From contig CM119263.1 in the NCBI GenBank assembly GCA_051294375.1, positions 11,571,130-11,635,129 on the forward strand: a DNA stretch of 64,000 nucleotides, in the 5' to 3' direction. Made by a program: the position numbers and the translations under genes. The DNA is from Paraspadella gotoi (taxonomy: Eukaryota > Animalia > Chaetognatha). Below the pieces are notes generated by a model. The model searched no databases, had not been told where the DNA came from, and was given only the letters and a program-made list of their open reading frames with translations. How positions within the stretch are numbered: position 1 is the stretch's first letter; each line of letters starts with the position of its first letter. Positions 1-64,000 of the stretch are shown piece by piece.

Positions 1-420
1 GGAGTGAGACTGAGAGCGAGAGGGTGTTGAATGTTGAACGATGAATTTTGGGGAAAGCAAAAAAAAAAATTGTCCGTGAGTTTTTTTGTTTGGTTTTTTT
101 TTTCTTTATTTCAAAATTGTAGTTGATCAACGAAGAACCGATAAAAATTCTTTTTATTTTTTTACGAAGTCTCGACTTGAACCGGATTCCCTCCCGTCCC
201 TACCACCTCAACCATTGAGCCATCCAGCGCCAAAACTCAATCAGGCAGCCTTCATTGGAACGCGTCGCAACAAGTCACATTTCTTCCATTTTAAATATTT
301 GTGCAAAAAACATTTTCGAGCAAAGAGAGTTAGGGAGAGACCGCAGGTTTTTTTTNNNNNNNNNNTCTTTTTTACTTTCTCTCTCTCTCTCTCTCCCTTT
401 CCCTACTTTTTCTCATTTAT
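1..420 (-). repeat. Inverted partial copy of ~1450-1865 (also ~4930-5340); probable assembly artefact
   Basis: Reverse complement matches with small indels, e.g. TTCAAAATTGTAGTTGATCAACGAAGAACCGA near 110-141 vs TCGGTTCTTCGTTGATCAACTACAATTTTG at 1721-1750. Adjacent to N gaps. Confidence 0.85.
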
Positions 421-590
421 TTCTTTCTCCCTCCTTCCTCGTCCCTTCGTTTTCTTGAGAGAGAGAGAGAGAGANNNNNNNNNNNNNNNNNNNNNNNNNN
501 NNNNNNNNNNNNNNNNNNNNNNNNNNNNNNNNNNNNNNNNNNNNNNNNNNNNNNNNNNNNNNNNNNNNNNNNNNNNNNNNNNNNNNNNNN

Positions 591-627
<37 letters not shown>

Positions 628-1224
628 TGGGCGAGCGAGGAAATTTCTTCTTGTTTATTTTCGTTGTCGTCAGTTGATTTTTGGCGACGCGAGAAGGAGA
701 AAGGGAAAAAGGATAGAAGGCGGAGTTGAATTCACATTCGGGGGAATGTGGCAGGAGAGAAAGTGGACCTTGGACAACGAAGGAGAAGAAAAAAAGTAAA
801 ATAAGTAAAATAGTAAAAAAGTAATCAGTAAAATAAAAATAAAAATAAAAAAAGTTTGTAAAGCAGCGGAAGACAATTTAAAGAGTTAAGAGAGAGTCAA
901 AGCCACGGTCCTTAGGTCCGACCAACTTCACAATCCCTCCATCACCACCGCCGTCCATAACCGACCCATTAGCCCCGCCCACTTTTTTCTCTAACATAAA
1001 CTCGTCGCGAGTCTCGATTGAATGAATTTCTTTCAGACATGAAGAGACCTTTGCCTCCCTCTGCATTCTGTCCCGAGTTCCTTACTTTTCTTCTTCTAAT
1101 TCTCTTTCTTCTTTTTCGTTCGATAATTTGTCCTGTCTTCGCTGCTTCTTTTGCTCCCTCCTCTTCTTCTTCTCTCCTCTCTCTCTCTCTCTCTCTCTCN
1201 NNNNNNNNNNNNNNNNNNNNNNNN

Positions 1225-4661
<3,437 letters not shown>

Positions 4662-4686
4662 NNNNNNNNNNNNNNNNNNNNNNNNN

Positions 4687-7600
4687 TAACTGAGAAAAAA
4701 AGTAGGGAAGGAGAGAGAGAGAGAGAGAAAGTAAAAGAAAGGACAGTTTAAAAGTGAAAAAAAAAGAAGATAAAAAGAAAAAAAAGAAAGACAGCTTTCA
4801 GAAAAAGGCTCGGTGTTCGAGTCCCGTGTTCGCGGCTTCCGATGCGGCTGACGCCGGAATCGTCCTTGAATATTCATGAGAAAAGAGAGAGAGGAGAGAG
4901 AGAGAGAGAGAGAGAGAGAAGAGAGAGGAGAAGACGAAGAGAGAGTCGCTGAAAGATAAAAAAAACCTGCGGTCTCTCCTAACTCTCTTTGCTCGGAAAT
5001 GTTTTTGTTGGCCACAAATACTTTAAAATGGAAAATGTAGACTTGTTGCGGACGCCGTTTCCAATGAAGGCTGCGCTGATTGAGTGTTTTGAGCGCTGGA
5101 TGCTCAATGGTTGAGGTGGTAGGGGACCGGTGAGGGAAATCCGGTTCAAGTCGAGACTTCGTAAATAAAAATAAAAAGAATTTTTATCGGTCTTCGTTGA
5201 TTCAAACTACAATTTTTGAAATAAAAGAAAAAAAAACATAAACAAAAAAACTCACCGGACAATTTTTTTTTTTTGCTTTTCCCCAAATTTCCATGCCGTT
5301 TCAACATTCAACAGCCTCTGTCTCATCTCAACTACCCCGAAAAATGAAAATTTTTTTTCCTCGCGAAATTACACGGGGAAAAAATTCTTTAATTAGTGCT
5401 GGGCTCCTGAGCTAACCCTTTATGAGTCCTCATTTGAAATGGACGTGTCCCCAAACATCTCGAACGGACGACCAAAAAAAATATACGAAATTTCTTTTTT
5501 AGAGAGTGAGCAGAGAGAGAGAGGAATACGTATAGAGAGATGAAAAATACAGCAATGAGAGCGGGGAATGCGGGGGCGAGAGAAGAGAGACGAAGAGAGA
5601 GTAAAGTGAGAGAGTGAGTGCGAGACAAGAAATCGGAAGCCTTTTTGAATGACTCATTAACGACAACAAAATAGTCGTTAAACGCCGACCGGATGGAGAC
5701 CGAGGACGGGAACAGTTAAGGGACGTCAAGTGGAGGACCCGAAAATCAAAGAAGGAGAGAGAGAGAGAGGGAAGACGGAGAGAGTGAGGAGGAGAGAGGA
5801 GAGAGAGAGAAGAGAGAGAGAGAGCGAGAGAGAGGAGAGAGGAATGGAGAAAGAACAGAGAGAGAGACAGAGAGAGAGAGAGAAGAGAGAAGGGAGGAGA
5901 GAAGGTTTTGTTCTTTATTTATGACGGACTGGTCTGAGAAGACAGAGAACCAAGAATCGCCTCGAGAAATGTTCTAAATTATAGTTTCTCTTCTTATTCA
6001 GCTTCATTTATTTTTTTCCCACATCGCTTGATGTTTTGATGCAAGTAGAGTATCAATCACGACTAAAAATAAGCGTCTCGTCATTAAAAACCTGTGTAAT
6101 CTCTCATGAATTTTATTACGTCGACGCATGAATCGACCCCTCCGTTCGGATCTGCTCGCTCTTCATTTTCTTCTCCCAACAAATTTCTCTTTTCAATAAA
6201 AAAGACTTCACTCAGTCTTATTTTTTTTTCGTTTTCCCTCTCCTCCTTCCTCAGTACTATCTATCATTTGGTACTCCTTCCTCCTTCTTCTTCTACCTTT
6301 TTCCCTTTCCCTCTTTCTATGCTCCTCCGAACCTAGTCGGTGGATTTCTCCCTCCAAAAAAATTCTATTTTTTCTTTATTTTTTCCTTTTCAGGTAAAAA
6401 TAAAAAAGAGTGGAAAACATCTGGCGAAAGAAAAAAGGCAAAAAGCGGAGGGAAAGGTAAACTGAGCAGAAACGTGGATCACTGCCTCCCGTTTTGAAGA
6501 AGAAAAAAAAGAAAAATTTTTTTCCCATTTCATTCTTTTTTATCAGCGGGAAATTTTGGTCACCAACCCGTGTCCCGGGTAGACGGTATAAGCTGAAAAG
6601 TAAGATCCTTGTTTCCAAAAAAAGTTGGAGCCCAAAGTGGAAACCGGCGGACGCCGGTCGGGAGAGAAATGAGAGATGTGACGGAAGAGATAGAGATGAT
6701 GGAGAGAGAGAGAGAGAGAGAGAGAGGAGGAGAGAGAGAGGAGAGAGACATTCTTTACCACAAATTGAATTATATATAGAAAATCTAAAAAAATGGTTGA
6801 ACCTCATTGGTTCTCGAGAAAATCGAGATTATCCTCTCTTACTCTCAGTGCGGCTCCCTCGCCACTCTCTCGCTCGCCACTCACGGTCTCGTCTGTCTCT
6901 GTACGGCGGCGACGTGTAGAGTATCTTGTTTTCGGGGCTTCGAAGGCACGTTACGTCGATGATGAAAAAAAAAAATTACGGGCGGGAGGGTGGGGTGCGA
7001 GAGAAAAGAGCGGAGGAGAACGAACGAAACACAGTTCCGCGAGTGAGTCCCGACGAGTCGCATCGCAAGTGGGGAGAGGGAAATAAAATAAGAAAAAGGA
7101 TGGGCGGGTAATTAAAGAGGAACCGTCGAACGCCGCCTTGGGCAGGCGTTAAAAGGAAAACTTAAAACGATTCTAAGGCTCTTCCTTCAACAATTTGTCG
7201 TAGTTTACAGATTTTACTTCTCCGGATAGAAAAATATCCTTCCTTCTTACTCCGAATTCTAATTCTTATATAACTTTAACTGATGATTTGAAGTTCAGAG
7301 GGGGCATGCGCAACGTCTTTTTTTTCGGTATTGCGGAAGAGGCATTATTAATAGAATATAATTCAAAAGAATTTTCTACAAGATATTATACTACGTTCAT
7401 TATTCGACGATTCAAGTTTTTGTATTAAACACCACCATAGCAGTGAGTGCGTTCTCTTAAATTTCGTTACACTAATAAATGCAGAAAAGCGACTCATACT
7501 TTCTTTATGTCGCTGTTTATTCGCTGCATCCTCAGCCTATGAGACTCACATCAAGGTCTTCCAATGACTTCGACCTCTCTCTGTCGCGTCTCTCTCTCTC

Positions 7601-8237
7601 TCCTCTCTCGTCTTCTCTCTCTTTCTCTCTCTCTCTTCTCTCTCTCTTCTCATCCTCTTCGTCTCTCGTTCTCTCTCTCTTCTCTCTCTCGTCTTCCTCT
7701 CTCTCTCTCTCTCTCTCTCCTCTCAACCCGAGAAATTCCCTTTCGACCGCCGGCCAATCGTCCCCGGATGTCGAATCTTGCAAAAGAGCCCGTATGTTAT
7801 TGTGGCGACCTCGACACCGTTCGCGGAGGTCATCGGCGGCATTCGGAGCGATGACCTCGTCCCGGACTCGAAAGGCAAAAGTCCCATAAACACGGGGAAT
7901 TGGGCGAGGAAGAGGAATAAGTAGGAGGAGAAAAGAGTGCGGGGGCACACCCGAAAAACTGAATTTGAAAAGGATTTAAAACTTTGAAAAAGGTTTTTTT
8001 TCGAGATGTAAAAAGTGAATAGGTGTTCGAAGGATAAAAAAAAAGTCACTTTTTTCTTTTTCGAAACGATAAGAAGGGTTTGGTCCGAGAAATAGAAAAA
8101 AAAACAAGGAGAGGACCAAAGTGTTTTAGCGCAGCTCGTCTTGATATTATTTTTTTCCCATGGCTTCTGAGCACGTGTTGGTCCTCGCTGGGTCTCCTCA
8201 ACCGGCTAGTTCAATCAGAATAGGGTATCCATTTATT
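4687..8237 (+). repeat. Copy 2 of the duplication, indel-rich (long-read-like errors)
   Basis: Same start and end sequence as 1225-4661. Differences are mostly 1-2 nt insertions, and the pure (GA)n tracts of copy 1 are corrupted. Confidence 0.9.
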
Positions 8238-8693
8238 ATAGCTTAGGACAAAAGAAAAAAACCAAAGAGATAAAATGTTTTTGAAAAATAGAAATTTCGT
8301 GAATAATGGAAATTTTATTTTTTCTTAATGGAAATCATCTGTGCAATATTTTTTCAGCAAAACTATTTTCCTTTGTTTCTTTACATTTTTTTTTTTTGTA
8401 GACGTCGATGAATGAAACGGAAAAGTCACATAAAAGACTTTGAGTAAAAGCGCTTCACAAAACTCGGCGTCGAAACTCTATTCGTTCCCATTTCGTTTTA
8501 AATTGTTTAGACAATTCAAGTAAACGATCGTAAACCAGTGACCGGGAATCATTTTTGTTTTCTACGTAATCTACGCTGTGTCGCCAACTTATATATAAGG
8601 ACTTTCGTAATTATGTTTACTTTGTCCCCTCGTTTTTGTTAATGTCCGCTTCTTCCACCTTCTCTCTTTTTCCTTCTTTTTTCTCCCTTCTTT

Positions 8694-8905
8694 CCTCTCT
8701 TCCTCTCTCGCTCTCCCCGTCACTCCCTCTCCGCTTCTTCTCATTACTCTCTTCCTCTCTTCCTCTCTCGCTCTCCCCGTCACCCCCTCTCTAAATCTCC
8801 GCTTCTTCTCATTTCTCTCTTCCTCTCTCGCTCTCCCCGTCACTCCCTCTCTAAATCTCTGCTTCTTCTCATTTCTCTCTTCCTCGATTCCGTCTCGCTC
8901 TCCCC
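8694..8905. repeat. Pyrimidine-rich minisatellite, ~60 bp unit, ~3.5 copies
   Basis: TCCTCTCTCGCTCTCCCCGTCAC recurs at 8701, 8761 and 8821, with a degenerate copy at ~8881. Confidence 0.85.
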
Positions 8906-10733
8906 GAGTCCTCGATTCGAGAGAAATCAATTCGTCTTCGGTGACTTCTCCCCTTCTTTGCCCCACAATCCCCACAACCGCCAAAAGCCCGACGACGCCC
9001 CCACAGCACTCCCCACCACCTCGCCCGCCCTTCACTTCTCCGCGCCCCCTTGAGGCCAAAATTTGTCGAAAAATTTTCTTCGACAAAAAATTTTTTTTCC
9101 CCTTCCTAAAAAAAAAAAATAAACTTGATTTGGGTAAATTTTGGTTGACAGGAAGCGAAAAAAAAATAAAAAGAATAAAATCTAAAAATGTTTATTTTCG
9201 ATGTTGTTCCGAAGTTCGGACAAGAAAATAAGAGTTTTCTCTCTCGATTTTTTTTTTCTCTTTTTTTTATTTTGTCGTTGGGTCTTTTGTATCTTATCTC
9301 CGGGTTATTTTCCCCACAACACGTAAACTAAAGAATTGAAGGTTTTTTTCTTTAAATTTTAAAAACTTGTTATATTATATTTATAATAAAGGAAATATTT
9401 CTCTTTTATTAAGACTTTTTGGTTTTCTTTAGTACGCATAGTCACACGTACACTCTGATTCTCTCTCTCTCTCTCTCTCCTCTCTCTCTTCCATATTCTC
9501 TCTCTCTTTCAATTTCTATCTATTAAAGAAAAAACAGCGCATCTTCACTTGCGATTCGTATTTCAAAAATCGTGTTTTTTCTACGTCACACACAATCTCT
9601 CTCTCTCTCTGTATCTCTCTTTCTCTCTCTCTTTCTTTCCCCTCCGCCGCGATTTGGCAATGCCAATTTCAGAGCCTGCAAAATTTTGAGGTGACCCTTT
9701 CGACCCCGCAGGCTCCAATTTCAAAAAATTTCAAAGAGATATTGCGTTTTCTCAACTTCTCTCCCCTCCCACCTCTCTCTCCCCGACTTCCAACCCTCCA
9801 CAGTCGCATCGCCCTCCTACTCCCCCCCGTCTTCCCTTCCGCGTTGTATGATCTGAATTTCATGCATGGATGCAGTCAAGGGGCTTCGGTGGAATCGTAT
9901 TGTGAATTTTTTTATATATGCTTTCCCCCCCATCGGCACAAACGTTCAAAAAGGTGCTCTCTCTCTATCTCTCTTTCTCTTTCTCTCTCTCTCTCTCCCT
10001 CTCTCTCTCTCTCTTTCTCTTTTCTTTTTTTTATCTTCAAGAGGAAATTGAAACTAGGAAAAGATCCATATACTACTAGGTTCCTACTACTTTTTTTTTT
10101 TTGCATTTTTCAAAATAAAATTTTTGTGTTTCAGACGCGTCAGAGTCGGCGACCTTTTTGAACCTCTTAGTATATTTCGCCTCAACTAGTTCCTCATTCA
10201 CCCTTTTCTTTAATGCATATCAATCTCATTTTTTCCCCCTTTCCTTCTCTTCCTCTTTGTCTCTTTCTCCCCTCCCGCTCTGTCCCTCTCTTTTTCCCAA
10301 TTTCCGCCTCTGCCCATCTTTCTTCCCCTTGTTCCCCCTTCCCTCTCTCTCTCCCTCACCTACGAAAAGGAGTGAAATCGTAATCTAGTGAAATTCGGGA
10401 AAAAAGCCTCCGAGGATGAGAGGAGGAGGAGGAGGAGGACTGAGGAGGAAGAGCGAGCCAATTTTAAGATGGAAGTACAAAAGGAAGTGATAAACTTTTT
10501 GGGGAGGGACGAAGGGAGTTTTGGAAAGGATAGGATCGGGGTAAGGATTCGTGTGAAAAGGAAGAGTTCTCTGAATAGATATATTTAAAAAAGTAAACGA
10601 ACAATCGTATTGTTATTCATATTGTTATTATTATCATGATTGTTAATATTTATTATTGATCAGAGTTAAAATACGGCAACAGTTATTCCTCAATAATCCT
10701 CCTCCGCAACAAAGAGAGAGAGAGAGATGAGAT

Positions 10734-10772
<39 letters not shown>

Positions 10773-12152
10773 CGACGGGCAGAGATCACAGACAAATAGA
10801 TTCCAATTTTTCCAATTGGTCGGTGCGCCGTTGCCGACTGCCGCTCGCCTTTCCGATGATATTAAAGATTTTATCTATTGAAAAGTCGTCGTTGTTGTTG
10901 TTGTAGCAGTTGTGCTTAGAAGCGCTAAAACGTGGGATATACTTGAGACGGTCGATGCGGCTCCAAGTGGAAAAAATTGTTTTTCTTTAGCGGAAACCAA
11001 TTTACAATCTGATACGGAGCAATACACTACCTACTAATAGTTCGACTTACTAATAGCTCGACTATTGTACTATTTCGTAATTTGCCTCCGATTTGGTACC
11101 AATGAAAAGCGTTGTAACTTGGATCAAAAAAAATATTCCACTTCAAGTCAGACGCCTTTCGGGTTTAGAAATTTCCGTCGAAACGAATTTCCAAAGCAAA
11201 GAAATATTTAAATCACGTATTTTTCGCATATAAACGGTTTCTCCCGGTCAATTCTTGTTGTTCTTGAAGCAATAATTTTTCGTCTCAGCGATTCCATTAT
11301 AAAAGAGGACCAAAAATTGTCGAAAAGCTTTTAGAGTTTTAAATTTCCTTTTTTTTTTTCTTTGAAATTTTGTAAATTCTAACCCAACAAAGTGACAGGT
11401 TTTAGCTTAGTAAAAGTTGTAATACCTGTCGAACTGAGATATTAGTATCCGTTCTTCTTTGCTCTGGCGCATATTTTGAGTGCACCGTCTATGTCTGCCG
11501 GCGCGCTTAAAGCGCGTCCTCCACCCTCGCCGACGAACCGGCTTCGTCTGAATTGTATTTCGATTTTGATTTGATTTCGTCGTCGCCGCGTTAAAAAGCG
11601 GCGCTTCTTTTCTTCAACGTCGTCGACGTCGTCGCCATCGTTGTCGCCGGGAAGACGTAAGGTCATTGGGGCCAACGAGAAAATGCGTCACGTGATTTTT
11701 GTTAGCGTGACAAGAAAATAACACGTGATTTCAATTTCTATCTTCACGAATATCCGCTTTTTGATTTGATGCAAGGACAGAAATCGGTTGGAATCGCTGT
11801 TTAGAACATTTTTTGAAAATCTCCCCTTTTCCCTAAATGATTATTTTTTCGATCAGAAAAAAATTTTTAGGATAATTTTTTGCAAAAAAACAAAATTTGA
11901 ATTTGAGTCAATACAAGAGGGGAAGCCTGGCACATCATGTGACTTCTTTTTAAAGAAAAAAAAATAAAGAAAAGAGAAAGAGAAAATCTTTGAACCCAAT
12001 TTTTGTTTTAAACGTTATTAATAAAAATAATATTAACTATATTTTCAAACATCTCTTACGCGTTGCACGCGAGTTAACAAACGTACGCAGATGAAGCTTC
12101 CGCTTTCTCTGACTCGGGGTTTGCTAATTTCAATCCTTTCTTTTCATTTCAG

Positions 12153-12376
12153 CGTTGTTGGCAAAGCAGCAAAGAAACTTCTACGGAAAACCTGGGCAAT
12201 GAGGCTCAACAAAAATCAGGTTAATAAATCTCGTCGATGTCAATTCTATTTTCGATTAATAACTGTCCAGAAACGTTTTAATTTTTTTATTTGATCAGGT
12301 CCGGGTTCGCGCCTTGAGTCCCCAAATTTCGTCGACAAAGATGACAAATTCCAAAACAAATCCAGCAAAAATCCCG
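12153..12376 (+). other. Two candidate upstream exons of the E93-like gene (12153-12219, 12299-12376)
   Basis: Flanks are TTTCAG|...|GTTAAT and ATCAG|...|GTGAGA. Read as RCWQSSKETSTENLGNEAQQKS-GPGSRLESPNFVDKDDKFQNKSSKNP they are stop-free and join exon 12926 in phase 1. No start codon or homology found, so they may be UTR. Confidence 0.4.
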
Positions 12377-12666
12377 GTGAGAAACGTTACAGTAATCGTT
12401 CGATATTTATTTATAATATTCTACATGGTATAGTTTTTCTTTTTTTTTCAACGCAACTTCAAAGTTTTGGGGTAAATGCCTCTTTCGTTTTCGAAAAAAA
12501 AGTTAGGATTTTTCGAACAATAGAGTTCGTAGACAATAAGCAACATCGATTGTCTAGGGTCGTTGGCTTCTTCCAAAAAAAAAGTATCTTTTTTCCTCTT
12601 CTTATCCATTCAAAAGTCTTTTTTTTAACCCCCTTTATTGTCTGCTCATGTCAAGCCCTGATATGT

Positions 12667-12775
<109 letters not shown>

Positions 12776-12925
12776 CTCGTCAGAAGTACATTTGCGTCAT
12801 CTGTCTCTCCCTCTCTTTTCCGTTATCAACGAAAGGGTCATCGACAATAGTTGGAGGGTTATCCCGACCCGAGCGCTTCCTCCTCCTCCTCCTCCTCATC
12901 CCCTTTTTCTTCCTGATCCGCTTAG

Positions 12926-13816
12926 GTCCCCTTGGCGGCGACGACGACGATGAAGACGACAAGGACGTCGTCAAGGCTTTGTCGCCCCCTCGCCTCCGTT
13001 CCCGCGCTCGATCCGGCGTCGCCGCCTTGGACGATGACGACGCCGGCGCCTCGGCGGATGGCGCCGATTCAACCCTCGACGCCGGCGCCCCATCGCCGCC
13101 CCCGTCGACGCCGTCAAACCAGCGCCTTTCCTCTCCGGCGTGTTCGTCTCCCGCCGGAAGCGGCGCCGGGGTTGGCACTGTCGGGATCGGTACCGCCTCC
13201 TCTTCAGCACCGTATCCTTCGCCGCTAGAAATGTGGGCGGCTCGTGGCGGTTTAGTTTCCGGCGGTCCGACCGACGGCGCGACGCAGCACCTGTTTCCCC
13301 ATCATCCGCATCCTCATCATCATCACCATCATCATCTTCACCCTCATCCACAACATCATCGAGCGTTGGCTGCCGTCGCCGGATTCGGCTTCGGCGAGGC
13401 GGCGATGGGAGCGTCGACGACGACGTCGACGTCCCACGTGACGACTTCCGGAGGCGTCGTCATTTCTCCCACCTCTACGCCGGCGTCTTTCGCACTCTTT
13501 CAATTGAAGCAGCATAGCGACAAGAAACAACAGCTACTGCAGCAGCATCATCATCAACAACAACAGTGTCATCCACTGTCGCAACAGCAGCAGTTGGAAC
13601 TGAACCGGCGATCCGCCTATCCGGCGTCGTCGGCGCGTTCCAACGTCCCAGGGATTCCAAGTCCAGTCGCCACGTCTTCCATCGGGGGCGTTTCTACTCA
13701 TCAACAGCAGCACGAGACGCCTCTCGATCTTAGCTCTGCCACACCTCCCCCAGAGACGGCGCCGGGACTCGGGGTTGGTGTTAAATCTGGTTTTAACGCC
13801 TCCGACTTATTGAAAG
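12926..13816 (+). CDS. E93: E93-like exon with poly-His, poly-Gln and PLDLS
   Basis: GC-rich open frame. Pyrimidine tract plus CTTAG acceptor at 12921-12925; donor AAG|GT at 13817. Confidence 0.75.
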
Positions 13817-16800
13817 GTGCTTTCAGACAGAAACTTTGACATAGTTTGAATAGAAACTGAAAAACGTCGAACATTTTCTCCCTCCTACAGGTATGACTGC
13901 GGTGGACAACTCCCAAGCTCCTCTCGGCTCTTACCCAGTTGGCGTTGAAGCCCTGCGCCTCTCTCAGTCCACCGCCCCATCGCTCTGCCAGTTTTCCCTG
14001 ACGGGGACCCGTGCGCCACCCCCTTCGATCCCCGCTGCTGATCCCTACCATCATCCTTTCGCCCCGCATCAATTCTGTCCCCGCCCGTTGACGCCGCACG
14101 GCCCGACGTCCCCATCGGCGTCCGGGCCGACGACCGGAAGCCCTGCGGGATCCCTGTCCCCCAGGCCGACGGCCCCTGGGGTTTTGCCCAACTTGGCGGG
14201 GTGAGTACAGCAAAAGACAAAATTACTCCCATGTCTTTACTTTATGAAAGATAAGCGTAAATTTGGAAAGACTACTTTGAGACTTTGTTTTCTTTATAAA
14301 AATTTTAAAAAATAAAGCCCATCTATATCAGAAACGAATGGAAATAAATTTTTTAAAATCGAGTTGGGTTTTTTCCTTCCCACGTTCGTAGAGAGCCGAA
14401 TCGAAAAAAAAAATATAGATAAAATAAAAACGCGAGAGCATTTCCTTGCAGTGGTCAGTGCTCGTGCATTGATTAGCCAATGGAGATAGACATCGCCGAG
14501 AGTTGTCAGCTCACATGTTGTGTGTCGGCAGAAACAATTGAAAGGCAGCACGGACCGACCATCGCCTCACGACTACAACCGCGCCCGACATTCGTTGGCC
14601 AGAGAGAGACGCTCCGGCCACGGCGAGTTAATCCGTAATAGGTTTTATGCCTTCGGACATGAGACAGGAGCGAGCAAACGATAATTATCCTCTCCTCACA
14701 ACGCGAATCAAACAACTTAGGAGAAAAAGCTTTTTTTCCTCGCTGCGTCGTCACCTTTCTTTAGCGTCAGCACTGATTTTTTCCATAATTTTAACATTGC
14801 CAAAATGAAAATTCGTCTCGGTCTAAATTTCTCAGCTCCATTAGATGGACTACTGCTGATATGGGAGAAGGTAAGGATGTTCTGTTTCTAATTTTTGAGA
14901 ATGCCAGCGGTAAACTCAAATCTAATTCATGGTAGTGTAGCTAATACTATGCTAATAAACAATAAAAGGATTCTAAATACCTTATATGTAGATATCCTTC
15001 CTAAAAAATGCTTAGGTCATCCTAACCCTTCAGAGCTGCTTTCACTAAAAAAAATTTGGCCCTCCAGCTTTCACTATAGAAAAAAAACCATTGTTGAGGC
15101 ATGGACAGCTATTCATCCCTGATCTACTTTATTCAGTTGTCTACTAACAATAGATACAAGAAAGAGTGTACTAATGGTGTATGACTAAAGCCACTTAAAT
15201 ATTTTTTTGGGAAAATACATTCGAATAAAAGCAGCGCTGAAAACTGTCTTCGCTAAATTAGCACGCCATCTTGCCTTTCGAATTATCAGCGCTGCAGTAT
15301 GGTAATAAGAGAGGTTTGCACTATTTTTTGGCTAGAGGCAGCCATGTTGGATTTTGGATATTTTGGATGTCGCTTACCACATAGCTTCCTTCGAGCACTG
15401 ATCTTTGCCAGATAGAACAAATACCCGAGCAGTGCTGGGTTCTTCAGTACTGAAGACTTGTGCTCGTGTTAGCCTATGCAACGAATGTGTACAGAGGGGA
15501 TTACTTTCACAGCGTAATTGAAGGCGAGCAAGAGGAGAGGGGAAAAGATGGGATGAAGAAGAGGAGGAGGAAGCAAAAATCACGTGATCTCTTCTCTGAT
15601 GGCTCTTCTTCGTCTTCAGCATCATCTTCTTGTTCCTCAGAACTTAAAATGGCTTCCTTCTTCTTTTTCTTCCTCCTCTTGGCCATTGAGACGACGACGC
15701 TGTAGCCTCCTACCCATTGTTTTTGTTATCAGAGGCTCCTCGTAGACTTTCTCCTCATCTTTATCCTTTCTTCCTATTGGCTCCTTTGGGTCTCCTTGGT
15801 GGTTTTCTTCTTGGGGATTGTCAAGCTCCCCAGCCTTTGTACTTCATGCATGTCTATGCATCGCTGAACCGTCTTATCCTTCACCACCCATCGCCTCTCG
15901 CTGCCGCCGGCGACGACGTCTTCAGGAGGATATACGTCTATTATTGGATATTGCTCAATGATGGCGATGCGCGTTCCTTGTTCTCCCTTCCGAGAAGCAG
16001 GTAGGGGAGGAGTTACCATTGTTCGCTTTTATTAAGCGCTGTTGTTATCAGTCGGCAAGACAAATATCAGTGCCTCAGCCACTGATGTTGTCAAGATATT
16101 CAACCAATGATATTAAAAGAGGAATCATTAGAAACTTTCTTTCACTCTTCTTTGAGAACATTGATAGCTCAATAAAAACTTTCTTTGCATTGATTGCTCA
16201 TGCTGAAATTTACAACGGTTCTCTGTTTCTCATTCTGGCATGGGTAACAAAAGACTGTTGACGGTTGTGATCCTCATGCTTTTAAGTTTACTGCCTTCTG
16301 AATAAAGATTGGCTGCAGTATATCAAGAATTGCCTGTTGCACTTCAATATTTTACTCTATCATTATACACTTTTATCCAAAATATTCGTGATGTCATAAC
16401 GATACCGATTTAATGTTATTATTCTCTTGTAAAATCGATCATTTGATGAGGTCCACTTTATAAATAAAAAAAAAAGTCTAAACGGTGCTTGATTGGTCCT
16501 TCCGTTTTCCCAACGAGCCATATGATTCATCTTGGCCTGTGCTGTCAATACTCAATACACATCGAAGGTCGCGGTGATCTTCCACGTCTCGACCCTGGGG
16601 CAGTGGTCATAATACACTCTCATGGGAGAAGGCGAAACCGCTTTTATTTAAGAGGCATGAAACAAATCCTTTTGTTTGATTCTTTCCCACGAAATTTCAA
16701 CGGGTTTTCGTCCACTTTTTGTGAAAACATTCAGCAAAAAAATTAACCAAAAAACTTTTAAAAGGAGAGAAACCATTGTTTCCATTAAATGAAAAAAAAA

Positions 16801-19224
16801 AAAGTTCGAAATGCAAAATACAGGGAAAAATGAAAATTAACTGTAGGAAGGGGGATATGACTGGCGAAAAATTTATTATTAAATGCAATATATTTTTGAA
16901 AACTTCTGTATGCTTGTGAAAACAAAATATTATTGCGTCGACCTCTTATTTCATTGTTTTTGGTGTGTGATATATATTATTGTATTGCTTAAAAACGAAA
17001 GTAAATGACGCCGAAATTATTTTTACGTAAATTTTTAATATAAAAGTTAAGGTTCCAAGGCTCAAAGAAAAAATTGATATTGTAGCTAAGTCATCAGAAA
17101 TATTTTTCTGTCTATAAAAAACAGTTCGAAGCTTCGAAATGGTTTGTAGAACCTTGCCGCAGTTATATATTAGTTAAGTTATGTCACTTATTCATTCTTT
17201 CAGTGATTAATAGTAAATTCTTTAATATTTTTCGGTAGGAAAACAGTACAGCCAATATAAAATTTATCCGTTTATTAAATCAATAAGCTGTTATCGACCT
17301 TTTAATAAGGCCGTAACAACGCAGTGCGCTAACGCTTCATTTTCGAATGCAATGTTTCCGGATTCTAGGCCAAGTCGGAACACTATTTTGCCCCGGAGTT
17401 TTGACAGGCTTTTCGGGTTAAGGACTCCATATTTCATAACTATTACCTTTTACATAACAATACCTGCTTTCAATTAAGACTGTCTCGGGGTTCATATTAT
17501 CTCTTGCACATATTTAATTTCCGCTTCTGACACAGACTATGACATAGAAATTATTAAAACAATTTTGTTTGGCAGTATTATTTAAGGTTTATAATTGAAT
17601 GAAATGCAAATTATAGAAATGAAGCCTAAAGGAAATAGAGAATAATTCATAATTGAAAGGGGTTTTGCATCAAGATTTATTTTTTAAAAATAACCCAAAT
17701 TAACTTTTACGTCTCCCAAAAAGTAGAAAACTCTACTTACGTAATATAACCGGAAACTTTATTTATTTATAGTAGGAATTAAAATATATGTTATTCACTT
17801 CGTCGGTCTTTCAGTCGGCCAATATTTTTAGTCGGCCAACATCCTGGAACATTGAATTATGAAATATTATACAAAAATAAAACGATGTACGTCCGTAAGT
17901 CTCTTTGACCGTTGGTCGGTCCGTCCGTCCTCAGTTCCTTTTTTAATGATTGGATAGAACAGTTTAGCTGAAATTTTTTTGTGTTGGTAGAACAGTGGGT
18001 TAATAAACTGGAAAAATATTTTGATGGAATTTTGACAAGTGGAAAATAAATTAAACGAAAAAAAAATCACTTTTTTAATTTTACTATTAAATTTTATTCT
18101 TTTTTTCACTGTCATATGAAATGTCTAATTGTGTATGCAAGTTGCAACAACAACTACAATAATCATATTAATCACAAAAATACAATATCTACAATCACAG
18201 CAAGATCAATAACTATTATAACCATACCACTGATAGCTACTACATCGATTACGTATAACTATAACTATAACCACCGTCAAAACAAACATAATCCCTATAT
18301 AGCTACACAGCTATATATATAATATATAAACAATATATAGCTTTGTAGAAACCTTAAAGATGAAGTAATTAATGTAAGATGGATTGGAAAGGGTTTGGAT
18401 AAGGTCACGATCACCGCCACCAAACGTCGATTCTTTATTCCTGAATTATAACGAATCTGATATTATATTCTGCAGAACAACGCGTTAACCTCGTTACACG
18501 AGGGTTTAGTCAATGGTCACTGGTCACTGGTCACATTAAGATATTCTGTGTTTATGTTATTTAGTTATATTTCTAATATATAAAATATATACGTAAAAGT
18601 TAATTATTGCTTGAAACCGCTTATTACGGCTCGTTTCCACCCATTTTTTCCCCATGATCTGACCCTAAAAAACTGATAAACAAATTTAACCATCTTGAGT
18701 CGAATTTAAAGAAGTTGAATGGTCCATGGCTTGCTTTTTATTATTTTTTTCTTAAAATTTTCCGGTATTTCACTTGAGGAAACTAAATTTTTTTACCTGC
18801 AACTTTGATATAGGTAGATCTGGCTGAAGCCTTCGAAAAATCTTTATTTTTTCAATTAATTAAAAAATGAATAATTAACATTTTCTAATTTTTTTGTTTT
18901 GACAAATAAAGACCAAATAGAATTAAAATTGAAATTAAAATTTCTGGTAGAATGAATTCTCTAAATGTTCAAATGACTAGTAATAATTAATTTGAAGAAG
19001 TTCATATGGCTCAATATTGAACTTGATGATCACTTGTAACTTGTAAGAGGGAATTTTGTATAAAATAAAACGTTGAAGGCGTGCTGCTCTTTTGTAAATT
19101 TGCCTTTAATATTAGCGGACTCTTACGACCGTTTTTGACAACTTTGAGAATACTCAGATGAACAAAAGATATTTTTTTCGCCTTTCGAGCATGATAAGCT
19201 TTATCGTCATCGTCATCATCATCA

Positions 19225-19319
<95 letters not shown>

Positions 19320-22300
19320 ACTATCTCTTTTGGTTGTTTTTTGTTATCTTTTTAAACTTAAAGCGCCGTTCCCATGTTGTCCTTTTCCGAAATATTAAAA
19401 AAATGATTTGTATTAAGTTTATCGTGAAAAATTAATTATATTTAAACTTCAATTTTTAATTTTTTTTTTTTTAGATAATTAGATACATGAGAAATATGAT
19501 TGGCTCGATAAAAAAATTCGGGTACCATGACAACGTGACCAGAGACGAGTGACGCTGGAGGACCGGAAGTATCAGGCGGATAGGAAAGCCAGCAGACTGC
19601 ATCTGTACCTACTTATTAGGATAGCAATAAGGAATATCCAATGAGTTGTGTTACGGCGTTTGTTACGGAAAAGCTCAGATCCGCTTATTCCTCCGAAAAG
19701 TGGTAAAACCCTTTAAAAGCTAAATACAGAAAAGGTAGGAAAAAAATATGAAGAGAGACAGAAAGAGAGAGAGATTTCAATTGGTTTTAAAACTGCAGAA
19801 CAAACATATCATAAAGAGAATAAAAGCTTATAGAATATTAAGATTAAGATCTTTTTTATATGAAATTGGTATAACAATATAAAACTTATCCATTCATTTA
19901 ATAAATAAGCTATCTTGCCCCTGACTTTGGACAGGCTTTGGTAGTTTAAGGGCTCCATTACTCTTACAAGATATATACAAGATATATTTTAAACTTCTTT
20001 TGAAGATTTTTTACTTAAACCAGCAATACCACTGTTATATATGGTAGTCCACCAAGTATGAGAATAGAAAGCGAAAACCATTTTTAAAGATACATTCAAA
20101 AGGGTTTTCAATAGGGCAGATGAATGGTTTGAAAGGATGAAAAGAGGCGGAACCAAAACCATTTTGAATCACAATGAAGCACTTATTTTGGTCATTTTTT
20201 AAAAATTTACCTTAGAAGTGTTTCTTCGTCTGTGTAGTAAATTATAAAAATAATTATGACAATAATAATAATTATAATGATAATAGGGTTTATTTTATTT
20301 TATTATATATTATTATATTTTTTTTAATTTTAATTTTTTTAAATATATTTCTGATTATATGTGAATAATCTAAGCCACTTAAATAGCATATTTCGCCAAT
20401 TCTTTATCATGGCGGCTGTATTTAACCATTTATTTTTTTTTCGCTCTCATTGCTTGAAAATGGTTAAATATTCAGCGCTGAAGCTTCAAACGTATGTTAA
20501 CCCTTCTTTACCAAAAAATCCTTTCATCCCTCACTTCAGCATGCACGTCAAAGAAAAAGGGTTTTCTTTCTTTTCAAACTTTGCTCATTGAAACCTTTTC
20601 TCAGGAATTGAGTGAAAAAGTTTTTAAGTACAACAATAGCACAAAAAGTTCTCTGTCTGCCTGGGAGATTAAAGCCTTTCTTCTCCCAGACAAAATGGTT
20701 AACAAGCATTTTCCCACCCCAAGTATTCACTTAACCATTGAAATTTATTTTTCCTAAAATGGAATGAATCGCCATCAGCGTTTTCATCTATCAATCTGGA
20801 TTTCTAAAGAAAGCTATCAATGCTTTACTTTTTTAGGTTGAATGGTAAACCTAACAACTACATAAATGCTTTTCATTGCATTGATTTTTGTTTCCTTTTT
20901 ACCAAGTGCATATCGGGTTTAATTTTTACCCCTGGGAATGAAAACCATTTTCAGTCTCTATATAGCACTTTCTTTCCTTCTCATTGCATTATTCATCCAA
21001 AGATCCAAGATGGCGCAGGCTCACGGCGCCTCGAACTGGAACTTCGTGCCACGAGCTACTGCGTTGCGATAATGAATCTTAGCTCGTTCCAAAAAATTTG
21101 AAGGAAGTGCTGCTATCTCTCATTGCTACTAAACTCTTCGAAAGGCTAAGATAGTTCGTGCGAACGCTCACAGCGCTGAAACTTTTTTTTACGCTTGGAA
21201 TTTGTTTCGCTCTGGGTTGTATTTAATAGTAATATTGGCTTCTTTACGCTTCACTGGATTTTTAAAAACATTTTTTTGGCTTTATACAACAACACCCATC
21301 CAAAGGTAATTTTTTTGTATTCTTTGATAGATAAAAAACGTATTGTCCTTCATGAATTTAGTCTTTTCTGTCCTCAGTCTATCGCCAACTATTGTCTCTA
21401 CACCATTTTCTAAAGTTGAATGGTTCTACATACTTATTTTAAAGAGTAGAAAATTGTTTTATTCACAATTCCGTAAATTGTTATGAAATCGTCAGCGCTG
21501 GTTGTTCCGTGCCTTCCGAATATCTTTTGTGTATATTAAATATAGTTTTAAAAAATTAACGTCAAACTGTTCCATTTCAACAAAAAAATATAATAGTGCA
21601 AAATTTCCGTCCTTTTTAAAACTTAACTCGGTTTTAAATTTATTTTCATATTATTTTTAACAGGTTAAATATTATTTCCTCAAAATTCATGTTCACAATC
21701 TTCCCTGAACTTGTAAGCTAAATGTTTTGGAACAATAATAGTTAAAAATGAAACCCTATAAATTATAATTTTTAATTATTTTAATTTGTTAACTTTGTTA
21801 AATCTGTTAAATTTGTCATAATAATAAAGTGAATAACCAGTAATAATAACAAAAATAGTAAACTAATAATTATTGAAAAAATTTGATGTCACCGTATCAT
21901 AATTTAAACAGATGTTCTAAATTTTTTTCAGCGAATTGCATGAGATTATTTAAGACTTGCAATCCTATTAGTAATTTTCTTGTACAATAAAAAAATTAGG
22001 CGATAATAGTAAATAATTTTATATATGAAAATAAATATCAACATCGCAAACTTATCATAAAAATAATAAGTAACGCTATTTCAGCGTTGCATCTTTGATC
22101 GGATAGCGCGTATATTGTAAGTAACTTCTCTAAGAAAACCTAAGATTCAGCGCTGAAATTCAAGATGGCGCTCCATCCTTGATAACGCTTCTCAATGCTG
22201 CGTGTTAGAAAGAGCACGCTGAACATAATGTCTTTCATTAAGTGGCGTGCCTTTATTTGATATTGCAACTTCTCGAAGAAAACTGATGCTCAGATTCACT

Positions 22301-24084
22301 CTCAAACGCTTTTTTCTACCATTCAAAGTCCGAACATCTCTGGATCCACTTTAAGAAGAAGCCTTGCATAGTTTTTTTTATTTTTTAAGGCAAAAAAAAA
22401 AACCAAAACAAAAAACTAAAAAACTTCGATTACGTTTTTAGCGCTGAACATTTTAGGATGTAACAAATTTTCACAGGTACTTCTTTAATTTTTAGTACCA
22501 AAAATATAATTTTTAATTTCATTAATTTTTATTTATAACAGTTACACAAAAAAAACTTAGCATATAATTGATTGTACAGTTCAGCGGTGTATTTCAAAGA
22601 TATCAGTCAAAATATAAAAAAAAAATTAATTTGCTACATTATGCTCTATTTTTCAATATTATTTAAAAAAAAATAAAGTCCGTAGCTCTACGAAAATTCA
22701 TTTTACTTGTTGAAAATTGTAAGACTTTTTAAATAATTGTTAGAAAAAGATGGGAGTAAAGGAAAAAACGTTTCATGTTTGTTTACTTTTTGTTAGATAA
22801 ATTTCTCAATTTCAAATAATTTTTTTTACCGATTTTAATTTTAGAATCTGAAAGTTCATTTCAGTAAAATTATGGATAGGTCTATCTTATTCAAATTACA
22901 ACAATTTGTAATTAAAAAAAAAATTTTTAGTTTAATCACAATTTGCAACTATTTTTAATATTATCTTTTTACATGAATGACTGTCTCTTCAAGTCATACG
23001 ATTTGATAACTGTCAAGAGTTATATAGAAAGATTTTTATGAAAATCTATCCTGTACTAAAACTATTCCATTTGTTCTGTCAAAGTAAGCTGTCTTAAAAA
23101 AGACAAAATTCCAAAGGCAGTTCGGTAACTGTATTTAAACTTAATTTCTTTATCCTTCTGTATTCTAGTTATATCTCTAAATATGCTGTAAATCAACGAA
23201 ACAAGTGAGTGATAGAAAACAAGAGAAAGAAAAATAAATAAAAAGCGAAAGAATCTAAGCATAAAGAAATGTAAGCTAAAAGTAATTAAAGCAAAAAGCG
23301 CAATGAAACATTGGGAGCGCTAGAGACCGAGAAAATAAAATTCAAGATCAATAATACTTTGACCAGAAAACGGCGATGCACAACTCCTATAATTTTTAAA
23401 TCAAGTTTTACTATTGATGAATAAAATAATTAGGATGAATCTTTCTCACCTTTCAAACGTTTGTTGACACCGGTGACTCTCTAAATAGTTTCATAATATT
23501 TTTCATCCTCGATCGTTGCTAATTTTAAAAAATATAATATAATATAATATGATATAATATAATATAATATAATTTTTATTTAAATCATTACATGATCAAA
23601 AAGTTTAAAATATAAATTTTTTGGATAAGGTAAAGTACCTTTGAAAATAAAAATACAACTTTCACTCCTCTGTTTCTTGGAAAAGGCAGAACGGATAGAA
23701 TACTTCTCAACACTAGAATTTAACAGCCTTCATTTCATTACCCTTCAATCAAAATCATATTTTTTGATACATAATTGCGTTTGAGTGGTTAAATCGCATT
23801 TCCTTAACGTCGTGATATCAACTTTGTTTTGGAGGGATGTCGATGGTTTTCGGGGTCATGGTCGTTATCTCGAGATCAGACTGATTCATATCTCCCAGAT
23901 TTGTACATTGACGACAAACTAAAGCAGCTAAATTGAATCCGGTGTCGCAAAGGCTGACGTCGGTAAATTATAAGCATCCCTCGTCGGTACAGTGGTTACG
24001 GTGAATCAGACAAACTCGCTATGATTTTAATACGATTTTACTATGAGATCAAAAACGGCATATATACCGTCTCCTGATTATCGT

Positions 24085-24137
<53 letters not shown>

Positions 24138-27100
24138 TAGGAAATCTAATAGAATTATATTTTTTTTCTAATTTTTTCGTCAATAAATTACACAAATTTT
24201 TACTTTCATCATTATCCGAAATACATCTTTGAAACTTTGAATGATAATTTAAATAATATTTATATTTGGGAATTAATTCAAAGATTGGCACTTTGTACTT
24301 CGAAGTATTCCCGCTAGAATCTTTCATACAACGAGATTTTATTTTTCGCGAAACGCGCCGAACAAAAGGTCAACGTATAACTTTTCCTACCACAAACTGC
24401 TTGCAATTTATAGCCCTAAAATTTACCGTTTGAAAGATAACTGATAAATAAATCAAAAAAGGTTTGATTCATTTTATTTTAAAATAATAATGTTTCAAGT
24501 CATAATTTTGAAAAGATAAGATTATTCTTATTATTATCATGTTTTATATGAAAAATGGAAACTGAAAAAATCCTCTTCAAATTTTCCTGTTCCATATGTT
24601 TTGCCGTTGTGTTAGTTCTCGTCTTCATTGTAATATTAAAAGAAAATTTTTGAAGGGTTCTACGTATAATAATACATTTTTAAAAGCATTGAAAAATAAT
24701 TTGAAGCACTGCTTTCCCCTTATAAATCGGTATTTTTCTTTTTCAAGTTTTTATTGCATTGAGGCCCTCAAAATGTATCTTCAGTTTTGGGTTCAATGAA
24801 TTATTTTCGTTTTGAAACAGCTTTGTTATATACAGACAATCTACGATTTCTTCTAAAAATAGCAATTCAATTGAATCATCTAAGTACGTATATAAGAATT
24901 CTATTTGTGGTTTGGACACCTCGGCCAACAATTCCTTATATTTTTTTCCAGCTTTTCCACGTCCTCTTCCTTTTATCCTCTTCTTCCTCTATTTTTCTAT
25001 ATAGTGCTCTACAATTAATCCATCGAAAAAAAGGAAGTTGTGACGAAAAAGTTATAAGTTATATTGCAAGAATATATAATTTAAAAGTAAAAAAATTAAA
25101 GTGTATCATTTGTTTTACTTTTTTAAAATACTAAAATGTTTTCAAATACATATAACAAACTAACATATAGCAAATAAATAATATCTTAAATTACAATAAC
25201 AAACATGTTAAGTGAATAATAATTAATAAAATATATATTAATTAGTTATTTCTCAATTTTGGACTTGAGTACAAAGATCTCCACGCAAATTTTTTTTGGG
25301 GAAAAAAAATTCCTCTTTTTTTTTTGGAAAGCCCAACCCTGGCTAAGGGGCATGATTTCCATTGTATTTCCTGGCTCAATTTTTTTATGAAAACTTAAGC
25401 AGCTGCATTTGAAAAGAGACCCAAAAAATAATTTCAACTGGAGGATTTTTGGATCAAAGTACATAATGCCATTTTTTGTAACATTGTCTGATCTTTAAAA
25501 AATGACCCAAAAGCAGTGATGCAGTGATGAGGCTATGGTGGTGGTGGCATCATTGATCGTGGGCTACGCTGAAAGCCTTTACCTCCTCAGTTCCTCTTCC
25601 CCTCCCTTTCCTCATTCGGGTTTTAGTTTTGCCAAAATTTCTACATGCCAGCGTGTTGCAGCTGAATTTTTTTTACGCTTAACCAAATTTGCTCACAAAC
25701 GAAAAGCCTTATGTAAAAATATACATCATTTAAGTTTTTTTCTGAATAAAATTTTACCAAAAATGTTAGTAAGGTATGTTAATATTTTCAAACTGGTAGT
25801 CTTTCCAAATTTTTTATCATTAATTTTTTTTGCAGCCTTTGCAGATAGATTAATTTCTATTATATTATTTTAGGAGGAGAAAACGACTTGGAGGCGAAGG
25901 AGGAAGTGGTGGATCTACATCAATAAAACGTGGTTACACCGAAGAAGAATTGGCAGCAGCAGTGGCGGATATTTGTAGTGGCAAATTAGGGACTAGGCGA
26001 GCTGCAGTACTGTATGGTATACCAAGGTCAACATTACGAAATAAAGTCACCAAAATGGACATCCATGGTAAAAATAAAGCCGCTGCTGCTTCTTTTTCAA
26101 ATGTTAGCTCCACTCTCACGAATGGTATTGCAGTTCAGCCAAGCCCATGCCAGACAAAAACAGAACATGGATTAACACTGCCTAATATGTCAATTCAAAG
26201 TTCACTGTTACAACATCCAAATGTAAATGGCAATCCAATAGCAAACACCTCAAAACTTGGCATGCGTATAAATCCATCTGGACAAAATGAAGATATAAAT
26301 GGAATAGCAGATCAGCGCTGTCACCTTCACATTCCTTCTTCAAATATGACAACTCTACCTGCCTCCCCTTTAGTTGCCAGGTCTGTTTTTGGTTCAGGAG
26401 GAAAACGTGAGATGTCTGGGCCCATAAGGAATACATTGGGTGGTAACACGCTCATTAAGAACATAGGCAGCAGCGCTGCGAATGAAAACATAAGACCAGC
26501 AGGGGACATACATTCAGCGCTTGGGCCACCATTACCAGGACTGCATCCATGGTTTTCTAACTTTGGAATTGAAATGTTATCGAATATACCAAAGGGTTCT
26601 CAAAGTAAGCCTAACATAACAAACTTTAATGACCTGATACAACCTGCTCTATCTCAAAATCGGAATGACAGCTCACCTTCCAGCAACTCCATCAGCAGTG
26701 CAGCGCCTCCTCCTTCAGGCTCTTTTTCCCCTTCAGCAATGTCAGCAGCTGCTGTTACTGCTGACACAAATGCAGACGCTTCTTTTCCAGGAGGCAATAA
26801 TACTTTCCAAAGTCTTCTCTCTGCTGCCTCTACTCCGATGTCTTTTGCTCAAGCATTGGCTAGTGCTGCTGCCCAATATAATAGAGAACTGACCTTTGAG
26901 GCAAAACTTGAAGAATTACGCAGAAAGCATCCTGCTATGTTTGGCTTGCCTGATCCCGTGAGTGAAAGGTTATGTAGAGATGTTGATTTAGCTGTTTTAA
27001 ATCCTTTCCTTGGGCTGACACGGATGCCTCCTGACAATAATGATGTAAATAATATCAGAAAAGAACCAAATATACAAAATAAAGGCCCAGCAGATACGTC

Positions 27101-29123
27101 TACCACGGAGCAAAAACTGCCAAATATGTCAGACATAATTCGTCGTCTTGCAGAGGAAAGAATTTTGTCTCTGGAACGAGAAAGGTTTTCGACAATTTTG
27201 GCAGCTATGAACGCTACTAGAAATTCAGGGCCAAACCCTTTCCTCTCACAGTTGTATGCTGCCAACAGATTAGTCTTAGGTAACGACATCGAATCAAAGT
27301 TTCAAGCCATGAAATCATTACATTTTCCAATTTTTCCACCGGGTCTAGATGTAAAAGATGTTGAGCATATATCTGGTGGAAATTTAGCACAACTCAGTGA
27401 ATTATATGGAAATTGTTTTCAACAATCTCAACCGAACCGAAGCAGAAGTCATTCTCCAGAAGACACTACAGATACAAAACCAAATCAGGACCTATCTCCG
27501 AATTTAATTAACAAAACAAAAACTACATTTGGAGACTTGGTCAGAAATTCCCTACCAGAACATTTAACCACTAATTTAAATCTTAATTCTTTGGGAAACA
27601 ATAATAATTGTGATGATTGTCCGATAGTTTCTAAACGCAGTAAACCAGACTTTAATGATGACAGAGAAGAAACATCTAGTCAAAGATCTCAGGATAGTCT
27701 TAATGATTCTAACAATAAAGACTGTCAAAATCAAGAAAAATGTTCTGAGAGAAAGGATACTAATGGAAGTAGTGTCGGTGGTCAGACAAGCGGGAGTGAA
27801 AGTGACCAAAGTTCCACTGCAACTATTCAACAAAAACGGACAAGACCGAAACGTGGCCAGTATCGCAAATACAATACACAGCATTTGTTAGAAGCAGTTC
27901 GGGCAGTTCAAAGAGGAGAAATGAGTGTTCATAGAGCAGGCAGTTATTATGGAGTCCCACATTCAACTTTAGAATATAAAGTTAAAGAGAGACATCTTTT
28001 GAGACAAAAGAAAAAGGCTGAACAGCAACAGCACCAAGGTAGTGCAGCATCGCCATCTTCATTGTCCTCAACTAGTAGTAGCAAGTATGGTTGTACAAGC
28101 ACTGCTACTCCAGAAAGGTGTAATGGAAAAATATCCCCTGTGCAAGACTCTATCAATATCAAGCAGGATGTCCCTAATGATTTAAGTATCAGAAGTAGAA
28201 GTAGAGATAATATACAGGAATTACCTCCAAGTGGACATAACCTCAGCTCTCCAACACTCTCTTCATACCAACCATTTACATCTGGTTCTGGCGTTTGGAC
28301 TCCCTCTGCCATGGCTGCTGCTGCTGCTTCCCTGGCTAACAACGGGAGTCCAATACCGCCACTGTCCCCTGTTGGACTGACCACTGGCTGTCAAGGCTCA
28401 TTTAATCCTGCTCTTGCGGCTCCTGGACATGCAACTCTACAAGAGAGGGAAGGTCCCTCAGTATCTGACGAGTCTGCAGCAGGCATGGATTTAGATAGTT
28501 TCTGTAACACACCAAGCAGTTTTGCATTGAACACACCTGCTTCTCAGCTTTTGAGAAAGCTTCAACAAAGAGTAATTGAAAAAGAAAAGATTCAAAAACA
28601 GCTTGCATTAGCCATGATGAGCATGGTGCAGCAACATCATCAACCTCTGTCCTCTAATGTATCATTCAGTGCGCCAAGCAGTCCAGCGTTTGAGGACAGA
28701 TCTAGTAGCCCAAACTGCAATGGGACCCAAAACCTTTTATCAAACTCTGATGGTGCAAATCATCGGAACGAACCTCAATTTGACTGTAGACAATCGCCTA
28801 TAAATTCTTATGTTCCAGCGGGATGTGATCAAAATATTTCTAATTCCCGAGAATCCCATGACCCTAATGAGACTCAATCTCCTGCCCCTCCATTCAACAG
28901 AAGTCATTCGGAAAGTCCATGTGGACATGATGGACAACAAAGTAGAAGTGTGACTCCGACATCCCCGTTGCTAATTGGACCGCAAATGATTTCAAATGGA
29001 ACTCATACTCCAACAAGTCGAGAAGGATATGAAGCGCCACAAGTTCTGACAACTTCTTCAATAATTAATACACCTGCCAACTCTGTTTTGGCAGACTGTG
29101 AAGCCTTGATACCTCCACAGTAG
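12926..29123 (+). CDS. E93: E93/Eip93F/Mblk-1 (LCOR/LCORL family) pipsqueak-HTH transcription factor; exons 12926-13816, 13891-14200, 25874-29123; 5' end unresolved
   Basis: Two HTH_psq motifs: GYTEEELAAAVADICSGKLGTRRAAVLYGIPRSTLRNK and RPKRGQYRKYNTQHLLEAVRAVQRGEMSVHRAGSYYGVPHSTLEYKVKERH. CtBP-binding PLDLS at 13720-13734. GT-AG introns 13817-13890 (phase 1) and 14201-25873 (phase 2) keep the frame. First in-frame ATG within exon 12926 is at 13231. Confidence 0.85.
13891..14200 (+). CDS. E93: E93-like Pro/Ser-rich exon
   Basis: CTACAG acceptor and GTGAGT donor; phases match both neighbouring exons. Confidence 0.8.
19225..19312. repeat. (CT)n microsatellite
   Basis: Near-perfect CT run in the E93 intron. 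Confidence 0.9.
25874..29123 (+). CDS. E93: E93-like terminal exon containing both HTH_psq domains
   Basis: 3.25 kb open frame after a TTTTAG acceptor, carrying the diagnostic E93/Mblk-1 HTH motifs; TAG stop at 29121-29123. Confidence 0.95.
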
Positions 29124-32100
29124 ATAAAGAGGCTAAAGGATGATTGCAATCTGTTTGTATCCAATTTATTTCTTCACGTGTCAATACATATTATCAGTCA
29201 TTTGATCTGGGTATATGTATTTTTATTAAAAGTAATATCTAGTTTAACCATTTAACAATGATAGGTGATTAGATTAACTTAAGCTAAAATTTCATCTGTA
29301 TGTTTTATCTACGATTTCATACGGAAAAAGCATCTTACATGACAAAAAAAGGAACTGTTATATTTTTACCCCTTATGCCTACCTGTTTCACAAAACCAAA
29401 CGTGGCCTAACACAGGATAAATAACAAAAGTAGGTTACAGTCAAAAACAAACATGAATTGTTATATTTCAACAAAACCCTTTCAATCAACCAAAAAGCCC
29501 AAAGTGGCCAACAACCTATAAACAGATCTACACTGACACAAAAGACTGATTTTTTTTTATTATCATTAAGCACAGGTTTTTCATGAAATAGTAGTTTATT
29601 ATAAATTTGCTCAATAAGCTGAGTTTTTTATTTCTCCTTTTTTCATCTATCACAACTTACGATTAGGATTCAATTACAACTTCGAAATTTATGTTCTTTA
29701 TTTATTTGAGCTTAACAGAAGATACAAATTGGTTGATAGTTTCGAGGCCGAATTTTTTTAGCTGCTCCTTATTTTAAAATTCACAATTGCAAAAATCCGT
29801 ACATTCAGTGGTTGTATTTTAGCAGCCAAATATTGAACTCATCATTGTTAAAAATGATACCTCATTCGATCACCAATTTAAAGCCAAGACTCAATATGTT
29901 TCGCCGTGTTAAAAAACCGTCTTCTCAAACAAGTTTTAAAATTCTTGCCGCTTCATTACACGTTGACCCTAATAATATGAATATTAGCTATTTTGCATTT
30001 ATAGCTTAAAACCTCAATGTGGAATGCCATTGAGCAAGAGTACATATAGAGACTGAACTCAAAAGCATTCTTTGTTTTCTCTCCATGACTTTCGGAATTA
30101 TTCTCGAGGATAATAAGGTTTTGCCTTGAAAAAAACAAATTTTTTCTTTGCTGCATCATTTAATTTTTTTTATAGATACTACTTGACTGTCGGAAAGAAA
30201 ATCGCTAGAGACGATGGTCATTTACTACATGAATCAATGATTTTTTTTAACATTTTAATTTATGACTATTTAAAATCGACGTTTCAACTTTGTAAAACGA
30301 ATGTTCGTTTTTTTTTTCATCAAAACTTTTCTTACATTTTATGAGACCTAAAACTTTTGTTTCCGCGCCATAATTTCGATTTCAGTTGCTGTTATTTCTT
30401 TATTTAATCCAAACTAAAGGTACAGTCTTTTTCTTTTTGGTCGTCCATTAAAGACGCACGCGTTGCATTTTTTTTATTTTTTAAATAAATCTCGTTTAAA
30501 AAAATCACTACGAAGAAAATCTATTTAGTTTGACAAAAGCGAATTTTTTCATTGCCAGGAGTTACGGAGTGATTTTCCAAAATCACAGTGACCTAGACGT
30601 ATTTCGCCCTTGGCAGTTTTCTTGTTTATTGAAGCAGTCGCTACGAAGTAAAAAAGTCAAATTTTCCCTTTTTTTATTTATTCAACAAAAAAACAAAACA
30701 AAAAAACCCAAAAAAATCAATGGGCGACCAAAAGTTTTGAACAAAGGCTGATTCCTAAAAGCCAGATCCGACCCAGTAAACCGTGTTTCTCTGTTGTTCT
30801 CTCAACATTTCGGCGCAAATGTCTTGTATGTGATCCATTTTTTTAGTGATTTGACAATGTATATTCAATTTGAACCTAATTATAAAACCGATTTACTTAA
30901 GTAGTTTATGAAACATAAGTTTACAATTACTAACTTGTTTTGAGCAGATTTTAAAACCCCCTTTTTTTTGATAGATGTTTTCAATGTTGAGATTTAAAGT
31001 TTTTTTTTGTTTTTTTTACTTTATCTGTAAATACCCCACAACGGACCATCCACGATTGTTTGCGGTTAAGCATTTATGAAAAAAAAAGATAAACGTGGCT
31101 CAATTTGTAATATCTTCTTCTAAAGATAATTTATAAAATAAGCTTAAACCATAAATATATAATCGTCGGGTACTAACGTTGGTTGGTCCCCATAATCCCC
31201 CTGATTGTTTCCTTCACAATACTTCAAGTATTACAATACATATTATTTCTCTGCTCCCATATTTGTGAACATACAGTACCTTGCCTGTATGATATTTACT
31301 CTATAACTCATTATACAGTAATTCAACAGTTTAATAATCTTATCTATTTTGTCGGATTATTTTAGTTTTTTTTTTGTTCGAATTATTTTTTAAATTCAAA
31401 ATTAAGAGAAAATGAATGAAAAATCGATTGCTTTGAAATGTGCTATCATAATTAAGACCTTTTCAATCAGCCTTTGCTACTTAGAATTGAAATGAAGAAA
31501 CTGTTTAGTCTATTTTTCTCCAAATGAAAGGATAACTTATTATTTTTTACTTATTTTTTTTTAAATCACGATGAAATTAATCATCTATTCTAAATAGCAT
31601 ATGGTTCAAGACTCTTTACAAATTTGTAACATAGAAAAGCAAAAAATGTTTTCCGATTTACTAGTTAAATATCATGTAATTTTAGAAAAAATTATCAGGA
31701 CGAGAGCAAACACTCTTTTCATTTTCATGCCGAAAAACCAATATGACTGGTTGAGACATGTTATATCTTGATTCTTTCACCATGAGAGATTTTCCCTAGC
31801 ATGTGAAAACCAATTTGTACACTGATCTTATGATTAATACGATTGGATCATTCTTAAAGTCGAGTGATTTGCTTATCATCGCGATAAGAGTTTAATGCTT
31901 CATCTTTTATTTTCACTTCCCTATTGAGATTAAATATCCTATATATTATATACATTTACAGAATATCAGAAATTTTTTTTTCAAAAGTGGAACTCATCGA
32001 ACGAAAATAAGTTTTTCCTCAAACGAAATATTTGCAAACTTCCCAAAGATCTTCCTGCCCTCTCTCAGGCCATAGTGCTATAAACGCCATTCCCATTCCC

Positions 32101-33756
32101 GATCTCTTCCTCTTCGTCCAGGTTTTTATTATTATCATAATAATTATCATTATTTAATTTTTGATCAGGAATGCGATTCGATTATTTTTACAAGTAACAA
32201 TGCGATTTTAGCATTTTTCCCCTATTTTTGTTGTTACCAGCGTTCAGGAGTAAGACACCAACTAGTCGAATATAAAACTCTAGTCATTGTTTAAACGACC
32301 CAACTAACTAAACTCAATGATAAACTTTTTTTAAATATAAAGAATGTTTAACATTTAAGAAAAAAAATATTTATAGTATTATTACTTTTCGATCCTATAA
32401 AATTCATGTTTTTTTTATTAAATCTTAGATATAGACTTAGTTTGTAGTATCTCCAAAAATGCTGGTAGCCAAGTGTTTTATGAAATGATATTGTATATTG
32501 TCTGTGGTATTATTGGGAAATAAATTCAGTTTTCAGTCATGATTTAATCTTACCAGAAACATAAAAAGTCTATTGTAACTCAACAAATCAATAGGATTTC
32601 AATGTTAAGAAAATTTTCGGAAATTTTAAAAAAGTCGGAATAAATTATGATAAAACCATACGTTGAATGGAAAAAAGGAGAACTCAAAAGGAAAGGGATC
32701 ATATCATACGTTAATTAGAACTTAAATTGTTCAAGAACTAGTAGTGGTAGTTTGGAAATATGTAAGATTATTACGAATCAAAACGGATTTACAAAATTGA
32801 AAATTTTATAACAATCCAAAGAAACTGTAAAGTCATTATCATTATGGAATTAAAGAATATGGTGTCTACTAACAAAGAAAAAAAAATGCGAATGAAAGAC
32901 TATAAAACGATTTAAGAAACTAAGAAAGTTAGCACGGAAACATATTTTTTCATTGGAGCATTCTTGGTTATCAAAAGCTCAGTTTATCGCCTAGATTTTG
33001 TCGAAGAAAACGCCAGCCAAGGTCAGGGAAATACAAATATCTACTCTTCTGTATATACTAGTTAGTTTTTTTCTTATCTTCTAACAATAAGCTAAATTCG
33101 GGCAAGTTTTTATTTTGTGAAAAAGATATGAAATGTCACGATCACAATATAATGAATATTGTTCGATACAAATCATTTTCTCTAGGCTTTGGGCTATATT
33201 TAACCTTTGGAAAATAATAATTTTCGTGTATTTGATTACTTGATAATTATATTTAATAATTGTTTTCTTTTTTGTTAAAACTGAGACTCGGAGTCCGAGG
33301 GTATAAGTTAAACTTAAATACTGTACATGCAAGTTAGTTGCTTTTTGTTTCACTCGATGCTTTACTTCAGGCGAGTTTCGAGAGATGACGTCGTCAATCG
33401 ACAATCTTAAGGCGTATTTGACGACTGGACCCAAAACACAACAAGCCATGTCATTTTTTCCCTATTTCCTCCACATCATTAATTTTCTAGCTTACTATAT
33501 TTTCCAGCGTAATTCATTACATTACATTTAACAATTCCTTTACCTTTTAATTCGCCAGATGTCAGAAACTGTCATAAAAATTTGGTTCTCATTTTCTCTT
33601 TTCTCAAAGAAAACCCTTTTCTTATCGGTTAGAAATTTGTTTTATTTCCGTATATTTCATTTAATTTAATAATAATAATAATAATAAAACGCTTATAACT
33701 CCTTTCTCCCTGTAAAATCTCTTTAATTTTTTTTTAAAGTTTCAACTGTGAACAAA

Positions 33757-35370
33757 ATGGCTCAAGTTCCTTTGGCGCCTGGGCGCGTGCTTAAAAATGA
33801 GGCGGAGGAGGAGCGCGCGGAGACAGCGCGTCTTTCTGCTTTTGTTGGCGCCATAGCTATCGGCGACCTGGTGAAATCCACTCTCGGTCCAAAGGGCATG
33901 GACAAAATTTTAGTTGGCGGAAGTCGAGGCTCCAGCGATTTGCAGGTCACGAATGACGGCGCGACCATCCTAAAATCGATCGGTATAGACAATCCTGCGG
34001 CTAAGGTTCTCGTCGATATATCCAAAGTTCAAGATGACGAAGTTGGCGACGGGACTACCTCCGTCGTCGTCCTGGCTTCCGAACTTCTCAAAGAAGCTGA
34101 GAGACTCGTCTCCCTGAAGATTCACCCTCAGACCATTATAGCCGGATGGAGAAAGGCCACGGACGTCGCAAGACGTGCTCTGACGGAATCGGCGGAAGAC
34201 AACGGCGCCGACGAAGAGAAATTCCGAATCGATCTTATGAACATCGCGCGAACAACGCTCAGTTCCAAATTGCTTACGCAGCACAAGGAACACTTTGCCA
34301 GTTTGGCCGTCGACGCCGTGATGCGCTTGAGGGGCTCGGGAAATCTCGATGCCATCCAAATCTTGAAGAAACTTGGAGGAGCGATGACCGACTCTTACCT
34401 AGAGGAAGGCTTTCTGCTTGACAAAAAAGTCGGCCTCAATCAACCAAAGAAAATGGAGAATTGCCGAATCCTCATCGCCAACACCCCAATGGATGCAGAT
34501 AAAATCAAAGTGTTCGGGTCTCGCGTTCGGGTAGATTCGGTGGCCAAAGTGGCTGAGCTCGAATTAGCGGAAAAAGAAAAGATGAAAGACAAAGTGGATA
34601 AGATTCTCAAGCACGGCTGCAATGTCTTCATCAACCGACAGTTGATCTACAATTATCCCGAGCAGCTGTTCGCTGACCACGGCGTCATGGCTATCGAGCA
34701 TGCCGACTTCGAGGGAATAGAACGCTTAGCCCTGGTTCTCGGCGGCGAAATCGCTTCCACTTTTGACGCTCCTGAGTGTGTTCGTCTTGGAGAATGCAAA
34801 CTCATCGAAGAAGTGATGATCGGCGAGGATAAGCTGCTCAAGTTTTCGGGGGTCAAGCTTGGCGAAGCCTGCACGGTCGTTCTCCGCGGTGCCACGCAAC
34901 AAATCCTCGACGAGTCGGATCGTTCTCTTCACGACGCTTTGTGTGTCCTTACACAAACGGTGAAAGAAACAAGGACCGTCTACGGCGGAGGGTGCTCCGA
35001 AGTTCTGATGGCGTGCAAGGTGATGGAATTAGCAGTAGCGACCGAAGGAAAAGAGGCCCTTGCTGTTGAAGCTTTTGCTAATGCCTTGCTAAAAATTCCG
35101 ACAATCATTGCCGACAATGCGGGCTACGATTCTGCTGATCTCGTCGCCAAAATAAGAGCAAAGCACGTGCAAGGCAAAACGGAGTGCGGGCTTGACATGG
35201 AAAGTGGCACGGTCGGAGACATGGTGGCTTTAGGCATAACAGAAAGTTTTCACTGCAAGCGGCAGGTTCTTATGTCGGCGGCGGAAGCTGCCGAGATGAT
35301 ACTTCGCGTGGACGACATCATCAAAGCGGCGCCGCGGCAGAGAGCCAAGGACCCTAGAGGCGTTATGTAA
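33757..35370 (+). CDS. CCT2: T-complex protein 1 subunit beta (CCT2), single coding exon, 537 aa
   Basis: [61 protein letters not shown]-terminal [19 protein letters not shown] at 33757 matches the family N-terminus. Confidence 0.97.
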
Positions 35371-35435
35371 ACTTGTTTGATCGAACATAACAAGACAGCG
35401 ATGATAACAACATTTACTTGCATCATTTAAATATA

Positions 35436-35441
35436 AATAAA
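35436..35441 (+). terminator. Probable polyadenylation signal of CCT2
   Basis: AATAAA ~65 nt after the stop codon. Confidence 0.5.
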
Positions 35442-35816
35442 TTTAAAGTTAAATATAAGAGAAAATCATTTTTATGAGTGATTAATTATTTATCAGCGAA
35501 TCTAAGTCTTACTGTTCTTACGTGCCGTTTTGTCTATTTCCCCTTTTATATTTCTTGACAGGAAAAAATATGAAGACTAATTTTTTTTTCTAGTATTTAT
35601 ACCATCTAGTCACCTTAATATATTGAATACTTGAATGATAATTCAAAATCCTGAGGTAAACTTCATTTAACTTTCACAAACCCGACATGCAGTATATTTA
35701 TAAACTCAGTTCATGTAAAATAAAATAGGGAGTGGCGGCGGTGCTTCTTTTGATTGAGGCTTTCTTTGCTTCTTTCTTCGGTCATCTTTCCTTTGTTGGG
35801 ATCACATCGACTCGAG

Positions 35817-38673
35817 ATGGAGGGCGCCATGTCAGATAATTTGCGGGTTCAGGAGGTCGACGTGGACGGAGGTTTGGCGCAAGACCTTGACTGGAGTCTC
35901 TCAGGCCTCGGAGTCGACATGAACGCGGCTGCCTACAACATGTCCGAGGCGTTGCTGGCTCTTCCGGTTTATCGTCATGAAAACGTTGAAAATAAATTTC
36001 AGGTTAAAAACACGATTTGTTTTGCTGAATTAGGAGATTAGCTGACTCCTTTCTTATATCTACCTTCACAGTACATTCTCGCGGCGCCTACTTCACCCTT
36101 GACTAAGGTGAACGAGGAGACCCTGACATATCTTAATCAGGGTCAGCCGTACGAAGTTAAACTAAAAAAGCTCGGGGATGTGTCTGAGTTTCAAGGTAAA
36201 TCCCTCCGCAGCGTCATCAAAGTGTGCTTTCACGAACGCCGCCTTCAGTACCAGGAATCAGAACACTTCACAGCATGGCGCACGGCGCGTCCCGGAGAGC
36301 GTGTCCTCAACGTTGACGTTCCCCTTTCATACTCCATCTTTGACGTGAAAAGTCCTAAAGAGCACAACATTAACGCCGTGCAGTTTCTTTGGGATCCCAC
36401 GAAGGAAACCGGCGTTTTTGTGCAAGTCAACTGTTTTTCCACCGAGTTCACCCCCAAGAAACACGGTGGAGAGAAGGGAGTACCATTCCGGATTCAGATC
36501 GACACGTGAGTGCGGCAGAAGGGTGTCAAAATTGTTTTTCTATCTCGTTCTTTATTATGATGTCGTTTTCGCTTCGCTCTTTTTTACTAGTTAGATTTTT
36601 AGATTTTTATAATCATTTAATTGATAATCAAAATATTTTTTATTAGTAGGGGCCTTTAAAACGTAAATTGGGCTGTCTCAGACAGACAGACAGTCTTATA
36701 GAGTTGAGCCGCGAGTACTCAAAATCAAACCCGCGAGCTCTCGCATCGGAATTCTTTCTTTTTACTGTTTTTTCCTCTAAATATTTGTTTTTAGTTTCTC
36801 TCCTTCTTTCTTTTTCTTTCTTTCTTTCTTTCTTTTTTTTTTTTTTTTTTTTCTCTTCTTCTTTTTTTTCTCTTTCTTTCTTTTTTCTCTTTCTTTCTTT
36901 TTTCTTTTTCTTTCTTTCTTTCTTGTTTTATTTACTGTTTTTTATTTTTTTCTTTCTGTTTTGTTTTACTGTTTTTTCTTTTTTTTTTCATTTACTGTTT
37001 CTCTTTCTTTCTTTCTTTCTTTTTTTTCATTTACTGTTTGTTTCTCTTCCTTTTTTTTTTTTTCTTTCTTTCTTTTTTTTTTTTTTTTTTTTTTTTTTTT
37101 CTTTTTTTTTCTTTTTTTTTTCTTTTTTTCTTTTTTTCTTTCTTTTTATTTTACTGTTTCTCTTTTTATTTCTTTTTAATTTACTGTTTCTCTTTCTTTA
37201 TCTTCTTAGTTCTCTTAGTATTAAAACTGTTTTTTTTTTAGCTCGACTTCGCGCCTCTATTTTTTTCAATTATGAAAATTATAAGATGGTTTTGATATTT
37301 CATGTATAAAAAACTGTATATATAGCGTACATGAAAATGAGCTTTGATAATCTAGGTCGTCCTGAGTTAACGATTTTTGATTAACGATTTCCTTCTTGAA
37401 TTCATTCTTATGGAGATAGAGAGATACCTGTAATTAAATTGTTTTGCTTTTGAATTGGGCACAATTTTCAAATTCCCTCTCTCTCCTCAGTTACTCCAAT
37501 GGTGATGGGGACGCCAAGTTTCTTCATTCGGCCTTTTGTCAAGTTAAGGTGTTCAAGCCAAAAGGAGCAGATCGAAAAAACAAGACTGACCGCGAAAAAA
37601 TGGACAAGTTGGGTCGCAAGGAGCGCGAAAGGTATCAGCCTTCTTATGACTGCACAGTTTTCACCGAGGCTCCATTGGATACTCAGTTACAGCCAGATAA
37701 CGCCGCATCTGGTTCTACTTTTGGTATGACACGGTCGTCATCCTCGTCCTCGGCCGTCACTATCGCGGCTTCCCATGACGTAACCGTCGTCGATCAGCAG
37801 CAATCGCAACCTCAGCACGCAAATGTCAAATGGTCGCCGCCTAAGTCGCACCACCCACAACACCACCCTCAAATGCCTCACCATCAGCATCAGAGTCCCA
37901 TATCTGCTACTTTCAATTCTGACCGCGAATCGCCCATGAATTCCGAAGGCCTTCATTCACCGGAAGCTGGTGGTGCAGGAGCCATTCCAACGATGAATGG
38001 GTGGACTGGAGGAGGCGGACCTGTCGTTAATCCCCAGGCAACTCCATCCTCGCTCGTCAATCACTCAAGCTTTATAAGCATTGCCATGAATGGTCACAAC
38101 AGCGCTGGTAATGGGGTCTCTCCCGTTGGATCGTACGGCGCCAATCCCGTCTCCTCCCTAGATGAGGAGCTAGCCGCCACCGCTATGCCAGCCGCCGCTC
38201 TTACAATCCATTCGAGCGCCACTATAGTCGAAGCCTGGCTTCACCGCAACCGGTTTTCCAATTACGTCCGTGTCTTCGGCAATTTCAGCGGCGAGGATCT
38301 TCTCCGATTGTCGCGTGAAGATTTTGTCCAAATTTGCGGCTTAGCCGACGGGATCCGTCTGGACAACGCCTTACAACGCCGCCATGCTCGTCCCAGACTC
38401 ACACTTTATGTGTGCATGGAGAATGATCACGTTTACCATCCTGTGTACCTGGAATCCCCGGCCCTCAACGAATTCAAAGCAAAGTTGGCCGAAGTAGCGA
38501 GACTTAGCCCCGATGCTGTCAAAGAAATGTACTGTCAGGGTCCTTCCGGCATCCATATTTTCGTTTCAGAACAGTTTGTTGCCAACATGAGGGATTCATC
38601 GAGGCTCGCCGTCAGGGCCGTTAAAGAAGAAGGGTCCGATAAAATATTTGTCCTGTTTAGGATTTTGGAGTGA
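35817..38673 (+). CDS. TFCP2: TFCP2/LSF/UBP1 (gemini-like) CP2-family transcription factor; exons 35817-36002, 36072-36505, 37491-38673; ~600 aa
   Basis: LSF-type N-terminus (GLAQDLDWSLSGLG...MSEALLALP). CP2 domain (FQYILAAPTSP..ETLTYLNQGQ, STEFTPKKHGGEKGVPFRIQIDT, CQVKVFKPKGADRK). SAM-like WLHRNRF..FSGEDLLRLSREDFVQICGLADGIRL and C-terminal QGPSGIH. Introns are GT-AG, phase 0 and 2. Confidence 0.93.
36750..37240. repeat. T/C-rich low-complexity tract with recurrent TTTACTGTTT units (TFCP2 intron 2)
   Basis: Almost purine-free + strand; the overlapping Phe-rich ORFs are compositional artefacts. Confidence 0.85.
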
Positions 38674-39324
38674 ATTATACGCTGAACGATGTGGATGTGA
38701 GGCGGTGTGAATATACCGCCACAGTACGTTGATTGTACCTTGTAGAAAATTTTGCGTGTGTGTTTGGGAGAAAGAGTTTGTACAATGTACATTCTTTTTA
38801 AAGTCCGCAGAGCTGACTTTTGAAATGACGTTTTTTAGAAAACTGGGGCTTGTGCTTCTTCAAAATGGTTATTTGAAATTGTTGTAGCCCTAGCCTAATA
38901 GTGTTGTATTTACCAACTGTTATCGTTATGTTTGTTGATTGTTAACTGAATTCTGACAATGTCATAAGCTTCATATATATAGTATTTACTGTCTTATAAA
39001 TTACAATTAGTAAAATTTTGCCAGTGTGCTTAATCGGGCGGAACAAGATGAAAACCAAGAGTTCTGTAAACAAAATATTATTAAGGTATTTTCCGTAAAT
39101 GCCAAAAATATTTTTAAATTTTCTGTAGTATTAATAATAGAAAATATTTTAAAATATATAGTATTTTTATAAATTCAAAATAGTTTTTTATTTACCAATT
39201 TTTAATAATGGATTCTGAGAGAGCTTTAAAAAAATGAAAAGTAATAAAATATTATGTTTTTTTAATTTTGGTTTATCAGTTGAAAAAAGTAAAGATTATA
39301 AAAATTGTAATAATATATTATAGA

Positions 39325-39920
39325 ATTAGTGCAATGAAAAAGGTGTTCTAAAATAGCAGAATCTTTTATTTTATTATCTTTTACATAATTCTTATGTTCC
39401 GATTTTCTTTTTTCCCAAAACATGTCAGTTTCCCCAATGTACAATTGTACATTTTACCACATTTTAAAGGAATTTGATAAACAATACCAGATTTTTGTTC
39501 ATCAGGGACCGGATCTTTAAGTTTAATTAGGTTTTGTTTAATTGTATTACAACTTTTGTAATCAAGTAAAATATTAAAACGTTTACATATCCTATTTAAC
39601 GTAGAAGCTAGTACAGGTCCAGCAAAAGGAATTATCATTCTTTGTTTACTGTTTAGCTAATTGTTCTGCTTTATTTTGTTTTTTAATTTCTTCAAATATA
39701 ATAAAATAAAAGATTCTGCTATTTTAGAACACCTTTTTCATTGCACTAATAATACCTGTCAATTTCCTGACCCTGGGGTTATTTGGGATGATGTAAAATA
39801 TTAGAACAAGAAAATAACAAATTAAAAAGATTGTCTCTTAGAAAGTATTCATATTAAAAAGAATAAACTTAAAACAGTAAATAGAAATGAAAGAAATTTG
39901 AGCACTGAATGGGATATGGC
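39325..39920. mobile_element. Degenerate Penelope-like retroelement fragment (GIY-YIG endonuclease) in two opposed pieces
   Basis: Minus strand 39640-39325 reads IIPF..NTIKQNLIKLKDP...KSGIVYQIPLKCGKMY/IGET...RKSEH...SAILEH with one frameshift. Plus strand 39698-39915 reads SAILEH...WDDVK/ILEQE..KR/LESIHIK..VNRNE..LSTEW with frameshifts. This matches the PLE GIY-YIG pattern. Confidence 0.8.
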
Positions 39921-40268
39921 TCTTAAGGTCAACTTTGAAAACAAAAGAAAGAAACCATTTGCTTTAAGGTCATCTCAAGCCTATAGAATTCAAAGGCAGA
40001 GAAGAGAAGAAATGGCCAAAATTAGGAGAAATGATTTTCAGCAAAATGGAAGAGTAGAAACCTTACCTGAAACTGTTTTGTAAATTTTTGTGTCTCATTT
40101 TTTTATGCACCTTTGAGGGAGACAGAAGTCTCTGAAGATCAGTGCTTATTTAAAAATATTATGTGACCTCCAGAAATAATTTGTTTTCTTTTATATTATT
40201 GGCATGTAAAGACCAAATCAAACTAACTACTATTAAGTATTTAGATAATATAAAATAGCACCCACGCG

Positions 40269-40378
40269 TTTAACTATAAGCTAAATCTTAATTTTTTTTT
40301 AATTTTCTCGATCTTTAATAAACACATTAGCAATATTTATACCGGACATCTGTTTGTTTGTAACCTGTTCCGCCTTAA
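40269..40378 (+). repeat. Short dispersed repeat, second copy at 57171-57276
   Basis: TTTAACTATAAG(C/G)TAAATCTTA...AAACACATTA(G/A)CAATATTTATACCGGA...TTCCGCCTTAA occurs at both sites. Confidence 0.75.
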
Positions 40379-41013
40379 AAATTATATATTGTACTCAATC
40401 AATTCAAAAAGTTAAATTTTCTAAAAATTAATTTTTATTTTTTATAAATAAGTATTAAAAATTGATTATTAAGGTGTAGAATCATATTTCCCGAATTCCG
40501 TTTTTAAATTTCCTTTTTAAATCATTTATCATCAGTACTGACAACTGACAAATATTTTGTTTTTCAGAACTCAAAATAATAAAAAGTGATAAATTTTGGC
40601 CCGACTTGGTGCTTAATTAAAATTAGATTAATAACGAATTTAAATTTTTAATTTGGTATTTTTTTATACCACTACAGTGCGTGCCACTAGTATTCTGTTA
40701 TTTTGCTACATTTTGTTAGTTGATCTTTGCGCTTCCACACGATTCGTAATTAAAAATGTTGTCAGAATTTCAGGTTTCTATTCCTTTAATTTTTTTTTTT
40801 CATATTGAGAACATTTGATGGTGATATTTCGAGAAAAAATCGTTTTTGTAAAAACTAGCCATGCCTCGGTTCCCTAAGCGAGATTGAGGAATGGGTCAGA
40901 TAATCAACTCCATCTCGCCCAACCTAAAAAATGAAAACAACCTAATGGCTTAAATCATATTGTGGAAAACCGTCGCATTTCTGCCTATCGAAAGAAAATT
41001 GGTCGCCAGCTGT

Positions 41014-44000
41014 ATGCATGGATTCAGCGGCGACGCATTGTCCAAGCCCTCGTCAGTGGCGGCGTCGTCGTCGGCACACGGATCCAAGTATGACCCCCTT
41101 CACTCAGAGCCCCCTGCCAAGCTGACGAACAACAATGGCAACAACAACAATAATGAAAGGTGACCTATTTACCTGGCTCAGAGCAGGACTGGGTTCACAA
41201 TTTTTTCTAGATACCTGGACCTAATTGGTACTTATGAAATTTGTTTTCCCAGTGACGTTGAAAACTTAACTTTCGTTGCCATGCCTAAATCCAAAAAATC
41301 AAGGAAACAACCGCCAAGGTGGGTTAAAATTATTAAAATCCATTTTTTGCTAATTTTGTGGCCTACTTTTAATTTTGCTTTGATTATAGAACAAAAAACA
41401 ATTTATTGATCTCTATATGACAGGAGGTGGCAAGTTTTTGCCGGACGCAACAAGTTTTATTGCGACGGTCGCATAATGATGGCGCAACAAACTGGGATCT
41501 TCTATTTCACCTGCGGCCTCATTCTCGTCACGTGCGGTCTTTTCTTTGGATTCGAGTAAATATTTCTTTTTATATACTAATTTATTTTAACATTTACTTG
41601 TGCAGGTGAGTAGATGAGTCGGCATGGCTAAATACTATATAGTAATTACGCTACACAAGTTGTCTATCAAGCTGTTGTGGACTGTTAACTTTTTTTATTT
41701 ATTGTTTTAACCTCCGTACTCCGTAGTTGTCCGTATCTGGCGAGAGAAATATCGGTGGCAATCCCAATCGTCGGCGCCGTTCTTTTCATATTCGTTATGT
41801 CCACGTTGTTCCGAACGTCGTTCACAGATCCCGGTGTCATTCCGCGCGCTACGCAGGTTCAAATTAGTATTTATTTTAAAGTATACTTAATTTTTCAATT
41901 TATTTATTTCTATTCTAAATGAAAATTAACGAAAGTTTTTACAGTATTTTTTAGTTGTTTCCTCCTTTTTGGAAGATTCAAATCTTTTTGTAAAAAAGCA
42001 CTCACATTAACACACATTAACACACAGGACGAAGCGGCGGACATCGAGAAGCAAATCGCGGAGATCCCCGCTCACGCGTCGGGCAACTCTTACCGCCCCC
42101 CGCCGCGAACAAAGGAAGTCACCATCCGAGGTCAGACGGTCAAGCTCAAGTACTGCTTCACTTGCAAAATATTCAGACCCCCGCGAGCCAGCCACTGTAG
42201 CCTCTGCGATAATTGTGTCGGTGAGTACAATACAGTAGTAATAGTAGTATTATTTCTTGATGGTACTAAAAGTTATTAATGAAGCGTTTTTGACAGCACC
42301 TTGCTTAGGTCCTGTTAATCATTCTCTTTTGGTTTTTTAAGTAGTTTTTTACTAGTATCTCTGCGGTCGGCAGTTTTTAGTCGGATCTGCTTATCAGCAG
42401 ATCCCGACTCTAATTCGCTTAGTCGGTCCGTCCCACCATATCAAAAAACTTCAATTACTTGTGATTGCGTGGTTGGATTGGAATGAAATTTTGTGGGTGA
42501 GTAGGAAAGTGTGTGATTGAGCAGGATTTAAAGTTTCGATACATATCTTTTTCCTAATTTTAACTCATAATAAATCTAATTAATCATAATTGGATGGATA
42601 GATTGAGTTAAAATTTTTGTGTGGGTAGGAAAGTGTGTGATTAAGCAGGATTTAGTTTCGATGGAATCATACGAGTGGAAATAAGTTTAAATGGAAAAAA
42701 CCAATGTCAAATTGACTTGAATTTTTTTAGTTTTAATTATTAAAAAATGAGTTTTGTATGTGGTTAGGAAAGTGTGTGATTATGCTAGATATAAAATTTT
42801 GATGGAATCGTGCGAGCGGAAATGTAAAAAAGAAAAGTCACATTCATTTATTTTGACTGATAAGTTTACAATAGCTTCATTAAAATATAATTATAATTAT
42901 AGCGTCTATTTATTATCATTCAAACATTACATACAATCATAGTCAAAATTAAATTTAATCGAATTGGAAATCGTGAATTAAATTCGTAAATTAGAAATTG
43001 TGAGTTAATGTAACAATCGTGAATTAAAATCTTTGAATAAAAATAGTCATTTTAAAATCTTTAATCAGTAAACTTTAATTGAAAATCTTTAATTAATAAT
43101 ACTCACTTCACGATCAATTGATTATGAATTGACGATCGTCACTTCACGATTATCACTACTCGATCGTCACTTAACGATCGTCAACTCATGATTGTAAATT
43201 CACGATCTTAGACTCAAGATCATTATTTCACGTTTGTCAATTTTTATGAATAAAAATTATGTCCATCCAAAAAAAAGAGAAAGAATGAAAGAAAGGACGA
43301 AAAAAAAAAGAAAGAAAGTAGAAAGACATCTGATTAGCTGCTTACCACTAAATTATGTTGGGCAAATCCGACATTGTTTGCTCAAACTTGTTTTTCCCAT
43401 ATCAAAAGCCTGAAACTGTCGTTCTCTCGTAAACATACACATAGTAATTCCTTTATCTAATTAATACATTAAATTTATTTATTATTCTTATGAATTTATT
43501 CATTCAATTAGGTTATTCATTAAATTCAATTGTTTCTTTTACCCAATCCTTCATATAATTTATTTATTACATTCATTTATTTATTCATTTATTTATTCTG
43601 GTCGTCTGTTATTTCCTTCTTTTGCTCTCAATCTCTCTTTTTAGTTGCGCCGCGAGTACTCTATAAGTCACTTTTCGGTCGGTCTGTATGTCTGTTCATC
43701 GGTCTGTCCCACTTACATTAAAAACGCTTATAACTTACCTATAGTTTGTTGCTCATTTGTTAAAAATCAAATCTAAGCGACTTCTGGCGCCGCCTTTTGT
43801 TTTTAAATAAATCTTATAAGCTATAAGGAATAAATGACATGTTAAGTAAAAAAAAATTAATGCGGCGCAACACCTTGGAATAACTGTTCCTTGTTAAGAC
43901 AGAAAAAAAAACTTAAAACTAAGGGACTACTAGCGCTGCCTTCAGGAAATCCTAAAACTAAGGAATAAAAGACGAAATCCGATGCAGTGCGTGTCATAAA

Positions 44001-47000
44001 TACACACTATACACAGGCTAAGAAAGTTATTGTAGTAATGTCGTGTCATATCATGTCATGCCATGTCACGAGAAATACACGTGAAAATAAAGTCACATGG
44101 GATGAACCGATCTTGTTTCTTTCTTTTTCTTTCTTCTTTCTTTCTTTCTTACTTTCTTTCTTACTTTCTTTCATTTTATTTTTTTTATCTTTCATTCCAT
44201 AACATATTGCCTCATGATAATGGAGTTGCCACACAACAATAATGAAAACCTATCTTATATTTTCTAATAGCGGCTTTCGTTCTGTTGTGTTTTACATTTT
44301 ACATTTTAAAAGCGTTTTTTTTATATTATGTTAATATTTTTAAAGTCATAGTTTTTATTTCATCTTGCAACGTACAGTATCTTTTACAACAGTATATCCT
44401 CCCCAGAGCGCTTCGACCATCATTGCCCTTGGGTCGGAAACTGCGTCGGAAAGCGAAATTATAGATACTTTTACTTGTTCATCGTTTCTCTCGCTCTTCT
44501 CTGCGTCTTCGTTTTCGCCTGCGTCCTCACTCATCTCATCCTTCGTGAGTCTTGAAAACATTTATCCAATCCATGACTCGTTTAACTTTAACTTAAGCCC
44601 CCATTTTTTGTTTTCAGTGGCGCAAAAGGACGGGATTCTCGCCGCCATGCAAAAATCGCCTGCAAGATATCCTTTTTTGACACATCTGATAGAATGTTGA
44701 AGAATGAAGTTTTGACTACCAAATGATTTCATGTGAAATGCTGCTTAAGTGACGAATGGCGAGTTTAGTTTCATATCATTTCTTATTTATTTTATATCAG
44801 TTGATTGATGAAGCATGCGGATGATGGCGTTTTTTGAAATTAAAAGATTTACATTTTATTTTCCTTAACCGTTTTGTTCACTTGTGTGGAGATTCTAGTG
44901 TGCTTCTTCTCCGTTTGGTCGATCATAGGCCTTTCGGGCTTCCATTCATATCTCGTGGCTACCAATCAAACCACCAATGAAGACGTGAGTTCAATTCATT
45001 ACTTTTTTTGTTTTTATCGAATATTTTTGCTATTTTGTTTGTTCGCTTTTTCGTAACCTTCTTTTGGTACCATTTTAGTTTAAAATTTTTTTAGTTAGAT
45101 TTGACCACATGAGAAAATGCTTTATCCCTATTTTCCATTAATGAGCGGTGTTTTAATTTGTGATTGGTGAAGTCCAAATCGAATGGTGATAGCTGCGCGA
45201 CCTTAAAACTCAGAAAACATTTGGGCTTTTTAAAAACTTTCAAACGTGCTTTCCTTGACTATTTTGTGCGGTGATTTGTTTACTTTGGTGGTGGCCATCA
45301 TCTGCTTTATCTCCGCCTGGTCAATCGTCGGCCTCGCAGCCTTCCACACCTATCTCACCTCCTCCAACGTTACCACCAATGAAGACGTTAGTCAATGACC
45401 CTCGTTTTTGTTTGCGCAAATTTACCATCAAATTAGCTACATATATAATTTTTTACAGACTCATATAAAGTTTTCTTACCCTTATAAATGAAGTTTTTCA
45501 AAATGTAACGGTGAATTTTGTTAGTCGTCCGTTTCATGTTAGGTGTAATTTGGTCAAATTTCCTACCATTGATTCCGTTTTTATAGAATAGAAAGCTGCT
45601 CATTTTCACTTGAAAGAAAACAGAGCTAACAAATAATTGCGGGAATGGTTGTAAAAAGCGTTTGTTCTCGCCACAGATAAAAGGATCGTTTTCGGCTCGA
45701 AGGGGACAGGAGGCTTTCAATCCTTACAGCCATGGATCTTTCATTAAAAACTGCTGTTTTCTTCTTTGCGGTCCGCCGTTTCCCAGGTGCTGAAGTATTG
45801 ATTTTTTGTATCCCTACATTATATTCTAAATACCAAAAACCTTTTTGTAACTTTTTTTTTGCCTTCTTACTTCAAGCTTGATGAACCGGAGAGGTTTCGT
45901 ACAGCCAGAGTCTTCACACTATTACCAGCTGGTGAGACCCACTTCCTCTCCTAACATTTCCTCCCCTTCGGCTCAAACAACCGTCGCGGCAGCCGCCGTC
46001 TTAGAGCCGGTCGGAATCACCTGCGATGACGCCAACGTCAAATCTACTACCGTCGTCGCTCTCGACGCCAAGCAAACTCTCTCTGCCGTAATTTTTTTCA
46101 TTTTTTTTTTCATTTCTTTGTTGTTAGATTGTCAGATCATTCCCCGATAGTTTAGGTAATAGTATGATAAGTGTTGATGAAAATAATATATAATAAATAA
46201 TAAATATTATTTTCATGATTTTTATTTGTGTTTTCTGTTATCATGACTTGAAATTACTTAAAAAGAAACACTTCGAATTTTTTTTATTTTGGTTTATGTA
46301 TTTGTTAAGAGATTAGCGTTAAATATTTGTGTTAAAATTACGTTCAGGGATTTGGCGATTTCAGAAATTAGTGTCCAAGATATTATAGGGGAGTCCGACG
46401 AACCGACTAAGTTAAAAAGCATATTGTATAATTTTTTTTTTATTTTTCTTCCTTCGTTTTTTTTTTTTTTTTTAGATTCCGCCAATACAATCCAACCTTC
46501 CCTCTCAAGACTCCGGCCTTTCTTATGGAGTTGTTTTTGACCGACATCCCACCGCCCAGAACAACTACGGTGCCACTACTAACTCTCAGGTCAAAATTTA
46601 AAGTTTTAAAATGACTTGCTGTTTGTGAAAAAAAACGCATTGCAATTAATTTGCCGGTAAATTTTAGTATTAAGATGATTATAACCCAACAAACGTAACA
46701 TACTTATTATTATATGTTTATCGGCAGTATCCGATAATTTAGAAGCCCTTTAGCTCTCTATAAGAGTAGTTTAAGTTTGAAACACGATTTACAATTTATA
46801 AAAAAAAATTGAGGTCTCAATAAATTTCTCGGGGCTTAGGCAAAGTTAACAATGCGTTGGAGGTTTCTGAAAAAAATATATCATTTGAAATAATTGAGGT
46901 GGATTAGCTTCAATCAAATTCAAATCAAAAAAATGTTTAAAATGCTTTCGCCGTTTTTCTCTTTGTTCCTTTTATTTCTGCACTTTTGTGTGATAATTAT

Positions 47001-50000
47001 TTATTTTTCATTTTCTTTTGAACATTTATTACTTTTCTATAACGACTTAGACTGAGACTGAAAATCCAATATCGCTCTGTCCTCAACAGTACAATCAACT
47101 AAAGAGTAAATCGGGGGATACAACCAAGATCTCTGAGTCCATCGTGGCTCGCTGCGGTTATCAGACTGAGGATAAGTCCTTTTCAGGTCATACTTTGTTT
47201 AAATTTACTGTGAAGACGTACATAAAAATGTGTTAAGGTAGCACCATTTTAATTTGATTGGCTTATCCTAAAAATCTAGTTCTATAAAGAATAAAAAAAA
47301 TAATTCCCTAACCGTTATTTGGTTACTTATTACTCAAGTATTATGCAGTCGAATCAGCTATATTGCCATTGATCGGGTTCTATTATTTCGAATATACATT
47401 AGTTTTAAACCAAAAATCATTTTAAGTCATTTTTACTGACTCCCAGCCAGCACCAGTGTATATCTTAATTTTAATCAGTTGCATTATAATTGTGTCTTTA
47501 ACAATGAATATGCAACATGCTTAAGAATGTTACCCATTTTGGTTTTTATTATATTTTTACTTTGTCGCTGACTTTTTTGTTTGTTTAGCACTGTAGCCGT
47601 AGAACTAATAGCACTTTCATAACTTTTTTGATTCGGGAATTCAATTCACAATTTATTATTTTGTCTTTATTATGAATATTACATGCTATAGAAATGATTG
47701 ATCATGATTCAATGGTAGATTTGAATAATAATATTTAGCAGTTTTGTTTTATGATATGGAATTGGTACAACCAATATAAAATTATCCATTCAAGCTATCC
47801 TTTCTCTAACTTTGGACATGCTTCGGTGGTTTACGGCCTCCATCACTCTTACATGATAATAACATAGTAGGTCCCTGCAAGGTTTCAATCAAGACTCTGA
47901 CAGCTTGTTTATTCACTCCCAGAGTACTTGTCTTCCCTATCAATATATTATATTACTTGCTTTTCTTGAACTTCGTTTAACAAATTGAGAATGATTAAAA
48001 ACTACTTGTACTTGTGCTAACAGATACATGTATTTATTGATGCCCTTCAAAACTAGTATTCAGAAATCTGACTAAAAACAAGCTGCAAGTAAGTGCAGAT
48101 TATTTGTTTAGACACCGTTAATTATTTTTAATATGTTTTAGGGTAAGGGTTAAGATAAGGGTTAAGATGAAAGTTGAATAAGGGTTAAGATTAGGTTCAT
48201 GGTTGGTTAGCTCATTAGGGTTAAATGTTACAATTAGAATTAATATTTGGGATTAAGGAACAGAAATGGGGCGCTTTTTGGATATGATAGCCTGTGGTGG
48301 CATATTCACTCCGCCTCACCTCCAGCTTGATTCAGCTTCATTGGGGGAGCGCAACATCCCAATCATTACGTCCTAACTACATAACGTCCTGGGGTAAACT
48401 CGCCAGTGACAGGTGGCGTCACTGAGGGTCGGAAACAGCTTACGCCATCAGTGAGATGTTCCATGAGTGCTAAGTATGGAATTAAATTATGCTAAGATAT
48501 TAGTTATGGTTTTGCTTTCTAAAGGAATTTCATTTAATTTTAATATTTATGCAATCATTGCTTTTATACTTTTTTATATAATCATAATTCTGAATCATTA
48601 TTGAAAAAAAATTAGACATGGCTTGATGACAGTACACACTATACAGGCACACTATACTCTACACTGAATGAGTACACCTTCAGTCGTGACTCGGTGGCTC
48701 GAGCTTAAGCCTAGTTCCAAGCCCAGGACCCTTTCCATGGCTGCTACAGGGGGTGAAAGAGGTTCCGGATAGCACTCTTCAGCCCACTTAGCTCCTTATC
48801 CATACTTGTGAGCCCTTTTTGTAGAGCGTATTTCATCCTAATTGAGGGCCCTGGACTTGCTGACGATTACTCAACTCTCTTAACTTTGCTTCTCCCTGCC
48901 CTATCTAAGCTACTGTCTACGCACTTGCCAACATCACCTTCTTATCTGATAAGATTTTGATTCACGTCTCTCTTCTCTCACCATCATCCTCGGTCGCCAA
49001 CTTGACAGCCGATTTAAAATTTAATTAGCAAATTTAATGTTGAAAACATTTAAACGAATCTATTACCTATTACGTATTATGTTTCAAAATAAAGTAGTTT
49101 TCTTTCTGTTTTGCTCGTTACATGTGCTCGCAATCACCGAGTACGGACTTTTCTCACTACATATTCGCGCGAAAAGTACCTATTCAGTGCACTAGTCGTG
49201 ATAGTCGTCAATATCTTCTCCTACAGACATCGGAAGCCCGACCCTCGACTGTCCCATTACTGGCAGTCCCGACGACCTCGCGAGGTCAGGCCACGGAACG
49301 GTCAATGGATCCTACCCGTCGCCCAGCAGGCGGGCCGGGCAGAGCGGGGCGCCTTCGATCGGGGCTCCCCCATTCGGCGTCGCTGGAGGGGCCGGGTCAT
49401 CAGCGGAGGAAAGACGAAGAGGCGATGCCTCGGGTAATCAGAACGAAGTCTCGAATTCGATCTAATTTTTATTGCTTCTCGTGTAAACTCTTACTCCGTA
49501 ATTTAAAATTTGTTATGTATACAACTTATATGTATTTTTATTCTTTTAACATATTAGATGCACTTCTGAAATTTACCTTAGCAGATTACATTTTATTCTC
49601 AAGTACTTCATAAATCACCACAACATATTTTCGTAACTATCCTTTGCTGTAAATTTAGTTACAACTTTTCCTTTTTTAATTTTACGATTGTAATTATATT
49701 CCCTTTCACTTCTCAGCATCCAAAACTTCAAAGCACCAAATCAATGGGAGCGGTTTCAACTCGACAGGAACATCCTCCCGGATCTCGCAGACAAGGCTCA
49801 TTTCAGAGAAGTTCGTTTTCCTTTAATTTAATTCCTTTAAAATAGATTTCCGGTTCATGAGCAAAACAAATAATAATAAACATTTATCATCTGTCAATAT
49901 TGAATATAGTTTTAAAAGAGGTACAAAATAATTTTTTTCCCAACCGCGCGTTAATCCCATCAGTTTTTGCACTGGCAGGTCCGCACCGACGCAACGAAGT

Positions 50001-50913
50001 CAATTCGGCGTCGCCGAGGTTGGAGGAATCCATGGCGCGTCCTCATTGGGCGCCGACGCCGAGCGTCGACCATCCGGCGCCGGCCAAAGCCTCCTCTTCG
50101 TCACGCAACGAGGAAACGGGAATCCCGGTCTAGGTTCGCAATGAGAGTCATTGTCATGATTGTGCGAAGGGGAAGAAGAAGATTCGAGCCTCGAATCGAG
50201 GAGAAGACTGATCTAACACTTCTTCATGTTTTGTTGGTTGGGGTTATTGTGGTCGTTCGTGTAATTTCATTAGTTGCTATTATTGTGCTTGTGGTATTTA
50301 TTATTGTAGTAGTTACTGGGATTGTTGTAGTTGTGGTTGTTGCAATGATTTGTTGCAGCATGCCATGCATGCATCCATAAGTTTCATGAGAAACCGTAAG
50401 AAATGAAAGTTTAATTTTGAAACCTTTACATTTAATCACATTTCATTCATTTCTTTTTCATCGAACCTGTTTTCCAGCTTTAACGCTTTAACTTAATCGA
50501 TTGATCCAGTTATGAGTGAGTAGAGTTCAAAGCAAAGAAGGGACGGATGGACGGAGGAACAGACATATTTTGTTTGCATAACATTTTATTTATGTTGATT
50601 TTAAATCTTGTAAGATGTTGTATGCTTATTCGACTAAAAATTCGTTCTATGACCTAATTCAAAAATTAACCAATACGCCCTTGCACCCCGTTTTCCAGAT
50701 CCCAACCATTCTCTTTCGCGGCCGCAATGTCAGGCCTCCCGTCCTACTAGCAGCGCTCATCGTTCCACCTCCCAGACTCGCCTCGTCGCCTCCGAAGACG
50801 ACATCGATGACGACGCCAACGACGACGGTGTCGTGGATTCACTCGTCGATTTGGAAGCGACGCCGCCGACGAAACAAGAGGGCGTTCTGCGGTTGCGACA
50901 GAGCGCCGTGTGA
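41014..50913 (+). CDS. ZDHHC14: DHHC palmitoyltransferase, ZDHHC9/14/18 (approximated) group; core exons 41253-41318, 41424-41555, 41727-41856, 42028-42220, 44407-44544, 44618-44666, 44882-44984 or 45284-45386, 45677-45786, 45877-46087; tentative 41014-41159, 46476-46589, 49227-49433, 49717-49810, 50699-50913
   Basis: Spliced translation gives [102 protein letters not shown]. All junction phases are consistent. The start (41014 or 41281) and the low-complexity tail exons are less certain. Confidence 0.9.
42374..43395 (+). mobile_element. Non-autonomous Helentron-type (HINE/DINE-1-like) element in a ZDHHC intron
   Basis: Starts in a T-run with a 5' hairpin AGTCGGATCTGC..GCAGATCCCGACT and a GTCG/GTCC microsatellite, then internal tandem repeats. 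The 3' end has ATCCGAC (inverse of the 5' GTCGGAT) and a stem-loop ACATTGTTTGCTCAAACTTGT before a T-run. Related copy at 57459-58212. Confidence 0.65.
43637..43711 (+). mobile_element. 5' end of another HINE-like element
   Basis: TTTTTAGTTGCGCCGCGAGTACTCTATAAG followed by a GTCGGTCTGT microsatellite. A related reverse-strand motif lies at ~36668-36725. Confidence 0.45.
44667..44881 (+). other. U12-type (minor spliceosome) AT-AC intron
   Basis: 5' site ATATCCTTT at 44667, branch point TTCCTTAAC at 44861-44869, AC at 44880-44881. Removal gives in-frame [16 protein letters not shown], colinear with ZDHHC14-type proteins. Confidence 0.92.
44882..44984 (+). CDS. ZDHHC14: ZDHHC mutually exclusive exon A (TM4 + TTxE)
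   Basis: 103 nt, (S)[34 protein letters not shown]; AC acceptor, GTGAGT donor. Confidence 0.9.
45284..45386 (+). CDS. ZDHHC14: ZDHHC mutually exclusive exon B (TM4 + TTxE)
   Basis: 103 nt, (S)[34 protein letters not shown]; branch TTCCTTGAC at 45251-45259, AC at 45282-45283, GTTAGT donor. Confidence 0.85.
48138..48280 (+). repeat. Degenerate TTAGGG-like tract with a conserved flank
   Basis: GGGTAAGGGTTAAG.. units, then GGGATTAAGGAACAGAAATGGGGCGCTTT, which is shared in reverse with ~58575-58601. Confidence 0.6.
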
Positions 50914-52568
50914 AGAGGATATAAGGGGGATTCAGTTGATTTTTTTTTCTTTATTCACTTTCTTTCCCTTAATCATGATGATTTGCACTAAAATCATGTT
51001 GTCATCTGATCTGTAATGTTACGGTAAAAAGAGTTCAAATTAAAGAATAAGCTCCGCAACATTTCTCTTTCCCGCTTTTTGTTATTATATATATTTTTTA
51101 TTGTATTTTTTTCTCTCTTCTGTCGTGATGTAAAAAGAAAATAAATGACTCGTCATTTCGTTAATCTTACCGAAATACAATCGAAGCAGAATTGAAATGG
51201 TTAACAAACACCGTTTGATCTCGGATTTCGGTGACTCTCTAGTTCTTATTCGATATCGTGTTTTGTTTTTAGCGAAACAAAAAAATCTTAAAAAAAAAAA
51301 AGAATCCTGCGCCGTAAAAGCACATCCTTCCTGAAAGATTTGAAACGTTTCTTATCTTTCCTTCATCTACTTCTCATTGCCATCACTACTAGCATATTCA
51401 TAAACTCATATTGACTTTTTAATGAATGATACATGCATTGTCGCATTTGTATCGGTATCCTTTGAAGGCTAAAATTATTATTATTCTTATTATAACTACC
51501 GAGCCTCTGTGTCCTATTATCTATTTTCCCTTTTTTTATTCTAAACGTAATTCCTACTGCGTTGATATTAGTTCGGGGACAGAATTATATGATGACTAAC
51601 TACTTACTTCGTACCCTTTTTTAAAAATAAAAAATAAAATTCTCTTTGTAAAGTATTCCCCCGAACAATTATTTTTCTTTTAAATTTACTTTGACCCTCC
51701 TCGCTTTTTAGTTATTTGTGTCCGTTTCATTGCTTAGTCCTTTTGATTGATATCTGTCAATTTTTTATACTTTCAAAAAAAGTGTTAGTGAAAGCCTAGA
51801 AGACCTACTTTTTTAGGAGTATTTTGCATTATGTTAAACAAAGACATTCTTTGTTACTTCTAATTACTCACTATTATCAACTGAGTAAGTTGATGATTAT
51901 GATGGTATTGTCAAAATTGATACCATATTAAGCTCTGACCATGAAAAAAATTGTTAAAAAACTAAAATTGTTTATTAAATGAAGGTGATTTGCATTTGGA
52001 AACAATATCACGTTTTAAAGCCACTGTCTTAGCTTAACATGAATCTGACTTGTAGTTTTCTTCGTCAAGACCCATTCCTAGTCGTTTTTCGAAGTGTTTC
52101 TGAAAATTTTTACTAGTAGTAGTAAAAATTAAGACGGTGAACTAAATCTTTATTTTGTAAATTGAATGATGTACCGGTAAAATTATACAAAACCTTTTTA
52201 AAACAGTATCAGTGTTTAGGGTTTCGTAGTTTTCTTAGTAAATTGTTGTCTATTTGATTTAGCATATTTAAATGTGTTTTCACCAGGAAAAAAAAACGGA
52301 CAAATAAATTATGGGTGGTGCCCTAAAAATAGTTTGTAGGTTTGATTAGCTTTTATCTAAGAAGAACTTAAAACTGCCGTGTTGGTATAATTATTTAAAT
52401 TTCAATTTACTGCCTCTCGTAAAGATATGCAACAAAAACCAGAATTTTTAGAAAATTCATATCTCAACGAACTCTAGATGTAAATGCATCAGTGAGTAGT
52501 GATTCTTTAAAATTTTACCGTCTTTTGAAAAGCCATTTACAATACTTATTTTTAACAAAATTATTACC

Positions 52569-54887
52569 TAATTACTAGATCAACCAAAAATCAATAACCA
52601 CGTTAGATCTCTCTTAACGACTTCTTCTATTTGGTTTTTCTTTGTCTGCTTTATACTTTGGAACCATAAAAACAAAAAAAAATTGACCGGAATAAAACTC
52701 ACAAGAGCGATCAAATGATAGAGTACCTTTTTGGCGGTGTTTGAACCTAAGAATTTATAGGAACTTTTAAGATAAAATCGATTTGAACTAATATTTTTGA
52801 TAATTTTAGTACAAATTTTTAAATAGTATCATAATTATAATTATTATTAATATTTATTTTATTAATATTATTAATAATAACTTTATTATTATAGTGATTA
52901 AATTTAATTAAACTTACTTATTTACCTATTTATTAGTAAATTTTTTTGTTATTTAGCTTAACCTTAACCCTATCTCATATTAAACATGGCAAGTAACTTT
53001 ACTTTAACTTTGAAGTTTTATTAAATAATACTTAGTAATAAAGGTTAATAAGTAATAAAAATAAAATTCTTTTTTAAATAAATTCTTGAAAAAAATAAAT
53101 AAATCTAAATTCAGGTAAAATACTATTTTCTACCTTGCATTAAATACCTATCTGAATTGATTTAATATTACCTGGTCTTTTGCTATTTTTATCGCTTTTT
53201 CAGCTTTTTTAGTGAGAATCTTTATTGTGCAAATCATTCAAATTAAATTATTAAATTAAATTATTATTATAAGAAAAGGTTTTGCAGAATCTAAGGATGA
53301 TATTTTGTAAAAACTTATTTTACTATTTTCATTTTACCAATAATTTATTTATCCAAAACATTTATTCATGATTTGATACTTATTTAATATTTACGTCATT
53401 TTAAAAACTTTGCTTTAAATTAAAAGCAGCTATATATAAATAGAATATGAGAAAGAGTTTAAATAATTTTATAACAATTTATTTTTAACAGTGGACATGT
53501 TTCGACTTTGATTCAAGTCTTCAGCATTTGTGAATTGACAGACAAGTTCAAATTACAGGAAATGAGAGTGAGAGAGAGAGAGAGAAAGAGAAAGAGAGAA
53601 AAAGAAAAGAGAGAGGGAAAGGTTACAAACAATCTCTGGTCTAAACTTACCCTGTCCTCAACTTTAACCACTGTCAAAATCTTTATTGGTAACCTTTCCC
53701 TCTCTCTCTCTCACACACATTTCCTGTAATTTGAAATTGTCTGTCAATTCACAAGTGCGCAATACCCGACTAAATGCCCTCCAGATTGTAACCCACTCTA
53801 TACTGTTTTCAGTAGAGAGAAGGGAGCAATCTTCAGCAAAGTCTAGGAGCCTGGAATAAGGTCAGAATACACTCGACAAGATGAGTTTACCAGTGTGGAT
53901 ACTGGATAGTGTGCTAAAGATTTTTATCCATATCTTTTGTGCCCCCTCAGCAGAAATGGAATAGGTCCTAAGCTTTGAACCAGGCTCAAATATTTAGTCA
54001 TTACTTTAATATAAGGGAAATATTTTAAAATGATATAAATATCAAATAAGTAATAATAAATCATGAATAAGTGTTTTGAATAAATAAATTAATAACAAAA
54101 TGAGAATCATCTAATGTATTTTTAGATCCTGTTTAACCTTTTAGGTAAGAATTTAATTTGAATGATTTGCATAAAAGAGTTTCCCACAAAAAAGCAGAAA
54201 AAGCGATAAAAACAATGAAAATTCAGAAAATTCAGATACTGATATAATTCAAGGTTATAGATTCTTTTTTACCTGAATTTAGATTTATTTATTTTATAAT
54301 TAATATTTTTAATTTTCAAGAATTAATTTAAAAAATAATTTTTATCAAAAATTAAAAATTTATTTTGTTATATCTCATATTTATTACTTATTAACATTTA
54401 TTACTAAGTATTATAAAGGTTTTTTTAATAAAACTTAAAATTTAAGTAAAACGGGCTGAATGGCCATGTTTAATATGAGATAGTGTAAAGGGTAAGCCAA
54501 ATAAAAAAAAAATACTATTAAATAAGTTAATAAACAAATTTAATTAAATTTAGTCAATATAATAATATTATTATTATTAAAAAAATTAATAAAAATCGTC
54601 AAATTAATATTAATAGTAATTATGATACTAATCAAAAATTGATCTTAAAATTATCTAAAATATATGATTAAAATCGATTTTATCTTTAAAGTGACTATAA
54701 ATTATTATGTTCAAATACCACAAAAAAGGGGATTGTACTCTATCATTTGATCGATCGAGTTTTATTCCGGTCAATTTTTTTTGTTTTTATGGTTCCAATT
54801 TATAGAGCAGACAAAGAAAAAACAAATAGAAGAAGTCGTTAAGAGAGATCTCGTGTGGTTATTGATTTTTGGTAGATCTACTAATTA
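52569..54887. mobile_element. Foldback/MITE-like element, ~2.3 kb with ~0.7 kb imperfect inverted arms
   Basis: 52569-53260 is the reverse complement of ~54150-54887, e.g. AGATCTCTCTTAACGACTTCTTCTATTTG / CAAATAGAAGAAGTCGTTAAGAGAGATCT and TTGACCGGAATAAAACTC / GAGTTTTATTCCGGTCAA. No transposase ORF. Confidence 0.8.
53528..53755. repeat. Nested inverted repeat (hairpin) inside the foldback spacer
   Basis: TTGTGAATTGACAGACAAGTTCAAATTACAGGAAATG..(GA)n..GAGAGGGAAAGGTTAC pairs with GTAACCTTTCCCTCTC..CATTTCCTGTAATTTGAAATTGTCTGTCAATTCACAA. Confidence 0.85.
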
Positions 54888-54950
54888 CCCTAACACTAAA
54901 CCCTTCTAACCCTAACCACCCTTAATCCTAAACCACCCTAAACCCTTAAA
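54888..54950 (-). repeat. Degenerate (CCCTAA)n tract
   Basis: CCCTAAC/CCCTAAA-like units abutting the right foldback arm. Confidence 0.6.
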
Positions 54951-57458
54951 TAAGGTAAGTAAATTAACTTTAAAATAAATATTTTTATAAATACAGGACA
55001 GTTTCGCTAGAATTTGATGGAAAATATTCTTTTGATTGGCTGCTTATGATCTCTAAAATAAAGGAAGTTAGTTTAAATGAAAAAAAAGACACCTTTAAAA
55101 TAAAATATTTATTTTTATTCTTGCGAAATGTAAATGCTTCCAGCAACTACAAATTAAAATGATAACAACCTCCACAATCCCAAAATCTACAAATACAGAA
55201 CGATAGCCCTATTTTAGATAAAAAAATATATTTAAAAACCTTAGAAAAAAGAAAATGCAAAAAAAAACAACAAAAAAACAAGGAAACATTTAGCAGCACA
55301 CAGTTTGACAACGATAATGAACGAAAGAACAACAACGATCAAGTTTACATATGATCACATAACGAAAAGGAACAAAGAGAACAACGAAATCGATGAGTCA
55401 ACGGAAGTTGAGTGGTGCGCGAAGGGCGTTGACTTCGGCGTGGGTGGGTGGAGCTTCGGCCATTACTGCGTTGGCGTTCTCCAAGACATTCTCCTCCGGT
55501 GAGAAGGTAAAAAAAAAGTTGCGCCGTTTGATGAGCCGCGGGAAGAGAGAGAGGGAGAGAGACACAGAGAGTTAGGGAGAGAGAGAGAGAGAGAGAGAGT
55601 GCGAATCAGTGAGATAAAGCTTACAACAAAGGGTGAAGCCAGCTGAAGTTTTAGGTCAGGTGGAAAAGAAAAAAAGAAAATGAAAGGTCAAAGGAAAAAT
55701 AATGCAGAGGTAATAAATTAAATGCAATGTAAACTAAGTGAAATTAATGACAACAACAACATTTGAAATAAATTATAGTTTTTAATAGTTTGCCTTTCCC
55801 TCAACCCTTTGTTGGAAGCTTTAACTCACTGATTCACTCTCCCTCTCGCTCCCTTTCTCTCTCTCCCTCTCACTCTTCAATTTTTGACTTGCTAAAGCTT
55901 AACATTTCAAAACTGTCTAATGGACTAATGAAGAACAAAATATTATTGTTTAAAACATGTCTGCATCTAAGAATATTAAAAATTCGGTGTGAAAATCAAA
56001 ATCTATATATCTATATATTTTTGATTTAACATTTTATAAAGAATTTGAATCTTTATTAAAGTTTAAAAAAAGATTTTTAAAATTTATTATTCTATAAGAA
56101 TATTACTCCAAATATATTGTATTTTTTTACTATTCTCTTCCTGAGATAATAAGAACAAAATATTTTTTGTACTAGTTAATCATACTATCTAACGCCTAAA
56201 TATCCTTGTTTGATCAATCAAATAATTTTTTTTGATCTTGAGAGCTCCACTCTAGTACCCAGGAGCAAACTTCCGGATTTTGTCTTATCAACTTTTACTG
56301 TTATCTACAAAATTAAAAAGCTAGAATTTTTCACGTTTTTTCTAACCCGTTCAGTAATTCTAAAAGCAAGATCGTACATCATATAATATAGATCTAATTT
56401 TAATTAATAACTTCTCTAATCTAAATAAATAATAATAAATAATAAATAATTTTCGGGAGACGTCTGAAGACTTATTTTTTATTGAGCTGAAAGTTAACGC
56501 AAAAAACAATCACGTTGCGTTCATTGAAAAAATTTTATTTGTGCAAATTTTATTTTCGAGAGAATTCGCAGTAAATTTACTTCTTAAAAAAAGTAAAACA
56601 AGATAATCTTCATGGTTCCCCAAAACTAAGACAAAAATGCTATTTGCGATACATATTATTACGATCACGGTAATTCAAGGTATCCCACCGCGAGATGTCG
56701 CTTCCGCCTTCGTCTTTTCATTTATCCGCGTATCGAGTATCCTCCTATCTTCGAGTTGCTTGTTTTATGAACAATGTTCATTGAACAGAATTTAACATTT
56801 TTTACAATACGAAAGTCTGCAATGAAAGTCTTTTGTCCTTTTACATCCTTTTACAACCTCACGCATAGAAGCAATTTATAACAATTTATAAGAAATGCTT
56901 AAAAAATGTTTTAATAAATTAAAATTTTTAAAAATGGATTCTGATAAAGATTAAAAAGTTAGATAAAGGTTAATATTACAAATTTTAAAAATTTTAATGA
57001 TAAATGGGTTAAAATTGGAAAAAACCTTAAAAAATCATCATCCTCATCATCATTCAATAAATTTGATATTTTTTGTTAATTTTCATAGACAAATCATTAA
57101 AATTTCAAAAAGTTGTAGTAACCTTCATCAGAAACCGAAAAAAAAAGAAATTAAAGTTTATTAAAAAAAATTTAACTATAAGGTAAATCTTAGATTTTTT
57201 TTAAATTTTCGCGATCTAAACACATTAACAATATTTATACCGGATTTTTGTTAATTTGTTACCTTTTCCGCCTTAATGAACATCTCAGACTTTTTACGTG
57301 AAGTAGTTCTGAAACCGGTATATACGTACTTCAGGTACTCCAGGTTTGCAGTCTCTGTCCCTTAATGAAACAAAATCAATTATTTCCTAAATAATTTACG
57401 TACATATGTAATTTTTTATATAATAACCTACCCAAATTTTTTATACGTAAGGATATAG

Positions 57459-58212
57459 AAAATGTTTGAGCAAACAATGCCGGATCTTCCTACGATTATT
57501 AAGCAGTAAGCATCTAATCAGATGATAAAGAGTTCTTGACATTTTATTAGTGGTTCTAATTTTAACATTAGCGTTTTTATTTTTATTATATTTTATTAGT
57601 ATATTTTTTACTTATCGTCTTCCAGTCTTTTACAACATTAGTGTTTTTTATTAATTTGTTAATATTGTTTTTGGTATTCATAAAAAAAAAATCAGATGAT
57701 AAGCTAATCATTAAGCAGTAAGAATTTCATCAGATGATAAGCTAATCATTAAGCGGTAAGCATTTAATCAGATGATAATGTAATCATAAAGCGGTAAGCA
57801 TCTAATCAGATAGCAATAATTAATTTTACTATCTCTTTTTTATTTAATACAATTTTTTTATAAACTTAAAAGAAAATAAAACAAAATTTAACAGTCAAAC
57901 CTGATTTTTGTTTTTTTCCATTTAAATTTATTTCATCTTTGATGATTTCATCGAAACTTGAGTTCCAGCTTAATCAAACACTTTTTACCCACATACAATC
58001 ACCCGAGTTTTTGGCGTTCAAAGCTAAGGGGTGGTTGACTGACGGACGGACGGTAGGACATCAATTTATTTGCATAATTTATAATAATTTGATGTTCTGA
58101 CATGATCTGAATGATTTACCGACAAGATTTTAGGATGGGACCGACCGACCGACAAAGTATAGAACCGGAAAGTATAGAACCGGAATCTGCTGTATGATGT
58201 TCCGGCTAAAAA
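57459..58212 (-). mobile_element. Second HINE-like element, same family as 42374-43395, with a ~36 bp internal tandem repeat (57690-57812)
   Basis: Reverse strand begins TTTTTAGCCGGAAC..TTCCGGTTCTATA..GTCGGTCGGTCGGTCCC. It shares the internal GTGGGTA..AAAGTGT(G/T)TGATTAAGC..GTTTCGATG block and the terminal CATTGTTTGCTCAAAC. Confidence 0.65.
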
Positions 58213-58574
58213 TTGGACGCGATGTCACTTTTTTAACCAATTATACTTTAACCTTCGATTTTTGAAGAATATAAGGAGCCCAAGATGGCAAGCCTGTGAG
58301 ATAGCTGGACTTGTAAAAAAATTTGGCTGCCGCCACGCAGCTATGCCAAAGTCTTGCCTCCTCGGGAGTAACTCCTTAGTTTCCAAATGCGAAATGGTAA
58401 GACTAAAAACAAATAATTAACCTGAATTTAAAAAGCAATGCTAAAGGGCAGCCACTCCCTCAATGTCGTCACATCTGCATGGCGTTTTCTGAATTTGAGG
58501 GTTAATTCTGGTCAGGAACAAAAAAATCGGGGCGCCATCTTGACGCTACACTAGAATGGATCACTATTTTCCGA

Positions 58575-58818
58575 AAGCGTCCCATTTCTCTTTCTAATCC
58601 CTGAATTTACTTTTATTTTTTAAATACTTATTCTAATCCTTAGCCCTATTCCCTAAACTTAACCAAATCCTTGACCCTAATATTTAATGCAAATTCTTAA
58701 TCATTAACCTTATCTGTTAACAATGGGTCTTAATCGTTAACCCTAATCCTAACCAAAACTTTAGCCAAATCCCTAACCTAACCCCTAGCCTTAATCTTTA
58801 ACCTAATTCTATAACCAT
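58575..58818 (-). repeat. Degenerate (CCCTAA)n tract with a conserved flank
   Basis: Many CCCTAA/CCTTAA/CTTAAC variants; flank homologous to ~48250-48280. Confidence 0.6.
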
Positions 58819-60936
58819 AATATAATAAGTTAAAATACAATGTCTACCTCTCAATTTTTAAACCTAAAAACAAATTATGTATATTTATGGATATTTTTTT
58901 TATGTGGCGGATAAGAAACTGATCTTAATAAAAGATACTGTAGGAAGTAAGCGGAGTTTATTACGGAGAAAATAGAGGAGTCATATTAACACAAACTAGG
59001 AGATAATGATAATGATAATATAGAATATATAATGATATTATCAGTTAAATTATCATATTAAAACAAACTTAAATCATACTTTTAAAAAATACCTAGGCAG
59101 AAAAAACTATGGCTTGATCATTCTTTAATTCACTCAACTCTATTGAGGACTATTTGAAAGATTTTGATTGGCCGATTTTTTTGTTTATTTTTTTTTGTTT
59201 AATTTTTGTCTTTGTTTTTTTTTATATTTTTTTTTTTCGATTCAATTTTTCGATAGTAAAATTCGATTGTACAAAAATGATATCGTTTCAAAAATAACAA
59301 AAAAAAAACGAATTGTTTCTTCGAACAAAAATTAGGAAGAAATACTGGCGACGTGGAAGTCGAGTAACAACAACTTAATGCGGCAGTTCTGAACGACTGC
59401 GAAGCGGACCAATAAACTAGAGAATCGGGAAAGGTGGATCAAAGGGTGGAGCGAAAACAGACATCGGCGGGGGTGCGCCCGCGGGTGTCGCGGGCCGTTG
59501 CCGGGCAATTTCGTGTTTATTCCCGGCACTTTGCCTTTGCCTTTGTTTGGGAAGAGGATTTTCCAAGTAGGTGTCTGGCCGGTACCGGTTCTTGAGTTTA
59601 GCACGGCAAGAGCGCGAGAACAATGACTTGACCCGTGAATCATCACGAAGCCAAATAAAAAATTCATTTGAAATTCTAAAGAAAATTTGAAAAGGCAAAA
59701 TATGTTGTGCTTCTCACTCCTTCGAAGAAAAAAAATTATTCCTTTACCAAAATGAATATCCTTTTCCAAGGTAAAAATAAATCTGTGACAAACCAGTCAG
59801 CCACGAATGTTGCCAGGCGAAAAGTGGTTCTCGCGTTTTATCGATTCTGCCCTCAGATTTCCTCCTGCATCAGGATTGAGTCGAATGTCGATGTTTGCTT
59901 CTCTTTCAGAGGAAAACAAATGGAGGAAACATCGTTTCTAATTTGAAACTAAGAGAGCGTACAATTAAAGTCCGATTTTGAGGTAATGAGAGCTTTGAGT
60001 TAGAGGTAAAGTCCGATTTGATATTATGTATGCATTTAATTGTATTTATTTTGTGAATTCTAAATTGGAGAGAGTCGAGCTTTTATGAACTTGTGTTTAA
60101 GCCATTGTGATTGTGATTTTCCTATATTTTTTTCTTTGAAACCCACGTAAGTTTCGTTTTCTGTTCTTCTTTTTAAAATATACGTTTCTTCAGGAATTTA
60201 CACTGACAAGAAGTGACACAGCATGTGTCAGAGGAATATATACACTTATACACTTATACACTCGCAAACAATGACTTTGTGCATATTAAATTTGGATTTG
60301 TCATTTTAAAAGTTTAACCGTTGGTAATAAAATCCAAACCTATTTTGTACAGTAGTATAATGCCAACTGCACGTTATAGGTTAAATTTTTACTATAATAG
60401 AAAAATTGAAATCCGAGGGAAAAAGTTCGTGAAATTAAAACCGAATTAAAAAAAAAAGAATCGAAGGAAGAAATAGGAAAAAAAGACCAGCATCAGCGAA
60501 ATCTTTGGCAAAGAGAGAGCACTCGGCGGTGAGGAGAACCGAAGTGAGGTGAGGTTCCTCGCAAGAGTATCCTAACTCACCTCAAAACCAAATTTGTATT
60601 TTTTTAAGTCGCCCCAAAGAAATATGGCTGCGGATCAATCGAAAATGTTTTTGTTTCCTACATTATTATTGAGTTTCAGTTTCACTTTCAACGAATGAAA
60701 AATAAATTTAGCCATTGAAAAAAAAAATCGTATTTCATTTAGCAAAACATTGCTGGCGGGGAGAATAAATAGTTATTTTATGTATTTTGCTCGTGAATAA
60801 TGTTGGATTTCCATTACCCGACCTTATAAAACCCGAAAAACCGATTTTTTTTCCGCGCTACGTCGCCAAAAACATTTTCAGAGAATCGATCTCGAATCTC
60901 GTGCGCCGCGCCGTCGTCTCGCAGGAGAAAAGAGAG

Positions 60937-60940
<4 letters not shown>

Positions 60941-60991
<51 letters not shown>
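60941..60991. repeat. (GA)n microsatellite
   Basis: Perfect AG run. Confidence 0.95.
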
Positions 60992-60992
<1 letters not shown>

Positions 60993-62817
60993 GGTGTGAG
61001 GAAGTCCGAACACACCCAAGCCCACTTGAGAAGCCAGGTGAGTCACTACGGTAGCCTAAAAATTCGAGAAATATCCTTATATCAATATGTAAACCGAAGT
61101 TAAAGTATTTTCTAGTATACAAGGCTATTTTTCTAAAATAATATATACATAAAATACATAGGTTTTTTTTAAATGCTTAAATTGAAACGAAGGTTTTTAC
61201 GCAATTTTAAATAGGTTCAGTTCTGATGACCTTTATTACGTTATATGGCATGTGATATGAGAGAAAACAAGAAACGCCAAAGCATTTCATCGTGGCAGCT
61301 TTGCTCGACCAGCGGCAGCTCTTATATACCACAGAAAAGCGGCAGAAACTCGGTGAGACACAAAATTCTCATTTATAAATTGCGCACTAGTCTTTCAAAA
61401 ACTCTCTGTAACTGTATGACCTCGTCGATCACTCAAGATTTATAAATATTGAAAAAAAATTTATACAACCCTCCCGAAAGACAACCGAAAACAAAAAATT
61501 AAATCCGATAATCAATGGAGTTTGCCAGTTGGCCACACTTTTTTCGTATCCAGCTCGGAATAGAACAAATAAAATATTTTTTCCGAAAACGCGGCAATCC
61601 TGACGGTTTCGGCGGTCGCAACGGGTTATTTTACCAACAGATTTCGTTGCGAAATTTGAGAAAAGTTAGTTTTCGTTTTGCGAGAAAAATCGATGGAAGA
61701 AAGAGGAGAGAGAGAAGAGAGAGAGAGAGAAGAGAGAAGAGAGAGAGAGAGAGAGAGAGTTTGTGTGTGTCCCACTTCGTCTCCCCCGCGAATTTTAACC
61801 GGGAACTCTTCCCGCCTTTCGATGCGCAGCACGACGTTCGGCCGCAGCACGAAAAAGATGCTGCAGCAGTAGTAGCAGCTGCGGTAGCGCTTGCTGCAAC
61901 CTGCCGCGAGAAGAAGAGCAGGTAAGTTTCCTTGATTGGAAAGCGCGGAGGCGAAAGCGAGAGAGCGAAAGAGCGAGAGAGCGAAAAAGCGAAAGAAAGG
62001 ATTAGGTATGTATAAATCATAAGATGAGATTGAGGTTTAGTGGAGTTTCATTCTGGTTTAACAAAAAAAAATTAAAAATTATTTACTTTGCAGTTATAAA
62101 ACCATTATAGGCACCTTACAAAATTTTTAAATTTTTAAAAAAATTACTGACTTTTCTATAAGACAGACAGACAATTTGTAAAAAAACTGACTGACCGACC
62201 GAAAAGAATCTTTCTTAGCCGCGGCAAACCGAATCTTTAAATGTGAAATAATATACCTCGGTTTTTGTCAGAAGAGTACAATGAGGGGGATGAGGGTAAA
62301 AGCAAGAGAAAGGGAGATTTTAAACTTTTTCGTACGCCTTCAGAGGCATGCAATTATTTCTTTTTTTCGTTGCCATACTGACAGTTTTATATGAACAAAA
62401 GAAAAGGACGAAAAACCGATGGCGCTCATTTGATAACGTGAGCTAATCGATGATCGGCTCCAATGGAAGAAAGGATGATGATCGCGACCCAAATCGAAAT
62501 ATGCAAGAGGACGCTCAAGTCTCAAGTTCGGATCGAAAGAGCGCAATTTCGAGGCTCGAGTGGTCAAGGTTAGGATGAGAACCAATTGACAGGGATTGAT
62601 GGGTTTACAAGCGAAACGGTTATATTAGTGCTTCGTGCTTTTTACTCTCTCTCCGACAAGGCAGAAAAAATTTCTTTTTTAGTTGAAGGTTTTATTATTT
62701 ATATAAAGAAAAAACGGAATATTCTCTTTGTAAAGTTGGGTTGCTGATGAGAGGGTCATAGTCGAACCGAGCAAGAGAGAGATAAAACGTAAATTTTGTC
62801 ACCAAAGCTGCGGAGGT

Positions 62818-62924
<107 letters not shown>

Positions 62925-64000
62925 TTATAAAACAACGTTGCGCCAGGATGACGCGGAGTGCAGCGGCCTGCTGCAGCAGAACCCCAAGTAGCATACTAAA
63001 AAAATGTGGACGCTGCGGCAGCAGGAGTATATTTACTCTGGACAAGCAAAATGTCTGAAGCAGCTTTTTTTGAAGGACAAAAAAAAAAAAATAGTGGTAA
63101 AAAAAGAGGGGAGAAAAGAGAGTGAAATTGAGGCTGGATCAGGAATTTTAAAAGGGTTTTACATGGGAGGCAGCAGAAACAGGTGGAGGACTGAAGGGAG
63201 ATTGGGTGTGGCTGTTGCAAATTATTGCCACGTAGCATCAGTGGACGATCGTAGATTAAGAGGGCGCGGAGGTGGATGCTTCACGTTCCTACAAATATAT
63301 TTTGTATTCAAAATCCAATCATATGAAAATTGAAAAATTACCTGAACTACTATGTTAGATTATTTTATCTTATCTTTTATTTTATTTTATCTTTCTTGTC
63401 GCAAATAAGCGTTTTTATAGTAATATGTATGAAATTGGTACAACCAATATATAATAAACTAAAATTTTAAAATGAACATTTTATAATTTTAAGACCCTAT
63501 TTGACTTCCTTTAAAAAATTTTTTTGACAATTTTGACTAACTTAATGTCTAAATTTTTAACTATAGCTTATACTTTCTTAAATCAATTTTTTATCAGGAT
63601 TTCAAATCCGTTCCTAAAATTGAAAAATATCATTTTAAAATTTTAGCTGATTATGCACAATATACAGGTTTTTGACTTAAAACTTACCCCTAATAAGAAA
63701 ATCTACTACTTCCTTCAAGTTACTGCAGCATAGTGCAGCTTAAGATAAAAACAATTTGAGGTACTAACTGATTGATATTGCTTGCTATATAATTTTAGCT
63801 TTTGCTAGAAATTTAATTTTTTAGTTGATAATTCCTTTTAGGGTATACTAACAGTCCCACAAGGTATAAATTCTTTATCTGATTAATTACAGAAGTTACA
63901 AAGGATTGCGAATATTCATTTACGTAGTTGATTTTTAATCATTTCGGCGAGGTGCAATCATGACTCCTTGCTTTCGTTTGCTTCCAATACTAATCTTTTT

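Follow-up and report, generated by a model that had tools for sequence, protein, structure and literature searches.

Two homologous exons between a U12-type AT-AC intron and a U2-type intron, probably mutually exclusive, in a ZDHHC9/14/18 palmitoyltransferase gene of Paraspadella gotoi

A gene for a DHHC palmitoyltransferase of the ZDHHC9/14/18 type in the chaetognath Paraspadella gotoi contains two homologous exons of equal length (A and B), which share one upstream U12-type donor and are separated by a spacer with a U2-type 5′ end and a U12-type 3′ end. This hybrid spacer is likely uncuttable, such that each message would carry either A or B, with A the likely default; we give this reading a probability of about 0.78. 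The exon pair is real and very likely functional. The class of mechanism is known, whilst for the polarity seen here, the mirror image of the known one, we found no prior report in ZDHHC9/14/18.

The gene and its duplicated exon

The gene lies on the forward strand of the window, i.e. the whole 64,000-nt stretch of DNA that was analysed. An earlier note on this DNA had called it a DHHC palmitoyltransferase, and the Pfam match of its exons (PF01529) and its named protein matches (ZDHHC9, ZDHHC14, ZDHHC18 and app) agree. Compared with solved chains, the DHHC exon is closest to ZDHHC9 (8hf3_A; 70.5 bits, against 52.4 bits for ZDHHC5). The DHHC-CRD, DPG and TTxE motifs are all present, which places the gene in the ZDHHC9/14/18 (Erf2/app) group. 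The features of the gene, all on the forward strand, are as follows, with the basis of each in brackets.

40889–46590, as far as traced: app-type ZDHHC9/14/18 DHHC palmitoyltransferase gene (spliced contig, open frame, PF01529)
44407–44544: exon encoding the catalytic motif DHHC together with TM3 (contig, ZDHHC9 match, open frame)
44618–44666: constant upstream exon, 49 nt (joints 44544->44618 and 44666->44882, in a single contig)
44667–44675: sole U12-type 5′ splice site, ATATCCTTT, phase 2 (sequence and AT..AC joint)
44861–44881: U12-type branch point A, TTCCTTAAC (44861), and AC acceptor (44880–44881) (sequence; used in RNA)
44882–44984: exon A, 103 nt, TM4 and TTxE, with a GTGAGT donor after it (RNA; position in ZDHHC9 via a homologue)
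44985–45283: hybrid spacer, 299 nt, with the U2-type donor GTGAGT at its 5′ end and a U12-type branch point and AC at its 3′ end (sequence)
45251–45283: U12-type branch point B, TTCCTTGAC (45251), and AC acceptor (45282–45283) (sequence)
45284–45386: exon B, 103 nt, the alternative copy, with a U2-type donor GTTAGT after it (selection; 15-nt loose end to 45677)
45674–45786: CAG acceptor (45674–45676) and constant downstream exon (45677–45786) (contig, open frame)

From the constant upstream to the constant downstream exon (44618 to 45786) the cassette takes up 1.1 kb. Exons A and B are identical at 69 of 103 nt, and the peptides that they encode at 19 of 34 residues. There is a negligible probability that the second copy is an artefact of assembly or an allele placed in tandem: short runs of N do occur in the window, but far upstream, and there are 34 mismatches in 103 nt between the copies, whose flanks are unlike. 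This account is already contradicted by a contig from an independent type of data set which runs continuously from the end of A through B (see below), and the layout recurs in other animals.

Within the 2.2-kb intron 5′ of the DHHC exon, positions 42376–44200 hold dense dispersed repeats, which are matched by very many contigs of the run that supplied the RNA evidence (X1).

Splice sites and reading frame

The earlier note had read from the sequence a single U12-type donor at 44667, two homologous exons of 103 nt (44882–44984 and 45284–45386), a separate U12-type branch point, AC acceptor and U2-type donor for each, a CAG acceptor at 45674–45676 and a spacer at 44985–45283 with a U2-type 5′ end and a U12-type 3′ end. 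Each of these is present, with the coordinates exact and the donor in the context AG followed by ATATCCTTT. The donor fits the pattern RTATCCTT and the branch points fit TTCCTTRAC, consistent with assignment to the U12 type. TTCCTTRAC occurs three times in the 128,000 nt of the two strands, twice directly 5′ of exons A and B; its chance in shuffled sequence is approximately 5e-4 per 30-nt zone, and this rarity, together with the placement, argues that the paired branch points are not due to chance. Of the further matches to RTATCCTT, the two at 51455 and 27760 lack a clear exon context and were set aside, and an Rfam search of the window gave zero matches.

No AG is found at the start of either exon, the nearest upstream being 35 nt away for A and 70 nt away for B. 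The branch-point A nucleotide lies 13 nt from the end of the intron at exon A and 25 nt from it at exon B, with neither AC nor AG between branch point B and exon B. The optimal distance from the intron end is given as 11–13 nt in the cited part of PMC3584512; in 65 related acceptors the distance is approximately 10–20 nt, a range beyond which the 25 nt of exon B falls.

When A alone or B alone is included, the reading frame is open. Translation meets an early stop when a message has both exons, lacks both, or keeps the spacer; on reading through the spacer, the stop is reached at 45054, 23 codons in. The frameshift which the earlier note had expected for double inclusion and double skipping is therefore seen, on translation, as an early stop in both cases.

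Joints in assembled RNA

The RNA evidence consists of assembled contigs from one run (X1) of one study, presumed to be RNA, the contigs of which are spliced; runs X2 and X3 cover almost none of the stretch. A 1082-nt contig of X1 spans the exons from 40889 to 44984. Its joints from 40889 have GT..AG ends, with an open reading frame across the exons, and it includes the joint 44666->44882 with AT..AC ends. In this single contig, the intron before exon A has thus been removed as an AT-AC intron; of the alternatives that the earlier note had set against each other, AT-AC removal and the use of nearby GT-AG sites, it is the former that the RNA displays.

After 44984, and likewise after 45386, X1 contigs carry loose ends of 15 nt that match the start of the exon at 45677. 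This is the length expected of true joints, given that the last 15 nt of A and B are identical. Four joints had been predicted in the earlier note, and three of these are present in the contigs (44666->44882, 44984->45677 and 45386->45677); the fourth, 44666->45284, is absent among the listed X1 contig joints, as is the A-to-B joint 44984->45284, although contigs cannot prove absence.

The joint from B to 45677 belongs to a contig that begins within A and crosses the unspliced spacer, being continuous over 44955–45386 with no differences. This contig may represent RNA that is partly spliced or has reached a dead end, or two RNAs merged in the assembly graph; in the last case, pre-mRNA and a B message may have been merged, with the short entry branch to B pruned in assembly. 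The depths of the contigs (126.8 for that with A, 6.2 for that with B) are not taken as expression levels.

Constraint on exon B

Between A and B, pN is 0.26 and pS is 0.56. Across 110 homologous peptides, 15 columns reach a conservation of 90% or more, and exon B retains 14 of these. Neutral evolution was simulated 2000 times, with half of the silent divergence, and this conservation was never matched. On these comparisons, selection looks to be acting on exon B at the amino-acid level. At one position B carries Ala where Gly is invariant in all 110 homologues, and it lies on a long branch in a tree built from the 34 columns.

The unique Gly to Ala change and the long branch would fit a different account of exon B, in which it serves as a decoy or as a poison element, or is a copy that has begun to decay, with RNA containing A, spacer and B being destroyed and B protein being made rarely or never. 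The sole contig with B, in which the unspliced spacer and the joint from B to the next exon occur together, the read-through stop at 45054, and the distance of B from its branch point are likewise in keeping with such a role. We nonetheless regard it as unlikely, as amino-acid-level selection would be unexpected for a decoy, a consensus U12-type branch point and an in-frame AC have been retained before B, and both versions of the exon are annotated as proteins in relatives. Exon B is best read as a genuine but weak alternative to A, and from the selection on B, taken together with the annotated mollusc and nemertean isoforms, we infer a mature B message.

A protein of the B type was sought in close relatives: one search gave seven distant matches among 27 candidates; in a second, with 150 of 370 listed, identity reached 79% at most and the Ala of B did not occur among those listed. 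These searches are uninformative, because the ZDHHC of close relatives seems to be absent from the sets searched (best match 86%).

Proposed mechanism and the basis of exclusivity

The first steps of the mechanism that we propose can be read from the contigs, which link the AT donor at 44667 with the AC acceptor of exon A, and the GT donors of both A and B with the exon at 45677. By analogy with the incompatibility described for JNK, the spacer, with its GT donor and U12-type AC, would fit neither spliceosome, leaving A and B unjoined. A B message would arise when the minor spliceosome skips the optimally spaced acceptor of A in favour of the weaker and more distant acceptor of B. Leakage in the form of A with B, skipping, or spacer retention runs into the early stops seen on translation, and decay would clear it. 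The outcome would be two enzymes with differences at 15 of 34 TM4 positions, mostly in the luminal half, which is predicted to line the acyl pocket at its tail end. The choice between two minor acceptors, which are unequal, follows from the layout and is putative.

Incompatibility of the U2 and U12 spliceosomes is described in the cited passages of PMC3584512 and PMC1874599, and GT-AC intron ends are given as disfavoured in the former; as a counterpoint, annotated hybrid introns that do splice exist as a class, according to the cited part of PMC11347168. An exon with a U12-type intron before it and a U2-type intron after it yields a hybrid spacer immediately upon duplication, and the lock is thus probably a cost-free by-product of the exon duplication.

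Exclusivity could instead be maintained mainly by frameshift and decay, perhaps with RNA pairing over the acceptor of B, the U2/U12 mismatch being incidental and A-to-B joints being made and then destroyed. The exon length of 103 nt is not divisible by three and A with B stops early; 60% of human clusters of mutually exclusive exons are of this type, with joining reads for 22% of those, in the cited part of PMC5740500; and two loci that have lost the U12 intron (L017 and L064, below) retain the duplicate with ordinary splice sites. With regard to RNA pairing, the acceptor region of B (45274–45296) can pair with the end of B (45368–45390; a duplex of −20.7 kcal/mol) or with the end of A (44966–44988; −16.2 kcal/mol). 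The stability of the duplex, which was chosen post hoc from 12 inverted pairs, is equalled in 6 of 2000 synonymous shuffles and in none of 3000 random pairs. Set against this, the duplex takes up 6–15% of the folded ensemble (41% with the end of A, in one of four folded windows) and is absent in two other loci with both copies (L026 and L030); given its small share of the ensemble and its lack of conservation, the pairing is a weak lead. Moreover, there is no AG usable by the U2 spliceosome at the start of B, the nearest being out of frame as well as 70 nt upstream, and the disfavour of GT-AC ends (PMC3584512, as cited above) also speaks against joints from A to B. Exclusivity by frameshift and decay thus appears quite improbable, and we retain the uncuttable spacer as the preferred explanation.

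Comparison with known exon pairs

The earlier note had invoked the mechanism of the JNK exons. The cited passages bear this out as regards the principle of incompatibility, but the polarity is opposite. In MAPK8/9/10, the hybrid spacer between exons 6a and 6b is regarded as refractory to splicing (Chang et al. 2007, PMC1874599; PMC3584512, PMC8329584; cited passages), and, as in the ZDHHC gene, a U2/U12 hybrid spacer there separates two homologous internal exons of equal length. The JNK exons are, in those passages, entered through a U2-type and left through a U12-type intron, which gives a spacer with a U12-type 5′ end and a U2-type 3′ end, whereas the ZDHHC cassette is entered through a U12-type and left through a U2-type intron. 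The ZDHHC spacer therefore has one U2-type and one U12-type end, as a hybrid spacer should, without the polarity of the JNK and TMEM87 spacers (U12-type 5′, U2-type 3′). The choice in JNK is reported there to depend on a U2-type pyrimidine tract, whereas in the ZDHHC cassette a single U12-type donor faces two U12-type branch points and AC acceptors; tissue control by Nova is a feature of JNK, and was shown for it.

Exons 11 and 11a of TMEM87A/B are also exclusive exons of equal length at a minor intron in a gene for a membrane protein (Olthof et al. 2019, PMC6717393; cited part), and they differ from the ZDHHC cassette in having the JNK polarity, in being mammalian and in their tissue-specific use, seen by RT-PCR. 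The same class of mechanism applies to five clusters in human that show U2/U12 incompatibility (Hatje et al. 2017, PMC5740500; cited part). The screen that found them took introns before as well as after exons, and could therefore include the mirror polarity (gene list in its Appendix Fig S18); ZDHHC is absent from the main text of that paper, and ZDHHC9/14/18 from ten of its supplementary files. A mirror-image human case may be found among these incompatibility clusters. Exons 37a/37b of CACNA1A/B/E, and MAPK14 (p38), may follow a U12-type intron, possibly with the same polarity as here.

Within the palmitoyltransferases, U12-type introns are known from two other genes, ZDHHC8 and ZDHHC13 (cited parts of PMC2831892 and PMC5224493). 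Our literature search, in which subscription journals were thinly covered, did not find the cassette described in the ZDHHC9/14/18 family. Alternative splicing at minor introns is considered near-absent in the cited part of PMC3584512, and alternative U12-type 3′ sites to be possibly errors; the present cassette would be a conserved case in which the choice between U12-type acceptors alters a protein. Its compactness (1.1 kb) suits minigene work on acceptor choice, on branch-point distance as the setter of the default, and on whether a GT...AC spacer can be spliced.

Consequence for the protein

The last membrane helix (TM4) and the TTxE motif are encoded by the duplicated exon; this placement is in part an inference, made by aligning a homologue to ZDHHC9 and using the topology given in the cited part of PMC8059564. 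The human ZDHHC9/14/18–GCP16 and yeast Erf2–Erf4 enzymes (bioRxiv 10.1101/2022.12.12.520165, cited part; PDB 8hf3) belong to the same subfamily and contain the same exon peptide. The acyl pocket of DHHC9 is described there as formed by TM1, TM3 and TM4 and as varying near the tail of the chain. Seven of the 15 differences between A and B fall within the first 11 of the 34 residues, at the end adjoining the short luminal loop. Presumably, the A and B isoforms differ in acyl or substrate preference.

Age and spread of the intron and of the duplicated exon

A pattern scan of metagenome contigs, in which the pattern required GT after the matched exon, gave at least 115 loci, 114 of them with the exon; the loci are redundant, with 86 distinct upstream flanks. 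Among the 114 loci listed, an in-phase U12-type donor is found in 44 (43 AT and one of the GT-AG subtype), and the U12-type intron has been lost in 22. In eight of 120 homologous proteins (from mammals, turtle, frog, fish, tick, bivalve and one further source) the annotated sequence reads into the donor as RYP, which is compatible with a U12-type donor of one or the other subtype at that position. The orthologous intron in ZDHHC9/14/18, which the earlier note had proposed to look for, is accordingly seen both in these loci and, as RYP, in vertebrates and a tick. Judged from these sequences, the U12-type intron is old and common to vertebrates and ticks.

The duplication is not general, as shown by 22 of the loci listed which contain the donor, the exon and the next exon and have a single exon copy. 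For vertebrate ZDHHC9/14/18 the same position of the U12-type intron is indicated, with a second version of the exon absent among the listed isoforms; more broadly, no within-species variants of the exon are seen among the isoforms listed for vertebrates, arthropods and priapulids (15 of 35, 15 of 16, and similar parts of larger clusters). Two loci (L026 and L030) have two copies, each with a branch point and AC before it and GT after it, on contigs which end before the donor; their peptides are identical or close to named bivalve proteins. In nine of 12 named mollusc and nemertean species there are isoforms with these 34 residues as their sole difference, and in two scallops, Mizuhopecten and Argopecten, there are three versions of the exon.

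Two further loci have lost the U12-type intron and carry two tandem copies of a fused exon of 152 nt, with plain GT-AG ends:

L017, 1045–1600 (minus strand as oriented): duplicated fused exon, two tandem copies
L064, 23–606: duplicated fused exon, two tandem copies

Two copies can hence persist without a lock. This suggests that it is the possession of two TM4 versions that is favoured, the lock being a mere convenience. Lineages with one copy, with two or three locked copies and with two unlocked copies would allow selection for the lock to be compared with its origin as a by-product.

The tree of the 34-column exon has no well-supported branches, and a ZDHHC tree does not place the gene of the window. 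By residue pattern, exon A resembles a mollusc HSYLV type and exon B an HTYL(A/T)S type; the order is reversed in L026 and L030, and the HSYLV type also occurs in a single-copy locus (L039). A tentative and rather doubtful extension of these observations is an ancient spiralian switch, whereby a regulated minor spliceosome would pick among two or three U12-type acceptors and thereby swap TM4 and alter the choice of fatty acid or substrate. Such a switch would be found in chitons, snails, bivalves, ribbon worms and P. gotoi, where it would have been kept or re-invented, and would have been remade with ordinary splice sites in the intron-loss lineage.

At one locus (L003, minus strand), the orthologous U12-type intron has switched to the GT-AG subtype (GTATCCTTT ... 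TTCCTTGAC ... AG), the only such case among the 44 in-phase donors. The U12-type intron is also a trap for gene prediction that corrupts many ZDHHC14 models: ZDHHC14-type models P0034, P0047, P0050, P0052, P0053, P0097, P0105 and P0114 are broken at it, with the residues RYP(F/L).

Neighbouring genes in the window

Elsewhere on the forward strand of the window, an open frame of 514 codons (12295–13839) lies in a GC-rich stretch and has zero Pfam matches, and one of 1089 codons (25854–29123) encodes two Pipsqueak-type helix-turn-helix domains (PF05225). An intronless CCT-beta gene (33757–35370), a gene of the CP2/grainyhead family (35800–38673) and the ZDHHC gene (40889 onwards) follow each other head to tail. 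The CP2/grainyhead-family gene, approximately 430 nt from CCT-beta, encodes SAM and GRHL1-like C-terminal domains. In a quick tree the CCT-beta protein groups with environmental sequences only; it shares 91% identity with a cluster of 69 environmental proteins, and no more than 79% with the full-length named proteins listed.
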